From assembly GCA_017615545.1 (NCBI GenBank), contig JAFZZY010000065.1, positions 4,759-68,758 on the forward strand: a stretch of DNA of 64,000 nucleotides, in the 5' to 3' direction. Under the pieces are notes generated by a model. It worked only from the letters and a program-made list of their open reading frames with translations, was not told the origin of the DNA and ran no database searches. The stretch comes from Lachnospiraceae bacterium (GTDB lineage Bacteria > Bacillota > Clostridia > Lachnospirales > Lachnospiraceae). Shown piece by piece: positions 1 to 64,000 of this stretch (position 1 is the stretch's first letter; every line of letters begins with the position of its first letter). The translations under genes were made by a program, and so were the position numbers.

Positions 1-1
1 C

Positions 2-1555
2 GTGCCGAAGCGTAAGTTCACATGGACGGACGCGGATTTCCAGCCGGAAGAGCCGCCGATCATCTACGAATGCCATGTCGGCATGGCGCAGGAGAAGTAC
101 GGCGTCGGCACCTATCAGGAATTTACCGATAAGATACTGCCCCGGGTCCAGAAACTCGGTTACAATACCATCCAGCTCATGGCCATCATGGAGCATCCGT
201 ATTATGCTTCCTTCGGCTACCAGGTGACGAATTTCTTCGCGGCTTCCTCGCGTTTCGGCACCGAGCATGACCTGAAGAAACTGGTCAATACGGCGCATAA
301 GATGGGCATTCGCGTGCTCCTCGATGTGGTGCACTCGCACGCCGCGAAAAACACGGCCGAGGGCATCAACCGCTTCGACGGCACGGACGTTCAGTTCTTC
401 CATGAGGGAGAGCGCGGAAATCACCGTGAGTGGGACACCAAACTGTTCAACTACGGAAAGCCCGAAGTGCTGCATTTCCTGCTTTCGAACCTGAAGTACT
501 GGATGACGGAGTACCATTTCGACGGTTTCCGTTTTGACGGCGTTACCAGCATGCTGTATCACGATCACGCGCTGGGGACGAACTTTGACAACTATGATAA
601 GTATTTCTCGCTGAATACCGACACAGATGCGGTCACCTATCTGCAGCTGGCGAATGAACTCGTGCACGCGATCAACCCGAACGCGATCACGATCGCCGAG
701 GATATGTCCGCGATGCCGGGTATGGCGATGAAGATCCGCTACGGCGGCATCGGTTTCGACTACCGTCTCGGTATGGGCGCCGCGCCGATGTGGATCAAAT
801 TCCTCGACGAGATGCGCGACGAGGACTGGGACATCTGGAGGATGTGGTACGAACTTTCCGGCCGCCGCTCACATGAGAAGGTCATCGGCTACGTGGAGTG
901 CCACGACCAGGCGCTGGTCGGCGATAAGACGGTCATGTTCCGTCTGTGCGACCAGGAGATGTACTGGCACATGTCGAAGCATTCGCAGAGTGTCATCATT
1001 GACCGCGGTATCGCGCTTCATAAGATGATCCGCTGGATCACCGAGACCGTTGCCGGCGAGGGTTACCTCAACTTTATGGGCAATGAATTCGGCCACCCTG
1101 AGTGGATCGATTTCCCGCGTGAGGGCAACAACTGGAGCTACCATTACTGCCGCAGACAGTGGTCGCTGGCGGATAACCAGGACCTGCGTTACTGTCAGCT
1201 GGAGCAGTTCGATAAGGATATGATCGCGCTGACGAAGCGGGAGAACGTTCTGAAGGGACGCACGCACAATCTGTGGATGCACCAGCAGGATAAGATCATC
1301 GCGTATGAGCGCAACGACATTGTCTTTGTGTTCAATTTCCACCCGACGAAGTCGTTCACGGGATATTTCATTCCCGTGCCTACGCCCGGTTCGTACCAGG
1401 TCATCATGTCGACCGACCAGAAGCGGTACGGCGGACAGCAGCGCATTGATATGAACTATGTTTACAAGACAGATGAGCTCGGTGACGGAAGATATGGGTT
1501 CCCGATCTACCTTCCCAGCCGGACCGCATTTGCCATGAAGAAGATCGAAGAATAG
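2..1555 (+). CDS. glgB: 1,4-alpha-glucan branching enzyme (GH13 family), 5' end cut by window edge
   Basis: ORF is open to the window start. It carries GH13 catalytic-core motifs (GYNTIQLMAIMEHPYYASFGYQ, RVLLDVVHSHA, GFRFDGVTSM, AEDMSAMPG, ECHDQALVGD). Confidence 0.85.
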   Translation: MPKRKFTWTDADFQPEEPPIIYECHVGMAQEKYGVGTYQEFTDKILPRVQKLGYNTIQLMAIMEHPYYASFGYQVTNFFAASSRFGTEHDLKKLVNTAHKMGIRVLLDVVHSHAAKNTAEGINRFDGTDVQFFHEGERGNHREWDTKLFNYGKPEVLHFLLSNLKYWMTEYHFDGFRFDGVTSMLYHDHALGTNFDNYDKYFSLNTDTDAVTYLQLANELVHAINPNAITIAEDMSAMPGMAMKIRYGGIGFDYRLGMGAAPMWIKFLDEMRDEDWDIWRMWYELSGRRSHEKVIGYVECHDQALVGDKTVMFRLCDQEMYWHMSKHSQSVIIDRGIALHKMIRWITETVAGEGYLNFMGNEFGHPEWIDFPREGNNWSYHYCRRQWSLADNQDLRYCQLEQFDKDMIALTKRENVLKGRTHNLWMHQQDKIIAYERNDIVFVFNFHPTKSFTGYFIPVPTPGSYQVIMSTDQKRYGGQQRIDMNYVYKTDELGDGRYGFPIYLPSRTAFAMKKIEE

Positions 1556-1560
1556 AATAC

Positions 1561-1594
1561 CGGGGACGCTTCATTGAGGCGTCCCCGATTTTTT
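1561..1594 (+). terminator. Intrinsic terminator after glgB
   Basis: Stem cggggacgc / gcgtccccg (9 bp) followed by attttttg. Confidence 0.8.
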
Positions 1595-1726
1595 GTGAAA
1601 AAAATCAAGCCTTGTATTTATTTGATTTTTGTTTTATAATGGTGCACAGGGCTGTGCCTTCGCGGGTTTTCGTGGGTGTGGCCGGGGCGCCGGAGGGGCG
1701 CGTATATTTTGTTTTGGAGGGATGTC

Positions 1727-3016
1727 ATGAAGAAGACAATTACCGGAAATCGAAGCGTTGGACTGAAGAAAGCGGCGAAGTCCGCGAGCGTTCTGGCACT
1801 GACATTGTTGCTGGGCGCATGTACGGCGAAGCGCGGAAATGATAATAATGACACTACAGCTGCAGCAGTAGGCACAGAGTCTACTACGGAAGCGGCAGGA
1901 ACGACTGTGGACAATGCAGCGACAACTGCAGAGGCAGTGACCACGACGATCGCAGATACGACGAACGAAGGAACGGAAGCGGTCACGGTCGATAGCACGG
2001 ACGCGGACGCAACGGATCCTGAGACAACGGAAGCCGCTGCGGTAGATCGCAGTGAGTTCATCGTTAAGCTTTCTTCCATCAATGTATCCGATTACATTGA
2101 TATTTCGAAGGTTAAAGAGCTCGAGATCAAAAACAGTGATATCGCTGTAGATGAGGGAAACATCAAATACGAAGTGGCTGCCGCTATGGTGGATGATTTT
2201 GGAATTGCGTTGGAAGAAAAGGATCGCGCGGTCGAGTTCGGCGATACCGTAGTCATCGATTACGAAGGTTATGTCGGCGACGTCCAGTTTGAGGGCGGTA
2301 CGGCTTCGGGCTACAGCCTGGGTATCGGTTCCGGCCAGTTTATCCCCGGTTTTGAAGAGGGCATCGTCGGTAAGAAGGCGGGCGATAAATTCGATCTGCC
2401 GGTCACATTTCCCGAGGATTACCATTCCGACGATCTCGCAGGCCAGGAGGCTGTGTTCAAAATAACCATTCAGAAGGTTACCGGTCTTCCTGAGATCACG
2501 GATGCTGACATCAAGGAGAAGTCGCAGGGCTACTACGAAAACTATCAGGAATATTACAATGAGATCGAAGAGGATTACAAGAATTCGATTCGCGACAACG
2601 TTATCTTCAACAAGATCATGGATGCCGTAGAAGAGAAAAAAGATCATGAAGGCTTGATCAATGAATATGTTCAGTCGCAGATGAGTCGTTTGGATCAGGT
2701 GTGTACTGCATACGGCATTGACCGTGCGACATATTTGAGCATGATGGGTTATGACGAAGCGTCGTTTGAAGCAGAACTTAAGGACTACGGAAAGCGGTAC
2801 GCAAAGCAGAAACTGGCGATCATCGGTATCTGCCGTGACGGCGGAACTACGGTCGATGATGCGGAGATCAACACGTACATCCAGCAGATGATCACGGAAT
2901 ATGCTCTGGAGAGCGAAGAGTATCTGCTGTCGCGCATGACGAAGGATGAGATCGAGTTCGAGATCCTGTACAACAAGTTCATGACGTATATCGAGAATTT
3001 TAAAACGGTAGACTGA
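1727..3016 (+). CDS. Lipoprotein with trigger-factor-like FKBP PPIase and C-terminal chaperone domain
   Basis: ATG at 1727 gives MKKTITGNRSVGLKKAAKSASVLALTLLLGAC, a signal peptide with lipobox L-L-G-A-C. A Thr/Ala-rich linker follows, then an FKBP-type block (GDTVVIDYEGYVGDVQFEGGTASGYSLGIGSGQFIPGFEEGIVGKKAGDKFDLPVTFPEDY) as in the trigger factor PPIase domain. Confidence 0.7.
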   Translation: MKKTITGNRSVGLKKAAKSASVLALTLLLGACTAKRGNDNNDTTAAAVGTESTTEAAGTTVDNAATTAEAVTTTIADTTNEGTEAVTVDSTDADATDPETTEAAAVDRSEFIVKLSSINVSDYIDISKVKELEIKNSDIAVDEGNIKYEVAAAMVDDFGIALEEKDRAVEFGDTVVIDYEGYVGDVQFEGGTASGYSLGIGSGQFIPGFEEGIVGKKAGDKFDLPVTFPEDYHSDDLAGQEAVFKITIQKVTGLPEITDADIKEKSQGYYENYQEYYNEIEEDYKNSIRDNVIFNKIMDAVEEKKDHEGLINEYVQSQMSRLDQVCTAYGIDRATYLSMMGYDEASFEAELKDYGKRYAKQKLAIIGICRDGGTTVDDAEINTYIQQMITEYALESEEYLLSRMTKDEIEFEILYNKFMTYIENFKTVD

Positions 3017-3047
3017 TCATTCCGATGAGAGAATGAATAATAAGAAG

Positions 3048-3083
3048 CCGGTCGCGGTACTTCGGTACCGGACCGGTTTTTTT
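3048..3083 (+). terminator. Intrinsic terminator
   Basis: ccggtcgcggtac-ttcg-gtaccggaccgg hairpin followed by ttttttt. Confidence 0.8.
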
Positions 3084-3094
3084 GCATTTTCCGC

Positions 3095-3123
3095 TTGACA
3101 AGGCGGAAAACGGCGGTTATAAT
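3095..3123 (+). promoter_or_regulatory. Sigma-A type promoter for the tyrS leader
   Basis: TTGACA (3095-3100), 17-nt spacer, TATAAT (3118-3123). Confidence 0.75.
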
Positions 3124-3129
3124 CGGCAT

Positions 3130-3394
3130 ATAGTCGAAAGGCGATGATTAGGAAGAAGTAAGTTCCGATACGGGATACAGAAAGCAGCCGGTTGATGAGA
3201 GGCGCATTCACGATGGGACCGAATACATCCTATAGCCGCGCACCGAACGAGGGATCCAGTAGGCTGCGCCGCATGCATGCGTTAAAGTGCCGGGGTATGA
3301 CATGTACCCGCAGAGGCAGAAAGTGTGAGCTTTTTGCGAAGAAAGGTGGTAACACGATCTCGATCGTCCTTTTACGAAGGGGCGTTATTTTTTT
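3130..3394 (+). promoter_or_regulatory. T-box leader (tyrosine-specific) controlling tyrS
   Basis: Stem I GA/K-turn-like elements (ttgatgagagg). Candidate specifier codon TAC at 3224-3226 in gaaTACa context. T-box sequence aaaGGTGGTAACACG at about 3341-3355. Terminator hairpin plus a T7 run ending at 3394, directly upstream of tyrS. Confidence 0.8.
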
Positions 3395-3448
3395 GCAAAA
3401 ATTCCACGCGGCAAGCGTAAGGACAAAAATCCAATGGAGGACAAAAAG

Positions 3449-4669
3449 ATGAAGATTTATGAAGAACTGAAGGCACGTGGGCTGATCGCCCAGGTAACCG
3501 ATGAAGAGCGCATCCGCGATCTCGTGAACAACGGGAAGGCGACATTCTACATCGGCTTTGATCCCACTGCGGACAGCTTGCACGTGGGACATTTCATGGC
3601 GCTGTGTCTGATGAAGCGTCTGCAGATGGCGGGCAATAAGCCCATCGCCCTGTTGGGCGGCGGCACCGGCATGATCGGCGACCCGTCCGGTAAGACCGAC
3701 ATGCGTAAGATGCTGACGAAGGAGCAGATCGACCATAACATCGAGTGCTTCAAGAAGCAGATGGCGAGATTTATCGATTTTTCGGACGGCAAGGCATTGA
3801 TCGTAAACAACGCTGACTGGCTGTTGGATCTCAACTACGTGGAACTGCTCCGCGAAGTGGGACCGCATTTCTCGGTCAATCGCATGCTGACAGCCGAGTG
3901 CTACAAGCAGCGTATGGAGCGTGGCCTGACCTTCCTGGAGTTCAACTACATGATCATGCAGAGCTACGACTTCTACAAGTTGTTCCAGGATTACGGCTGC
4001 AACCTGCAGTTTGGCGGTGACGACCAGTGGAGCAACATGCTCGGCGGTACGGAGCTCATTCGCCGTAAGCTCGGTGAGGACGCGAGCGCGATGACCATCA
4101 CGCTGCTCCTGAATTCCGAGGGTAAGAAGATGGGTAAGACCGAGAAGGGCGCAGTATGGCTTGATGCCGAGAAGACTTCGCCGTTCGAGTTCTACCAGTA
4201 CTGGAGAAACGTCGAGGATCAGGATGTGCTGAAGTGCATCCGCATGCTGACCTTCCTGCCGCTCGAGGAGATCGAGACGATGAGCACTTGGGAGGGCAGC
4301 CAGCTCAACAAGGCAAAGGAGATCCTGGCGTTCGAGCTGACGAAGCTCGTACATGGCGAGGAAGAGGCGGTAAAGGCACAGGAAGCAGCGCGCGCGCTGT
4401 TCACTGGCGGCAATGCAGCCAACATGCCTTCCTTCGCGCTTTCAGATGAGGATTTCACAGATGGTGTGATCGACATTCAGGCTGTTCTCGTTAAGAGCGG
4501 TCTGGTTCCTTCCCGTTCCGAGGGACGTCGTGCGATCGAGCAGGGCGGTGTATCCGTGGACGGCGAGAAGATCGCGGCGACCGACCTCAAGTTCACGAAG
4601 GATGACTTCGCGGGCGAAGGTAAAGTATTCAAGCGCGGAAAGAAGAATTTCTGCAGAGTCAGCCTGTAA
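3449..4669 (+). CDS. tyrS: Tyrosine--tRNA ligase
   Basis: Class I HIGH-type motif (LHVGHF), KMGKT (KMSKS-type) motif and a C-terminal S4-like domain. ATG at 3449 lies 7 nt after GGAGG; the ORF-track start at 3434 overlaps that RBS. Confidence 0.93.
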
Positions 4670-4740
4670 GTAATCGTGAAACAGACGATGAACCTCAGGC
4701 CTTTCAAATACAACATAGGAAAAATAGAATAATCGTAAAA

Positions 4741-4770
4741 CCGTCAGGAAAAATGCCTCCTGACGGTTTT
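4741..4770 (+). terminator. Intrinsic terminator after tyrS
   Basis: ccgtcagga / tcctgacgg 9-bp stem followed by tttt. Confidence 0.8.
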
Positions 4771-4829
4771 ATGATTATAGGAGACACGACTGCAAATAAG
4801 TATTGGTCGCGGATAGGATATTTATTTCT

Positions 4830-5100
4830 CCGGGCTAAGAATTTGGTGGTTTGCGTGATTTTCTTAGCCTTTTGATCAACAGCGAGGCTACTTTATGATC
4901 TATCCGGCTAAGAATTATGATGATTCTTCGATTTTCTTAGCTCAGTGATCAAAGGTGAGGCAGATTTTCGGCCTTTTCGGCTAAGAATTATGATGCTTCT
5001 TCGATTTCCTTAGCCCAGTGATCAACAGAGAAGCAGATTTATGAACTTTCCGGCTAAGTTTTTCTGTGAATTGGTATTTTCCTTAGCCGATTTGATCATT
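4830..5100. repeat. Four tandem ~73-bp non-coding units, each with a GGCTAAGAA...TTCTTAGCC hairpin followed by TGATCAA
   Basis: Unit starts (GGCTAAG) at 4833, 4906, 4979 and 5052, an exact 73-bp period. Units 2 and 3 are similar along their whole length. No ORF is present. Confidence 0.85.
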
Positions 5101-5203
5101 GCAGGTATGTACTTATATGATCACAGGGAGAATTTGAATATATGCTGTGCATACGCTATCTGGTTTCTTTTGGGGATTTTATAAAATCGTAAGAAAAACG
5201 TAA

Positions 5204-5232
5204 TTGACATCGTTTTAGCGTAGTGCTAGAAT
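5204..5232 (+). promoter_or_regulatory. Sigma-A promoter of the MarR/ABC operon
   Basis: TTGACA (5204-5209), 17-nt spacer, TGcTAGAAT extended -10 (5224-5232). Confidence 0.7.
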
Positions 5233-5239
5233 AACGATT

Positions 5240-5253
5240 GTTCAAAATTGAAC
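5240..5253. promoter_or_regulatory. Perfect palindrome GTTCAAAATTGAAC at the transcription start; candidate MarR auto-operator
   Basis: 14-bp perfect inverted repeat 8 nt downstream of the -10 box, followed by a third half-site TGTTCAA (5254-5260). Confidence 0.45.
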
Positions 5254-5276
5254 TGTTCAAGAAAGGAGGTATTCCA

Positions 5277-5723
5277 TTGGCTGATATCATCAAGTATCGT
5301 CGCAGAGGTGCGATGTTTGTAAATAATCTGACCGCCGCATATAACCATGCGATGAGTCCTTTATGTGAGGAAGTGCATTTAAAAGTCCATCAATTGAATA
5401 TGCTTCAGTTCCTCGAAGAGAACCCGGAGACGAACACGGCGAAAGATATCTGCAGATGCCTGTGGATGAAGCCCGGACTCGTTTCAATGTCCGTGGATGA
5501 ACTGGTCGAGATGGGATATCTTGTTCGAGAGTCGGTCTCCGGTGACCGGCGTAAGGTCCGCCTGACTCTGACAGAGAAAGCAAAGAAGCTGACGGGGCGT
5601 ATTTTGCAGATGCAGAGTGATTTCATTGACCGGGCGAAGCAGGGCCTTACAGATCAGGAGAAGGATCAGCTGGAAGGCTTCTTCGATGTGATCTTCGATA
5701 ACATCGATCAGATGAGCCGCTGA
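5277..5723 (+). CDS. MarR-family transcriptional regulator
   Basis: Winged-helix MarR pattern (LNMLQFLEENPETNTAKDICRCLWMKPGLVSMSVDELVEMGYLVRESVSGDRRKVRLTLTEKAKKL). TTG at 5277 lies 7 nt after GGAGG; the alternative ATG at 5313 leaves the start uncertain. Confidence 0.8.
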   Translation: MADIIKYRRRGAMFVNNLTAAYNHAMSPLCEEVHLKVHQLNMLQFLEENPETNTAKDICRCLWMKPGLVSMSVDELVEMGYLVRESVSGDRRKVRLTLTEKAKKLTGRILQMQSDFIDRAKQGLTDQEKDQLEGFFDVIFDNIDQMSR

Positions 5724-5759
5724 CCTGCCTGTTAAAGTAAACTGAAAGAGGATGAGTAC

Positions 5760-8700
5760 ATGTTAGAACTGAAGAATATCGTCAAGGATTATCCCGCGGG
5801 CGATGGTACCGTTCATGCGTTGAAGGGTATCAGTCTGAATTTCCGAAATGCCGATTTTGTTTCCATTTTGGGTCCTTCCGGCTGTGGTAAGACAACGATG
5901 CTGAACATCATCGGCGGCCTGGATAAATACACAGAGGGTGACCTGGTCATCGGCGGAACATCGACCACGGCGTTTAAGGACCGTGACTGGGACGGTTACC
6001 GCAACCATTCCATCGGTTTCGTATTCCAGAGTTATAATCTGATCCCGCATCAGACCGTGCTGCAGAATGTCGAGCTCGCGCTGACATTGTCCGGCGTTTC
6101 GAAGGCGGAGCGCAGGGAGCGCGCGAAGAAAGCGCTTGAGGCTGTAGGCCTGGCGACGCAGCTGAAGAAGCTGCCCGGCGAGATGAGTGGCGGCCAGATG
6201 CAGCGTGTTGCGATCGCGCGTGCATTGGTCAATGATCCCGACATCATCCTGGCGGATGAGCCGACGGGTGCGCTCGATACCGAGACCAGTATTCAGGTCA
6301 TGGAGATCCTGAAGGAGATCTCGAAAGATCGCCTGATCATCATGGTAACGCACAACCCGGATATTGCCGAGCGTTATTCTACCCGTATCATTAAGATGCT
6401 CGACGGTGAGATCACCGGCGACTCCAATCCGCTGACCGACGAAGAGATCGAGAAACTTCGTAAGGAAGATGCGGAGAAAAAGGAGAAGCAGAGCAAGAAA
6501 AAGTTGCCGTCCATGTCGTTCGCGACTTCGTTCGGCCTGTCCTTGAAGAACCTGTTCACGAAGAAGGGAAGAACCATTCTGACTTCGTTCGCGGGCAGCA
6601 TCGGTATCATCGGTATCGCGTTGATCTTCTCGGTATCGCATGGTATGACGACTTACATCGATTACGTGCAGGAGGACACATTGTCCAGTTACCCGTTGAC
6701 GCTGCAAGCGCAGAACGTCGATTTCGGAAGCCTGCTTGAGACATATATCAACCTGGTCAAGGGCAACAAAGACCACGATCACGATGCGGTCTACCAGAAG
6801 CCGGCCATGTACGATCTGGTCAATACGATGAGCACCCTCCAGGATAAGACCAACGACCTTCGTTCCTTTAAGAAGTATCTGGAAGAGGAGCGAAGTAACC
6901 CGAACAGCACGAGCGGCCTGCGTGATGCATTGAGCGCCGTTCAGTACACTTACAACCTGAGCCCGCTGATCTACACTAAGAGTGTGGATGGAACCATCAT
7001 CCACTCCGATGTACAGGAACTGATGAGCCGCATCTTCATGAAGTCCATGAGTAAGATGCTCGGCAATATGCTCGGCGGCGACGACGAAGGAAGCAGCAGT
7101 AGCAGCAGCCTTCTTTCTCCTTCGATGTTCACTTCTTCCAGCGCGACCTATGGCATGGGAAGCAACACGTACATGAACATTTGGCAGGAGATGGTTCCGG
7201 GCATGAACGGTGAGATCCGGACGGAGCTTCTGGAGAAGCAGTATGACGTGATCTACGGAACCTGGCCGACCGCTTATAACGAAGTCGTGCTGGTTCTGGA
7301 TGAAAACAACGAGATCGGCGATATGGCGCTGTATGCGCTCGGCCTGGTCTCGGAAAAAGAGATCGACGACATCATGGATGCCGCCATCAACAACACGACC
7401 GTTGAAAAGAAGCAGGTCAAATGGAGTTACGAGGAGATCTGCAAGACTGAGTTCCGCATGATCCTGAATGCCGACTGTTACCGAAAAGACCAGACGACCG
7501 GCCTTTACACAGATCTTCGTGATACCGATGCCGGCCTGAAATATCTCTATGACAATGCGATCCAGTTAAAGGTGGTAGGTATCATCCGCCCGGCGGAGGA
7601 TGCAGTATCGAATATGCTGACCGGCGCCATCGCTTATACGCATTTGCTGACGGAGTATGTCATCGAAAAGAACAACGAATCCGAGGCGATCGCCGCACAG
7701 AAAGCAGATCCTTCCGTGGATATCTTTACGGGCTTGGCGTTCAAGGATAAAGAAGGCAAACTCTCCGACGAGCAGAAGGCAGAAGTGTTTAAAAAGAATG
7801 TAGATCTTCTTTCGGATAAGGAATTGGCGAAACTTTATGTGAAGATCAAATCCGTTCCTCCGGAAGATGTCCTGAAAGAGAGCATCGAAAAGACACTGGG
7901 TTCAATGTCGCGAGAAGACATTGACCGCCTGATCATCCAGGGCATCGTTTCGCAGACCGGTATGAGCGAAGCAGACGTAAGAGAGTACGTTTCCGCCATG
8001 AGTGACGAGGAGATCTACGCGATGCTTTCGCAGACGCTGCAGGAGCAGGTCAAGGCGGCCTATGCGGCGCAGGTCGAGGCCCAGATGGGAACGCTGAACG
8101 AGGAACAGCTCGCAGGAGCTTTCCGTCAGGAGCAGGCGACATTTACCGAAGAGCAGATGGTGGAATACTACGAACTGCTGAATTTCTCACGTTCCAACTA
8201 CGATGCAAACCTGATCGTACTGGGGTGCGTGGATCTGGACGATCCGTTCGGCATCAACCTGTACGCATCCAGCTTTGCGAATAAGGACATCATCAAAGAT
8301 GCGATCGACGCTTACAACGAAGCGGCGGACGAGGGCTCACAGATCGAATATACCGATATCATTGGCCTGTTGATGTCTTCCATCACGACGATCATCAATG
8401 CGATCACCTACGTGCTCATCGCGTTTGTAGCGATCTCCCTGGTGGTTTCTTCCATCATGATCGGTGTCATCACCCTGATCTCCGTACAGGAGAGAACGAA
8501 GGAGATCGGTATCCTGCGTGCGATCGGTGCATCGAAGCGTAATGTATCGCACATGTTCAATGCAGAGACCATGATCATCGGTTTCACCGCAGGCCTGCTC
8601 GGCGTAGTAGTCACCTACCTGATGTGCATCCCGATCAACATCATCCTGCATAACCTGACCGGACTGCATAACCTTTCGGCGATCCTGCCGATCCCGGTAG

Positions 8701-8807
8701 CCTTGGTGCTGATCACGATCAGTGTCCTGCTCACGTTGATCTCGGGCATCATCCCGTCGAGAAGCGCGGCGAAGAAAGATCCGGTAGTTGCTCTTAGAAC
8801 TGAGTAA
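5760..8807 (+). CDS. Fused ABC transporter: N-terminal ATPase, large extracytoplasmic domain, C-terminal FtsX/MacB-type permease
   Basis: Walker A GPSGCGKTT, signature MSGGQMQRVAIARAL, Walker B ILADEPTGALD. A roughly 600-aa middle region follows, and the C-terminus carries FtsX-type TM helices (ERTKEIGILRAIGASKRNV). Confidence 0.88.
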   Translation: MLELKNIVKDYPAGDGTVHALKGISLNFRNADFVSILGPSGCGKTTMLNIIGGLDKYTEGDLVIGGTSTTAFKDRDWDGYRNHSIGFVFQSYNLIPHQTVLQNVELALTLSGVSKAERRERAKKALEAVGLATQLKKLPGEMSGGQMQRVAIARALVNDPDIILADEPTGALDTETSIQVMEILKEISKDRLIIMVTHNPDIAERYSTRIIKMLDGEITGDSNPLTDEEIEKLRKEDAEKKEKQSKKKLPSMSFATSFGLSLKNLFTKKGRTILTSFAGSIGIIGIALIFSVSHGMTTYIDYVQEDTLSSYPLTLQAQNVDFGSLLETYINLVKGNKDHDHDAVYQKPAMYDLVNTMSTLQDKTNDLRSFKKYLEEERSNPNSTSGLRDALSAVQYTYNLSPLIYTKSVDGTIIHSDVQELMSRIFMKSMSKMLGNMLGGDDEGSSSSSSLLSPSMFTSSSATYGMGSNTYMNIWQEMVPGMNGEIRTELLEKQYDVIYGTWPTAYNEVVLVLDENNEIGDMALYALGLVSEKEIDDIMDAAINNTTVEKKQVKWSYEEICKTEFRMILNADCYRKDQTTGLYTDLRDTDAGLKYLYDNAIQLKVVGIIRPAEDAVSNMLTGAIAYTHLLTEYVIEKNNESEAIAAQKADPSVDIFTGLAFKDKEGKLSDEQKAEVFKKNVDLLSDKELAKLYVKIKSVPPEDVLKESIEKTLGSMSREDIDRLIIQGIVSQTGMSEADVREYVSAMSDEEIYAMLSQTLQEQVKAAYAAQVEAQMGTLNEEQLAGAFRQEQATFTEEQMVEYYELLNFSRSNYDANLIVLGCVDLDDPFGINLYASSFANKDIIKDAIDAYNEAADEGSQIEYTDIIGLLMSSITTIINAITYVLIAFVAISLVVSSIMIGVITLISVQERTKEIGILRAIGASKRNVSHMFNAETMIIGFTAGLLGVVVTYLMCIPINIILHNLTGLHNLSAILPIPVALVLITISVLLTLISGIIPSRSAAKKDPVVALRTE

Positions 8808-8828
8808 ACAATAATCATACACAAAGAG

Positions 8829-9216
8829 AAGCGGCACGCCACAAACGTGCCGCTTTTTGTATTCTGTTTCGGGACGGAGCCCGGTTCTGCGGTCAATGTA
8901 CCCGTCATCACCGCATGCACTCCTCACTGAACGGTTCACTGCGTTGTGAAAAACGGACGTTCGGAGCGAAGCCGAATTTCAGGGTACCGCTTCGACTTCG
9001 GCCGTTTTCCGATGAAAACGACCTCAGCGAGCTCAAAGGCCGGCCTCGGAGGCCGGCTTTGCCTCTGATTCGGCTTCTCCCTTACGGCGTTTTTCTACAA
9101 CTCGCTCTCATGTTCAGTTTGGAGTGTATGCGGTGAAACTGCGACAGATAGTAGAACCCGGGCTCCGCCCCGAAACACGCTACACGGAGAGCGGCACTAT
9201 TTGTGGCGTACCGCTT
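8829..9216. repeat. ~390-bp imperfect palindrome: two diverged ~190-bp copies in inverted orientation
   Basis: The reverse complement of 9023-9216 aligns block by block with 8829-9022. Matching pairs: aagcggcacgccacaaacgtgccgc / aagcggtacgccacaaatagtgccgc; gtttcgggacggagcccggttct / gtttcggggcggagcccgggttct; caccgcatgcactcc / caccgcatacactcc; gaagccgaat / gaagccgaat. By eye the arms are about three quarters identical. Confidence 0.85.
8831..8858 (+). terminator. Intrinsic terminator after the ABC gene (also the outer end of the long palindrome)
   Basis: gcggcacg / cgtgccgc stem followed by ttttt. Confidence 0.75.
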
Positions 9217-9277
9217 TTCTCTCATGTGGTGGAGTGGGAGGAGAAAGCAAGAGGAAAAAGCAAGATAGGCGCTTTCA

Positions 9278-9306
9278 TTGACGGGGGATGGTGGGTGTGT
9301 TATGAT
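9278..9306 (+). promoter_or_regulatory. Putative sigma-A promoter
   Basis: TTGACG (9278-9283), 17-nt G-rich spacer, TGtTATGAT (9298-9306). About 200 nt lie between it and the next ATG. Confidence 0.5.
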
Positions 9307-9505
9307 GGGGGTGTGGTTGTGTTCGGGAGTGAGATTAAATATATTTGTTTTTGAGGTTGTCAGGGACTTTTGGTGATCGTATACTTTATTGTAGCCTGAA
9401 TACATATTGTGGAGAGTTTTGACCAAGATGGTGGTTATATGATGACTCGTTTCGTATATTATCCGGTGGATCAAAATAGGATATTTCCACCGGGAAGGTG
9501 TCGTT

Positions 9506-9715
9506 ATGAATGAGAATGAGTTGTATAAGGAACTGGGCGTTTTGACGAAGGAGAAGGAGCGCTGGGAGGAGAGCATCCCGTATGTTGCGTCTCTTTTGGA
9601 CCATGGGTCCGAGAAGATCCGGGCGAAGGCGCTTTGGCTTTTGGGCGAGATGGGGCTGGAGTATCCACAGCGCGGGCGCGATCAAAGCAACGGGCATGGC
9701 GTAATGCATAAATAG
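9506..9715 (+). CDS. Small ORF with a HEAT-repeat-like segment; possible gene remnant
   Basis: 69 aa. EKIRAKALWLLGEMGLEYP resembles a single HEAT/armadillo-type repeat. There is no further support. Confidence 0.25.
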   Translation: MNENELYKELGVLTKEKERWEESIPYVASLLDHGSEKIRAKALWLLGEMGLEYPQRGRDQSNGHGVMHK

Positions 9716-9724
9716 GGGGAGACT

Positions 9725-10258
9725 ATGTGGTTGGAAACGAATAGACTGGTGATCCGGAATCTGAGGCGGACGGATGCTGCGGAATTTGTGAGGATGGCGG
9801 CGGACGGAAGTCTGGAGGAGAGCATCGGCTTTGACGCCGAATGCGGGGCCTGGATGGATGCATGGATCGAGAAAGCGATCGGTCTGGCCGATGCGGATGA
9901 TCCGCGGGGACCGTTCCTGGCTTACGCGATCGAAACGAAGGATACGAAAGAAGTGATCGGCTCGGTCGGCTGCTCCTATTATGACGACCTGAAGAAGGTC
10001 GGGATCACGTATTTTATCGGGGCCGATGTGAGAAACCAGGGCTACGCGGCGGAGGCGGTCTGCGCGTTCGTTCCGTATTTCTTCGAACACTTCGAAGAAA
10101 CGACATTGATCGCGAACATCCTTACGGAAAATGTTCCGTCCCAAAAGGTGGCGGAGCAGGCCGGCTTCGTGCTGAACGAAGTAAAAATGTACCGGGATAT
10201 TGAAGATGTAGAAGAGAAAATGTACTGCTTTTACAGCATTGACCGTCCTGAAAAGTGA
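9725..10258 (+). CDS. GNAT-family N-acetyltransferase (RimJ/RimL-like)
   Basis: Typical N-terminus WLETNRLVIRNLRRTDAAEF and core IGSVGCSYY...GYAAEAV...NVPSQKVAEQAGF. Confidence 0.8.
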   Translation: MWLETNRLVIRNLRRTDAAEFVRMAADGSLEESIGFDAECGAWMDAWIEKAIGLADADDPRGPFLAYAIETKDTKEVIGSVGCSYYDDLKKVGITYFIGADVRNQGYAAEAVCAFVPYFFEHFEETTLIANILTENVPSQKVAEQAGFVLNEVKMYRDIEDVEEKMYCFYSIDRPEK

Positions 10259-10284
10259 GGCGGTAACGATTTGGAGGGAAATCA

Positions 10285-11643
10285 ATGGATAAAAAAGAAA
10301 GAATAGAAAAACTGTACCACGAAGCATATGAAAAGGGCATATTCAATGGTACCTGGCTGTATGCTGAGGATGGCAAGATCGTAAGCAAGGGAGCCGTCGG
10401 CTTCCGCGATTTCGACGATACGCTGCCGATGCAGGAGGATACCCTGTTCCAACTGGCTTCGATCACGAAGCAGTTCACGGCGGTTGCAGTCATGCTTCTG
10501 GTGAGAGAGGGGCGTTTAAGCCTCGAGGATACCGTGACGAAATTCTACCCGGATCTGCCGTATCCGGCGGTCACGATCCGGAACCTGCTGACCCACACGG
10601 GTGGCATTCCGGAAACCTACGATTACAACATCATCATGAAGACGTTTCAGGAAGAACATCGCATCCTGGGCAGTGATGGAGTGATCCGCTTCCTTTCGGA
10701 GGAGGGGGTGGAGCCGTGCTTCGCTCCGGGCGAGCGCTTCGAGTATACTAACGGTGGCTACAACCTCCTGGCGGAGATCGTTGCGAAGGTCGCAGGCGTT
10801 CCGTTTGAGCAGTTTATGAAGGAAAGGATCTTCGAGCCGGCTGGCATGAAGGACACCGCGGTCCGCCATATCTGGAGCGAAGGGCTTCCGAGTGACAACA
10901 TTGCCCGCAATATGGTGCAGGTCGATGGGGAGCACATCCGGGTTACGGATTCGGAAGATGCGGACGTGATCGCGTTCGACGGCCTGAACGGCGACGACTA
11001 TGTTTATACTAACATCTTCGCCATGCTCAATTGGGACCGCGCTCTGCGCGAGGAGAAGGTGGTGACGCTGGCGGAGCAGGACCTTATGTATACGCCGGGT
11101 AGGCTGAATGACGGCAGTGCGGCCGGTGAGGGAGAGCACGGCGACGGTTATGCCTTCGGATGGGGCATCCAGAACGATCCCACATTCGGACGGATCGCGA
11201 GCCACGGAGGCGGTATGCCGGGCCTTAGCACCTGGTTCCAGCATTTTGTCGACAGCGACCGTGTGCTGGTGCTGCTGAACTGCCGCGAGAGCGAGGATGT
11301 CCGCGCGAACTTCAGCCTGTGGAAAGCGATCCGCGCGATCGTCACCGATCAGGAACCGGAGCAGGTCAATTGTATCGAAGATATCGTGAAGGATTCCGAT
11401 ATGTCAAAATGGGCGTCCTACTGCGGACGGTACGAGCATCCTGAAGAAGGTGAGATCCTTCTCGACGAAGTGTATGAAAAGGACGGCGCTTTGTACGCAA
11501 AGGCCATCGAAGAAGACGAAGAGGTCGAATTCCGCCTCTATCCGATCGGTGACCACGAATTCGGCCGCAAGACGGAGTGGTACACCTTTAAATTCGAGGA
11601 TGGCAGCGTGACCTATAACGAAGTCACCTGCAAGAAAAAGTAA
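10285..11643 (+). CDS. Serine hydrolase, beta-lactamase/PBP-like (class C type fold)
   Basis: S-x-x-K motif in FQLASITKQFTAVAVMLL and a downstream YTNGGYNLL (Y-x-N) motif. 452 aa with an extra C-terminal domain. Confidence 0.8.
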   Translation: MDKKERIEKLYHEAYEKGIFNGTWLYAEDGKIVSKGAVGFRDFDDTLPMQEDTLFQLASITKQFTAVAVMLLVREGRLSLEDTVTKFYPDLPYPAVTIRNLLTHTGGIPETYDYNIIMKTFQEEHRILGSDGVIRFLSEEGVEPCFAPGERFEYTNGGYNLLAEIVAKVAGVPFEQFMKERIFEPAGMKDTAVRHIWSEGLPSDNIARNMVQVDGEHIRVTDSEDADVIAFDGLNGDDYVYTNIFAMLNWDRALREEKVVTLAEQDLMYTPGRLNDGSAAGEGEHGDGYAFGWGIQNDPTFGRIASHGGGMPGLSTWFQHFVDSDRVLVLLNCRESEDVRANFSLWKAIRAIVTDQEPEQVNCIEDIVKDSDMSKWASYCGRYEHPEEGEILLDEVYEKDGALYAKAIEEDEEVEFRLYPIGDHEFGRKTEWYTFKFEDGSVTYNEVTCKKK

Positions 11644-11665
11644 GAAAAAGCGAATAAACATAAAA

Positions 11666-11703
11666 CACCCCGGAGCACGGAAAATGCTTCGGGGTCGTTT
11701 TTG
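11666..11703. terminator. Bidirectional terminator between convergent genes
   Basis: ccccggagca / tgcttcgggg stem with T-runs on both strands. Confidence 0.7.
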
Positions 11704-11720
11704 TATATGCTATGTAAGAA

Positions 11721-12728
11721 TTAAAGCAAATGGATGCCATTGGCCGCACAAGCGGTCTTGGTAGCTTCGTCCCACAGGCTCGACTGAACCTCGCCGATGT
11801 GCGCGCATCCGAGCAGGAGCATGCACAGACGGGACTGGCCGATGCCGCCGCCGATGGTGTACGGAAGTTCACCATTTAACAGCAGGCTGTGGAAGTAGGA
11901 TGTGCGGCGATCGTCGCAGTTCGCGATGGTCAGCTGCTTATCCAATGACTCGGGGCTTACGCGGATGCCCATCGAGGAAAGCTCAAACGCACAACCCAGG
12001 GTGTCATCCCAGAAGAGGAGATCGCCGTTCAGGTCCCAGTCATCGTAGTCCGGAGCACGATTGCCGTGCGGCTTTCCGGAAGCCAGCGCGCCGCCGATCT
12101 GCATGATGAAGGTGGTCTTGTGATCCTTCAGGAAGGTCTGCTCACGCTCTTCGGGTGTGAGGTCGGGGAACATATCCTCGAGTTCCTGCGATGTGATGAA
12201 GGTCACCTCGCGGGACAATGTGGTCTTCACGGAAGGGTACTCAGCCTTCAGCGCGTCGAGTGTATTGCAAACGGAAGTCACGATGTTGCGCACCGTTTCC
12301 TTCAGGTAGTCGAAATTACGGTCGGAGACGGAGATGATCTTCTCCCAGTCCCACTGATCCACATAGATGGAGTGGAGATTATCCAGTTCTTCATCACGGC
12401 GGATGGCGTTCATATCGGTGTAGAGACCTTCATGCATGGAAAAACCATAGGTCTTCAGCGCGAGACGCTTCCACTTCGCGAGAGAGTGAACGACCTGCGC
12501 ATCCTTTCCGATGGCGGGTACGTCGAAGCCGACGGGACGCTCCCAGCCGCTCAAGTTATCATTCAATCCGGAGTCCGCCAACACGAAGAGCGGCGCGGAC
12601 ACGCGGCGCAGGTTCAAATGCTCCTCGATCTGAGCCTGGAAGCATTTACGGATGGAGGCGATGGCGCACTGCAGGTCGAAACCCTTCAGCGCGGGCACAT
12701 AGCCCTCCGGGATCTTAACTTTATTCAT
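11721..12728 (-). CDS. asnA: Aspartate--ammonia ligase (asparagine synthetase A)
   Basis: Class-II aaRS-like AsnA signature (RRVSAPLFV, HSLAKWKR, IYVDQWDWEK, GGGIGQSRLCMLLL). ATG at 12728 is preceded by GGAGGAG; the upstream extension in the ORF track lacks an RBS. Confidence 0.9.
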   Translation of the reverse strand: MNKVKIPEGYVPALKGFDLQCAIASIRKCFQAQIEEHLNLRRVSAPLFVLADSGLNDNLSGWERPVGFDVPAIGKDAQVVHSLAKWKRLALKTYGFSMHEGLYTDMNAIRRDEELDNLHSIYVDQWDWEKIISVSDRNFDYLKETVRNIVTSVCNTLDALKAEYPSVKTTLSREVTFITSQELEDMFPDLTPEEREQTFLKDHKTTFIMQIGGALASGKPHGNRAPDYDDWDLNGDLLFWDDTLGCAFELSSMGIRVSPESLDKQLTIANCDDRRTSYFHSLLLNGELPYTIGGGIGQSRLCMLLLGCAHIGEVQSSLWDEATKTACAANGIHLL

Positions 12729-12777
12729 AATAGTACTCCTCCTCTTAGAAAGATAGGAAAATAAAAAACCAAAATTT

Positions 12778-12806
12778 AGTCTAGCACAAGGCCTATTATC
12801 TGTCAA
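12778..12806 (-). promoter_or_regulatory. Sigma-A promoter for asnA
   Basis: On the minus strand: TTGACA, 17 nt, TGcTAGACT. Confidence 0.6.
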
Positions 12807-12821
12807 GAAAAAACGAGGAGA

Positions 12822-13586
12822 TCAGACGTTCTTCTTATAGATAAGGTAAAGGCCGCTCAGCAGGAGATCGTTGTCGTATTCGATCTCATGACGGCAGGAG
12901 GGGATGACGTAGCGAGCCATGCCGCCGGTCGCAACGACCGTGCACTTAGCGCCGAGTTCGTCATCGATCCTTTCGATGAGTCCGTCCATCATGGCTGCGT
13001 TGCCGAAGATCAGTCCGCCGCGCATACATTCGACCGTGTTGCGGCCAATGACGCGCTTCGGGATGTCCAGTGAGATATCCGGCAACTGGGCCGTGCTGCT
13101 CGACATGGCCATGGCCGCAGCGCGAAGTCCGGGCGCGATCATGCCGCCGAGGAAATTTCGGTTCTTATCGATGACGGAGACGGTGGTTGCCGTGCCCATG
13201 TCGAAGATGATCATGGGGCAGGGGTACTTCTCCAGGGCGCCGACGGCTGCGACTACGAGGTCCGCGCCGAGCTGCGCCGGGTTTTCGATCAGGATGTTCA
13301 GGCCCGTTTTTACACCGGGGCCGACTACGAGAGGGGATTTGCCGAGAACACGCGTTACGGCCTGCGCGATCGTGTCGCCGATGGAAGGAACGACCGAAGA
13401 GATGATCGAGCCTTCGATCTGATCGCAGGTGATCTTCTGGAAGTCCAGAATGCTCTGGAAAATGATGGAATACTCGAACGGCGTCTTGTTATGGTCACTG
13501 GAAACGCGCTCGGTAAAATACACGTTTTTATCGTCGATGCAACCGAAGGTTATATTCGTGTTGCCGATGTCGATCGCAAATATCAT
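12822..13586 (-). CDS. coaX: Type III pantothenate kinase
   Basis: MIFAIDIGNTNITFG start motif, DMGTATT and TGGMA motifs of the CoaX/ASKHA fold. ATG at 13586 is preceded by AAGGAG. Confidence 0.9.
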   Translation of the reverse strand: MIFAIDIGNTNITFGCIDDKNVYFTERVSSDHNKTPFEYSIIFQSILDFQKITCDQIEGSIISSVVPSIGDTIAQAVTRVLGKSPLVVGPGVKTGLNILIENPAQLGADLVVAAVGALEKYPCPMIIFDMGTATTVSVIDKNRNFLGGMIAPGLRAAAMAMSSSTAQLPDISLDIPKRVIGRNTVECMRGGLIFGNAAMMDGLIERIDDELGAKCTVVATGGMARYVIPSCRHEIEYDNDLLLSGLYLIYKKNV

Positions 13587-13703
13587 AGTTGTGTTTCTCC
13601 TTGTCATTTCGCCGGAAAACGGGCTTTCGGGCCGCATTTTCCGAATTCTCACTAATAATCTATCAAAGAAACGGGGGAAAAGCAAGCAAAAATGAAAAAG
13701 AGG

Positions 13704-13732
13704 TTGACTTTATAAAATGAAATTGATAAGAT
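13704..13732 (+). promoter_or_regulatory. Putative promoter of the ilvN-ilvC...leuCD operon
   Basis: TTGACT (13704-13709), 17 nt, TGaTAAGAT. Confidence 0.5.
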
Positions 13733-13786
13733 AAGAGGTAGCATTCAAATAAATGCAAACCCTTAAACAAGGACAGGAGGAGCTTT

Positions 13787-14293
13787 ATGAACAATCGTAT
13801 GGTATTATCCCTGCTGGTGGATAACCAGGCCGGTGTCTTAAGCCGTGTGTCCGGTTTGTTCAGCCGTAGAGGGTACAACATTGACAGTCTTACCGTGGGA
13901 GTGACCGAGAACCCGAATTTCTCCCGTATGACCGTTGTCGCTTCCGGTGAGCCGGAGGCCCTGGAGCAGATCTACAAGCAACTGGACAAACTGGTCGATG
14001 TGGTGGATATCAAGGAACTTGAGCCCGAGTCTTCGGTTACACGTGAACTGGTACTGATCAAGGTTGCGGCTACCGCAGAGAATCGTCACAAAGTCGTGGC
14101 GGTCGCAGACATTTTCCGTGCAAACGTCATCGACGTTTCGACGACATCCGTGATCATCGAACTCACGGGTAACAGCCAGAAGATCCAGGCATTCATCCAT
14201 CTTTTGGAAGGTTTCGAGATCAAGCAGCTGGTACGCACCGGCGTTGCGGGACTTCCCAGAGGATCTGAGGACGAGCCGTATCTCGAGGATTAA
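13787..14293 (+). CDS. ilvN: Acetolactate synthase small (regulatory) subunit
   Basis: ACT-domain N-terminus LSLLVDNQAGVLSRVSGLFSRRGYNIDSLTVG and the C-terminal ALS_ss_C pattern. Confidence 0.9.
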   Translation: MNNRMVLSLLVDNQAGVLSRVSGLFSRRGYNIDSLTVGVTENPNFSRMTVVASGEPEALEQIYKQLDKLVDVVDIKELEPESSVTRELVLIKVAATAENRHKVVAVADIFRANVIDVSTTSVIIELTGNSQKIQAFIHLLEGFEIKQLVRTGVAGLPRGSEDEPYLED

Positions 14294-14359
14294 GATCGAT
14301 TTTTCAGGCATTGCCTGCAAAACAGGAGCTTTCCGCTCCCGGATATTTTAAACATTTAA

Positions 14360-15400
<1,041 letters not shown>

Positions 15401-15432
15401 TCCATTTTGATCTGACAATAGTTTCACATTTG

Positions 15433-15466
15433 CCGGGCAGGGACACATAAGCCCTGCCCGGTTTTC
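15433..15466 (+). terminator. Hairpin / possible terminator after ilvC
   Basis: ccgggcaggg / ccctgcccgg 10-bp stem followed by ttttcgatttt. Confidence 0.7.
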
Positions 15467-15508
15467 GATTTTGAGGGTTAGAGCTTAGAAAACATGGGAG
15501 AAGAATAG

Positions 15509-16873
15509 ATGTTAGAATACTTTAAAAAACGCGTATCCAGAAACATGAAGATCACCGTGATCGTGTGTGCAATCATCATCGTGGGCGCTATGGCTGTCAC
15601 ACGTTTTGATTTTATCAAGTTCCTTACCGGTCCTTCCAAGGCTGACATGATGCAGTCTATGGCATCCTTGGATGGCAAATATGTTACATTTGACGCTGAA
15701 TATGTTATTGCAAACTATATAAGAACAGAGACCTATACGACGAAAAACGGCGTGAAGGTCGGATCGTCCAAACTGACATCCGTCGGTTATCTGGTGCTCA
15801 TGACGAAAGAAGCAGGTGAAAACCTGGACATGCATTTCTTCGGTATCGTCGCTCCTGCGAAGAGTGATAAGACACTGTACGCTCTCGGTGAAGATTTTAT
15901 TAACTATTTGAGCGGTACCGGCGTAAAGCCGACCCCCTATCATTTCACGGGATCGGTACGTAAGGTTAAAGAAAAGGAATTGCAGTACTGGAACAACTGC
16001 CTGGATTCGATCGGCTTCGATGAGATCTTTAACAGAAAGGACCTGGAGGTCTACACCGTCGACTACGATCTGGTCGGCCGTTCATCAAAGGGGCTGGTCA
16101 TCGTTTGCCTGATCGTTATGTTGGTGGCAGCGCTTTATGCAGTCTTCCATGTGGTATTCTCCATGATGTCCTTTGACGCTCCGGTGAAGAAATTCCTGGC
16201 TGTCGATACAAGACGCAGCATGGATAAACTGAATGATTCGTTTGCGGGCGCGACGAAGATCAGCGATGATATGTTCATTTCCCGCGATTACATCTTCTAT
16301 CGCAAGGGCGGAAAGATCCATGTGATCGACCTGAGCGAAGTTGTTTGGACCTATGTTTATACCTACAAGGGCACAAACTATCTGCGTTTGTACGGCATCA
16401 ACGGAAAGCTTATCGCAGCTCCGGCTACCGGCCAGGCACCTGCGGCAGTCAGAACCATCGACCAGTTGGTTCCGCACTGCGTATGCGGTTACAATGCAGA
16501 ACTGAATAAGATGTTTTCGAAGGATCTCGCTTCCTTCCTGAAGCTGAAGTATTATCCTGCAAAGCAGGCACAGAGCGCAGGTCAGATGACTGAGGCGCCT
16601 TCCTTTGAGATGGATCTCGAGGGCAATGTACATCCCGTGGAGAATCTGAGCTCCGTGATGACATCCGCACAGGCTGCTGAGCCCGTTTACACCCCGGACT
16701 CCGATGAACTCGAGAAGGATCTGGCGGCGATGATGAGCGGCGCTTCCGAGGCTACGGATACAGCGGCAACACAGGCACAGGAAGCTGCCCAGGACGTGCA
16801 GAATGCAGCAGAAACAGAAAAGAGTCCTTACGATCTGGATTTCAAACCGATCGATCTGGATGACAATAAATAA
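15509..16873 (+). CDS. Hypothetical two-TM membrane protein with an acidic, low-complexity C-terminus
   Basis: 454 aa with an RBS GGGAGAAG before the ATG. TM segments are ITVIVCAIIIVGAMAV and GLVIVCLIVMLVAALYAVFHVVF. I recognise no family. Confidence 0.6.
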   Translation: MLEYFKKRVSRNMKITVIVCAIIIVGAMAVTRFDFIKFLTGPSKADMMQSMASLDGKYVTFDAEYVIANYIRTETYTTKNGVKVGSSKLTSVGYLVLMTKEAGENLDMHFFGIVAPAKSDKTLYALGEDFINYLSGTGVKPTPYHFTGSVRKVKEKELQYWNNCLDSIGFDEIFNRKDLEVYTVDYDLVGRSSKGLVIVCLIVMLVAALYAVFHVVFSMMSFDAPVKKFLAVDTRRSMDKLNDSFAGATKISDDMFISRDYIFYRKGGKIHVIDLSEVVWTYVYTYKGTNYLRLYGINGKLIAAPATGQAPAAVRTIDQLVPHCVCGYNAELNKMFSKDLASFLKLKYYPAKQAQSAGQMTEAPSFEMDLEGNVHPVENLSSVMTSAQAAEPVYTPDSDELEKDLAAMMSGASEATDTAATQAQEAAQDVQNAAETEKSPYDLDFKPIDLDDNK

Positions 16874-16903
16874 TAGCAACATCATAAACTGGAGGTATTG
16901 GTT

Positions 16904-18178
16904 ATGGGAATGACAATGACGCAAAAGATATTGGCGGCGGCCGCCGGACTTGCAAAGGTTGAAGCAGGACAGCTCATCGAGGCAAATCTGGATCTGGTAC
17001 TCGGCAACGATATCACGTCACCGGTAGCCATTCATGAAATGGATAAGTTTGAGGCGGAAGGCGTGTTCGATCAGGATAAGATCGCCCTGGTCATGGACCA
17101 CTTCGTGCCGAATAAGGACATTAAGAGCGCAGAGCACTGTAAGTGCGTCCGCAATTTCGCAAATAAGCACGGCATCACGAATTTCTTCGATGTCGGCAAG
17201 ATGGGCATCGAGCATGCGCTGCTCCCGGAGCAGGGCCTGGTCGTAGCGGGCAATGTCGTGATCGGCGCGGATTCCCATACCTGTACTTACGGCGCGTTGG
17301 GAGCATTTTCCACGGGCGTTGGCTCGACGGACATGGCAGCCGGCATGGCGACCGGTAAGGCTTGGTTCAAGGTTCCCGCAGCCATTAAATTCGAACTCGT
17401 AGGAAAGCCGGCACCGTGGATCAGCGGTAAGGATATCATCCTGCACATCATCGGTACCATCGGTGTGGACGGCGCGCTGTACCAGTCGATGGAATTCACC
17501 GGCGAGGGCATTCAGTACCTGTCCATGGACGATCGTTTCACCATCGCCAACATGGCGATCGAGGCGGGCGGTAAGAACGGTATCTTCCCGGTCGATGAGA
17601 AGACTATCGAGTTCATGAAAGCACACTCCACGAAGCCTTATAAGATCTTTGAGGCAGATTCGGACGCAGAGTATGTTCAGACATACACGATCGACCTTTC
17701 GACTTTGAAGTCGACGGTTGCGTTCCCGCATTTGCCGGAAAATACATACACCATTGACCAGGTAGGTGATATCGCGGTCGATCAGGTTGTGATTGGTTCC
17801 TGTACGAATGGTTATATGTCCGACCTTCGCACCGCTGCGAAGATCCTGAAGGGACATCAGGTAGCGAAGGGTGTACGTTGTATCGTGATCCCGGCTACAC
17901 AGACCATCTATTTGAAGGCGCTGGAAGAGGGCCTGCTCACCACGTTTATCCAGGCGGGCGCTGTAGTCAGCACACCGACGTGCGGACCGTGTCTGGGTGG
18001 TTACATGGGCATCCTGGCAGCCGGCGAGCGTTGCGTTTCCACGACGAACCGTAACTTTGTCGGACGTATGGGACATGTGGATTCCGAAGTATATCTGGCG
18101 AGCCCTGCCGTAGCGGCAGCATCGGCCATCACCGGAAAGATCACCTCTCCGGCAGATATTGCGGACATTCAGGCTTGA
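16904..18178 (+). CDS. leuC: 3-isopropylmalate dehydratase large subunit
   Basis: Aconitase-family motifs ([26 protein letters not shown]). ATG at 16904 lies 8 nt after GGAGG. Confidence 0.93.
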
Positions 18179-18191
18179 AAGGAGTACCACA

Positions 18192-18686
18192 ATGAGAGCA
18201 AACGGAACAGTTTTTAAGTTTCATGACAATGTAGATACGGATGTCATCATCCCGGCACGTTACCTGAATTCCTCCGACCCGGCAGAACTGGCAAAGCACT
18301 GCATGGAGGATATCGATGCGACCTTCGTTAATAAGGTTGCAAAGGGCGACATCATCGTAGCCGGTAAGAACTTCGGCTGCGGCTCCTCACGTGAGCATGC
18401 TCCGATCTCCATCAAGGCGGCAGGCGTCAGCTGCGTTATCGCGAAGACATTTGCCCGCATCTTTTACCGCAACGCGATCAATATCGGACTTCCGATCATC
18501 GAGTGCGAGGCGGCTTACGATGGCATCGATGCCGGCGATACGGTAGAGATCGACTTCGATGAAGGCATCATTTATAATCGTACCAAGGGTACGCAGTTTA
18601 TGGGTCAGGCATTCCCTCCGTTCATGCAGAAGATCATCGCTGCTGAGGGCCTGATCAACTATATCAATCAGGGAAAGAACCGATAA
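18192..18686 (+). CDS. leuD: 3-isopropylmalate dehydratase small subunit
   Basis: [14 protein letters not shown] swivel-domain motif. ATG at 18192 follows AAGGAG. Confidence 0.93.
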
Positions 18687-18699
18687 GCTTGGGTTAAGA

Positions 18700-19800
18700 G
18701 TGATCATGAGAAAAAGATGGGCGCCGATCGCGGCGGGCGTGTTATTGTTGGTCATGCTCGTGCTTTGTGTGATCTCTGTTGTGGAGTCGAAGCGTGAGTC
18801 TTCCGTGAAACTGACACGATCCATGGATATCAATCATAAAGAGCTGGAGATCACGGCTTATGCGGAACGCAGCCAGATGACGGCGGACGAACTGTCTAAA
18901 TGTGTGGATGGGGCATTTTCCCTATGTCGTGATTATACAGACAAATATTTCGACGAAGAGAGCACTGAAAGTGAGCTGGGTCGTATCGCGGATCTCCAAA
19001 GCAAAGGTGAGGGAGGCCGCTATGACCTGAGTCCTTCGCCGCTTCTTTTGGTCCGCTCGGGTCTGGCGCTTACGGAGTTTTCGGGCGGCGCCTACGACAT
19101 TACGGCGGGTGCTCTGTATCGTTTGTTTGATGATCCGGAAGCGGAACCGACCGATGAGGAGATCGCCGAGGCGTTGAAGCTGTGCGGGACTTCCGGTTTG
19201 GAAGTCGAAGCGAACGGCATTAAACTGGCCGACGGAGTGGTCTTGGACCTCGAGAGTCTGGCCGACTGTTATATGTGCCGTGTTCTCGAGGAGTATTTCG
19301 TGCTGTGCGGGATCTCCAATGTCTGCGTGAGCTATGGCGACGTTGTGTTCGTGGCCGGCGGAAAGCTTACGACCGAAGGCTTTTTATTCTGGAAGCATAT
19401 TGAGAAGGAGCCGTTTGAAGTCCTCCTTCCGGATGCTTATACGGATCTGAAGGAAGATAAGATCGAGGCGTACGACGGGTATTATGCCTGGGCTGCACGT
19501 CCGGAGGCGGCATCGGCCAATGCTCTTTACACGGATGCCGAACCGTTTATCTCTTCCGACAGCGGAGAAGAGTATGATCACGACACCGGATCGGTAGCTG
19601 TCGTGGTGAAAAATGACGCCCGCGCCTGGTATGCGCATGCGCTTGCACACATGTTCCTGGCACTCGGCAAAGAAAACTCGATGAAACTGCTTTCAAGCGG
19701 CCTGCTTGAATCCACGTTCGACCTGCACATTCAGTATGTGCGGTTCGAATCTACTTCGGGCGAGACCGAGGTCTACGAGGCACCGAAACAAGATCAATAA
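18700..19800 (+). CDS. Divergent ApbE-like (FAD:protein FMN transferase family) membrane-anchored protein
   Basis: N-terminal TM anchor. ApbE-like blocks STESELGRIAD and SGGAYDITAGALYRLF, plus LADCYMCRVLEEYF...GDVVFVAGG. The start is GTG 18700 or ATG 18706. Confidence 0.5.
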   Translation: MIMRKRWAPIAAGVLLLVMLVLCVISVVESKRESSVKLTRSMDINHKELEITAYAERSQMTADELSKCVDGAFSLCRDYTDKYFDEESTESELGRIADLQSKGEGGRYDLSPSPLLLVRSGLALTEFSGGAYDITAGALYRLFDDPEAEPTDEEIAEALKLCGTSGLEVEANGIKLADGVVLDLESLADCYMCRVLEEYFVLCGISNVCVSYGDVVFVAGGKLTTEGFLFWKHIEKEPFEVLLPDAYTDLKEDKIEAYDGYYAWAARPEAASANALYTDAEPFISSDSGEEYDHDTGSVAVVVKNDARAWYAHALAHMFLALGKENSMKLLSSGLLESTFDLHIQYVRFESTSGETEVYEAPKQDQ

Positions 19801-19811
19801 TATGAATTATC

Positions 19812-19869
19812 AGCCGGCCCGCAGTCGGCAACGACCGGCCTACGTGTGGTTGTTGCGGGTCGGTTTTTG
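19812..19869 (+). terminator. Compound hairpin with T-run
   Basis: ccggcccgca ... tgcgggtcgg followed by ttttt. The long loop makes this less certain. Confidence 0.45.
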
Positions 19870-19903
19870 TATACGAAACTGAACCTTTCGGAGAGGAGAA
19901 GAT

Positions 19904-20701
19904 ATGAGCAGAGATGCCGGAGTGATCCTGCGGATCCTGGATAATGACAGGCTGCGTGTGGAGACGTTACAGGAAGTGACGTCGACCAACGGGTTTTTGT
20001 TGTCGCGTGGAGCCGCCGGGGAAGCCGAGGGTCTGATCCTGACGGCAGACCGCCAGACGGCCGGCCGCGGTCGCAGCGGACGGAGCTTTTATTCGCCCGA
20101 TGTGGCAGGCATCTATACGAGCCTTCTTCTGCGTCCGAAGCTTACGATGGAGCAGATCGAGAAACTGACCCCGCTGGCGGCGGTCGCGGTCTGCGAGGTT
20201 TTGGAAGAGATCGCAGGCTGTCGTCTTCAGATCAAATGGGTCAATGATGTTTATCGCGATGGTCGAAAGATCTGCGGCATCCTGGCGCAGGCTTCGCCGA
20301 CATTTACCAACGGGATCCCGGATTATGTAGTCATGGGTATCGGGATCAATCTGTTCCCGCCGCAGGGTGATTTTCCGCAGGAGATCCGGGACGTGGCTGG
20401 TAGCCTTTGGGACGGGCCCGTTTCTGACCCGCTGATCCGTGAGAAGATCATTGGACGGCTGTGGAAACGATTTTATGAATTATATCAGGATCCGGACGAT
20501 ACCTCGTTCGTGGAAACCTATCGGGCGCACATGATGTTGCTCGGGGAGGAAGTCATCGCTTATGACGGGGCGGACGGTTCGGAACGGGTGGCCAGATTAA
20601 CGGGACTGACCGACGATTATGCACTTTTACTTCAATTTGAAGGAGAGAGTGCGCCGGCTGAAGTCCGCACCGGAGAGATTCGTATACGGAGGCGCCTATG
20701 A
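19904..20701 (+). CDS. birA: Biotin--[acetyl-CoA-carboxylase] ligase, class I (no N-terminal HTH)
   Basis: GRGRSGRSFYSP biotin-binding loop and KWVNDVY motif. 265 aa. Confidence 0.9.
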   Translation: MSRDAGVILRILDNDRLRVETLQEVTSTNGFLLSRGAAGEAEGLILTADRQTAGRGRSGRSFYSPDVAGIYTSLLLRPKLTMEQIEKLTPLAAVAVCEVLEEIAGCRLQIKWVNDVYRDGRKICGILAQASPTFTNGIPDYVVMGIGINLFPPQGDFPQEIRDVAGSLWDGPVSDPLIREKIIGRLWKRFYELYQDPDDTSFVETYRAHMMLLGEEVIAYDGADGSERVARLTGLTDDYALLLQFEGESAPAEVRTGEIRIRRRL

Positions 20702-22701
20702 TCTATTTTGTATGTGCCATGTCGGCAGAGGCGGCTCCGTTTCTTCGCATATTTGACTTGGAGAAGAGGCGCATGCCCTACCGGTATGAGGTCTATGAGA
20801 GCCGCGTCGGTGCGCCCGTGCAGGCCCGGCTGACGGTCAGTGGCATCGGCAGTTTTCACGCTTCCTGTGCGGCTGCCTTCCTGTTCGGACTCTATCCGCC
20901 GGGACCGGATGACCTTTTGGTCAATGTCGGCATCTGCGGAGCGTCGCCGTCTTTGAGTGGGGCGGAGCGCGGGACCATCTACCAGTGTGGAAAGATCCTG
21001 TCACCGGATGCTGCGGACAGCGTATATCCTGCGGTCCGGAGAGACCTGCCGTGGGAGGTTGCGACCCTGAAAACATCGGAGCAGGTCGTGACACTGAATG
21101 AGAATACAAAAGCCTCGGGCTTTTTATACGATATGGAGGGCTTTGCCTTCGCAAAGGCGGCTTTGGGATTCGCCGGGCCGGATCGGATGGCGGTCGTGAA
21201 GGCCGTGTATGACCGGTTGACAGAAATATCACGGCCGAAACCGCAGGAAGTCTATGATTTGCTGCAGCCGGTGGCCGAAGCGCTCCGGGATTGGGAGAAA
21301 AAGGCGGAACAGAAGGCGGCAGCGATTGAAGCATCCTCTGCCGGACAGTTAGTGCAACGTGCCCGCGGGATCGCCTCAGACGCCCGTGTTTCGGTTTCCA
21401 TGCGTGACCGCATATTTTCACGTACGGCCTACATTTCGGCCCTTTTTGGGGCTTACAGGCCCTCTGAGGGGGATGTAGAGTGGATTGACGCTGCAGAAGA
21501 AGCATTTTCCGAGGCGGAAAGCGCGATCGAGGCCGGACATTTCGTGAAAACGGAGCAAAACCGGTTGCTTGAAAAAATGGACGCGATTGCAGAGCGGTTT
21601 TATGATAACACCGAATTTGCGGAAGTAAGCGAGATGAACGGGGCGCCGGTCTCGGTCCTTTATGTGGAAGAGGAGGTCATGGACCATCCGCGCACGCAGA
21701 AGATCCGGGAGCATTTTCCGAAGGCGGATGTGATCCCGATCCGGCGGTACCGTGACGTGTTCAACCGTTCGCGGCAGGAACTGCCCGGCATCCTTCGGGA
21801 GGGGGCGGCGCGGGCGCTCATCGTGGCCCGCCAGGAGAACATCCACATCTATCCGGGCGCGCCGATGTGCCAGGACCACGGGCATCGAAAGTTCTTCTAC
21901 GCGTCGTTCGTGATGAACTGCCTGTTTGACTGTGAGTATTGTTATCTTCAGGGGATGTACCCCTCGAAGATGCCGGTGATCTTCATCAACCCGGAGGACG
22001 TGCTGGAGAAGATCGCCGCTATAGAAGAAACATTGGGGCCGGAGGAAACGGCCTATGTCAGCGTATCGTTTGACACCGATCTTTGCGCGTTTGAAGGTCT
22101 GCTTGGCTTCGTCGATCTAATCACGAAGTTTGCGAAGGAGCATCCGCGCATCGTGATCGAGATCCGAACGAAATCGGCGGGTCATGCGATCCCGCTGACC
22201 GGGGATATACCGAAGAACCTGCGCTTTGCGTGGTCGTTCTCGCCGGCGGAGGTCATTCGCCGATTTGAGCATAAGACGGCGGGCCTAGAGGCACGTTTGG
22301 AGGGCATGACCCGCGCCATCCGTGCCGGATATAAGGTGAGGCTTTGCTTCGATCCGTTGTTGCTGATTCCGGATGCGAGGCGGCGCTATGAGGAGCTGGT
22401 CGACCATGTGATGCAGGCGGCGCAGAAGGCGGCGGAAAGCATCGGGCAGACGCTTACGGCTTGTGTGGACGATGTCAGCACGGGGCCGTTCCGCATCGGT
22501 TCGGACCAACTGGCGAACATGCGACGCATTCGCCCGGACAGCCCGCTCGTTATGTATCCGTACGAGATCGAGGAGCACACCGCGCGTTATCCGAAGGCGA
22601 CCGAGACAGGTCTGATCGAGGCCGTGCGTGCGCGGCTTGCGACCTACGTCCCGGAGGACAGGATCTTTTGCTGGGGAGAAGATTATGGAACAAAACTATG
22701 A
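20698..22701 (+). CDS. Fusion protein: N-terminal PNP_UDP-type nucleosidase-like domain and C-terminal SPL-like (SplB/COG1533-type) radical SAM domain
   Basis: The N-terminus has MIYFVCAMSAEAAPF, TVSGIGSFHA, NVGICGA and YDMEGFAFAKAA (the DME-G motif of MtnN/Pfs-like enzymes). The C-terminus has the radical SAM triad C-x3-C-x2-C (CLFDCEYCYLQ; Cys codons at 21919, 21931, 21940) in an SplB-like context. Its start overlaps the birA stop (ATGA). Confidence 0.7.
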   Translation: MIYFVCAMSAEAAPFLRIFDLEKRRMPYRYEVYESRVGAPVQARLTVSGIGSFHASCAAAFLFGLYPPGPDDLLVNVGICGASPSLSGAERGTIYQCGKILSPDAADSVYPAVRRDLPWEVATLKTSEQVVTLNENTKASGFLYDMEGFAFAKAALGFAGPDRMAVVKAVYDRLTEISRPKPQEVYDLLQPVAEALRDWEKKAEQKAAAIEASSAGQLVQRARGIASDARVSVSMRDRIFSRTAYISALFGAYRPSEGDVEWIDAAEEAFSEAESAIEAGHFVKTEQNRLLEKMDAIAERFYDNTEFAEVSEMNGAPVSVLYVEEEVMDHPRTQKIREHFPKADVIPIRRYRDVFNRSRQELPGILREGAARALIVARQENIHIYPGAPMCQDHGHRKFFYASFVMNCLFDCEYCYLQGMYPSKMPVIFINPEDVLEKIAAIEETLGPEETAYVSVSFDTDLCAFEGLLGFVDLITKFAKEHPRIVIEIRTKSAGHAIPLTGDIPKNLRFAWSFSPAEVIRRFEHKTAGLEARLEGMTRAIRAGYKVRLCFDPLLLIPDARRRYEELVDHVMQAAQKAAESIGQTLTACVDDVSTGPFRIGSDQLANMRRIRPDSPLVMYPYEIEEHTARYPKATETGLIEAVRARLATYVPEDRIFCWGEDYGTKL

Positions 22702-25069
22702 TATGACGAAAGTATATGAGCTTTTGAGCAATGGCCGGCTGACCGAGGCGGAGCAGGAGATGCTCGCCATGGCGGCGCGTGCGCGTGAGGAGAAAAACGC
22801 GCAGCAGGAGCTCGTCATTTTGAATGAACTCATCGGTTTCTATCGCGACTGCGGGCGTTTCTCGGAGTCGCTTTCGGCCGGCCAGGATGCGATGCTGTTG
22901 GCGCGCGACATGGACCTCGTGGGCACCATTCCCTACGGTACCACGCTCATCAACGTGGCCAATGCCCTGCGGGCGGCGGGTCACGCCGACGCGGCGCAGA
23001 CCTACTTCACCCAGGCGCGTGAGACCCTCGCCCTGCATTTGCCGGAAAATGATATCCTGTTCGCCAGTCTGCAGAACAACCTGAGCCTGCTCCTGCAGGA
23101 GAAGGGTGATTTTGTCGGCGCGGCGAGTGAAGGCGAGAAGGCGCTCGCCATCGTGCGGGAGAACCTGAAGGAAGCGCGCGAAGCACAGGATACCGATCGC
23201 GTGAAGGATCTTTCCACGAAGGAAGCGATCTCCCTGACGAATATTGCATTGTCCAAACAGCACATGGATCAGGACGCGGAGGCGGAGGAACTGTTAACGC
23301 AGGCGCTTTCGTTCTTCACCGGTCTGATGCCGTCAGATTTCCACTACAGCGCGGCGCTTTCAGGCATGGGAGACCTCTGCCTGCGGCGCAAAGAATACGA
23401 GCTTGCGGCGGAATATTACGAGACGGCTCTTTCCGAGATCCGTTTTCACATGGGTGTGAACAACTTTCACGAGATCGTTTTGGAGCATCTCGAGGAGGCC
23501 TACCGCGGCATGGGAACGACGGCGCAGGAATATCATGAGAGCCTGTCCGGAATCGAGATCTGCCGGCGATATTACCGTGCGTTCTGGCTGCCTATCTATA
23601 AACGAAATTTCAAGACGAAGCTTCCGAAGATCGCCTGCGGCCTGATGGGTGAGGGCTCGGAATGCTTCGGTTATGACGATAAGATCTCCCGCGACCACGA
23701 CTTCGGTCCGGGCTTCTGCATCTGGATCGATGACAGCGTGAGCGAGGAGCAGGAGAAGGAACTCCGCACGGCTTATGCACTGCTGCCGCCGACTTATATG
23801 GGTTACACACGTTTTGCCTCGGCCAATGAGACGGAGGGCCGCGTCGGCGTGATGCGGACTTCGGATTTCTTCCGGCGCATGTTCGGGCTACCGAAGGTTC
23901 CCGCGACGCAGGAGGAATGGCTGGCCGTGCCCGAGGAGGGCCTGGCACAGGCGACCAACGGAGCCGTGTTCTACGACGGCAGCGGAGCATTTTCCCGACA
24001 GCTTAAGCAGCTGAAGGACGGCTATCCGGAGACCGTGCTCCTGCGCAGGATCGCCCAGCAGCTCGGCCTGATGGAGCAGAGCGGACCGTACAACTGCATG
24101 CGCGCGTTCCGGCGCGGCGATGCGGTGACGGCGCGCCTCTATCTGGACCGTTTTGCGACCGCATCCATGCGCTTCCTGCACCTGATGGCGAACCGTTATG
24201 CGCCCTATATGAAGTGGCTGTACCGCAGCACGACCGAGATCGATGCGGACTTCGCATCCGCGATCGCGGCTCTGCTTGAACACACCGATGACGCCGAGGC
24301 GACGAAGGCTTCGATCGACGATGTCATCGTTAAGGCCAATGCGCTCCTGAAGCGAGGCGGTTATATCGACGAAGAGACTGCTGGGAAACTGTACGAAGGC
24401 TCCGCCGGACTGATGGATGTCGCGCGGATGCTTTCTTCGAAGGCAGACGCGATGGCTCCGAAGGAGGGCGCCGTTATGGCGATCATCGAGTTGGAGTGGG
24501 AAGCCTTCGACCTGACGCAGAACGAAGGCGGGCGCGCCGGCTGCCAGGATGACTGGGAGACCTTCTCGATCATGCGTCGCAGCCAGTACGAGACATGGCC
24601 CGCTGACCTGCTCGAATCCTACCTTTCGGACCTGATGGCGGCAAAAGCGGAAGGCCGAAACCTGATCACGGAGAAATACGGCCGGATGATGGAGAGCACC
24701 GCGCCGGCAGAGTATGCGAAGATCCGGGATGCATTGCCCGTGCTGGACGCGGACCAGATCCGGATCCGCGAGGCGATCGTTGCGATCTACGTCGGCTGGA
24801 TGGAGGAAGTCGCGGCGGCGTACCCGAAATTCGCCGGGCAGGCACGCGTGATCCACACCTCCGAGGATACGATGTGGCGTACCTCGTACGAGACGTATCT
24901 GCGCGGCGAGATCTCGACGTATTCACCGCAGACTCTGACGCTTTTCGGGCGAATGACGGCACAGGCGGCGCAGAACGGCGAGAACCTGTCGAAGGCGATT
25001 TTACTTCGGACGGCGCAGCTTTATGGTTACGGTTCGATCGAAGAGGCCGAGGCTGCGATCGAAGACTGA
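22685..25069 (+). CDS. Three-module protein: TPR repeats, nucleotidyltransferase-like DUF4037 and DUF4125
   Basis: ATG at 22685 follows GGGGAGAAG and overlaps the upstream gene by 17 nt. The N-terminal ~280 aa are TPR-like. The middle has a pol-beta NTase-type motif, GEGSECFGYDDKISRDHDFG (GS...D-x-D). The C-terminus has EWEAFDLTQNEGGRAGCQDDWETFSIMRRSQYETW, which I recall as DUF4125. Confidence 0.6.
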   Translation: MEQNYDMTKVYELLSNGRLTEAEQEMLAMAARAREEKNAQQELVILNELIGFYRDCGRFSESLSAGQDAMLLARDMDLVGTIPYGTTLINVANALRAAGHADAAQTYFTQARETLALHLPENDILFASLQNNLSLLLQEKGDFVGAASEGEKALAIVRENLKEAREAQDTDRVKDLSTKEAISLTNIALSKQHMDQDAEAEELLTQALSFFTGLMPSDFHYSAALSGMGDLCLRRKEYELAAEYYETALSEIRFHMGVNNFHEIVLEHLEEAYRGMGTTAQEYHESLSGIEICRRYYRAFWLPIYKRNFKTKLPKIACGLMGEGSECFGYDDKISRDHDFGPGFCIWIDDSVSEEQEKELRTAYALLPPTYMGYTRFASANETEGRVGVMRTSDFFRRMFGLPKVPATQEEWLAVPEEGLAQATNGAVFYDGSGAFSRQLKQLKDGYPETVLLRRIAQQLGLMEQSGPYNCMRAFRRGDAVTARLYLDRFATASMRFLHLMANRYAPYMKWLYRSTTEIDADFASAIAALLEHTDDAEATKASIDDVIVKANALLKRGGYIDEETAGKLYEGSAGLMDVARMLSSKADAMAPKEGAVMAIIELEWEAFDLTQNEGGRAGCQDDWETFSIMRRSQYETWPADLLESYLSDLMAAKAEGRNLITEKYGRMMESTAPAEYAKIRDALPVLDADQIRIREAIVAIYVGWMEEVAAAYPKFAGQARVIHTSEDTMWRTSYETYLRGEISTYSPQTLTLFGRMTAQAAQNGENLSKAILLRTAQLYGYGSIEEAEAAIED

Positions 25070-25171
25070 TCCGGATCGGTTCCGGTTCCATCGGTCATCA
25101 TGATGACAAATCGGACTGGGATTTTGTGCCCGCGCTGGGCTATGGAGCAATGAAACAAGGGAGATAGGACT

Positions 25172-25684
25172 ATGGATAATAAAATGATATGTGTGCTTGC
25201 CGGTTATGACGATGCGACGGAGGCCCGTCTGTCCGGCATTCAAAAGGATCTGTATGCGGCCGGGTTTTCCGGCGTCCAGACGAAGGACATTCCCATGCAC
25301 TTTACGCTGGGGTCGTATGACACGGAGCGAGAGGAGGAGTTGAAGGAGCGTCTTACGAAGTTGGCGGATACATTTCCCGAGTTCGATGTTGCATTCAACC
25401 ATGTCGGCCTGTTCCGGCTTCCGCAAAACGACGTTCTGTTCGTTGCGCCGGAAGTCAGCAAGGAGATGCTGGCGCTGAAGGATCATTTTCTGGACAATAA
25501 GGACGTGTTCCGCTGGTCAGCGCATACGACCTTTTTGATCGACAAACCGGACGTGATCGCCGAGGCATTGAAGCAGGTCATGCAGGATTTTCCGGCGATG
25601 GAGGGTATGGTCAATACGATCTATCTGTACGAATTCTGGCCGACCCGGCACATCCTGACCGTGCACCTTAAGGAGAAAGAGTAA
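25172..25684 (+). CDS. 2H phosphoesterase superfamily protein (LigT / 2'-5' RNA ligase-like)
   Basis: Two H-x-T/S-x motifs at the expected spacing: HFTL (about 25298) and HTTF (about 25523). 170 aa. Confidence 0.7.
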   Translation: MDNKMICVLAGYDDATEARLSGIQKDLYAAGFSGVQTKDIPMHFTLGSYDTEREEELKERLTKLADTFPEFDVAFNHVGLFRLPQNDVLFVAPEVSKEMLALKDHFLDNKDVFRWSAHTTFLIDKPDVIAEALKQVMQDFPAMEGMVNTIYLYEFWPTRHILTVHLKEKE

Positions 25685-25727
25685 GGCCTTAGCGTCTGAA
25701 ATCCAAACAAGAATATGAAGAAAAAAT

Positions 25728-25753
25728 GCAGGGCGAAAGCTCTGCGTTTTTTT
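25728..25753 (+). terminator. Intrinsic terminator closing the birA...2H block
   Basis: gcagggc-gaaa-gctctgc (7-bp stem with one G-U, GAAA tetraloop) followed by gttttttt. Confidence 0.75.
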
Positions 25754-25757
25754 ATGC

Positions 25758-25786
25758 TTGACAAGGTGCTTTGAGTATGATATTAT
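25758..25786 (+). promoter_or_regulatory. Sigma-A promoter of the fatty-acid synthesis operon
   Basis: TTGACA (25758-25763), 17 nt, TATTAT (25781-25786). Confidence 0.7.
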
Positions 25787-25836
25787 TTGAAAGCCAAAGT
25801 ATTTGAAACTCAAATCAAATACCTGCAATTTCAAAC
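25784..25836. promoter_or_regulatory. Cluster of TTTGAAA-type half-sites and palindromes; candidate operator for the MarR/FabT-like regulator
   Basis: TATTTGAAA occurs at 25784 and 25800. ATTTGAaacTCAAAT is a perfect inverted repeat at 25801-25815, nested in GTATTTGA...TCAAATAC (25799-25822). An inverted TTTCAAA sits at about 25829. Confidence 0.45.
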
Positions 25837-25865
25837 AGAAGCCTAAAAGGCAAAAGGAGACTATC

Positions 25866-26099
25866 ATGGTTGAGAAGATTATTGAACTCGTAAAGGAGCA
25901 GCTTGACTGCGGAAATCAGGAGCTTACCGAGGCTACCAGCTTTAAGGACGATCTGGGTGCAGATTCCCTGGACCTGTATGAGCTCGTGATGCAGCTCGAG
26001 GAGACTTTCGGAATCACCATTCCTACAGAAGATTTCAACGAAGTCAAGACCATCGGCGACGTTGCCGCATATCTTGAGAAGAAGGGTGTGTCCCTGTAA
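25866..26099 (+). CDS. acpP: Acyl carrier protein
   Basis: DLGADSLDLYELVMQLEE phosphopantetheine-attachment motif. ATG at 25866 follows AAGGAGA. Confidence 0.93.
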   Translation: MVEKIIELVKEQLDCGNQELTEATSFKDDLGADSLDLYELVMQLEETFGITIPTEDFNEVKTIGDVAAYLEKKGVSL

Positions 26100-26114
26100 T
26101 TAAGGAGTGATCCA

Positions 26115-27041
26115 ATGCAGACAAAGCTTACGAATTTACTTGGGATCCGTTATCCCGTGATCCAGGGCGGTATGGCCTGGGTCGCTGAGTATCACCTCGC
26201 AAGCGCGGTCTCGAACGCGGGCGGCCTCGGTATCATCGCGGCCGCATCGGCACCGCCCGAAGTGGTACGTGATCAGATACGCCAGATGAAAAAACTCACC
26301 GATCAGCCGTTCGGGGTCAATGTCATGATGTTGAATCCGAATGCGCCGGAGGTTGCAAAGATCATCGTCGAAGAGGGCGTTCCGGTCGTGACGACCGGCG
26401 CAGGTTCTCCGGCGGCATATATGGAAATGTGGAAGAACGCGGGCGTGAAGGTATTGCCCGTGGTAGCGAGCGTAGCGATGGCAAAACTATTGCAGCGTGA
26501 AGGCGCGGATGCGGTGATCGCCGAAGGCATGGAAGCCGGCGGACACATTGGCCACACGACGACCATGGCGCTGGTACCGCAGGTGTGTGACGCGGTCGAC
26601 ATCCCCGTGGTCGCTGCGGGCGGCATCGCGGACGGACGCGGCCTCTGCGCGGCGCTGATGCTGGGCGCACAGGGCGTGCAGATGGGCACGGCCTTCCTGG
26701 TCGCAAAGGAAGCGCAGGTCCATGAGAACTACAAAAACCGCGTGATCAAAGCGAAAGATATCGATACGGTCATCACCGGCCTTTCGACCGGTCATCCGGT
26801 GCGCTGCCTGCGCAACGACATGACGAAGGCCTATCTGAAACTGGAGCAGGAGGGCGCGCCGTTCGAGGAGCTGGAGCAGCTCACGCTGGGCACCCTGCGA
26901 AAAGCCGTGATCGACGGCGACGTGACGAACGGAACCGTCATGGCCGGCCAGATCGCGGGCATGATCAAAGAGCCGAAGACCTGTGAAGAGATCATCACAC
27001 AGTTGGTAGCACAGGCCGACCGCTTATGGGAGCAGAGATGA
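26115..27041 (+). CDS. fabK: Enoyl-[ACP] reductase II (FMN-dependent, nitronate monooxygenase fold)
   Basis: YPVIQGGMAWV, AGGIADGRG and GAQGVQMGTAF motifs, in a fab-operon context. Confidence 0.88.
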   Translation: MQTKLTNLLGIRYPVIQGGMAWVAEYHLASAVSNAGGLGIIAAASAPPEVVRDQIRQMKKLTDQPFGVNVMMLNPNAPEVAKIIVEEGVPVVTTGAGSPAAYMEMWKNAGVKVLPVVASVAMAKLLQREGADAVIAEGMEAGGHIGHTTTMALVPQVCDAVDIPVVAAGGIADGRGLCAALMLGAQGVQMGTAFLVAKEAQVHENYKNRVIKAKDIDTVITGLSTGHPVRCLRNDMTKAYLKLEQEGAPFEELEQLTLGTLRKAVIDGDVTNGTVMAGQIAGMIKEPKTCEEIITQLVAQADRLWEQR

Positions 27042-27967
27042 GTAAGATCGCATTTATTTTTCCCGGACAGGGCAGTCAGTATGTCGGAATGGGCCGGGGT
27101 TTTTATGAAAAAGAGGAGGTAGCGCGCAAGGTCTACGAAGAAGCGAGTCAGATGACCGGCCTGGACCTGGCGCATATCTGCTTTACGGAAAATGAACAAC
27201 TGAACCAAACCATGTACACGCAGATCGCGATGTTCACGACCGAGCTGGCGATGCTGCGCACACTGCAGTCGAAGGGCTTTTCGGCCGATACTTATGCGGG
27301 CCTGTCCCTCGGCGAATATGCGGCTGTCGTAGCCTCCGGCGCGATGGAGCAGATGGACTCGTACAACATCGTCCGTAATCGTGGATGCTACATGCAGGAG
27401 GCCTACCCGACGGGCGGCGGCATGACCGCCGTACTGGGCGCAGAGCAGGCGCTGGTCGAGAGCGTATGCGCGGAGACCGCGGGCGTGGTCTGTGTGGCAA
27501 ATTATAACTGTCCCGGTCAGATCGTTATCTCCGGTGAGAAGGAAGCGGTCGACGCTGCGGCTGCGGAACTGACGAAACGTGGCGTGAAGCGTTGTCTTCC
27601 GCTGAAGGTTTCCGGTCCCTTCCATTCGCCGCTTTTGACGGGTGCGGGCGAGCTTCTGCGCGGAGATCTGGTGCAACTGAAACTGCAGGATCCGAACCCT
27701 GTCTATCTTTCGAATGTGACGGCGGATGTCGTCAGCAAGAAAGAGGAGATCACCGATCTCCTGGCACGTCAGGTGTCGTCCTCCGTGCGCTGGCAGCAAT
27801 GCGTGGAGCGCATGCTCGCCGATGGCGTAACGAAGTTCGTAGAGATCGGTCCCGGCAAGACATTGTCCGGTTTCATGAAGAGGATCGACGGCTCCGTAAA
27901 GGTCGTTTCCCTCGAGAAATACGAAGACCTGCCGACAGTGATCGAATATCTGAAGGCAGAGGATTAA
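27038..27967 (+). CDS. fabD: Malonyl-CoA--ACP transacylase
   Basis: FIFPGQGSQYVGMG and GLSLGEYAA (active-site Ser) motifs. ATGA overlap with fabK. Confidence 0.93.
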   Translation: MSKIAFIFPGQGSQYVGMGRGFYEKEEVARKVYEEASQMTGLDLAHICFTENEQLNQTMYTQIAMFTTELAMLRTLQSKGFSADTYAGLSLGEYAAVVASGAMEQMDSYNIVRNRGCYMQEAYPTGGGMTAVLGAEQALVESVCAETAGVVCVANYNCPGQIVISGEKEAVDAAAAELTKRGVKRCLPLKVSGPFHSPLLTGAGELLRGDLVQLKLQDPNPVYLSNVTADVVSKKEEITDLLARQVSSSVRWQQCVERMLADGVTKFVEIGPGKTLSGFMKRIDGSVKVVSLEKYEDLPTVIEYLKAED

Positions 27968-27994
27968 CACCTCAGACACGAAAAGGGGTACAGT

Positions 27995-28735
27995 ATGGAA
28001 ACAGGAAAGATCGCGCTGGTCACCGGCGCGGGTAAGGGCATCGGTGCCGCATGCGCTAAGAAACTGGCGGCCATGGGGCACACGGTGATCATCAATTATA
28101 ACGGGTCGAAGGCGGCCGCCGAGGAAACGGCGGCACAGATCGCTTCGGCCGGCGGCAAGGCGTACACGATGCAGTGCGACGTTTCCGATCCGGAAGCGGT
28201 GAGCGCGATGGTGGATACCATCCAGAAAGAATACGGTGCCGTCGACATTTTGGTAAACAACGCGGGCATTACCCGCGATGAACTGATGCTTCGCATGAAG
28301 CCGGAGGATTTCGACGCGGTCATCCGCACGAATCTGACGGCCGTATTTTATGTGATGCAGGCTTGCATCCGCGGCATGATCAAAAAGCGTAAGGGTAAGA
28401 TCGTCAATATCTCTTCGGTCTCCGGCGTGATCGGAAACGCGGGCCAGGCGAACTATTCCGCAGCGAAAGCGGGCGTGATCGGCATGACGAAGACCGCGGC
28501 CCGGGAGCTTGCGGGACGGAACATCACGGTCAATGCTGTGGCTCCGGGCTTTATTTCGACGGACATGACGAACGCTCTTTCCGATGCGGCGAAAGAGGGC
28601 ATCCTTTCGAAGGTGCCGATGGCGCGCGGCGGAAGGCCCGAGGATGTGGCGAATGCCGTCGCCTTCCTCTGCTCGGAGGAGAGCGATTACATTACCGGTC
28701 AGGTGCTGTGCGTTGACGGCGGCATGGCCATGTAA
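27995..28735 (+). CDS. fabG: 3-oxoacyl-[ACP] reductase
   Basis: SDR motifs TGAGKGIG, NNAG and YSAAKAG. Confidence 0.93.
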   Translation: METGKIALVTGAGKGIGAACAKKLAAMGHTVIINYNGSKAAAEETAAQIASAGGKAYTMQCDVSDPEAVSAMVDTIQKEYGAVDILVNNAGITRDELMLRMKPEDFDAVIRTNLTAVFYVMQACIRGMIKKRKGKIVNISSVSGVIGNAGQANYSAAKAGVIGMTKTAARELAGRNITVNAVAPGFISTDMTNALSDAAKEGILSKVPMARGGRPEDVANAVAFLCSEESDYITGQVLCVDGGMAM

Positions 28736-28748
28736 GTAGGAGGTTTAT

Positions 28749-29984
28749 ATGAGTAAGAGAGTCGTGATCACCGGTATGGGCGCCATCACGCCGATCGGTA
28801 AGGACGTGGATACGTTCTGGAACGAAGTGAAGAAGGGGACCATCGGTTTTGCGCCGATCTCCGCCTTTGAGAATCAAGACAGCCGCGTTACCATGGCGGC
28901 AGAAGTGAAGGGTTTTGACGCGAAGGAATACATGGATCCGAAGAAGGCCAGACGCATGGAGCGTTTCTGCCAGTTCGCCGTAGCCGCGGCGGGCCAGGCA
29001 CTTAACGATTCCAAACTGGATATGGAGAAAGAAGATCCTTACCGCGTAGGTTGCAGCATTTCTTCCGGCATCGGAAGCATGCAGTGCATGGAGCGCGAGC
29101 ATGCGCACCAGATGGAGAAGGGACAGGAGCGCGTTTCGCCGCTGATGGTGCCGCTTCTCATCTCCAACATGGCAGCGGGCAATGTTGCGATCTGCTATGG
29201 TTTGAAAGGTAAAAATATCAACGTTGTCACCGCTTGTGCGAGTGGTACGAACGCTATCGGCGAGGCTTTCCGCTCGATCGAGCATGGCGAGGCCGATGTC
29301 ATGCTGGCGGGCGGTACCGAGGCAGCTGTTTGTGCCTTCGGCATCTCCGGTTTTGCATCGATGACGGCACTTTCCCCCGCGACCGATCCGGCGCGTGCAT
29401 CCCTGCCGTTCGATAAGGACCGCAGCGGTTTCGTCATGGGTGAAGGCAGCGGTGTTCTGGTCCTGGAGGAACTCGAGCACGCAAAGGCCCGTGGCGCGAA
29501 GATCTACGCAGAGATCGTCGGCTATGGCTGTTCATGCGACGCATACCATATCACCTCCCCCGCAGAGACCGGCGAGGGCGCAGCACGCGCCATGGAAAAT
29601 GCGCTGGCGGACGCCGGGGTCGATAAGAATGCGATCACCTATATCAACGCGCACGGAACAGGCACACATTACAACGACCTGTTCGAGACCCGCGCCATCA
29701 AGCTGCTCTTCGGTGAGCATGCGAAAGAGATCCGCGTCAACTCGACGAAGTCCATGATCGGCCACCTGCTCGGCGCTGCCGGAGCGGTCGAGGCGATCAT
29801 TTGCGCGAAGACAGTGGAGGAAGGCTTCATTCACCGTACCGTCGGCTTCACCGAGGCGGAAGAAGAGATGGATCTGGATTATTGTAAAGAAAACCGTGAG
29901 GAAGCGGTGCCGTACGCTTTGTCGAATTCCCTGGGATTCGGCGGCCACAACGCATCCATCCTCCTGAAGAGATACGAGGCATAG
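28749..29984 (+). CDS. fabF: 3-oxoacyl-[ACP] synthase II
   Basis: Active-site TACASG, HGTGT and GHLLGAAG motifs. Confidence 0.93.
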   Translation: MSKRVVITGMGAITPIGKDVDTFWNEVKKGTIGFAPISAFENQDSRVTMAAEVKGFDAKEYMDPKKARRMERFCQFAVAAAGQALNDSKLDMEKEDPYRVGCSISSGIGSMQCMEREHAHQMEKGQERVSPLMVPLLISNMAAGNVAICYGLKGKNINVVTACASGTNAIGEAFRSIEHGEADVMLAGGTEAAVCAFGISGFASMTALSPATDPARASLPFDKDRSGFVMGEGSGVLVLEELEHAKARGAKIYAEIVGYGCSCDAYHITSPAETGEGAARAMENALADAGVDKNAITYINAHGTGTHYNDLFETRAIKLLFGEHAKEIRVNSTKSMIGHLLGAAGAVEAIICAKTVEEGFIHRTVGFTEAEEEMDLDYCKENREEAVPYALSNSLGFGGHNASILLKRYEA

Positions 29985-29993
29985 GAGGCAGCC

Positions 29994-30440
29994 ATGGAAG
30001 CGGAAGAGAAGAAGTCTTTGAACATCAACGAGATCATGCAGATCCTGCCGCACCGCCACCCGTTCCTTTTGCTGGATACGGTGACGGATCTGGTCCCCGG
30101 CGTTTCGGCCGTGGGTCATAAGGCAGTCACTTATACCGAGCCGTTTTTCGCGGGACATTTTCCGCAGGAGCCCGTTATGCCGGGTGTTTTGATCATCGAA
30201 GCACTGGCACAGGCAGGCGCCGTGGCGATCCTTTCATTGCCCGAGTTTGCAGGTAAGACTGCGTACTTCGGAGGCATCAAAAACGCGCGGTTCCGCCGCA
30301 AGGTCGTGCCGGGCGACGTGCTGGATCTTTCTGTGCAGATCGAAGCGGTGAAAGGTCCGGTCGGCACGGGTAAGGCTGTGGCGACCGTAGGCGGACAGAC
30401 CGCCGTGACCGCGGAACTTACGTTTGCGATCGGAATGTAA
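29994..30440 (+). CDS. fabZ: 3-hydroxyacyl-[ACP] dehydratase
   Basis: LPHRHPFLLLD and FFAGHFPQEPVMPGVL hotdog-fold motifs. Confidence 0.93.
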   Translation: MEAEEKKSLNINEIMQILPHRHPFLLLDTVTDLVPGVSAVGHKAVTYTEPFFAGHFPQEPVMPGVLIIEALAQAGAVAILSLPEFAGKTAYFGGIKNARFRRKVVPGDVLDLSVQIEAVKGPVGTGKAVATVGGQTAVTAELTFAIGM

Positions 30441-30466
30441 AGGAGCCGGTGTTCGGAGGTTTTATC

Positions 30467-32293
30467 ATGGGATTGAGAGGTTTTTTGAAAAATCGTACAG
30501 CAGGCATGCACGCCGAGCGTTTGACAGGCGGCATGACTTCGGTGGACGATCTGGTCGTTCCCGAGATCCTGCCGGAGAAAGAAGCGCACGTCGAGGCACA
30601 AAAAGACGCTGAGACAGTCGCGCAGTCCGCAGGTACGGCCAATGCCGCGCCGACGGAAGAGCAGACGGTCGTCTGCCCGAAATGTAAAAAAGTGTTAAAT
30701 CGCGATCAAGTCATCGCGAATAAATATGTGTGTTACGAATGCGGGAATTATTTCCGCGTGCGTACCAAAAACCGCATCGCGATGATCGCGGACCATCACC
30801 GTATGGAGTATTGGTTTACGGACCTGCCGGTGAGCAATCCGCTCGAGGATGCGGAGTATGAAGAGAAACTGAAGAGTGCCCGCGAGAAGACCGGTTTGGA
30901 TGAAGCCGTGACCGTGGGACTCGTACATATCTTCGGAGAGCCGGCCGTGGTCGGCATCTGTGACGCGCGTTTCATGATGGCGAGCATGGGCCACATCGTG
31001 GGCGAGAAGATCACCCGCGCGGTCGAAGAGGCGACCCGTCGCCGCCTGCCCGTCTTTTTGTTCTGCTGTTCCGGCGGCGCCCGTATGCAGGAAGGCATCA
31101 TTTCCCTCATGCAGATGGAGAAAACGTCGGCAGCCCTGAAAAGGCATTCCGACGCGGGACTTTTGTATTGCAGTATCCTGACCGATCCGACGACCGGTGG
31201 CGTGACTGCAAGCTACGCCACCCTGGGCGATGTCATCCTGGCCGAGCCCGGAGCGCTGATCGGTTTCGCAGGCCCGCGTGTCATCAAGCAGACCATCGGA
31301 AGAGAACTTCCAAAGGGTTTCCAAACCGCGGAGTTCCTGTTGGAACATGGTATGATCGACGGTATCATTGACCGTCGTCGTTTAAAGAAAATGTTGTATT
31401 TCCTGATCGTGACCCATAAGGGGACCAGGGATTATACGCACACGCCGGCAGATAAAGAGGCCGTTCTGCAGATGAGCGAGCTTGTGAAAGAGCACGCGAG
31501 TAAAGAGCAGCCGACCGATGCGTGGACGAAGGTCCGCAAGACGCGCGACATCAACCGCCCGTCGGCATCGGACTACATTCACCGCATCTTCGACCTGTTC
31601 GTGGAAGCGCATGGCGACCGCGTATTCGGCGATGACCACGCACTGATCGGCGGCATCGGTATTCTCGATGGCCAGCCCGTGACCGTGATCGCGGACGAAA
31701 AAGGCTCGGACATCAAAGAGTGTAAAGAGCGCAACTTCGGAATGCCCATGGCGGAAGGATACCGCAAGGCGATCCGCCTGATGAAGCAGGCCGAAAAGTT
31801 CAACCGTCCCATCATTAGCTTTATCAACACGCCCGGCGCATTTTGCGGTCTGGAGGCGGAAGAGCGCGGCATCGGCAGCGCTATCGCCCAGAACCTGTAC
31901 GAGATGTCGAATCTGAAGGTTCCCGTTTTGTGTATCTTCATCGGCGAGGGTGGCAGCGGCGGCGCCTTAGGCACGGCCGTGGGCAATGAAGTGTGGATGC
32001 TGGAAAATGCGACCTATTCCATCCTGTCACCCGAAGGCTATGCCTCGATCCTGTGGAAGGATTCGTCCCGTTGTCAGGAGGCGGCTGAAGCCATGAAGAT
32101 CACGGCAGAGGATCTGAAACGACTCGGCGTGATCGAGCAGGTATTGCCCGAGTTCGGCGGAGCCGACCGGGACACCGTAGATGCCATCGCAGCGAACATG
32201 CGCGAGAAGATCATCGGCTTCGTGGAAGCCTATAAAAACATAGCCCCTGAGGAGATCGCAGAACAGCGCTATCAGCGTTTCAGGGCATTTTAA
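30467..32293 (+). CDS. accD/accA: Acetyl-CoA carboxylase carboxyltransferase, fused beta (AccD) and alpha (AccA) subunits
   Basis: AccD Zn-ribbon CPKC...CYEC and GGARMQEG lie in the first half. The AccA-type blocks FINTPGAF and GEGGSGGALG lie in the second half of a single 600+ aa ORF. ATG at 30467 lies 7 nt after GGAGG. Confidence 0.88.
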   Translation: MGLRGFLKNRTAGMHAERLTGGMTSVDDLVVPEILPEKEAHVEAQKDAETVAQSAGTANAAPTEEQTVVCPKCKKVLNRDQVIANKYVCYECGNYFRVRTKNRIAMIADHHRMEYWFTDLPVSNPLEDAEYEEKLKSAREKTGLDEAVTVGLVHIFGEPAVVGICDARFMMASMGHIVGEKITRAVEEATRRRLPVFLFCCSGGARMQEGIISLMQMEKTSAALKRHSDAGLLYCSILTDPTTGGVTASYATLGDVILAEPGALIGFAGPRVIKQTIGRELPKGFQTAEFLLEHGMIDGIIDRRRLKKMLYFLIVTHKGTRDYTHTPADKEAVLQMSELVKEHASKEQPTDAWTKVRKTRDINRPSASDYIHRIFDLFVEAHGDRVFGDDHALIGGIGILDGQPVTVIADEKGSDIKECKERNFGMPMAEGYRKAIRLMKQAEKFNRPIISFINTPGAFCGLEAEERGIGSAIAQNLYEMSNLKVPVLCIFIGEGGSGGALGTAVGNEVWMLENATYSILSPEGYASILWKDSSRCQEAAEAMKITAEDLKRLGVIEQVLPEFGGADRDTVDAIAANMREKIIGFVEAYKNIAPEEIAEQRYQRFRAF

Positions 32294-32304
32294 GGAGTTT
32301 AGTC

Positions 32305-33279
32305 ATGAATGGTATAAAAATCAAAGGAACCGGACGCTGCATTCCCGAGCGCGTCATCAAAAACGAAGAGTTCACGAAGTGGATCGACACTTCGGATGAG
32401 TGGATCACGGAACGCACCGGTATCAAAGAACGCCACGTAGTCACGACGGAAACTGCCTGCGATCTGGCCAGCGGCGCCTGCTTAAACGCCCTGGAAAATG
32501 CGGGCAAAACAGCAGAAGATGTCGATCTTCTGATCATCGGCACCATTTCCATGGATCATGTGACGCCTTCGCTTGCATGCGAAGTGCAGAAGCGGATCGG
32601 CGCGAAGAACGCAGTATCCTTCGATATCAACGGCGCCTGCGCGGGCTTCCTGTTCGCACTCGACACCGCGGCATCTTACATCAACACAGGTTGCTACAAG
32701 AGCGCACTGGTGGTTGGCATCGAAGTCCTTTCGAAGATCGTAGACTGGACGGATCGTACGACCTGCGTACTCTTCGGTGACGGCGCCGGCGCAGTCTACG
32801 TCGAGGCCGACGAGACCCGCCCCTTTTACATGGTGCAGGGTACCAAGCCCGACAACTGGGAGGTGCTCAACTGTAAGGCGCGCGAGATCGAGAGCCCGTT
32901 CGCGATCCGCGAGAGCTACCCGAAACTTTCCGACCATGTGTTCATGAACGGCCGCGAGGTCTACCAGTTCGCAGTTACGACGGTCCCGAAGGCCATCCAG
33001 AACGTTTTGGACCAGGCACATCTTGCGCCGAGTGACATTTCGTGCTATATTTTACATCAGGCAAATGTACGCATAATCCAGTCGGTCGCCAAGCGTCTCG
33101 GCGAGCCGATGGAGAAGTTCCCGGTCAATATGATGCGGTACGGAAACATGTCCTCCGCCAGCATGCCGGTGCTTCTGGACGAGATCCATCGTGAAGGCCG
33201 CTTAGAGGAAGGCAAGTATATCCTGCTTTCCGGTTTCGGCGCAGGTCTGGTCTACGGTGCGACGATCCTGAAATGGTAA
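32305..33279 (+). CDS. fabH: 3-oxoacyl-[ACP] synthase III
   Basis: NGACAGFLFAL (active Cys), HQANVRI and GNMSSASMP motifs. Confidence 0.93.
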   Translation: MNGIKIKGTGRCIPERVIKNEEFTKWIDTSDEWITERTGIKERHVVTTETACDLASGACLNALENAGKTAEDVDLLIIGTISMDHVTPSLACEVQKRIGAKNAVSFDINGACAGFLFALDTAASYINTGCYKSALVVGIEVLSKIVDWTDRTTCVLFGDGAGAVYVEADETRPFYMVQGTKPDNWEVLNCKAREIESPFAIRESYPKLSDHVFMNGREVYQFAVTTVPKAIQNVLDQAHLAPSDISCYILHQANVRIIQSVAKRLGEPMEKFPVNMMRYGNMSSASMPVLLDEIHREGRLEEGKYILLSGFGAGLVYGATILKW

Positions 33280-33298
33280 CAAAGGGGATTTTTAAGGG

Positions 33299-33766
33299 AT
33301 GAAGGATCGAGAAATCAACATGGCGCTGAACTCCGTGCTGGTCAGTCTGTTTAACGACATCATGCACATCGAAGAGAAGGCCATTATCACAAAAGAGTAC
33401 GAAGATATCAGCAACAACGATATGCACATCATCGAGGCCATCGGCATAGGAAAACCGCAGATGGTCAGCGAGGTCGCGCGGAAAATGTCTGTCACCCAGG
33501 GCACGGTCAATGTAGCGATGAACGCGTTGGAACGCAAGGGCTACATCAACCACAACCGCAGTGAAGAGGACCGCCGCGTGGTACTGGTCTCCCTGACCGA
33601 ACGGGGCGTCAAGGCCTACCACCACCACCGCGATTTCCACAAAAAGATGATGCGTGCCATCGTACGCGACCTGAATGACGAGGAGAAGCATGCTCTGCAT
33701 CACTGCCTCGTGCACCTGGAAGAATTCTTCCGCGGCATCGAGGAAGAGAAGAAGAGGCAGGCATAA
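33299..33766 (+). CDS. MarR-family regulator at the end of the fab operon (FabT-like by position)
   Basis: Winged-helix pattern ISNNDMHIIEAIG...MVSEVARKMSVTQGTVNVAMNALERKGYINHNRSEEDRRVVLVSLTERG. The functional link to fab rests on context only. Confidence 0.7.
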   Translation: MKDREINMALNSVLVSLFNDIMHIEEKAIITKEYEDISNNDMHIIEAIGIGKPQMVSEVARKMSVTQGTVNVAMNALERKGYINHNRSEEDRRVVLVSLTERGVKAYHHHRDFHKKMMRAIVRDLNDEEKHALHHCLVHLEEFFRGIEEEKKRQA

Positions 33767-33770
33767 GGCG

Positions 33771-34754
33771 CTAGATCAGAGAATAATTCTTATGATCGAA
33801 ATAGTAGCAGTGCGTCCCGAGGACCTCTTCGGCCGAGACTTCGGTCTTGTTGATCTCGTGGATCATCTCATTGATCTCGGAGCCGCTGATCCCGATGCTG
33901 GACGGCAGGATCAGCATCTCGTGGATGCTGGAAGGAATCAGGTAGTAGCTGCCCTGCAGCGCGTCGCCGATCCGGTTCAGCAGTTCCGGATAGAGGACGG
34001 CGGTCGCTCCGAAATACTTGTTTTTATTGGTCAATATCAGCGACTGGTGTGGCATCGGATGCTCCGGAGCCTCCCACGGGTCGCCCGAAAGATCACATAT
34101 CTTATCCATCAGATCCCGATTGTGCGCATCCCGCGCGCCGTCGGGATCTTTTCCGCAGTAGCTCTGGAGGATGGACTGCAGGGCGCACAGTTCGGCCGGA
34201 AAGATGCGCATCGTGTTCGCGAGCGCGATGGGATAGAGCTGGCACGGCGTGAGGTTCCAGTGCGCGAACTGGTCCTCCTTCAGCAGGATGCTTCCAAAGG
34301 TTTTATTCGGCATCTCCAGATGGATGAAAAACAAAACGCACAGATCGTGGAAGGCGACGTAGGGTGTGTTTTGGATGAGAGTTTCATTTTCCGTGTGGGA
34401 CACGAGCTTGATGCAGATGCGGTCCTTCACGGTCTCAAAATCGCGGTAATCCTCGGTCAGGTCCGGCTGGGCCAGGTGCTCCAGACTATCGACGATGCGT
34501 GCGGCGATCGCATCGAGGCGGTCGTCATCCGTGACCGGATCGCCGGCGTAGATCTCACGTTCCTCCAGAAAGGCGGAATAGTAGTCCTCGAGATAGATGG
34601 CCGGCGCGACCGGATCATCCTGGGTATCGATGATGAGCGACGTATAGGTGCAGCCGTTGTTTTTGAGGATCTTCTTCAGACGCGCGTTCTGCGTGGGCCT
34701 CAGTAAGGGAAGGACATGCTGTCGCACGTTCTCGGTAAATGTTTCGTAATCCAT
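33771..34754 (-). CDS. Hypothetical protein (resembles the clostridial DUF5688 family, from memory)
   Basis: 327 aa with normal composition. It begins MDYETFTENVRQHV...LKKILKNNGCTYTSLIID...PAIYLEDYY. The opposing + strand ORF 33675-34706 is Arg/Asp/Gly-rich and looks like a shadow. Confidence 0.6.
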   Translation of the reverse strand: MDYETFTENVRQHVLPLLRPTQNARLKKILKNNGCTYTSLIIDTQDDPVAPAIYLEDYYSAFLEEREIYAGDPVTDDDRLDAIAARIVDSLEHLAQPDLTEDYRDFETVKDRICIKLVSHTENETLIQNTPYVAFHDLCVLFFIHLEMPNKTFGSILLKEDQFAHWNLTPCQLYPIALANTMRIFPAELCALQSILQSYCGKDPDGARDAHNRDLMDKICDLSGDPWEAPEHPMPHQSLILTNKNKYFGATAVLYPELLNRIGDALQGSYYLIPSSIHEMLILPSSIGISGSEINEMIHEINKTEVSAEEVLGTHCYYFDHKNYSLI

Positions 34755-35001
34755 AGAACTCCTTGTTTAACGTCACGCGGACGATATATTTCAAGCGGGA
34801 GATGGCGCCCGTTTGTTTGCGATTCGACAATAAGTGAAAAAAATGCGGGTACGACAAAAGAGCGGTAGGAACCGCTTCAGAAAAAAAGATCGATTTTAAT
34901 CGTGTTGGAATAGTGTAAGAATATACAGAAATGTAGGTGTCCGAAGGAGTTTTCACGTGACAGACCGGCGCTTCCGATCTGCCACAGCGAAGACTGTCGT
35001 G

Positions 35002-35073
35002 TGCATCTGAGTGGAATCGAACCACCGCACATGGCTCCGGAGGCCATTGCTCTATCCACTGAGCTACAGATGC
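35002..35073 (-). tRNA. tRNA-Arg (anticodon CCG)
   Basis: The reverse complement folds as a cloverleaf: GCATCTG TA GCTC AGTGGATA GAGC A ATGGC CTCCGGA GCCAT GTGC GGTGG TTCGATT CCACT CAGATGC A. It has a 7-bp acceptor stem, a T-loop TTCGATT, and an anticodon loop with U33 and CCG. No CCA is encoded. Confidence 0.92.
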
Positions 35074-35089
35074 ATTTCGAACAAGCATC

Positions 35090-35118
35090 ATTCTACTATA
35101 ACAACCCCGAAATGTCAA
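35090..35118 (-). promoter_or_regulatory. Sigma-A promoter for tRNA-Arg
   Basis: On the minus strand: TTGACA, 17 nt, TAGAAT, ending about 17 nt upstream of the tRNA 5' end. Confidence 0.7.
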
Positions 35119-35151
35119 GCGGGAAATGGTTTGACTTTTCGCATTTGCGTG

Positions 35152-35180
35152 TTGAAATTCAGACCCGGTTCTGATATAAT
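35152..35180 (+). promoter_or_regulatory. Sigma-A promoter of the MoxR-type operon
   Basis: TTGAAA (35152-35157), 17 nt, TGaTATAAT (35172-35180). Confidence 0.65.
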
Positions 35181-35312
35181 ATACTCTGTATATGTATTTT
35201 TCGAGGTGATCCGTAAAGCGCTTGCGGACCCGTCGATCTTTGATGAAAGTGACGTCAACAACAGCTCAAAACGGAGGGGTTTAGGGCTGATCGGTGACGA
35301 TGGTATATATCT

Positions 35313-36887
35313 GTGAAAAAAAGAAATAAAAAGAAGTTTCGCTCGGCGCCTTTGACGCCTGAGCAGTTGAAAAATATAGGGATCAATGAAGAAAAGATAC
35401 TGCAGCTTCCGCTCGAGGATGAACTCGAGGAGGAGTCCGTGGAGGAACCTTCCGAGGATGATGGCTCTGCAGAGGAGCAGATCTTCGGTATTTCGGGTCC
35501 GGATGAGGAAGCGGCTGCGGCATATGCGGCGTATGTGAAGAAGAAGGCGCAGAGATCTGCGGCTTCTGTTTCGGCGTCCGATAAAATCGAAGAAAAACCT
35601 GCCGAAAAATCCGTTGAGAATAAGCTTTCGGTGGATGCACTGCCGAAGTTTGAAGAACCTGTTAAGGAAGAGACACCGGATAAGTCAAAGAAGTCTTCCG
35701 AGGACGGCGAGTCTGTGAAGGTCGATAAACTCGTAAAGGTCGAAGAGACCGTTGTGAAGGACGCGATCGAGAAGACGGAAGAGCAGATAAAGACAGAGGA
35801 ACCTGCGAAGGAAGAAGAGCCTGCGAAGGAAGAAGCTTCTGCGCCGACCATCGAACCTCCGGAACCTGAGGAAGCGGAGAAGCCCGACGAACCCGAAAAA
35901 GACAAGGAAGCGGAGAAGCCTGACGATTCCGAGAAAGACAAAGAAACGGAGAAGCCTGACGACTCCGAGAAAGACAAGGAAACGGAGAAACCCGAGGAAC
36001 CCGAGAAGCCGGAAGAACCGGAAAAGGACGAAAAGCCCGAAGAACCGGAGGAACCCGCGGAGACCGCGAAGGAAGAAGAAGCCTCCGAGAAGTTCATTTC
36101 CCAGGAGGAAGAAGATAAAGAGAGCAATCGTCTCGCATGGATCATGATCGGTGGTGCAGCCGGTGTAGTATTATTGGCAGTTCTTGCGTATATATTTATA
36201 TGGGGAGGTCATAAACCGGATCCGACGGAGACTACGGCAGACACATCGCTTGTTGCCGAAAGCACGGGCGCGACCACGACGGAAGCGGGTGTTCCGAGCA
36301 CGGCGGAAAGCCAGAGCGGTCCCGGCGAGAGTTCGACAGAGCTCATTGAAGACACCGAGCAGTACTCTTTGGAATACAAGATCAATGACGCAGATGAAAG
36401 CGTTTTGGCGTTGATGACGAAGTATTATAATGCGACGGCCGACTGCGACATTGACACGATCCGTAATTGCTACTATGATCCGGAAGCAATCGCGATCGAT
36501 GAAAATGTGCTCAAACGCAAAGCGCAGATCATCGACGGATACCGCGGTATCAAATGTTACGAAGCGGACGGCCTGGCTGCCGACGAACTCGTACTGTATG
36601 TGCTTTATGAGATCCAGTTCAAAGAAGTGCAGACCCCTGCGCCGACATTGATCCGTTTCTACCTGAAGAAGGTGGGCGATGAATGGAGGATCTACAACGG
36701 CCCGATGAGCGAAGAGCTTTCGGAGCATTTGAATATGATGACAAATAACCGAGACGTTATCTCGCTGATGGTTCAGGTCAATCGTGCTTTTTCACAGGCA
36801 TGTGACCGCGACGACGAACTCGGTCGCCTGATCCGGTTGCTCGGCGAAGAGCCCGAGACAACTATCCAGGCAGGAAAGGATGAATGA
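35313..36887 (+). CDS. Single-pass membrane protein with a long acidic Glu/Lys/Pro repeat region
   Basis: 524 aa. The first ~270 aa are extremely acidic low complexity, followed by a TM helix (WIMIGGAAGVVLLAVLAYIFIW) and a ~230-aa C-terminal globular region. Putative GTG start; no in-frame ATG occurs for ~270 codons. Confidence 0.6.
   Translation: MKKRNKKKFRSAPLTPEQLKNIGINEEKILQLPLEDELEEESVEEPSEDDGSAEEQIFGISGPDEEAAAAYAAYVKKKAQRSAASVSASDKIEEKPAEKSVENKLSVDALPKFEEPVKEETPDKSKKSSEDGESVKVDKLVKVEETVVKDAIEKTEEQIKTEEPAKEEEPAKEEASAPTIEPPEPEEAEKPDEPEKDKEAEKPDDSEKDKETEKPDDSEKDKETEKPEEPEKPEEPEKDEKPEEPEEPAETAKEEEASEKFISQEEEDKESNRLAWIMIGGAAGVVLLAVLAYIFIWGGHKPDPTETTADTSLVAESTGATTTEAGVPSTAESQSGPGESSTELIEDTEQYSLEYKINDADESVLALMTKYYNATADCDIDTIRNCYYDPEAIAIDENVLKRKAQIIDGYRGIKCYEADGLAADELVLYVLYEIQFKEVQTPAPTLIRFYLKKVGDEWRIYNGPMSEELSEHLNMMTNNRDVISLMVQVNRAFSQACDRDDELGRLIRLLGEEPETTIQAGKDE
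35871..36056 (+). repeat. In-frame 36-bp tandem repeats (E-[AT]-EKPD[ED][PS]EKDK units)
   Basis: Units start at 35871, 35907, 35943 and 35979, then degenerate into EKPEEPE repeats. Confidence 0.85.
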
Positions 36888-36888
36888 A

Positions 36889-37839
36889 ATGACAGATGAA
36901 GAATTGTTGATCAGCGTTCAGGAGGAGATCAAACGCAGCATTATCGGAAAGGACGAAGTGGTCCGCAAGGTGCTTTGCGCCATGCTGGCCCGCGGTCACG
37001 TTTTGATCGAAGATATCCCGGGACTCGGAAAGACGACCATGGCGATGGCCATCGCCGGCGTTTGCCAGTTGGCGACGCGCCGTCTTCAGTTTACGCCGGA
37101 TGTATTGCCCTCGGACGTTGTCGGCTTTAACTTATATGATAAGGAGGCCGGAAACTTCCGTTTTGTTCCCGGCGTCATCTTTACCAACCTGTTTTTGGCG
37201 GACGAGATCAACCGTACCTCACCGAAGTCGCAGTCTGCGCTCCTCGAAGTCATGGAGGAGGGCAATGTGACCGTCGACGGTAATACATACGAACTCGAGA
37301 AACCGTTCATCGTGCTCGCAACACAGAACCCTGCCGGTTCCGCCGGAACGCAGCTTCTGCCGGAGTCCCAGCTCGACCGCTTCATGATCCAACTTTCCAT
37401 GGGCTATCCGAAGGACGAGGACGAGATCACGATCCTTCGTTCGAAACATGTTCCCAGTGGCAGCAGTGTCCAGCTGAAGGCGCTGATGACGAAGGAACAG
37501 GTATTGGCCATGCAGGAAAAGGTCGATCAGGTGTTTGTGCATGATGTGATCTATCAATACATCGTGGCGCTGGTGGCAGCGACCCGCGAAAACCCTTATC
37601 TGGAACTCGGCGCCAGCCCTCGTGCAGGCATTGCCCTGATGCGCATGGCATGCGCGAATGCGTTCATGTCCGGCCGCGAGTATGTGATCCCGCGGGACAT
37701 CACTGACATTTTTGCCGATGTCGTACGTCATCGTATCTTATTGAATTCCAGAGCCAGGATCGAGAAGAGAACAAAAGACCAGATCATCGAAGCGATCCTC
37801 GCCTCTGTAGAAAAACCGGAAAGCGGTAAGGCGCGTTAG
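36889..37839 (+). CDS. MoxR-family AAA+ ATPase
   Basis: IIGKDEVVRKVLCAMLARGHVLIEDIPGLGKT (Walker A), LFLADEINR (Walker B) and VLATQNP motifs. The start is ATG 36889, or 36880 overlapping the upstream stop. Confidence 0.9.
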   Translation: MTDEELLISVQEEIKRSIIGKDEVVRKVLCAMLARGHVLIEDIPGLGKTTMAMAIAGVCQLATRRLQFTPDVLPSDVVGFNLYDKEAGNFRFVPGVIFTNLFLADEINRTSPKSQSALLEVMEEGNVTVDGNTYELEKPFIVLATQNPAGSAGTQLLPESQLDRFMIQLSMGYPKDEDEITILRSKHVPSGSSVQLKALMTKEQVLAMQEKVDQVFVHDVIYQYIVALVAATRENPYLELGASPRAGIALMRMACANAFMSGREYVIPRDITDIFADVVRHRILLNSRARIEKRTKDQIIEAILASVEKPESGKAR

Positions 37840-37849
37840 GGAAGAGGAA

Positions 37850-39049
37850 ATGAACCGAAATCTGCTCATATACATATTGGTATTGCTGGGTATTTACGGA
37901 ATAGCAATCTCATATCTGCAGGACGAACCGATCTATCTTTTATCGGTTCTGGTTTTTGTGCCCGTAATATCCTTCGCAGTTTCGCTCATCTTTTCTTTTT
38001 TCGTGAAAGTCGCTTTGATCCGGGGCAATTATTCGGCGTCCCTGCCGAATAAACCGACCACCTTTCAGATCCGTCTTCGAAACCGGTCGCCCTTCACCCT
38101 TACGAAAGTGGAGTGCATCCTGTATGCCTATTACCTGACGTCGGGCCGCTCCGAGAAGATCCGCGTCACGGCTACATTGACCGCGCGGGAGACGATGGAC
38201 ATCCGGGTGCCGGTCACGTTTAAGTACTGCGGTCTCGCGGAGGTCCGCATCAAAAAGGTCCGCGTGTATGACTGGTTGTGTCTGTTCCGCTGGAGCAGAA
38301 AGGTGAACCAGAAACAGTCGGTGGTCGTGCTTCCGGAGTACACCCTGATGCCGATCAAAAACCGAAATTCCATATGGCATGATATCGCGAATGCATCGCG
38401 GTTTCATTCAACACTGGTGGGCGAAGATCCTTCGGAGATCGTAAGTTTCCACTCGATGCAGCCGGGCGATAAGCTCCAGAGAGTGCATTGGAAGCTGTCC
38501 GCGAAGTCGGAAGATCTGATGGTAAAGGATTTCGGCATGCCGCTGTGCAGCCGCGTTTGCCTCTATGTGGATATGAATTATAGTACGCGAGAGGAGTATT
38601 CCGATCGCATGACGATGACGCTGTCTGTCGGCCTGTCGCTTTTGGAGGCGGAATGTCCGTTCACCCTGCTGTGGTTCCAGCATACCATGGAGATGCATCA
38701 GGTCACCGTCTACGAGATCGACGATCTGTACGAGGTGTTCGCAGAGTTTCTGAGATGCTCGGCGCCGATCCGGGAGTTGCCGCTGCCGATCGTTTTTGCC
38801 GAGGCGAAACTCGAAAACCGTATGCGTCAGTTCGTGGTCATCACAGGCGCACGCAACACTGGTTTGGAGCAGGATGAACTTTTGATGGCAAAACGATCCG
38901 TAACGGATGAACTCATCATCCTGTCCGCGGACAGCGAACTGAAATCCAACGAACCCGAACAGGAGATCATTGCCCGCGATATCCAATACCGGTTCGCCTC
39001 CGAAGACCTCATGAATCAGTTGTCAGGAGTGGAATTAATTGTGATGTGA
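37850..39049 (+). CDS. DUF58-domain protein (MoxR-operon partner)
   Basis: Two N-terminal TM helices and the DUF58 core GEDPSEIVSFHSMQPGDKLQRVHWKLSAKSEDLMVKDF. Confidence 0.8.
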   Translation: MNRNLLIYILVLLGIYGIAISYLQDEPIYLLSVLVFVPVISFAVSLIFSFFVKVALIRGNYSASLPNKPTTFQIRLRNRSPFTLTKVECILYAYYLTSGRSEKIRVTATLTARETMDIRVPVTFKYCGLAEVRIKKVRVYDWLCLFRWSRKVNQKQSVVVLPEYTLMPIKNRNSIWHDIANASRFHSTLVGEDPSEIVSFHSMQPGDKLQRVHWKLSAKSEDLMVKDFGMPLCSRVCLYVDMNYSTREEYSDRMTMTLSVGLSLLEAECPFTLLWFQHTMEMHQVTVYEIDDLYEVFAEFLRCSAPIRELPLPIVFAEAKLENRMRQFVVITGARNTGLEQDELLMAKRSVTDELIILSADSELKSNEPEQEIIARDIQYRFASEDLMNQLSGVELIVM

Positions 39050-39399
39050 ATGATACTAGGCTCGAAAAGTACCAGGTGAACAAGATCGAAGTTTATTTTT
39101 TCTTCATCGGTATCCCGCTGAAGAAAAAACCAAACTTCTCATGTTGCAGGTTTTGTGTTCAAAACCTGCAACGCGAACAAACATGAGCCATACCGGTTTC
39201 CGAAGGAAAGCGAGGAGTATGGCGAATGTTTGTAGGATTTCGAGAGCGTCGAAGACGCGGAGAAATCCGTAGTATCATGAATGACATAGACAAGGCTCGA
39301 AAAGTACCGCCTGGCATGCTCGCATGCCAAGGGCGGACCTTGAGAGCCGTAGTATCATGAAGAATAAAGGAAGGGGCGGAAGCCCCATAATAGGTAATC
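39050..39399. repeat. Repeat- and hairpin-rich 350-bp spacer between the DUF58 and transglutaminase genes
   Basis: Exact direct repeats: aggctcgaaaagtacc (39058 and 39293) and ccgtagtatcatgaa (39267 and 39347). Hairpins: ttgcaggttttg-tgtt-caaaacctgcaa (about 39142-39169), acaaacatgagccatac...gtatggcgaatgtttgt, ggatttc...gaaatcc, and ccgcctggcatgc..gcatgccaagggcgg. Confidence 0.8.
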
Positions 39400-42144
39400 A
39401 TGTTGTTCAGAAGCAAAAAGAGGAATGAGATCGATACTGCGTATAAGCCGATCGTACGTGACCGCCGAATTTCGGCCGTCGGTATGGTCGCTTATTTGGC
39501 TGTTATTTTTTCCGTTCTTCTGTTTGCCCAGTATATGCTCGTGTATCAGTTCAACGAGACGTTTTTGTTCCGGGTCGATGTGATGACGCTCATGCTCCCG
39601 ATCGTTTTGATCTCGATGCTCGTCATTCTGTTCTGGAGTTTTCGTTTTGTCCGGTATCCGGTCGTTTTGGTACTGGCTGCGATCTATATGTTTTGGATCA
39701 GTTACAAGATCACGGCGCACATGGAAGAGCCGAATGATGTAAGAACGTTACTGGACGTGTTGATCCGTTCATTTTCCGAGTATTACGGTTTTTCCTGGGA
39801 TGGCTTCGGAACCGGGTCGGATATCGCCCTCATCGGTATTTGGGGCTTTGGCGAAGGCCCGCTGAGCGTACTTTTGATCGTGCATTTGCCGTTTACGATG
39901 TTACTCGGTTACAGCATGATCCGGAAGTTCCGTTTTTCGTCCGTTTGCCTGGCTCTTTTGTTCCCGTGTTTCATCTTTTTGATGAACGGCTACATGCCGG
40001 ATCGTTTCTTTTTCGTCCGTCTGATCTTCCTATTTGCGGTCCTGGCCGTGCTCGGCACCCAGATGAAGATCGAAGAGAAGCAGCAGTTGGTGAAGCCGAA
40101 GGGCGAATTTGAGAATTCAGTCTTTTGTATCCGTCCGCCGAAGTCGGTCAATGCACTCTTCGGGATCGTTTTCGTAACGTTGATCGGAGCGATGACCTTT
40201 CCCCCGTTGTTCGAGGAAAAGGTCACGGAGACTGTAAAACCGGCGCAGGAGTTCATGTATTCCGGCGGACCCGAAAAACTGTTACGAGCCGTTCGCAACC
40301 ATCTGTTCGGAACGACCTCGGGCGGTATCAGTGGCGGTGATCTGGGGTCTACCGGCAGTATGCAGCCGGATAAAGATCACGTGCTGATGCGTGTTCAAAG
40401 AACGGAAGATTATTACTTCAGATATGCTTATCTCAAGTGTTACGTAGGTGAGGTATACACGGGAAGGCGTTGGACAGACCTGCCCGATGTGATCCGAAAT
40501 CAATATAAAGATCAACTCATCGAGGGCTTCCCGTACAGGGAGTATTACAGAGTCGGAGAGGTCGCATCAGTCCTGGAGCAGTTTGCCCGGTATAATATAG
40601 GCGATGAGAAACTGAAAAACAGCCTGGATTTTCTGCCGTGTACGATCTACATCGAGAATGTGGATTACAACGACGGATATGAGCCGATTCCTTATGTGGC
40701 AAAGCTGCCCGATTCCTATAACATGGCGCTTCGGCCGTATTCCAAATATCAGCCGAAGATCGGAAGCGTCGAAAGTTTTGAGCTGATGTATTATCAGCCG
40801 ACGTATCTGGTACGTTTATATGATGCCTACTGTCACGAACATGGATACATGGATGCAGTGACGGATTCACCGAAGAATCTGGCAGATCAGTTTTATAACA
40901 GTATCTATTCTTCGAGCGTGATCGGAGAACTGTGGTCGGGTGGCACCACGGAATACACGGTTGCCGTTTCGGACCAGTCGAATGGCCGTTTGATCCCGGA
41001 GTTGCTCTTCCGGTACTATGGAAAGGATAATCTGGAAGACGAGGATGCGGTCTATGACCACATTTTGGATGAATACCTGAGCGTTCCGGACAGCGTACAA
41101 AAGCTTCGTGAGTACATGAAGGATGTCCGCGTGGATGGCGTAGAGGATGCGATCATTTATGTGCGGGATACGTTGGATGAACTGGCAGATTATTCATTGA
41201 CCCCCGGAAAGATCCGCGGGGATACCGATTTTGTGGATGCCTTCCTGTTTGAGAAACATGCGGGATATTGTATGCATTTTGCCACCGCCGGAACGATAAT
41301 GTTCCGACTGTTGGGCATTCCGGCGCGGTACGTGGAAGGTTTCTATCTGGCGCCTTCGAATACCGATGCGCAGGATATCACCGAGGAAAATGCGCACGCA
41401 TGGACCGAGATCTATCTTCGCAACCTCGGATGGATACCGATCGAGGTAACTCCCGGTTTCGGAAGATCGGACGAATGGAAGAAACCGAGTTATCAGAATA
41501 ACCACCCGAATACGACCAAACCTTCGACGGAAGCGTCCACGAGCGTGGTGCCTTCAACTGCTGATTCGACCGGAACGCAGTCGACGTCGGCAGTGGTCGA
41601 TCCCACGCAGGTTGGGGTGACAGTGGTTCCGGGGCTTCCCGGAGGTACTCTTCCCGGAGTGAAATCAACATCCGCGGCATCGGAAGAGAACGGAAATGGT
41701 AAGCCCATCTGGCCGATCTTACTTTCGATCATGAAAGTCGTCGGGATCATCCTGGGGATCGCTTTGGCGATCTATCTGGTGATCATTCTCCGCAGAAGCC
41801 TTTTGGTAACGCGTCGTCACCGCGGCTTCGCACAGAAGGACGCGGTAAGGAGCATCTCAGCGCTTTATCATGATATGAAAAAACTGGCAGCGATCGAACA
41901 GCGGAAGTTCACCTACGAGACCGATGCGGCTGAGATCGTGAACTGGTTTGATGATCTGGCGGAAGATGAGGAGCTCTTTACGGAAGCGATCGAAAAGATC
42001 AATCTCTGCTTCTTCGGAAACAGGGAACTCACATCCGATGAACGCAAGACCGTGCGCATGGCGCGTAATAAACTCGCGCGGGCTGTCGAGAAACGGCAGA
42101 CCGGCAGAAAGAAGTTGCGTTACCGCTTGTGGTACGGATATTAA
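39400..42144 (+). CDS. Transglutaminase-like multi-pass membrane protein
   Basis: N-terminal polytopic region. The transglutaminase core is GYCMHFATAGTIMFRLLGIPARYVEGF (Cys) ... AHAWTEIY (His). A late TM helix and a cytoplasmic tail follow. Confidence 0.85.
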   Translation: MLFRSKKRNEIDTAYKPIVRDRRISAVGMVAYLAVIFSVLLFAQYMLVYQFNETFLFRVDVMTLMLPIVLISMLVILFWSFRFVRYPVVLVLAAIYMFWISYKITAHMEEPNDVRTLLDVLIRSFSEYYGFSWDGFGTGSDIALIGIWGFGEGPLSVLLIVHLPFTMLLGYSMIRKFRFSSVCLALLFPCFIFLMNGYMPDRFFFVRLIFLFAVLAVLGTQMKIEEKQQLVKPKGEFENSVFCIRPPKSVNALFGIVFVTLIGAMTFPPLFEEKVTETVKPAQEFMYSGGPEKLLRAVRNHLFGTTSGGISGGDLGSTGSMQPDKDHVLMRVQRTEDYYFRYAYLKCYVGEVYTGRRWTDLPDVIRNQYKDQLIEGFPYREYYRVGEVASVLEQFARYNIGDEKLKNSLDFLPCTIYIENVDYNDGYEPIPYVAKLPDSYNMALRPYSKYQPKIGSVESFELMYYQPTYLVRLYDAYCHEHGYMDAVTDSPKNLADQFYNSIYSSSVIGELWSGGTTEYTVAVSDQSNGRLIPELLFRYYGKDNLEDEDAVYDHILDEYLSVPDSVQKLREYMKDVRVDGVEDAIIYVRDTLDELADYSLTPGKIRGDTDFVDAFLFEKHAGYCMHFATAGTIMFRLLGIPARYVEGFYLAPSNTDAQDITEENAHAWTEIYLRNLGWIPIEVTPGFGRSDEWKKPSYQNNHPNTTKPSTEASTSVVPSTADSTGTQSTSAVVDPTQVGVTVVPGLPGGTLPGVKSTSAASEENGNGKPIWPILLSIMKVVGIILGIALAIYLVIILRRSLLVTRRHRGFAQKDAVRSISALYHDMKKLAAIEQRKFTYETDAAEIVNWFDDLAEDEELFTEAIEKINLCFFGNRELTSDERKTVRMARNKLARAVEKRQTGRKKLRYRLWYGY

Positions 42145-42168
42145 GCCGTGATGGCTTTGGAGGAAAAA

Positions 42169-43251
42169 ATGCAGGTTAAAGATTTTGATTATGAGCTGCC
42201 CCAGGAGTTGATCGCCCAGGATCCGATCGAGAACCGTTCGGAGTCCCGGCTGATGTTGCTCGATAAGACCACGGGACAGATCAAGCACAAGCATTTTTAT
42301 GATATCATCGACTATCTGGAGCCGGGCGACTGCCTGGTCCTGAATAATACGAAGGTCATCCCGGCGCGTCTGATCGGCAGCCGGGAGGGCACTGGCGGCA
42401 AGGTAGAGGTGCTTCTGCTGAAGCGCCTGGAAAATGACTGCTGGGAGTGCCTCGTGAAGCCCGGAAAGAAAGCGCGTCCGGGCGCCGTGATCGAGTTTGG
42501 CGACGGCCTTTTGAAGGCGGAAGTCGTCGACATGATGGAGGAGGGCAACCGCAAGATCCGTTTCATCTACGAAGGTATCTTCGAGGAGATCCTGGATCAG
42601 CTGGGACAGATGCCGCTCCCGCCGTACATTACCCACGAACTCAAGGATAAGAACCGTTACCAGACGGTTTATGCGAAATACGACGGCTCGGCGGCAGCAC
42701 CGACGGCCGGCCTTCATTTCACGAAGGAACTGTTGAAGAAGATCGAAGAGAAGGGGATCTCCATCGCTTACGTGACCCTTCATGTCGGACTGGGAACCTT
42801 CCGTCCGGTTAAGGTAACGGAGATCACCGATCATCATATGCACTCGGAGTTCTTCATGCTGGACGAAGAGGCGGCAGAGAAGATCAATCGTGCGAAAGAG
42901 AACGGTCACCGCGTCATCTGCGTCGGCACGACCAGCTGTCGCACCATCGAGTCGGCCGCGGCTCAGCTCGGTTCTTCCGTTCTGAAGCCGGTCAGCGGAT
43001 GGACGGATATCTTCATCTATCCGGGCTACACCTTCCGCGTGCTCGATGGTCTGATCACGAACTTTCATTTGCCGCAATCGACCCTGCTCATGCTGGTGTC
43101 CGCCCTGGCGACGCGCGAGCACGTGCTGGCAGCGTATGCGGAAGCGATCCGTGAGCGTTACCGTTTCTTCAGTTTCGGTGACGCGATGTTCATAGCAGAC
43201 GGACTGGGATCCGACGGAGGTGAGACGCGTGGAACTGACTCGAATCAATAA
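42169..43251 (+). CDS. queA: S-adenosylmethionine:tRNA ribosyltransferase-isomerase
   Basis: [14 protein letters not shown] start and the [24 protein letters not shown] and FFSFGDAM motifs. ATG at 42169 follows GGAGG. Confidence 0.92.
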
Positions 43252-43942
43252 ATACTTAAGCGCCGTCGGCGTTTGCTCGCGCCGGGAGGCCGACCGCCTG
43301 ATCGAAGAGGGGCGGATCACCGTGAACGGACAGCCCGCGACGACCGGCATGCAGGTGTCGGACCGCGACAACATCGTGGTCAACGGCAAACCGCTTACGA
43401 AGAAAAAGAGTAATGTCAAACCGATCCTGCTCATGTTTTACAAACCGCGCGGCATCGTCTGCACGGCGGAAAAACGCGAGAAGGACAATGTCATCGATTA
43501 TATCAAATATCCGCAGCGCATTTACCCGATCGGACGCCTGGATAAGACCAGCGAAGGTCTGCTCCTGTTGACGAACCAGGGCGACCTCGCGAACGAGATC
43601 ATGCGCGCGGCCAATGAACACGAAAAGGAATACGTTGTGACCATCGATGCTCCCGTGACCGAAGACTTCCTGAAGAAGATGCAGGCGGGCGTGGACTTAG
43701 GCGATGTCGTCACACGTCCGTGCACCGCGTTCCAAAGCGGAGAGTGCACATTTCACATGATCCTGACGCAGGGCATTAACCGCCAGATCCGTCGCATGTG
43801 CGAGTGCGAAGGCTACCATGTGCGTCGACTGAAACGCATCCGCATCATGAACCTGGAACTCGGAAAGCTTCGCGTCGGCGAAGTCCGGGAAGTGCCGGAC
43901 AATGCAGCCGCGCAGTTATATCGTATGCTCAAGAAACGCTGA
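43220..43942 (+). CDS. rRNA pseudouridine synthase (RsuA/RluB family) with an S4 domain
   Basis: [30 protein letters not shown] (S4) and [15 protein letters not shown] (catalytic Asp). Putative GTG start overlapping the queA 3' end. Confidence 0.85.
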
Positions 43943-43973
43943 TCCGGCTACAGACCGGAGGAGAGGGGGCTCT

Positions 43974-45959
43974 ATGGACGATATCAAACGAATGGATGAA
44001 CTCATCCGCATCTTGAATGAAGCATCGTACGCATACTACCAGACCGGCACGGAGATCATGCCGAACCACGAGTATGACGCCTTATACGACGAACTCCTGG
44101 CGCTGGAGGAGAAGACCGGAATGGTCCGTGCCGACAGCCCGACTGTGAAGGTCGGCTACGAGGTCATGAGCGAACTTCCGAAGGAGCGTCACCCCGCGCC
44201 GATGCTGTCCCTCGATAAGACGAAGGACGTGGACGCGCTCGCCGGTTTTCTGGCCGGCCATGAGGGCGTGCTTTCTTGGAAGATGGATGGCCTGACGGTC
44301 GTCTTGACCTACGAGAACCACGAGCTTTTGAAGGCCGTGACCCGCGGCAACGGCGAAGTCGGCGAGGTCATCACGCCGAATGCGAAAACCTTCCTCAATG
44401 TACCGAAAAAAATCCCGTTTTCGGGCCGTCTCATCTTGCGCGGAGAGGCGGTTATACGCTATGATGATTTTGACGTGGTCAATGCTTCCCTCCCCGAGGG
44501 GGAAGAGAAATACAAAAACCCGCGTAACCTCTGCTCCGGATCGGTCCGTCAGCTGAACAGCGCGGTCACGGCGGCCCGCCGTGTTCGCTTCTATGCCTTC
44601 GCGCTGATCTCGGCCGAAGAGGACGGAAGCGAGAAAGAGTTTACGTTGGTGACCGACCAGTTCGACTGGCTGGCGAAGCAGGGCTTTGACGTGGTCGAGC
44701 ATTATAAAGTCACCTCAGATTCCGTTCCGGACCAGGTGAAATATTTTGCCGGCGCGATCAAAGAGAACCCCGTACCGTCCGACGGTCTGGTACTCACCTT
44801 GAACGACATCGCATATGGTCGTTCACTGGGCAGAACCGCGAAATTTCCCCGTAACGCCATCGCGTTCAAATGGGCGGATGAGACGGCGGAGACGACGCTT
44901 CGAGAGATCTTCTGGAGTCCTTCGCGCACCGGCCGCATCAATCCGGTCGCGGTGTTCGATCCGGTGGAACTCGAGGGTACGACCGTCACCCGCGCCAGCG
45001 TACACAACGTGTCGATCGTGGAGCAGCTGAAGCTCGGGATCGGAGATACGATCCGGGTCTACAAGGCTAACATGATCATTCCCCAGATCGCGGAGAATCT
45101 GACCGGCAGCGGTAAGGCTCCGATCCCGGATACCTGTCCGATCTGTGGAGCGAAAACGCAGATCCGCGAGGAGAACAGTGCGCGCGAATTGTATTGCCCG
45201 TCGGCGGAATGTCCGATCAAACATTTGAAGGCATTTGCCCTGTTTGTAAGCAGGGATGCGCTGAATGTGGACGGTCTGTCGGAGGCAACGCTCGAGAAAC
45301 TGATCGGATGCGGCGCCCTGCATACGCCGGACGATCTGTTCCATTTAAAAGATACGCAAAAAGAGCGCGTGATCGCGTTGGAGGGTATCGGCGAGAAGTC
45401 GTTCGACAACCTGACCGCGGCGATCGAGGCGGCGCGTGAGACGACGCCGGCCGCGCTTTTATACGGGCTCGGCATCGCAGGCATCGGCCCTGCGAACGCG
45501 AAGGTTTTGTGCCGCGCGTTCGGACAGGATCTGCTCGCGATCGCGGATGCAAAGGAAGAGGATCTGGCTGCCGTTTCCGGCATCGGTCCGGTCCTAGCGG
45601 CATCCGTCCGTGCCTATATGAGTGACGAGGAAAACCTCGCCCTGCTGAAGCGACTGTTAGCCGAAGTGCATTTCCCGCAGGTGGAAGAAAACGCGGGAGA
45701 GCAGACGCAGGTCAGCGGAAAGACTTTTGTCATCACCGGTTCCCTCAACTCGTTTGAGAACCGCAAACAGTTGGTCGATTACATCGAGTCTCTCGGCGGA
45801 AAGGTTTCAGGAAGCGTTTCCGCGAATACCGACTATCTGATCAACAACGATACAACATCCTCTTCTTCGAAGAATAAGAAGGCGGCCCAGCTGGGCGTGC
45901 CCGTGATCAGTGAAGAAGAGTTTCTCGCGCTCGCCAAGACGGGCGCCGGTCCCGCCTGA
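43974..45959 (+). CDS. ligA: NAD-dependent DNA ligase
   Basis: KMDG adenylation lysine motif (SWKMDGL), the Zn-finger CPICG...CPSAECP, HhH repeats and a C-terminal BRCT (GKTFVITGSL). Confidence 0.95.
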   Translation: MDDIKRMDELIRILNEASYAYYQTGTEIMPNHEYDALYDELLALEEKTGMVRADSPTVKVGYEVMSELPKERHPAPMLSLDKTKDVDALAGFLAGHEGVLSWKMDGLTVVLTYENHELLKAVTRGNGEVGEVITPNAKTFLNVPKKIPFSGRLILRGEAVIRYDDFDVVNASLPEGEEKYKNPRNLCSGSVRQLNSAVTAARRVRFYAFALISAEEDGSEKEFTLVTDQFDWLAKQGFDVVEHYKVTSDSVPDQVKYFAGAIKENPVPSDGLVLTLNDIAYGRSLGRTAKFPRNAIAFKWADETAETTLREIFWSPSRTGRINPVAVFDPVELEGTTVTRASVHNVSIVEQLKLGIGDTIRVYKANMIIPQIAENLTGSGKAPIPDTCPICGAKTQIREENSARELYCPSAECPIKHLKAFALFVSRDALNVDGLSEATLEKLIGCGALHTPDDLFHLKDTQKERVIALEGIGEKSFDNLTAAIEAARETTPAALLYGLGIAGIGPANAKVLCRAFGQDLLAIADAKEEDLAAVSGIGPVLAASVRAYMSDEENLALLKRLLAEVHFPQVEENAGEQTQVSGKTFVITGSLNSFENRKQLVDYIESLGGKVSGSVSANTDYLINNDTTSSSSKNKKAAQLGVPVISEEEFLALAKTGAGPA

Positions 45960-45980
45960 AACGGGAGTTAGGAGATTGCC

Positions 45981-46910
45981 ATGCCGATCAAAGTGCAAAA
46001 TGACCTTCCGGCCAGAGAAGTATTGGATTCCGAGAATATCTTTACCATGGATGAAACGCGTGCATCCAGCCAGGACATCCGTCCCCTGGAGATCGCGATC
46101 CTGAATCTGATGCCCTTGAAGGAGGACTACGAGACGCAGCTTCTGCGCGCGCTGTCGAACACGCCGCTGCAGCTGGAACTGACCTTCCTCCGTATGGCTA
46201 CGCATGAGTCGAAAAACACATCCATCATGCATTTGAATAAGTTCTATAAGACCTTTGATGAGGTGAGAAACCGCTATTTCGACGGCATGATCATCACCGG
46301 AGCGCCTCTGGAGACCATCGAGTTCGAGGATGTCAATTATTGGCCGGAGCTGACGCGGATCATGGACTGGTCGAAGCGTCACGTGACCTCGACGATGCAC
46401 ATCTGCTGGGGAGCATTGGCCGGACTGTATTATCACTTCGGACTGCATAAGGTACCGGTCGAGGTCGGAAAATATTCCGGCATCTACCTGCACCGCGTTC
46501 TGGACCGCAGAAGCCCGATCGTCCGCAGCTTCGATGACGTGTTCTATGCGCCGCATTCCCGCTACAGCACCGTGACCATGGAAGAAATCGAGAAGACGGA
46601 AAATCTCGACCTGCTCGCAGTCAGCGACGAGGCGGGTCCGTACCTCTTAAAGAGCCGCGATGGCAAGCAGATCTTCATCCTGGGTCATCCGGAATATGAC
46701 CGCCTGTCCCTCGACATGGAGTATAAGCGCGACGTCAATAAGGGCCTGAACATCGCGCCGCCGCAGAACTACTATGCGGATGACAACAGTGAGATCACGC
46801 CCATCCTGACCTGGCGCTGCCACGCGAACACGCTCTACAGCAACTGGCTGAACTACTATGTATACCAGGTTACTCCATATCATCTGGATGAAATGGAGGA
46901 CAAGGCATGA
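45981..46910 (+). CDS. metA: Homoserine O-acyltransferase (MetA type)
   Basis: MPIKVQNDLPA...IAILNLMP, HICWGA (active Cys) and GHPEYD motifs. Confidence 0.92.
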   Translation: MPIKVQNDLPAREVLDSENIFTMDETRASSQDIRPLEIAILNLMPLKEDYETQLLRALSNTPLQLELTFLRMATHESKNTSIMHLNKFYKTFDEVRNRYFDGMIITGAPLETIEFEDVNYWPELTRIMDWSKRHVTSTMHICWGALAGLYYHFGLHKVPVEVGKYSGIYLHRVLDRRSPIVRSFDDVFYAPHSRYSTVTMEEIEKTENLDLLAVSDEAGPYLLKSRDGKQIFILGHPEYDRLSLDMEYKRDVNKGLNIAPPQNYYADDNSEITPILTWRCHANTLYSNWLNYYVYQVTPYHLDEMEDKA

Positions 46911-47794
46911 AAAAGCTTTTACTTCTGTATAACCCGACTTCCGGCAAAGGCGCCATGAAGAGCCGCCTTTCGGATGTTGTCAATCTCTATACCGGCGCCG
47001 GCTTTATCTGCACGGTGATCGCGTCCCAGTATGCGGGGCACATCACGAAAGCGATCGAGCGCCTGGCGACGGATTTTGACCGGCTCATCGTCAGCGGCGG
47101 CGACGGCACGCTGAACGAAGCGGTCACGGCCCTGCTTGAGATCCCGCAGGAGAAGCGGCCGAAATTCGGATACATCCCGTCCGGGTCGACGAACGACTAC
47201 GCGCGCACCCTGCATTTGCCGAAGTCGCTCCTCGGAGCGGCATCGCGCACGAAGGAAGACCGCGAACTCGTGGTCGATGTGGGACGCCTGAATGATAAGC
47301 CTTTCATCTACGTGGCATGCTTTGGAGCATTTACCGAGGTCACCTATTCGACGCCGCAGGAGATGAAGAACACCATCGGTCATTCGGCCTACATCATTGA
47401 GGCGATCAAAAGCCTGCCCGGCATCAAGCCGAAGCGCCTGAAGGTGCGTCTGTCCGACGGCACGGAAGTGTCCGGAGAGTTTCTGTTCGGCATGATCTCC
47501 AACGCTTCGAGCGTTGCGGGCTTTAAGGATCTGGCCGGCAAACATGTCGTCCTGAACGACGGTAAGTTCGAGATGACTTTGATCCGCAAACCGAAGAGTC
47601 CCGTGGAGTACAACGAGATCGTCTGGGCCATGCTTTCGAAGAACGAATCGGACAATGTTATCCGGGCGAAAGTATCTTCGGTCTCCATTTTGTCCGACCA
47701 GCCGGTCGACTGGGTCGTGGACGGAGAGTACGCGGGAAGCCTGACGCGCGCGGATATTACGGTAGAGCACAGGGCTTTGCATATTTTAGTCTGA
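46907..47794 (+). CDS. Diacylglycerol/lipid kinase family protein (YegS/DagK-like)
   Basis: SGGDGTLNEAV motif. ATGA overlap with metA. Confidence 0.85.
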   Translation: MKKLLLLYNPTSGKGAMKSRLSDVVNLYTGAGFICTVIASQYAGHITKAIERLATDFDRLIVSGGDGTLNEAVTALLEIPQEKRPKFGYIPSGSTNDYARTLHLPKSLLGAASRTKEDRELVVDVGRLNDKPFIYVACFGAFTEVTYSTPQEMKNTIGHSAYIIEAIKSLPGIKPKRLKVRLSDGTEVSGEFLFGMISNASSVAGFKDLAGKHVVLNDGKFEMTLIRKPKSPVEYNEIVWAMLSKNESDNVIRAKVSSVSILSDQPVDWVVDGEYAGSLTRADITVEHRALHILV

Positions 47795-47811
47795 ACTTTT
47801 TGTGTAAATCC

Positions 47812-47840
47812 TTGACTTTTAAAATACCGCTTGCTATAAT
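47812..47840 (+). promoter_or_regulatory. Sigma-A promoter for rpoD
   Basis: TTGACT (47812-47817), 17 nt, TGcTATAAT (47832-47840). Confidence 0.7.
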
Positions 47841-47924
47841 AACTTAATCTGTGAAAGTGTTTCCTTTCGCTTTTTTGGCGTCTGCGAAAACCTTTCCGAA
47901 TATATCGAAGAGAGGATTTGTTTA

Positions 47925-49142
47925 ATGGACAGAGAAGCGTTAAACGAACAGCTCAGTCGCCTCGTGGAGATTGGCAAAAAGAAAAAAGGCACATTGGAAG
48001 TAAGCGATGTACTGGATTTTTTCAAAGACCAGGATATCTCTGACGAGATGGATTACATCATCAGTTACCTGGAGGACCACAAGATCGAAGTCTTTCAGGC
48101 GGACATCGTCGACGATGCCGGCTATCCGGAGGATGATTTCAAAGACGATTTTAAAGATGATTTCAAAGACAATTTCAAAGATGACTTCAAAGACGATTTC
48201 GCGGATGATTTCAAGGACGATTTCGATTTTGCGGGCGACGATGACGGGGAGATCGATGTCGAGGACATCAACTTAGACTCCATGGAACTGCTGGAAGGCG
48301 TCGGCACCGAAGATCCTGTCCGTATGTATCTGAAGGAGATCGGTTCTTTCGCACTGTTGACGAACGAAGAGGAGCGCATCCTCGCGGAGCGTAAGCAGAA
48401 CGGAACGGAAGAAGAGAAGGAAGAAGCAAAGAAACGTTTGATCGAGGCAAACCTGCGTCTGGTCGTAAGTATCGCAAAGCGTTACACCGGCCGCGGCATG
48501 AGCTTCCTGGATCTGGTCCAGGAGGGCAATATGGGCCTGATCAAAGGTGTTGAGAAGTTCGACTACTCAAAAGGATACAAACTTTCGACCTATGCGACCT
48601 GGTGGATCCGCCAGTCCGTTACACGTGCTCTGGCCGACCAGGCGAGAACCATCCGTGTACCTGTACACATGGTCGAGACCATCAATAAAATGTCGAAGAT
48701 GCAGCGTAAGCTGACGTTGGAACTGGGCTACGAGCCGAGCGTTTCCGAGCTTGCGGAAGCATTGGAGATGAGCGAGGAGAAGGTTTCCGAGATCATGCAG
48801 ATCGCGCGTGAACCTGCATCCCTCGAAACACCGATCGGTGAGGAGGACGACTCCAACCTGGGCGATTTCGTAGCGGATAACAACGCCGTTACCCCCGAGG
48901 GCAATGTCGAGACCGTCATGCTCAGAGAGCAGATCGACATGCTGCTTTCCGACCTGAAGGAAAGAGAGCGCCAGGTCATCATCCTCCGTTTCGGTCTGGA
49001 GGACGGCCATCCCCGTACACTCGAGGAGGTAGGCCAGGTATTCAACGTTACGCGTGAGCGTATCCGTCAGATCGAAGCAAAGGCGCTGCGTAAGCTGCGC
49101 AACCCGGTCCGTAGCAAGAGGATCAAAGATTTCTTACAGTAA
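47925..49142 (+). CDS. rpoD: RNA polymerase sigma-70 (group 1-like) factor
   Basis: Region 1.2 [11 protein letters not shown], region 2 [41 protein letters not shown], region 3 [10 protein letters not shown], and region 4 [28 protein letters not shown]. Confidence 0.92.
48132..48227 (+). repeat. Eight in-frame 12-bp tandem units encoding (D-D-F-K)n inside rpoD
   Basis: gatgatttcaaa-type units: [32 protein letters not shown], lying between regions 1.1 and 1.2. Confidence 0.9.
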
Positions 49143-49220
49143 ATACACCGAACGAGACCCGATGCGCACCGCTTTCGCGGAAGATGCGTGTCGGGTGTTT
49201 CGGGTTTAATAGAAAGCATT

Positions 49221-49886
49221 ATGCAGACGCAGAAAGTTAACTATCAAATTCTTTTGGATCGGACATTGCAGGAGATCGAAGCAGGCGGCAGCGTACCGCG
49301 GCTCTTGCTTCACAGTTGTTGTGCGCCTTGCAGCAGCTATGTTCTGGAATATCTGTCCCGCTATTTCGAGATCACGGTGTTTTACTACAATCCGAACATC
49401 GAGAGTGAAGCGGAATTTGAGAAACGGTATCACGAACTGACACGTCTCGTGTCGGAGATGCCCGCCGCGCATCCGATCACGGTCATTCGCGGAACGTATG
49501 AGCCGGAGCGCTTCTACGAGGAAGTCGCCCGCGGTTACGAGAAGGTTCCCGAAGGCGGAGAGCGGTGTTTCCGTTGCTATCGCCAACGACTGACCGAGGC
49601 CGCGGCATTGGCCGCAGAAGGACAGTTTGATTATTTCACGACCACCCTGTCCATCAGCCCGCTGAAGAACGCGCAGGTCCTGAACGAGATCGGAAAGGAA
49701 CTGGCAGAGATCTACGGCGTAGGCTATCTGTTCAGCGATTTCAAGAAGAAGGGTGGATACCAGCGTTCTATCGAACTGTCGGCGATCTACTCGCTGTACC
49801 GTCAGAACTACTGCGGATGCATCTACTCCAAACGGGAGCAGGAGAAGAAAGGAGAGGCTGTTTTAAACAGCGAAGAGGAAACATGA
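49221..49886 (+). CDS. queH: Epoxyqueuosine reductase QueH (DUF208 family)
   Basis: [18 protein letters not shown] and CFRCYRQRL cysteine motifs. ATG at 49221 is preferred over the longer ORF-track start. Confidence 0.85.
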
Positions 49887-51076
49887 AGATCTTAGTTATC
49901 AATTGTGGAAGTTCATCACTTAAGTATCAGCTGATCGATATGGAGACCGAAGAGGTTATCGCAAAGGGTCTCTGTGAACGTATCGGCATCGACGGCCATC
50001 TGGTCCACAAGCCGGAGGGTAAGCCCGTCCTGGATAAAAACGTAGACATGCCGGACCACACGGTTGCGGTATCCCTGGTCCTGAGCGCATTGACCGATCC
50101 GGTCAGCGGCGTGATCGGTTCTCTGTCCGAGATCTCGGCAGTCGGTCACCGTATCGTGCATGGCGGCGAGAAGTTCGCCGATGCAGTCGTTCTGAACGAC
50201 GAGGTCATCGCAGCGATCGAGAAGTGCAACGACCTGGCGCCTCTGCACAACCCTGCAAACATCATCGGTATCCGTTCCTGCCAGAAACTGATGCCGAACG
50301 CTCCGATGGTCGGCGTATTCGATACCGCTTTCCATCAGACCATGCCCGAGAAGGCATATCTCTACGCTCTACCGTATGAGTACTATGAGAAATATAAGGT
50401 TCGCCGCTACGGTTTCCACGGAACCAGCCACAGCTTCGTAAGCAAGCGCGCGGCACAGTTCCTGAACATCCCGCTGGCGGATTCGAAGATCATCGTTTGC
50501 CATCTGGGCAATGGTTCCTCCATCTGTGCAGTTGACGGCGGCAAGTCCATCGATACTTCCATGGGCCTTACACCGCTCGAAGGTGTGGCAATGGGTACCC
50601 GCAGCGGCGCGATCGACCCTGCGATCATCGAGTTCATCGCTGAACATGAGCACATGGACCTGGCACAGGTCATGAACGTCCTCAACAAAAAGTCCGGTGT
50701 ATACGGCGTTTCCGGCGTATCCAGCGACTTCCGTGATCTGGCGGCAGCTGCCGAAGCAGGCGACCATCGCGCGCAGATCGCATTGGACGTATTCGAATAT
50801 CAGGTAGCAAAATACATCGGTTCCTACGCAGTCGCTCTCGGAAGACTCGACGCGATCGTATTTACGGCAGGTATCGGTGAGAACAATATCTCCGCACGTG
50901 AGCACATCTGCAAGTATCTTTCGATCCTGGGTGTGAAGCTCGACGCGCAGAAGAACAACATCCGCGGCCAGGAGGCAGTCCTTTCCGCTGATGATTCCAA
51001 GGTAAAAGTACTGCTCATCCCGACCAATGAAGAGCTGGCGATCGCTCGTCAGACGAAGGAACTGGTCGAAGGTTGA
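49883..51076 (+). CDS. ackA: Acetate kinase
   Basis: [31 protein letters not shown] and TAGIGEN motifs. ATGA overlap with queH. Confidence 0.95.
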
Positions 51077-51148
51077 GCCCCGAAAAAGATTTTCCTGTAA
51101 GGTTTAAGTGAGGTGCGCATCGCGGACCCTGCAACGTGAGAGATTGGC

Positions 51149-52465
51149 ATGCAAAAGAAATTAACCAAAAAAATACTGTTTATACTGCTGATGCCGATGG
51201 TCATGATGACCATCGTTGTTGGCGTGGTTTTTGCGATCGCCGAACGTGACCAACAGGAAAAAGCGATCTGGGATCAGTTGAATTCCGTTTCCCGGGCTGC
51301 CCTTGAGATCTATAAGGTGCAGGTCAACGGATGGAATGAAGTGGAGGATCCCAAGGACCTCGATGCGTCCAACCTGCATTATCTGCAGACTATTTCGCAG
51401 AGCGCGCAGTTGGACATATCGATCTACATTGGCCGTAAATGTGTTGCCAGCACGATCGGAGTAACGGATTTCCAGGTAAGCGAACTGTTCACAGATGAGG
51501 GAAAGATCAAACAGAGCCGTGCACTCGTTGCGGCGGGCGAGAAACTGCCGGATCTCACCGATGAGGTGGCCGTCCCGGTCCTCGGTAAGGGCATAAGCTA
51601 TCAGGATTCCGACCAGAAGATCGGTGAGAAGTATTACTACATGACGTATCTTCCGATCCAGAGCCTGACGAATAAAAATCTCGGTGCGGTCGGCGTCGGC
51701 ATTTCGGCGCGTAAGGTGCATCTGAGGCTTTGGAAGTACATCGGACGGAGTTTCTTCCTGGCCCTGATCTTCATGATCCTGTTTGGTCTGATCGTTGTAA
51801 GCTACACGGGACGCCTGTCGGACGATATCAACTCGATCTCCAAATACATGAACTACCTGACGAAAGAAGATTTCACGCATCAGCTTCCCGAAGAGGTCCT
51901 GAGGCGCGATGATGAGGTCGGCGAGCTCGGTGAGTACAGCACGAAGATGGGGGCGGCGCTGAACAACTTGATCCGGAATGACCAGCTGACCGGCATCCTG
52001 AACCGGCGCGCCGGTCAGAACCAGTTGAGCCGCATGATCTCGAAGGCGAACACCGAAGATACTCGGGAGATCCCGCTTTGCGTCGGCATGGCGGACGTTG
52101 ACTTCTTTAAGAAGGTCAATGATACCTACGGCCACGCGACCGGTGATGAGGTTCTCAAGAAGGCGACGCAGATCATGCAGAAGCATCTGGGAGAGGACGG
52201 TTTCGTCTGTCGATGGGGCGGCGAAGAGTTTTTGATGGCGGCCAACGTCTCGAAGGAAGTCATGCGCGGGCTCATGCAAGATATGCTTGACGAACTTCGG
52301 GCGACGGAGTTTACTTGTGATTTCAAGACGTTCCGCGTTACCATGACGATGGGAATGACGCAGTATCATTCGCCGGATCGTCTGGAGACCTGCGTGGAGA
52401 TCGCGGATCGCATGTTGTATAACGGAAAACAAAACGGAAGAAATCAGATCGTGGTAGCGAGCTGA
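51149..52465 (+). CDS. Diguanylate cyclase with N-terminal periplasmic sensor, TM and HAMP-like linker
   Basis: Two TM helices flank a ~170-aa extracytoplasmic region. The C-terminal GGDEF domain has DQLTGILNRR and an intact RWGGEEFLM active site. Confidence 0.85.
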   Translation: MQKKLTKKILFILLMPMVMMTIVVGVVFAIAERDQQEKAIWDQLNSVSRAALEIYKVQVNGWNEVEDPKDLDASNLHYLQTISQSAQLDISIYIGRKCVASTIGVTDFQVSELFTDEGKIKQSRALVAAGEKLPDLTDEVAVPVLGKGISYQDSDQKIGEKYYYMTYLPIQSLTNKNLGAVGVGISARKVHLRLWKYIGRSFFLALIFMILFGLIVVSYTGRLSDDINSISKYMNYLTKEDFTHQLPEEVLRRDDEVGELGEYSTKMGAALNNLIRNDQLTGILNRRAGQNQLSRMISKANTEDTREIPLCVGMADVDFFKKVNDTYGHATGDEVLKKATQIMQKHLGEDGFVCRWGGEEFLMAANVSKEVMRGLMQDMLDELRATEFTCDFKTFRVTMTMGMTQYHSPDRLETCVEIADRMLYNGKQNGRNQIVVAS

Positions 52466-52490
52466 TCCGCCACATCAGAAGGATAGAAAA

Positions 52491-53111
52491 ATGAGAGATT
52501 ATACCGTAGAACGTTTTTTAGATGAATTGTCCTCGAAGGCTGCCGTGCCCGGAGGCGGCGGTGCGTCCGCCCTGGCCGGAGCGCTCGGCGCGGCCCTTGG
52601 AAACATGGTCTGCTATCTGACCATCGGAAAGAAGAAATATGCGGATGTCGAAGCGGAAGTGCTCGAGATCTGCGAAAAGGGTGAGGATCTTCGCATGAAG
52701 CTCACCGAGCTCGTCGAGGAGGACGCGGTGGCGTTCGAGCCGCTGTCGAAGGCCTACGGCCTGCCGAAGAACACCGACGAGGAGAAGGCCTACCGTGACG
52801 AAGTCATGGAGAAAGCGCTTCTGGCAGCGGGCAATGTCCCTCTTTCGATCTGCCGCACGGTCTGCGAAGTGATCGATCTTTTGGACCGCCTCGCGGACAT
52901 CGGAAGCCGCCTTGCCATCTCGGATGTCGGTTGCGCTGCTTTGTTCTGCAAGACGGCGCTGCAGGGCGGAGCATTGAACGTGAAGATCAATACAAAGCTT
53001 ATGAAAGACCGCGCAGTCGCGGAAGAAATGGACAGTGAATTGGTGAAGCTCCTCGGCGAGTATGCGCCGAAGGCAGAGAGCATTTACGAAAGGGTAATGG
53101 GAAGCCTATGA
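52491..53111 (+). CDS. Cyclodeaminase/cyclohydrolase family protein (FTCD C-terminal-like)
   Basis: FLDELSSKAAVPGGGGASALAGALGAALGNMV motif typical of formiminotetrahydrofolate cyclodeaminase / methenyl-THF cyclohydrolase-like proteins. Confidence 0.8.
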   Translation: MRDYTVERFLDELSSKAAVPGGGGASALAGALGAALGNMVCYLTIGKKKYADVEAEVLEICEKGEDLRMKLTELVEEDAVAFEPLSKAYGLPKNTDEEKAYRDEVMEKALLAAGNVPLSICRTVCEVIDLLDRLADIGSRLAISDVGCAALFCKTALQGGALNVKINTKLMKDRAVAEEMDSELVKLLGEYAPKAESIYERVMGSL

Positions 53112-54415
53112 TACGAATGCCGGATGTGATCACAAAGAAGAAGAACGGAAAGAAACTGACGAACGAAGAGATCGATTTCGTGGTAAATGGTTATGTTGCG
53201 GGCGAGATCCCGGACTACCAGATGTCCGCGTTTTTGATGGCGGTCTGCTTTTGCGGCATGACGAAGGCCGAAGTCTCGCATCTGACGAAGGCGATGGCGG
53301 CTTCGGGCGATCAGGTCGATCTTCGCACGATCCCCGGTTTTAAGGCAGATAAACACAGCACCGGCGGCGTCGGCGATAAGACGACCCTCATCGTGGCACC
53401 GCTCGTGGCATCGCTGGGCGTAAAGGTCGCGAAGATGAGCGGCCGCGGCCTGGGGCACACCGGCGGCACCATCGACAAACTCGAGTCAATTCCCGGTTTT
53501 TCCACAGCACTCACCACGGACCGCTTTTTGGAGCAGGTGCGTGACATCGGGATCGCGATCGCCGGACAGACCGGCAATCTGGTTCCCGCAGATAAAAAAA
53601 TGTATGCGCTTCGCGATGTGACTTCGACGGTGGATTCCATTCCGCTGATCGCGTCCTCCATCATGAGTAAGAAACTTGCGGCGGGCAGCAACGGCATTGT
53701 CCTCGATGTCAAGTGCGGCAGCGGCGCGTTTATGAAGGATCGCAAGTCGGCGCTGGAACTGGCGCGCGTGATGGTCGATATCGGAAAGGCAGCCGGCCGC
53801 AAGGTTTCGGCCCTGGTCACCGATATGGACGTTCCGCTCGGTTATGCCGTGGGCAATAGTCTCGAGGTCCTGGAAGCTATCGATACGCTTTCCGGACGCG
53901 GACCCGCAGACCTGCGTACGTTGTGCCTGGAACTGGCAGCGCATATGCTTTCGCTGGCCGGACAGGGCAGTGTGGATGCATGTCGTGCGCGTGCGGCCGA
54001 AGCACTGGCAAACGGATCGGCGTTGGAGACATTCGGTAAGCTGATCGCTGCCCAGGGCGGCGACGCTTCGGTCATCAAGAACCCGAAGAAGCTGCCGGTA
54101 GCGAAGTACAGCAAGAAACTGGTGAGCGACGTATCCGGCTATGTCAGCCGCATGGATACCGAGCAGGTCGGCATCGCAGCCTCGCTTCTCGGAGCGGGAC
54201 GCATGACGAAAGAGGATGTCATTGACCTCGGAGCGGGTCTGGTTTTGCAGAAGAAGACCGGAGATCGCGTCGAAAAGGGCGAGACATTGGCCGTGTTGTA
54301 TGCATCCGAACAGGGAGAACGCATGGCGGCGGCCCTCGATTGCCTGCGAAAAGCGTACCATTTCAGTGAAAAATCACAAAATAATCAGAAATTAATCTAC
54401 GATTCCGTTGAATAG
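53108..54415 (+). CDS. pdp: Pyrimidine-nucleoside (thymidine) phosphorylase
   Basis: IPDYQMSAFLMAV, DKHSTGGVGDKT and SGRGLGHTGGTIDKLE motifs. ATGA overlap with the upstream gene. Confidence 0.93.
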   Translation: MIRMPDVITKKKNGKKLTNEEIDFVVNGYVAGEIPDYQMSAFLMAVCFCGMTKAEVSHLTKAMAASGDQVDLRTIPGFKADKHSTGGVGDKTTLIVAPLVASLGVKVAKMSGRGLGHTGGTIDKLESIPGFSTALTTDRFLEQVRDIGIAIAGQTGNLVPADKKMYALRDVTSTVDSIPLIASSIMSKKLAAGSNGIVLDVKCGSGAFMKDRKSALELARVMVDIGKAAGRKVSALVTDMDVPLGYAVGNSLEVLEAIDTLSGRGPADLRTLCLELAAHMLSLAGQGSVDACRARAAEALANGSALETFGKLIAAQGGDASVIKNPKKLPVAKYSKKLVSDVSGYVSRMDTEQVGIAASLLGAGRMTKEDVIDLGAGLVLQKKTGDRVEKGETLAVLYASEQGERMAAALDCLRKAYHFSEKSQNNQKLIYDSVE

Positions 54416-54501
54416 AGGGAGAGAAACTAAGAAAATAACTCATCTAAACCGCATTTATAATACAAACTCGAGAATTTTAGAAAGTTTTTAGAAAAAAGTG
54501 C

Positions 54502-54530
54502 TTGCAATTTTCGAGTAAACAGTATATTAT
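54502..54530 (+). promoter_or_regulatory. Putative sigma-A promoter ahead of a ~260-nt leader to the second sigma gene
   Basis: TTGCAA (54502-54507), 17 nt, TATTAT (54525-54530). Confidence 0.5.
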
Positions 54531-54790
54531 TAAGTTAAGTAAAGACCATCATTGAATAGAGCCTGGGGTGTTCGACAAGCTTGCATTTTTGAACCTACAT
54601 GTTGACATACGGGATTCCTATATCGCCAGGTGGATGACAGGCCTCCGTAGTAGTGGAAGTCAGAAGTCTGGTTGCGGAAACCCACCTAGCTGGGGCTAGG
54701 AGTCAAAAAGCAAGAAACGGCATTCCGGGTTCTATTTGACCCCAAAAACGGGAAAAGGGTCACGATCCTATGCGGAAAGGAGATGAGGGT

Positions 54791-55903
54791 ATGAGCAGTA
54801 AAAACGGAAATATCGACGTTCTGATCGCGATCGCGAAAGAGAACGATAACTGCATCGACATGGACACAGTTACCATGATGTATGACAGAAAGCCCGTCGG
54901 GGCTGAGAAAGCAGAGATCGAAAAAGAGTTGAGCAAGGCAGGCATCGTCCTGATGGATGACGAAGACCTGCAGCTCGATGCGGAAGTTGATTTCGAATCG
55001 TTCGAGAATGAAGATCTTGAGGAGATCTACACCGAAGATCCCGAGAATATGTTGACGATCGATCCGGAGTATGCAGCAGACAGCATCCGCATGTATTTGC
55101 GGGAGATCGGCCGTATCCCTCTCCTCTCCAAAGAGGAAGAGATCGAAATGGCAAAACGTGTAATGGAAGGCGATGAAGAAGCAAAACAGCGTTTGATCAA
55201 TGCCAACCTTCGACTCGTGGTCAATGTGGCCAAACATTACGTACACGGCAGCAATATGGCATTACTGGATCTGATCCAGGAGGGTAGCATCGGCCTCATC
55301 CGCGCCGTGGAAAAATTCGACTACACTAAGGGCTTTAAATTCAGCACGTATGCGACCTGGTGGATCCGGCAAGCGATCATCCGGGCTATCGCAGACCAGT
55401 CCCGCATCATCCGGCTTCCCGTGCACATCCGCGAGTTATTACACCGCATGTCACGTGTCACGTCGACGTTTGTGAGCCAGAACGGCAGGGAACCCACCGA
55501 TGAAGAACTGGCCGCGCTGTTAAACATCACGCAGGATCGCCTGGCAAACCTTCAGGCGCTGTGTGGTGACGCGGTGTCATTGGACACCCCGGTCGGCGAC
55601 GAAGAGGACTCCGTCCTTCAGGAATTTGTGCCTGACGAGAAGTCGAAAGATCAGGACAATGTCATCGCGACAGGAATGCTTCGTGACGACATCATCGATG
55701 CTTTGAAGATATTGAGCGAACGCGAGCAGGCGATCCTGCTTCTCCGGTACGGTATTACCGACGGACGCATGTGGACGCTCGAAGAATTGGGGGATCTGCT
55801 TCACATCACGCGTGAGCGTGTTCGGCAGATCGAGATGCGGGCTTTCCGCAGGTTGCGCGCCAGCAAGGATATGCGAAACTTACGGATCTACCTCGAAGAT
55901 TAG
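54791..55903 (+). CDS. Second sigma-70 family factor with group-1-like regions 1.2-4
   Basis: [11 protein letters not shown] (1.2), [41 protein letters not shown] (2), [10 protein letters not shown] (3), [28 protein letters not shown] (4). ATG at 54791 follows GGAGATGAGG. Confidence 0.88.
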
Positions 55904-55937
55904 TCCGCCGGAATGTCATATAGGACATTCCCATATA

Positions 55938-55968
55938 GGCGCCGGTCAGATGCCGGCGCCGTTTTTTT
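55938..55968 (+). terminator. Intrinsic terminator after the second sigma gene
   Basis: ggcgccgg / ccggcgcc stem followed by gttttttt. Confidence 0.85.
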
Positions 55969-55988
55969 GTACCCGTGTAAAAAAATGC

Positions 55989-56017
55989 TTGACGGTTTTG
56001 AAACCGCATGGTATAGT
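55989..56017 (+). promoter_or_regulatory. Strong sigma-A promoter of a small-ORF transcription unit
   Basis: TTGACG (55989-55994), 17 nt, TGgTATAGT (56009-56017). Confidence 0.65.
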
Positions 56018-56072
56018 GTAGGCGTTCACGTAACGAAAATATTTGATTCAATTCGTAAAGGAGGTAATTGAC

Positions 56073-56135
56073 ATGAAGGGCTTTAATACAGTGAGCAAAC
56101 GAAATATCGAAACATTACCTCGGGAATTGAACTAA
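56073..56135 (+). CDS. 20-codon small ORF (MKGFNTVSKRNIETLPRELN)
   Basis: AAAGGAGG RBS lies 7 nt before the ATG at 56073, and the TAA stop is at 56133. The unit has its own promoter and terminator. It is below the ORF-track size cut-off and I recognise no homology. Confidence 0.4.
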   Translation: MKGFNTVSKRNIETLPRELN

Positions 56136-56194
56136 GTGATAGATGCTGATATTGCGATAGTTCCATAGCAGGCGGGACCGTCCGCCTTACATTT

Positions 56195-56222
56195 CCGTGG
56201 CAGTTTGTCACGGTATTTTTTT
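56195..56222 (+). terminator. Intrinsic terminator after the small ORF
   Basis: ccgtggc-agttt-gtcacgg (7-bp stem with one G-U) followed by tattttttt. Confidence 0.7.
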
Positions 56223-56318
56223 GCCCTAAATTCGTTGGACACATACGTAACTTAAGACGACGACAGGTCGTTTATGACCTGTCAGGAGTAGACAACGAAA
56301 GGTTAAAAGGGTGAAAAC

Positions 56319-58118
56319 TTGATACGATTAAAAAGTATTATTTGGTCCATGGGACAGGAAACCAAAGAATGGAGAGGAATGTATGCCGGACTGGCCGTGG
56401 GTCCGGACGGCATAGACATCAACGATCCGACGTACTGGTCGGGCGATCTGTCGTTCACGATCGAGAAGACTAACCGGGAGCTATACGACCGGCCGACGTT
56501 TTTGTGTATGATCCCGGCAGAGTGTCTGGGGATCGACAACTTCAGCACGGCGGTCGCGGATGATTGCTATCGGCAGTTTATCCCGTATCTGGAGGAACTG
56601 AACGACGAACTGTATAACCGGCATAAAACGAGGGAGGAAACAGGCTGGTATTATACCGCGCATCCGGCCGGGGAGATCCTTAAGAGGAATTCAGCGTATT
56701 TTGAGAGGCGCTGCCGAAAAAGTTATCGGAATGTCGGCGGCTGCGCGCTTGTGTTTTACCGCGCCGGAGAAGTCGGCGATCCGCAGATGTGCCTGTGTAT
56801 GCGCATCCAGGTGCAATTGAAGAAAAATGATAAGAAAAAGTCATTTCGGCTGATCGAAAACATCCCGCTGGCGATCCGTTCGTTCATCAAGGGATTTGAT
56901 CGTGAGAGAAGCCGGAAGGTGGGCGAGCTCGCCGAAAAACAGAAGGCCCTGCGTGCGTGGTTAGCGGACAGTGAGTATGTTTCGTTCATCGCAAACGGAA
57001 GCATCCTCCCGAGAAATTCGAAGACGGGAATGGCGCTCGAAGGTGCCGTGCCGTTTCAGGCACCAGCGGAGGAAGAAATCGAGGCCTGCGGAATCCGCGG
57101 CCTGGGCATCAAAAAGGGGGTAACCATCATCACCGGCGGCGGTTATTCCGGAAAATCGACGGTCCTGGACACGATATCGGCCGGGATCTATGACCACGTC
57201 CTCGGGGATGGCCGGGAACTGTGCGTGACCGATTCATTGGCCATGTCGATCTCCGCGGAGGACGGACGAAGTGTAATGGCACTGGACATCTCACCGTTCA
57301 TCTCATGGATCCCCGGCGGCGACCCCGCGGAATTCCGGACGGAGCATGCTTCGGGTTCCACCTCGCAGGCGGCGAACATCTTAGAAGCCATCCACGGAGG
57401 CAGCAAGCTGTTGCTGATCGATGAGGACCGGAGTGCGACCAACTTTATGATCCGCGACGCGTTGATGAAGGATCTGATCCAGAGGGAGCCCATCACGCCG
57501 TTTACCGAGCGAGTCAATGAACTTTATACTTCCCTCGGCGTTTCGACGATCCTGGTCATCGGCGGCAGCGGTGAATATCTGGCAGTTGCTGACCAGGTCT
57601 ATCTGATGGATGAGTACCGGATCTACAACGTGACGGAGAGGGCAAAAGAGATCTATGCGGTACACAATAACGGCGAGATCAAGGCGTCCGAGGTGCCGAA
57701 GATCGAAGACTGGAGCCAGGATCGCATCCTGAGGACGAAGGGCTTTACGCCGTATCCGAAGGTATTCGGCCCCGAAAAACTGGAGATCCCGGACATCGGT
57801 TTTATCATCATCGGTGATGAGAAGATCGACACGAACCCCATTCATGACATCGTCTGTCATGACCAGAGAACGGCGATCGGTTTTATGATCCGTCGTCTGG
57901 AGAACAAACACGGAGGCGACTTGTTTTCGGATCCTGACCGGGAGACGATCGATCTGGAGGCGGAGCTGGATGCTTTGTACGCGGAGATCGAAGAGAAGGG
58001 GCTGGATGTCGTTTATTCCGAACTCTTCCCGGGCTGTGACCGTTATCTGGCCTTTCCGAGAAGGCTGGATCTGCTGGCGGTCATCAACCGCATGCGGAGA
58101 GTAGAGTACACCAAATGA
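56319..58118 (+). CDS. Uncharacterised 'predicted ATPase of the ABC class' family protein
   Basis: Walker A ITGGGYSGKSTVL and Walker B LLLIDEDRSATNFMIRD, plus the GGSGEY block, as in the stand-alone ABC_ATPase family. The start is uncertain: TTG 56319, or ATG 56379 preceded by GGAGAGG. Confidence 0.7.
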   Translation: MIRLKSIIWSMGQETKEWRGMYAGLAVGPDGIDINDPTYWSGDLSFTIEKTNRELYDRPTFLCMIPAECLGIDNFSTAVADDCYRQFIPYLEELNDELYNRHKTREETGWYYTAHPAGEILKRNSAYFERRCRKSYRNVGGCALVFYRAGEVGDPQMCLCMRIQVQLKKNDKKKSFRLIENIPLAIRSFIKGFDRERSRKVGELAEKQKALRAWLADSEYVSFIANGSILPRNSKTGMALEGAVPFQAPAEEEIEACGIRGLGIKKGVTIITGGGYSGKSTVLDTISAGIYDHVLGDGRELCVTDSLAMSISAEDGRSVMALDISPFISWIPGGDPAEFRTEHASGSTSQAANILEAIHGGSKLLLIDEDRSATNFMIRDALMKDLIQREPITPFTERVNELYTSLGVSTILVIGGSGEYLAVADQVYLMDEYRIYNVTERAKEIYAVHNNGEIKASEVPKIEDWSQDRILRTKGFTPYPKVFGPEKLEIPDIGFIIIGDEKIDTNPIHDIVCHDQRTAIGFMIRRLENKHGGDLFSDPDRETIDLEAELDALYAEIEEKGLDVVYSELFPGCDRYLAFPRRLDLLAVINRMRRVEYTK

Positions 58119-58251
58119 CGGCTAGCGAACTGTGACGTTTATAGGAGGAACGCCTGGGGCGCCTCGCTTGCGAAAAACCGCGGTTTATGGTACAATATGC
58201 GGAGCAAACGGGGCGCATTTCCCCCGAATTCAAGAAAGGGATCCACGTACG

Positions 58252-60060
58252 ATGAGTGAGGCTGCAGAGCGACTGAAACAGTTACGCGAATTAATGAAAC
58301 GTGAGAAGACGGATGTGTTTTTCATTCCTTCGTCGGATGATCACAACTCCGAATATGTGGCGCCGCACGATCAGGTGCGTCGTTATTTCAGCGGGTTCAC
58401 GGGTTCGGCCGGAACGCTGATCGTGACACTGGACGACGCCGGGCTGTGGACCGACGGACGGTACCACGTGCAGGCGGAGAAGGAGCTCGCGGGCAGCGGG
58501 ATCCGACTGTATAAGGTCGGCCTGAAGGATGTGATCTCGACCTTGGATTATTTGAAGAAGAATCTGCGTGCGGGCAGTGTCCTCGCGGCCAATGGCTATG
58601 TGATCCCGAAGACGGAGCAGCGGAAGCTCGCCGAGATCTGTGAGGACTGCGGAGCGAGCCTGCGCCTGGATATCGATCCTGCGGAGACGATCTGGAAGGA
58701 TCGTCCGAAGCGCCCGGCGAACCCTGCCTGGCGTCTGGAGGACTGCTATGCGGGCGAGAGTGCGAAGGCGAAACTGCAGCGTTTGCGCGAGCGCATGAAG
58801 GAAGAGGAAGTGACTGCGGTGGCGGTCGGCGAGCTCGAGAGCGCGGCCTGGCTGTTGAATCTGCGCGGCAGTGATATTACGCATGTTCCGGTCGCGATGT
58901 GCTTCGTGCTTGTGACGAACGACGACGCGACGCTGTACATTGCCCGCGAGGCAGTGAACAGTAAGCTGGAGAACGAACTTCGGGAAGACGGAGTGAAGAT
59001 CGCGCCGTACGAGGATATCTACAAGAGCTTCGCCCGTTTTAAGATCGAAGACATCGTTTGGATGGACTCGGCCCGGGTCAATGCGAGACTGTACGAGAGT
59101 GCACTGCAACATGCACACGTATATGACGATACGCTGCCGATCTCCTTATGGAAGGCGATCAAAAACGATACCGAAGTTGCTAATATAAAGAAAGCCCACG
59201 TGGAAGACGCGGTCGCGATGATCACGTTTTTGCGTGAGATCAAAGAAGAATTTACCGATGGTTCGATGACCGAGAGGGACGTGGAGGACCGCCTGCTTAA
59301 GTTGCGGAGCGAGCGTCCGGATTATATCGACTTGAGTTTCGAGACGATCTCGGCTTACGGAGCGAACGCCGCGATGATGCATTACAGCACATCGGAGACG
59401 TCGAACGCGATCCTACATGCGAGAGGTTTTCTGCTGGTCGATTCGGGCGGGCATTATAAGACGGGTACGACGGATATCACTCGTACGATCGTTCTGGGAC
59501 CGCTGACCGAAGAGGAAAAACGCATGTACACCCTTACGCTGAAGGGACATTTTCAGTTGTCGTCGGCGGTATTCCGCGAGGGTATGACGGGCTACGGCCT
59601 GGACATCCTGGCGCGCGGACCGCTGTGGGAGCAGGGCGTGGACTATCTGTGCGGCACGGGCCACGGCGTCGGCTATGCACTCAGTGTGCATGAGGGGCCG
59701 AATGCCTTCCGCTGGATCCTGCGTGAGGACGCGAAGGATATCGTGGCGCTCAGGCCGGGCATGATCACGACGGACGAACCCGGCGTTTATGTAGAAGGAA
59801 AATACGGCATCCGTCTGGAAAATGAGCTCCTCTGCCTGCCGGCGATGGACACCGTTTACGGACGCATGCTGAAGTTCGAACCGGTCACCTACGTGCCGTT
59901 CGACCGCGACGCGATCGACGTGTCGCTGCTCGAGCCGGCCGACATTCGCCGGATCGACGAATACCATGAATTTGTTTATAATACGATGGCGCCGCATCTC
60001 GAGGAGAGAGAGCGGATCTGGCTGTTTAAGGTAACACGGCCTTTGGGTCTCGGGGAGTAA
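58252..60060 (+). CDS. pepP: Xaa-Pro aminopeptidase (M24B, aminopeptidase P family)
   Basis: Creatinase-like N-domains (FIPSSDDHNSEYV, FSGFTGSAG). The M24 metal-ligand blocks are LVDSGGHY, DITRT, GHGVG and TTDEPG. ATG at 58252. Confidence 0.88.
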   Translation: MSEAAERLKQLRELMKREKTDVFFIPSSDDHNSEYVAPHDQVRRYFSGFTGSAGTLIVTLDDAGLWTDGRYHVQAEKELAGSGIRLYKVGLKDVISTLDYLKKNLRAGSVLAANGYVIPKTEQRKLAEICEDCGASLRLDIDPAETIWKDRPKRPANPAWRLEDCYAGESAKAKLQRLRERMKEEEVTAVAVGELESAAWLLNLRGSDITHVPVAMCFVLVTNDDATLYIAREAVNSKLENELREDGVKIAPYEDIYKSFARFKIEDIVWMDSARVNARLYESALQHAHVYDDTLPISLWKAIKNDTEVANIKKAHVEDAVAMITFLREIKEEFTDGSMTERDVEDRLLKLRSERPDYIDLSFETISAYGANAAMMHYSTSETSNAILHARGFLLVDSGGHYKTGTTDITRTIVLGPLTEEEKRMYTLTLKGHFQLSSAVFREGMTGYGLDILARGPLWEQGVDYLCGTGHGVGYALSVHEGPNAFRWILREDAKDIVALRPGMITTDEPGVYVEGKYGIRLENELLCLPAMDTVYGRMLKFEPVTYVPFDRDAIDVSLLEPADIRRIDEYHEFVYNTMAPHLEERERIWLFKVTRPLGLGE

Positions 60061-60061
60061 G

Positions 60062-61237
60062 ATGAAAGCAGTGACGGACATGGATCCGCAGGGATTGCGG
60101 GAGCATAAAGAAGATTTTCTCCGCGTGCTGACTGCCTGGTTCATGGCGGAGCACAGGGACCTGCCCTGGCGGAACCTGGCCGCGCCGAACCCTTACCATG
60201 TCTGGATCAGCGAGATCATGCTGCAGCAGACGCGCGTGACCGCAGTCATCGACTATTTCCTCAGGTTCACCGCCGAGATCCCGGATATCGCCGCCCTGGC
60301 GAGCGTGCCGGACGACCGCCTGATGAAACTCTGGGAAGGCCTGGGATACTATTCCCGCGTGCGCAACATGAAACGTTGCGCGCAGGTGCTCATGAGTGAG
60401 TACGGTGGGGCAATGCCTCACGATCCCGCAACGTTGGCGAAACTTCCGGGCATCGGCCCGTACACGGCGGGAGCCATCGCATCGATCGCGTTCGGCGTGC
60501 CGAAGGCGGCGGTCGACGGAAACGTTCTGCGCGTGTTCTCGCGGCTTTTAGCCGACCGGTCGGATATTTCCAAAGAGAGCACGAAAAAGGCTTATACAGA
60601 GCTTTTGGACGAACTGCTGCCACACGCGCAGAACGCGGGGCACATCAACCAGGCCATCATGGACCTGGGCGCCACGATCTGCATTCCGGGCGGCGAGGCG
60701 CGTTGCAGTCTGTGCCCTGTGGAGGGCTTTTGCAAGGCCCGGAAAGAGGGTACTACGGGAGAGCTTCCCGTGAAGCAACGGGCGCAGGCACGCAGACAGG
60801 AACACCGCGTGATCCTGATCCTGGAGAAGGACGGCAAGGTCCTGGTCGATAAACGGCCGGAGCGAGGCTTGCTGGCGGGGCTGTACGAATATCCCGGGGC
60901 CATGATCACACCGAAGCAGATGGAAGATTTCGAACAGGGGATCTCCGGAAAACGTGCACTTAAAGTGTACGAGAGTCTGTTTGGAGAACTCGGATTGACC
61001 GCGAAAAAAGCGCGGTTTGCCCTGCGGAGCAAACACATCTTTTCCCATATCGAGTGGGAGATGATCGGTCTGTATGTCGAGACGACAGATACCTATGACG
61101 TCGAAGCATTGGCCGAAAAAAACATATACTTTGCGGATGCCGCCGAGTTAAAGGAGCGCTACGCGCTGCCGGGCGCATTTTCCGCATATACGAATGAATT
61201 TTTGAACCGAAGAGGAGACATCGATGGTAGTCACTAA
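60062..61237 (+). CDS. mutY: A/G-specific adenine DNA glycosylase
   Basis: PWRN...PYHVWISEIMLQQTRV, the HhH-GPD LPGIGPYTAGAI, a 4Fe-4S cluster C-x6-C-x2-C-x5-C (CIPGGEARCSLCPVEGFC) and a NUDIX-like C-terminus. Confidence 0.92.
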   Translation: MKAVTDMDPQGLREHKEDFLRVLTAWFMAEHRDLPWRNLAAPNPYHVWISEIMLQQTRVTAVIDYFLRFTAEIPDIAALASVPDDRLMKLWEGLGYYSRVRNMKRCAQVLMSEYGGAMPHDPATLAKLPGIGPYTAGAIASIAFGVPKAAVDGNVLRVFSRLLADRSDISKESTKKAYTELLDELLPHAQNAGHINQAIMDLGATICIPGGEARCSLCPVEGFCKARKEGTTGELPVKQRAQARRQEHRVILILEKDGKVLVDKRPERGLLAGLYEYPGAMITPKQMEDFEQGISGKRALKVYESLFGELGLTAKKARFALRSKHIFSHIEWEMIGLYVETTDTYDVEALAEKNIYFADAAELKERYALPGAFSAYTNEFLNRRGDIDGSH

Positions 61238-61925
61238 ACGTAAAAAGATAACACCCTCCCAGATCATTATATTGCTGGTCGTTCTCGTGATCTATGTCGG
61301 CGGCCTGTGGTATGTGATCAAGATGCTGCACCCGTCGGCCGCGATGGAAGAAAACGATAAGCAGCTGGGGTTCTGCTACGACATGTTTAAAGAGATCAAG
61401 AATAAGCACACCGAGCTGGGACCGTTCAACGGTTTTACGATGGATGAGTCGACGAAGACCATCCGCACCCAGGTCACTTTTATCTCTTTGTATGTCAATG
61501 AGAATACGAACTGGCTTGAGATGTCCCGCCGTGCCTGCGGTTACTTCACGGAGTATTTGACCGCGCATCCGGAGCACCGCCTCATCACCGAAGGCTGGAC
61601 CATCGAACTGGACCTGCCGTCGGTCATTTACCGAAACGTCGAGAACGGAGAGGTCACGGGCGCAAACTTCTACGATGTGACCTATGTCGCCGATCCTTAC
61701 TATTTTTCGATCCCCGAGTTCCTCGAGATCTCATACCTTTTGGGCAATGTTCATGTCGTCCATATCGAGTCTTCCGTGACCGGACTGATCTCGAACCCTG
61801 AGAAGACACTCACGGACATCAAGCAGTTGAAGTCGCTGAAAAAGCTTGAACTCAAACTGCCTGACGTTCCTGCGTCACTGATCGAGGGGGCGGCCGAAGC
61901 CGGCATCGAGATCGTGACAAAATAA
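61224..61925 (+). CDS. Hypothetical membrane-anchored protein
   Basis: 233 aa with an N-terminal TM helix (IIILLVVLVIYVGGLWYVI). It overlaps the mutY end by 14 nt. I recognise no family. Confidence 0.55.
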   Translation: MVVTKRKKITPSQIIILLVVLVIYVGGLWYVIKMLHPSAAMEENDKQLGFCYDMFKEIKNKHTELGPFNGFTMDESTKTIRTQVTFISLYVNENTNWLEMSRRACGYFTEYLTAHPEHRLITEGWTIELDLPSVIYRNVENGEVTGANFYDVTYVADPYYFSIPEFLEISYLLGNVHVVHIESSVTGLISNPEKTLTDIKQLKSLKKLELKLPDVPASLIEGAAEAGIEIVTK

Positions 61926-61929
61926 GGAA

Positions 61930-61966
61930 AAAGCCCCGAAGCGATCCAAGATCGCAACGGGGCTTT
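61930..61966. terminator. Bidirectional terminator between convergent genes
   Basis: aaagccccg...cggggcttt outer stem with an inner gcgatc/gatcgc stem. The T-run is strongest for the minus-strand gene. Confidence 0.75.
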
Positions 61967-61979
61967 AGTATGTTCAGTT

Positions 61980-62798
61980 TCAGATCGATACAAAGATCGG
62001 TTTGTGGTTCTCAAAACGAACGTAGTGAGAGAAACCGTTTTCCTTCAGGTAGTCGGGCACTTTGATGAAATCCCACGCCAGATGCTCGGGCTTATGCGCG
62101 TCCGAACCGATGGTGATCATCTCCCCGCCGAGCTGCTTATACAGTTTGAGCAGGTGCGGCGCCGGGTGCGGGTATTTCAGCCCGTATTTCCAGCCCGCGG
62201 TGTTCAGTTCGAGAGCCTTCCCATCGAAGACCAGCAGTTCCAGGATGGAGGCGGTCAGTTCTTCCAGCTTCTTACTGAGTTTTGGCGACTTCTCCAGAAT
62301 TTCACCTTTCGAAGGGCAGTAACGTATGATATAATCAATATGTCCGAGGGAGTCAAAGTCCGGGAAGAGTTTCATGCTGTCGTACATGCTCTCGTAATAA
62401 CGATAGATGCCTTTTTCCTCGCCGTAACTCTCCCAGTATTCGGGGTAGTACGGATCGTAGCCGTCGACAACGTGGACGGAACCGACGATGAACTCGAAGG
62501 GGTAGCAGCGGGCGATATTGATGTTCTTCTGAACGATCTCTTCTTCGGGACGCATACCCAGCTCAACGCCGATGTGGATGCCGATCTTTCCGGAAAATGC
62601 ACGCTGCAGGGGCAGCAGTTTTTCGAAGTACGGCTCGATGTCAAATACAAAACCACCGCCGGGATAGTCCACATCCATGTGATCGGTGAAGTACATTTGC
62701 TTGAGACCGAGCTCGATCGCACGCATCATCTGGGCTTCAACCGGGGTTTCACTATCCGTGGAAAAATCGGTGTGAAGGTGGCTGTCACAAAAGATCAT
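61980..62798 (-). CDS. hisK: Histidinol-phosphatase, PHP family
   Basis: MIFCDSHLHTDFSTDS start, TDHMD, GSVH, LGHIDY and GSDAH metal-ligand motifs. Confidence 0.88.
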   Translation of the reverse strand: MIFCDSHLHTDFSTDSETPVEAQMMRAIELGLKQMYFTDHMDVDYPGGGFVFDIEPYFEKLLPLQRAFSGKIGIHIGVELGMRPEEEIVQKNINIARCYPFEFIVGSVHVVDGYDPYYPEYWESYGEEKGIYRYYESMYDSMKLFPDFDSLGHIDYIIRYCPSKGEILEKSPKLSKKLEELTASILELLVFDGKALELNTAGWKYGLKYPHPAPHLLKLYKQLGGEMITIGSDAHKPEHLAWDFIKVPDYLKENGFSHYVRFENHKPIFVSI

Positions 62799-62853
62799 AA
62801 AAACTCCTTATCTAGTTCCGAAAGGAACAAACAAACGGGCATGATTGCCCGCA

Positions 62854-63342
62854 TTACGATACAGTCGCGGCGATCTGCAAACGGCTGAGCAGGTCCCGTA
62901 CAGCGCGGTCCCAGGCCTCTTCGGCGCTTTTATCTATGGTAAATTCCGCATAGGAAACACCGGTCGTGCAGGTCAAAAGACGGTTTTTATAGGAAAGGTT
63001 CAGGTAGTAGCGTGTTACTTTCAGACGGTCGCCGAACTCCGCTGCCTCCGGGCCGATCAGTTCCGAAACGCTTTTTTCATCCGGATAGAGGATGATCTGA
63101 AAGCTTACGGGCAGGCGGTTGCCTTTGATGACCTGAAATGAAAGCGGACGAACGCTGCCCCAGGTCACATGCTCGGGGATGGCTTCGTCTGTATCGAAAT
63201 AGTCTGCATTGGCCGCGCCATCGATCGAAAACGTAGCCGACGTTTTGAATACCGCCTCCCGAAGGAAAAAAGCATCAAAGGTCGGTTGCAGGAAGAGATG
63301 CGTGGTAAATGCTTTGGTATCTTCTAAAAGAAACTGCTTCAT
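62854..63342 (-). CDS. Hypothetical cytoplasmic protein (conserved clostridial type; family name uncertain)
   Basis: 162 aa from ATG 63342 (MKQFLLEDTKAFTTHLFLQPTFD...) with an RBS GAAAGGA. I can support no motif-level assignment. Confidence 0.5.
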   Translation of the reverse strand: MKQFLLEDTKAFTTHLFLQPTFDAFFLREAVFKTSATFSIDGAANADYFDTDEAIPEHVTWGSVRPLSFQVIKGNRLPVSFQIILYPDEKSVSELIGPEAAEFGDRLKVTRYYLNLSYKNRLLTCTTGVSYAEFTIDKSAEEAWDRAVRDLLSRLQIAATVS

Positions 63343-63436
63343 CTGGAGTCCTTTCTCTGCATGGCCCGAAAAAACGAGCCTGTTACGATTATAATGCATT
63401 TTCCGAAAAAAAGAAACAATAATTTCGGAAATCCTC

Positions 63437-63465
63437 TTGATAGCAATGGTATTTGATGCTATGAT
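63437..63465 (+). promoter_or_regulatory. Sigma-A promoter for degV
   Basis: TTGATA (63437-63442), 17 nt, TGcTATGAT (63457-63465). Confidence 0.6.
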
Positions 63466-63486
63466 ATGTAGTATTGAATACTACAT
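63466..63486. promoter_or_regulatory. Perfect 21-bp palindrome ATGTAGTATTgAATACTACAT abutting the -10 box
   Basis: 10-bp arms with no mismatch and a 1-nt centre, starting immediately after the -10 hexamer. Confidence 0.5.
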
Positions 63487-63526
63487 GCGTGCGGCGCTTC
63501 CAAGAGCCGCCGGGGAGGAGCATTTT

Positions 63527-64000
63527 ATGACATATAAGATCGTCTGTGACAGCGGCTGTGATTTCAACGAGGAGGACCGGCAGGATCCCGTGTTTATCCG
63601 CGTGCCTCTGACCCTGAGAGTCGGAGAGGAAGAGATCATCGATGATGACTCGTTTGACCAGCCTTCGTTCCTGGAGAAGGTGGATGCGTGCGAGGAGTGC
63701 CCGCATTCGGCCTGCCCTTCAGAGGGGGCTTTCCTGGATGCCTACATTCAGGCGGGTGATGTCGACGTGATCTTCGTGGTCGCATTGACCAAAAAACTCA
63801 GCGGTTCGTACAACGCGGCACATGTTGCAAAGGAAATCTACACGGAAGAAGGACATGGCAAGGCGAAGATCGTCGTGATCGATTCGCGTTCCGCAGCGGT
63901 CGGTGAAACCGTGATCGCGCTGAAACTGCGCGAGCTGATGAATTCAGGCATGCCGCTGCGCGAAGTCGTACACACGACCGCAGAGTTCGTGCGTGAGATG
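63527..64000 (+). CDS. DegV-family fatty-acid-binding protein, 3' end cut by window edge
   Basis: ATG at 63527 follows GGGGAGGAG. MTYKIVCDSGCDF start, SACPSEGAFLDAY and KLSGSYNAA blocks typical of DegV/FakB. The frame is open to the window end, so it is absent from the ORF track. Confidence 0.8.
   Translation, partial: MTYKIVCDSGCDFNEEDRQDPVFIRVPLTLRVGEEEIIDDDSFDQPSFLEKVDACEECPHSACPSEGAFLDAYIQAGDVDVIFVVALTKKLSGSYNAAHVAKEIYTEEGHGKAKIVVIDSRSAAVGETVIALKLRELMNSGMPLREVVHTTAEFVREM

Follow-up and report, generated by a model that had tools for sequence, protein, structure and literature searches.

A predicted adenine-nucleoside hydrolase fused to an SPL-fold radical SAM domain in the Lachnospiraceae

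Organization of the locus

The window, by which we mean the whole 64,000-nucleotide stretch of Lachnospiraceae DNA that was analysed (contig JAFZZY010000065.1), contains an open reading frame of 667 amino acids in which a nucleosidase domain, a helical domain and a radical SAM domain with the fold of spore photoproduct lyase (SPL) follow one another. The features of the gene and its immediate neighbours are as follows, with the evidence for each in brackets.

19904..20701, + strand: upstream gene, biotin-protein ligase of the BirA type, without HTH (domain search)
20688..20692, + strand: ribosome-binding site GGAGG, with the ATG 5 nt further on (sequence read)
20698..22701, + strand: whole fusion gene, nucleosidase domain, helical domain and SPL-fold radical SAM domain (ORF, 667 aa)
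20698..21240, + strand: adenine-nucleoside hydrolase domain of the MTAN / futalosine-hydrolase type, residues 1-181 (profile and Foldseek)
20728..20730, + strand: E11 codon, equivalent of MTAN Glu12 (invariant; aligned to AMEEE of S. aureus MTAN)
21130..21138, + strand: D145-M146-E147, equivalent of the MTAN E-M173-E174 ribose-binding motif (invariant; aligned to EMEA of MTAN; codons checked)
21211..21213, + strand: D172 codon, equivalent of MTAN Asp197 (invariant; aligned to SD of AVSDLA)
21241..21642, + strand: family-specific five-helix domain, residues 182-315 (AlphaFold2 model, alignment)
21643..22698, + strand: SPL-fold radical SAM domain, residues 316-667 (Pfam SPL, Foldseek)
21868..21870, + strand: C391 codon, fourth conserved cysteine (invariant; aligned to the Cys of the S76C mutant 4rh0)
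21919..21945, + strand: C408-x3-C412-x2-C415 [4Fe-4S]/SAM motif with Y414 and Y416 (alignment; sequence read)
22682..25069, + strand: downstream gene, TPR + DUF4037 + DUF4125 protein (domain search)

The ATG of the fusion gene overlaps the birA stop codon as ATGA, as read from the sequence, and this translational coupling is confined to the clade to which the window belongs, the neighbour being kept only in loci L001-L003. On the other side, the TPR + DUF4037 + DUF4125 gene shares 20 nt with the fusion gene and sits at the position that is occupied in 72 of 80 other loci by an SDR oxidoreductase gene.

The frame between 20698 and 22701 has zero internal stops, and full-length homologues of the same unbroken architecture are present in independent assemblies from different sources (27-92% identity, 93-100% coverage). 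Because these assemblies, together with 24 of the best 80 genome loci, share the architecture, an assembly artefact is excluded as the origin of the single frame. The preliminary description had proposed one uninterrupted polypeptide joining an MTA/SAH-nucleosidase-like domain to an SPL-like radical SAM domain, and this is borne out: neither a stop nor a frameshift is present, both domain assignments are right by profile, Foldseek and Pfam SPL, and the two motifs on which they were based lie exactly where it placed them, D145-M-E-G at nucleotides 21130-21141 and C408-LFD-C412-EY-C415 at 21919-21942. An AlphaFold2 model of the 667-residue protein has a pLDDT of 86.2, and its pTM of 0.85 suggests that the predicted domains are held in a fixed arrangement.

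A divergent nucleosidase domain with a complete catalytic set

As a single sequence the N-terminal domain gives weak matches (PNP_UDP_1, E=0.0012; futalosine hydrolase, E=7e-5), and a profile built from 31 N-domains matches solved MTANs with E=2e-11. Foldseek searches with the AlphaFold2 model recover the MTAN and futalosine hydrolase structures 5cce, 3dp9 and 4bmz at E ~4e-12 and TM 0.62-0.68. No curated cut-off is reached by the domain (PF01048, 18.7 versus 25.1 bits; TIGR03664, 22.7 versus 124.7; NF004168, 21.2 versus 129), which places it on a divergent branch of the superfamily, as neither an MtnN nor an MqnB orthologue. The futalosine hydrolase model is the best or second-best match for 31 of 31 N-domains (best E=3.8e-10), although all of these similarities are far below the model cut-off, whereas the MtnN models are matched by just 15 and 12 of the 31. 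Futalosine hydrolase acts on the product of a radical SAM adenosylation.

In MTAN, Glu12 activates the water and Asp197 protonates adenine N7. Residues E11, M146, E147 and D172 are invariant among 31 diverse relatives and align to MTAN E12, M173, E174 and D197 (E. coli numbering), so that a check of the catalytic Asp/Glu residues against MtnN, which the preliminary description had left to be made, finds the full set present. We thus predict from the alignment that the domain is a catalytically competent adenine-nucleoside hydrolase, and the strict invariance of the four residues points to selection for hydrolysis itself in the active-type family. The domain shares its fold, profile homology and catalytic Glu, Met-Glu and Asp with MTAN and MqnB. 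However, it is about 45 residues shorter than MTAN, and differs from both in having an invariant Y110-P111 (followed by D112 in at least 90% of relatives, although the window protein reads Y-P-A), in bearing the five-helix domain of about 130 aa at its C terminus, and in being always fused to or adjoining one particular radical SAM enzyme in the loci examined.

A conserved helical domain

The segment between the two enzymatic domains had been taken for a linker of about 130 residues, but it is a structured and conserved domain. The AlphaFold2 model predicts five helices within residues 182-315 (182-212, 214-229, 233-252, 260-278 and 284-301) with pLDDT 83-93, and the alignment contains the motif S-x-x-M-x3-L-x2-LL-x-Y and a lysine-rich K-x-E-x-K...LE-L. 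Searches of Pfam and the PDB with this domain gave zero matches. It is conserved in 74 of the best 80 loci, and accompanies the nucleosidase gene whenever the pair is split.

The SPL-fold radical SAM domain

The C-terminal domain matches Pfam SPL (PF20903) over residues 320-579, scoring 53.9 bits where the cut-off is 27, and SPL 4fhg is matched by sequence at E=6e-8. Foldseek aligns the model to the whole SPL chain (E 1e-17, TM 0.78; for 4fhg, E 1.4e-17 and TM 0.77) at 15-16% identity. Resemblance to SplB of G. thermodenitrificans (4fhc, 4fhg and 4rh0) extends over the fold of the full 340 residues and to the CX3CX2C motif, and Y414 and Y416 align to SPL Tyr96 and Tyr98. C391 occupies the site that provides the hydrogen-atom donor in clostridial SPL (Cys77 in C. 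acetobutylicum; Ser76 in G. thermodenitrificans), a role described for this position in SPL (PMC3467042). Residues D411, D459, D461, D592, R490 and R548 are also invariant and surround the predicted active site.

There are several departures from SplB. The domain has a serine at the Bacillus-type Cys140 position, its C-terminal 80 residues are outside the SPL profile match, its partners are a nucleosidase and an SDR, and its hosts include non-sporulating genera. The equivalog cut-offs for SplB are not reached by the domain (TIGR04070, 74.3 bits versus 400; TIGR03886, 49 versus 437).

A widespread module in fused and split forms

The nucleosidase/radical SAM pair, either fused or encoded by two genes that overlap, occurs in hundreds of Lachnospiraceae species, and was found in at least 568 matching stretches of species-representative genomes, mostly from this family. 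Locus counts refer to the best 80 genome loci among these stretches: 24 are fused, 55 are split and one is interrupted by a contig end. The split genes are nearly all adjacent, and for 47 of 54 split loci the radical SAM gene reads in the +1 frame, its conserved core beginning no more than 2 nt from the nucleosidase stop. Fused forms fall into at least six separate clades of the C-domain tree, fusion having arisen several times. The pair is an obligate module of ancient coupling, and such a pattern of fusion and fission is typical of consecutive pathway steps. An SDR oxidoreductase gene lies directly downstream in 72 of the 80 loci, although not adjacent in the window's own clade. The distribution is housekeeping-like, and the neighbourhood survey found neither a transporter nor a regulator attached to the module.

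A sister clade of about 500 aa has lost all of the nucleosidase catalytic residues together with the helical domain, and retains the radical SAM domain and the SDR. Its AlphaFold2 model (pLDDT 90, pTM 0.89) still matches MTAN in Foldseek at E 5e-6. The radical SAM and SDR core can thus dispense with nucleosidase activity, which fits a scavenging role.

That the architecture had not been described holds for the literature, in which we found no paper on a family combining a nucleosidase with an SPL-like radical SAM domain, and the family appears to be unstudied. It does not hold for the sequence databases, in which the full-length architecture is common (approximately 40 clusters at 50% identity among the top 150 matches) under the names 'hypothetical protein', 'MTA/SAH nucleosidase family protein' and 'SPL family radical SAM protein', some entries naming spore photoproduct lyase.

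Possible functions of the module

We consider it rather probable (approximately 0.7) that the substrate of the nucleosidase is the adenosyl product made by its radical SAM partner, whether an adduct or 5'-deoxyadenosine. The radical SAM domain would cleave SAM reductively, and the adenosine-containing molecule leaving its active site would be the substrate from which the nucleosidase removes adenine; the radical SAM substrate would itself be a small molecule rather than spore-photoproduct DNA.

The variant that we narrowly, and tentatively, favour would follow by analogy the logic of MqnE before MqnB/MTAN in the futalosine pathway and of HpnH before HpnG in making the hopanoid side chain. The 5'-deoxyadenosyl radical would add onto an unsaturated substrate, adenine would then be cut from the adenosylated product by the nucleosidase, and the freed ribose carbonyl would be reduced by the SDR, where present. 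HpnH attaches an adenosyl group and HpnG next takes off the adenine, MqnE yields aminofutalosine, and in both MqnE/MqnB and HpnH/HpnG the ribose-derived carbons are processed further after adenine loss (PMC13459092). These systems resemble the module in the genetic linkage of a radical SAM enzyme to a PNP_UDP-family nucleosidase. However, the radical SAM half here is of the SPL family, its family matches being SPL and a weak generic Radical_SAM with no homology to MqnE or HpnH, and the likeness is in logic only. To our knowledge there is no example of MqnE/MqnB or HpnH/HpnG as one polypeptide, nor of an adenosylating enzyme within the SPL family. Taken to its full extent, the proposal would be a third, independently evolved radical adenosylation pathway, in which an SPL-fold enzyme, an MqnB-like nucleosidase and an SDR yield a hitherto overlooked C5-polyol-extended compound near-universal in Lachnospiraceae, and in this specific form we regard it as somewhat unlikely. 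Several observations count against adenosylation: the fourth cysteine and the tyrosines equally suit an SPL-like abstraction or scission lyase that releases 5'-deoxyadenosine, the sister clade with the dead nucleosidase would need to borrow a housekeeping MTAN for hydrolysis, the neighbourhood survey found no conserved candidate for an olefinic substrate and no further pathway genes, the window's clade lacks the adjacent SDR, and the similarity to futalosine hydrolase is far under the model cut-off.

Built-in clearance of 5'-deoxyadenosine is a plausible alternative, although we think it somewhat doubtful. 5'-Deoxyadenosine inhibits BioB and LipA, and Pfs relieves this inhibition. Here the SPL-like domain would abstract hydrogen and release 5'-deoxyadenosine, the nucleosidase would convert this to adenine and 5-deoxyribose and so lift product inhibition, and the SDR would have the real product, or perhaps 5-deoxyribose, as its substrate. 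The complete MTAN catalytic set is consistent with this, as is the conservation of Cys391, Tyr414 and Tyr416, which is expected for abstraction or scission chemistry yielding 5'-deoxyadenosine, and the clade with the dead nucleosidase is easily explained if a housekeeping MtnN takes over a non-essential clearing step. However, an activity that merely helps should often be lost, but here the catalytic residues show no variation in 31 of 31 sampled active-type sequences and a dedicated helical domain is maintained with them; likeness to futalosine hydrolase is more consistent among the N-domains than likeness to MtnN; fusion would do little to help catch a small by-product that diffuses freely; and we know of no dedicated by-product nucleosidase for any radical SAM enzyme. 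Because of the obligate coupling, the helical domain, the SDR and the likeness to futalosine hydrolase, we favour a pathway of consecutive steps at least equally with by-product scavenging.

The order of the steps could also be reversed, with MTA, SAH or 5'-deoxyadenosine as the starting substrate of the nucleosidase. The SPL-like lyase would next cleave the 5-substituted ribose so formed (for example at a C-S bond) and the SDR would reduce the sugar, giving an anaerobic salvage route. The gene order nucleosidase, radical SAM, SDR, fused or overlapping, agrees with this, the invariant Asp, Glu and Arg residues near the predicted active site are compatible with a polyhydroxylated substrate, and the housekeeping-like distribution with neither transporter nor regulator fits as well. 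We nonetheless think it improbable: to spend a SAM on every nucleoside salvaged would be wasteful if SAM were not regenerated, the neighbourhood lacks methionine or SAM-related genes, a riboswitch search of ten loci and of the window found neither an S-box nor any other class, and the first step would be missing in the clade with the dead nucleosidase. A mainly structural or regulatory (adenosyl-sensing) nucleosidase-like module, with hydrolysis secondary, seems to us more improbable still; the sister clade does keep the fold in the face of losing the catalytic residues, and the pTM values of 0.85 and 0.89 suggest tight domain packing, but all four catalytic residues are strictly invariant in the active-type family.

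The least probable reading, and a very improbable one, is that the protein is a divergent but genuine lyase of spore photoproduct, or of a related DNA or RNA lesion, with an accessory nucleosidase. It would account for the fold match over the whole chain, the passing of the Pfam SPL threshold, the clostridial-type fourth cysteine with both tyrosines, and the name given to the protein in some databases. In SPL the DNA-binding beta-hairpin contains Arg304 and Tyr305, and Arg273 and Lys309 bind phosphate; here the Pfam match halts at profile position 258 of 338, short of the hairpin region, and the domain is near-neutral or slightly acidic (median pI 6.5). The low identity, a score of 74 bits against the 400-bit equivalog cut-off and the near-constant SDR partner also argue against it, as does the presence of the pair in Oribacterium, Agathobacter and Lachnospira, which are non-spore-forming genera.

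MTAN-type protonation of N7 cannot work on a 7-deazapurine, a point that bears on comparison with queuosine salvage, and no tgt, queT or other Q-related neighbours and no preQ1 riboswitch were found near the module loci. In C. difficile, queuosine is salvaged by the nucleoside hydrolase QueK and the radical SAM queuine lyase QueL (PMC11130926). This is likewise a nucleosidase with a radical SAM lyase in a gut Firmicute, but QueK belongs to another hydrolase family (IPR023186) and QueL (Q186P0) is listed solely under the generic IPR006638.

The Lachnospiraceae rank with the most abundant bacteria in the gut of humans and ruminants, and in hundreds of their species this module is labelled 'hypothetical' or mislabelled 'spore photoproduct lyase'. 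Whether the nucleosidase acts on an adduct or on 5'-deoxyadenosine, annotation of the module genes as a DNA-repair photolyase is probably wrong. If clearance of 5'-deoxyadenosine is true, the protein would be the first case in nature of a radical SAM enzyme that carries its own cure for product inhibition, a design useful in biocatalysis; if an adenosylated product is hydrolysed, there would be a new reaction type for the SPL fold and a new ribose-derived metabolite to find. The cultured hosts Anaerocolumna aminovalerica DSM 1283 and Lachnoclostridium phytofermentans make the function directly testable.

The fusion gene and its flanks

The gene at 20698-22701 encodes a nucleosidase domain, a helical domain and a radical SAM domain in one 667-aa open reading frame, in keeping with the uninterrupted frame claimed in the preliminary description, and both of the motifs quoted there are found, D145-M-E-G at nt 21130-21141 and C408-LFD-C412-EY-C415 at nt 21919-21942. 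A GGAGG ribosome-binding site lies 5 nt 5' of the ATG. The possibility of a mis-joined frame had also been raised, and we reject an assembly artefact because full-length homologues with 27-92% identity have the same fused frame in independent assemblies (Logan, ENA, JGI). The features of the window are as follows:

19904-20701, + strand, biotin-protein ligase (birA), short type, 265 aa, without the N-terminal repressor HTH; its stop overlaps the fusion-gene ATG
20698-22701, + strand, fusion gene, one 667-aa open reading frame
22682-25069, + strand, 795-aa protein combining TPR repeats with DUF4037 and DUF4125; its first 20 nt lie within the fusion gene
25803-30440, + strand, fatty-acid synthesis cluster acpP, fabK-like, fabD, fabG, fabF, fabZ (names read from translations)
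35002-35073, - strand, tRNA (Rfam, above gathering score)
39133-39277, + strand, Clostridiales-1 RNA (Rfam, 63.3 bits, above gathering score)
54557-54735, + strand, 6S RNA (Rfam, 84.6 bits, above gathering score)

The birA stop and the fusion-gene ATG share the sequence ATGA, which suggests translational coupling of the two genes in the window's clade only. A link to biotin is rejected because birA is conserved as a neighbour only in the three closest relatives (loci L001-L003), as is the TPR-DUF4125 gene, and these adjacencies look like lineage synteny with no functional link. The fatty-acid and ilv/leu-side neighbours also lie beside the module only in the closest relatives. Upstream of the fusion gene are ilvH, ilvC, leuC, leuD and an ApbE-like gene, the last identified by domain scan and the others named from translations.

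Domains of the fusion protein

Single-sequence searches with the N-terminal part give weak matches (futalosine hydrolase at E=0.002 and nucleosidase at E=0.0035 with the whole protein, PNP_UDP_1 at E=0.0012 with the isolated domain), and these are not enough as sole evidence. A profile from an alignment of 31 diverse N-domains matches solved MTA/SAH nucleosidases (MTAN) at E=2e-11, and the invariant residues fall on MTAN catalytic positions when this profile is aligned to S. aureus MTAN: E11 corresponds to Glu12, M146-E147 to Met173-Glu174 and D172 to Asp197 (E. coli numbering). Loss of the catalytic Asp or Glu had been named as evidence against a nucleosidase; both are present and invariant. 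In an AlphaFold2 model based on 16 such fused homologues of full length (mean pLDDT 86.2, pTM 0.85), the N-domain is closest to MTAN and futalosine hydrolase by Foldseek search of the PDB (E ~4e-12, TM 0.62-0.68), so that profile and model both bear out the proposed MTA/SAH-nucleosidase likeness. All 31 N-domains match the futalosine hydrolase model, and 15 and 12 of them match the MtnN models. A word-indexed search for distant stand-alone relatives of the N-domain was dominated by in-family Oribacterium proteins.

The stretch described earlier as a linker does join the two enzymatic parts in frame, but it is not unstructured: residues 182-301 are predicted by AlphaFold2 to form five helices (pLDDT 83-93) with the conserved motifs S-x-x-M-x3-L-x2-LL-x-Y and K-x-E-G-K...L-E-x-L, the latter lysine-rich, and we regard it as a predicted domain. 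Its profile has matches at 74 of 80 related loci, and searches of Pfam and the PDB with it returned no significant match. In several homologous proteins of 400-450 aa (P0063, P0073, P0077, P0079 and others), the match is confined to the radical SAM domain and the second half of the helical domain; these forms reflect a third split point or, alternatively, wrongly assigned starts.

The assignment of the C-terminal part as radical SAM of the spore photoproduct lyase (SPL) type stands on three comparisons: residues 320-579 pass Pfam SPL with 53.9 bits against a cut-off of 27, the solved G. thermodenitrificans SPL is matched by sequence at E=6e-8, and Foldseek aligns the domain with SPL over the entire 340-residue chain (E 1.4e-17, TM 0.77-0.78). 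The domain retains the cluster motif, its Tyr414 and Tyr416 correspond to SPL Tyr96 and Tyr98, and its invariant Cys391 aligns to Geobacillus Ser76, which is Cys in the S76C mutant 4rh0; this position is that of the hydrogen-donor cysteine in clostridial SP lyases (PMC3467042). Several features, however, weigh against SplB. With the SplB equivalog model the protein reaches 74 bits where the cut-off is 400, structural alignment gives only 15-16% identity to SPL, Ser occupies the Bacillus-type Cys140 position, the profile match ends at position 258 of 338, short of the DNA-binding-hairpin region, the domain is near-neutral in charge, and the module is coupled to an SDR oxidoreductase. The module is also present in non-spore-forming genera. 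On these grounds we would not file the module protein as SplB.

Distribution and organization of the module

When a single genome was scanned for each species, at least 568 stretches encoded a relative, overwhelmingly from Lachnospiraceae, with Lachnoclostridium phytofermentans, Anaerocolumna, Oribacterium and strain JC7 among the cultured hosts listed. A library clustered at 50% identity contains 1425 proteins matching at E<=1e-30, and about 40 of its top 150 matches are full-length fusions of 600-756 aa. These carry names such as 'hypothetical protein', 'MTA/SAH nucleosidase family protein' and 'SPL family radical SAM protein'. The family and its architecture are described in no paper that we found, as the preliminary description had anticipated, but sequence-database entries with this architecture are common, under these generic names. 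The two folds are both known, and the nucleosidase-helical-radical SAM(-SDR) module is best called uncharacterised and widely conserved. The enzymes called 'SplB-like' in SOS operons (PMC3765255) belong to another context.

Gene layout was scored in the best 80 of the at least 568 loci by running three HMMs, one per module, over stop-to-stop open reading frames. The pair is a single fused gene at 24 loci and is split at 55, and the remaining locus is truncated by the end of its contig; some of these calls rest on metagenome-assembled genomes, with each state seen in many independent genomes. The helical domain is always in the nucleosidase gene at the split loci. The radical SAM gene occupies the +1 frame at 47 of 54 split loci, its conserved core beginning no more than 2 nt from the nucleosidase stop, and in the loci examined its reading frame starts with a Met about 30 nt within the nucleosidase gene, so that the two genes overlap (for example, L035 6001-7873, L066 6001-7951 and L043 5023-6874). 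Separate initiation at this Met seems likely, and programmed frameshifting, raised by the constant +1 overlap, appears unlikely because the radical SAM frame has its own start. A single indel would be enough to fuse such genes. In a rough neighbour-joining tree of C-domains without support values, the fused forms are spread over at least six separate clades, pointing to repeated fusion or fission, and the pairing of nucleosidase and radical SAM domains is ancient. At L051 the nucleosidase gene (520-1371) is 4.6 kb from the radical SAM gene (from ~5992), and at L031 it is on the opposite strand.

The sole conserved neighbour of the module is a classical SDR oxidoreductase of ~240 aa, which lies directly 3' on the same strand at 72 of the 80 loci and 5' at two more (L017 and L075). 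The few loci lacking an adjoining SDR include the window and L001-L003, where birA and the TPR-DUF4037-DUF4125 gene flank the module, the latter in the slot held elsewhere by the SDR. No SDR orthologue was found within the window; FabG was considered and rejected, the similarity being generic (mostly 24-26%, and 35% for one of six queries). A specific family was sought for the SDR, with generic SDR and FabG-like matches only. Rfam searches upstream of the module found no riboswitch or leader in the window or at 10 loci.

A sister clade with a degenerate nucleosidase domain

In sister proteins of ~500 aa (P0019, P0023, P0029 and P0031), the N-terminal part is homologous to the nucleosidase domain (E 1e-19 to 1e-25), with E11, D172, the DME motif and the G-x-C-G loop all missing; the helical domain is absent as well. 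The nucleosidase fold is retained (model pLDDT 90.4, Foldseek match to MTAN at E 5e-6), and judging from the missing residues the domain is catalytically dead. Genes of this clade are at the following loci:

L081, 6001-7497
L085, 5001-6515
L086, 5001-6692
L088, 5001-6521

One or two SDR genes still lie 3' of them, and nearby genes encode aldo-keto reductases containing Fe-S domains, together with a DUF3048 protein and a MatE pump.

Possible functions of the module

The module combines two catalytically equipped domains, obligately coupled and frequently accompanied by an SDR, and the nucleosidase substrate is most likely an adenosine-containing molecule made at the radical SAM site. By analogy, we tentatively favor (probability roughly 0.38) a pathway in which the radical SAM domain would add a 5'-deoxyadenosyl group to its substrate, the nucleosidase would then take adenine off the adenosylated product, and the SDR would reduce the freed ribose. 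Only two natural pathways with radical SAM attachment of 5'-deoxyadenosyl are described, MqnE followed by MqnB/MTAN and HpnH followed by HpnG, and in both a PNP_UDP-family nucleosidase next strips the purine base (PMC13459092). The N-domains resemble futalosine hydrolase (31/31) more consistently than MtnN (15 and 12), which would fit such a pathway, and ribose reduction would give the SDR an obvious role. Nearly equally likely, and itself a tentative reading, is the original proposal that the nucleosidase hydrolyses 5'-deoxyadenosine released by radical SAM turnover. Such clearance agrees with the SPL-like Cys/Tyr set and with the sister clade in which the nucleosidase is dead, but does not account for why the catalytic residues are so strictly conserved or why there is an additional helical domain, and by-product clearance by a dedicated nucleosidase is to our knowledge without precedent.

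Smaller shares of the probability go to a nucleosidase-first salvage route, to a mainly structural role for the nucleosidase domain, and to a true lesion lyase. Queuosine salvage by an analogue of QueK/QueL, compared by description and gene context, was dropped as unsupported; no Q genes or preQ1 riboswitch were found near the module in the neighbour survey and Rfam searches, and an Asp that protonates N7 is unusable on a 7-deazapurine. The sole InterPro listing for QueL is a generic radical SAM entry.
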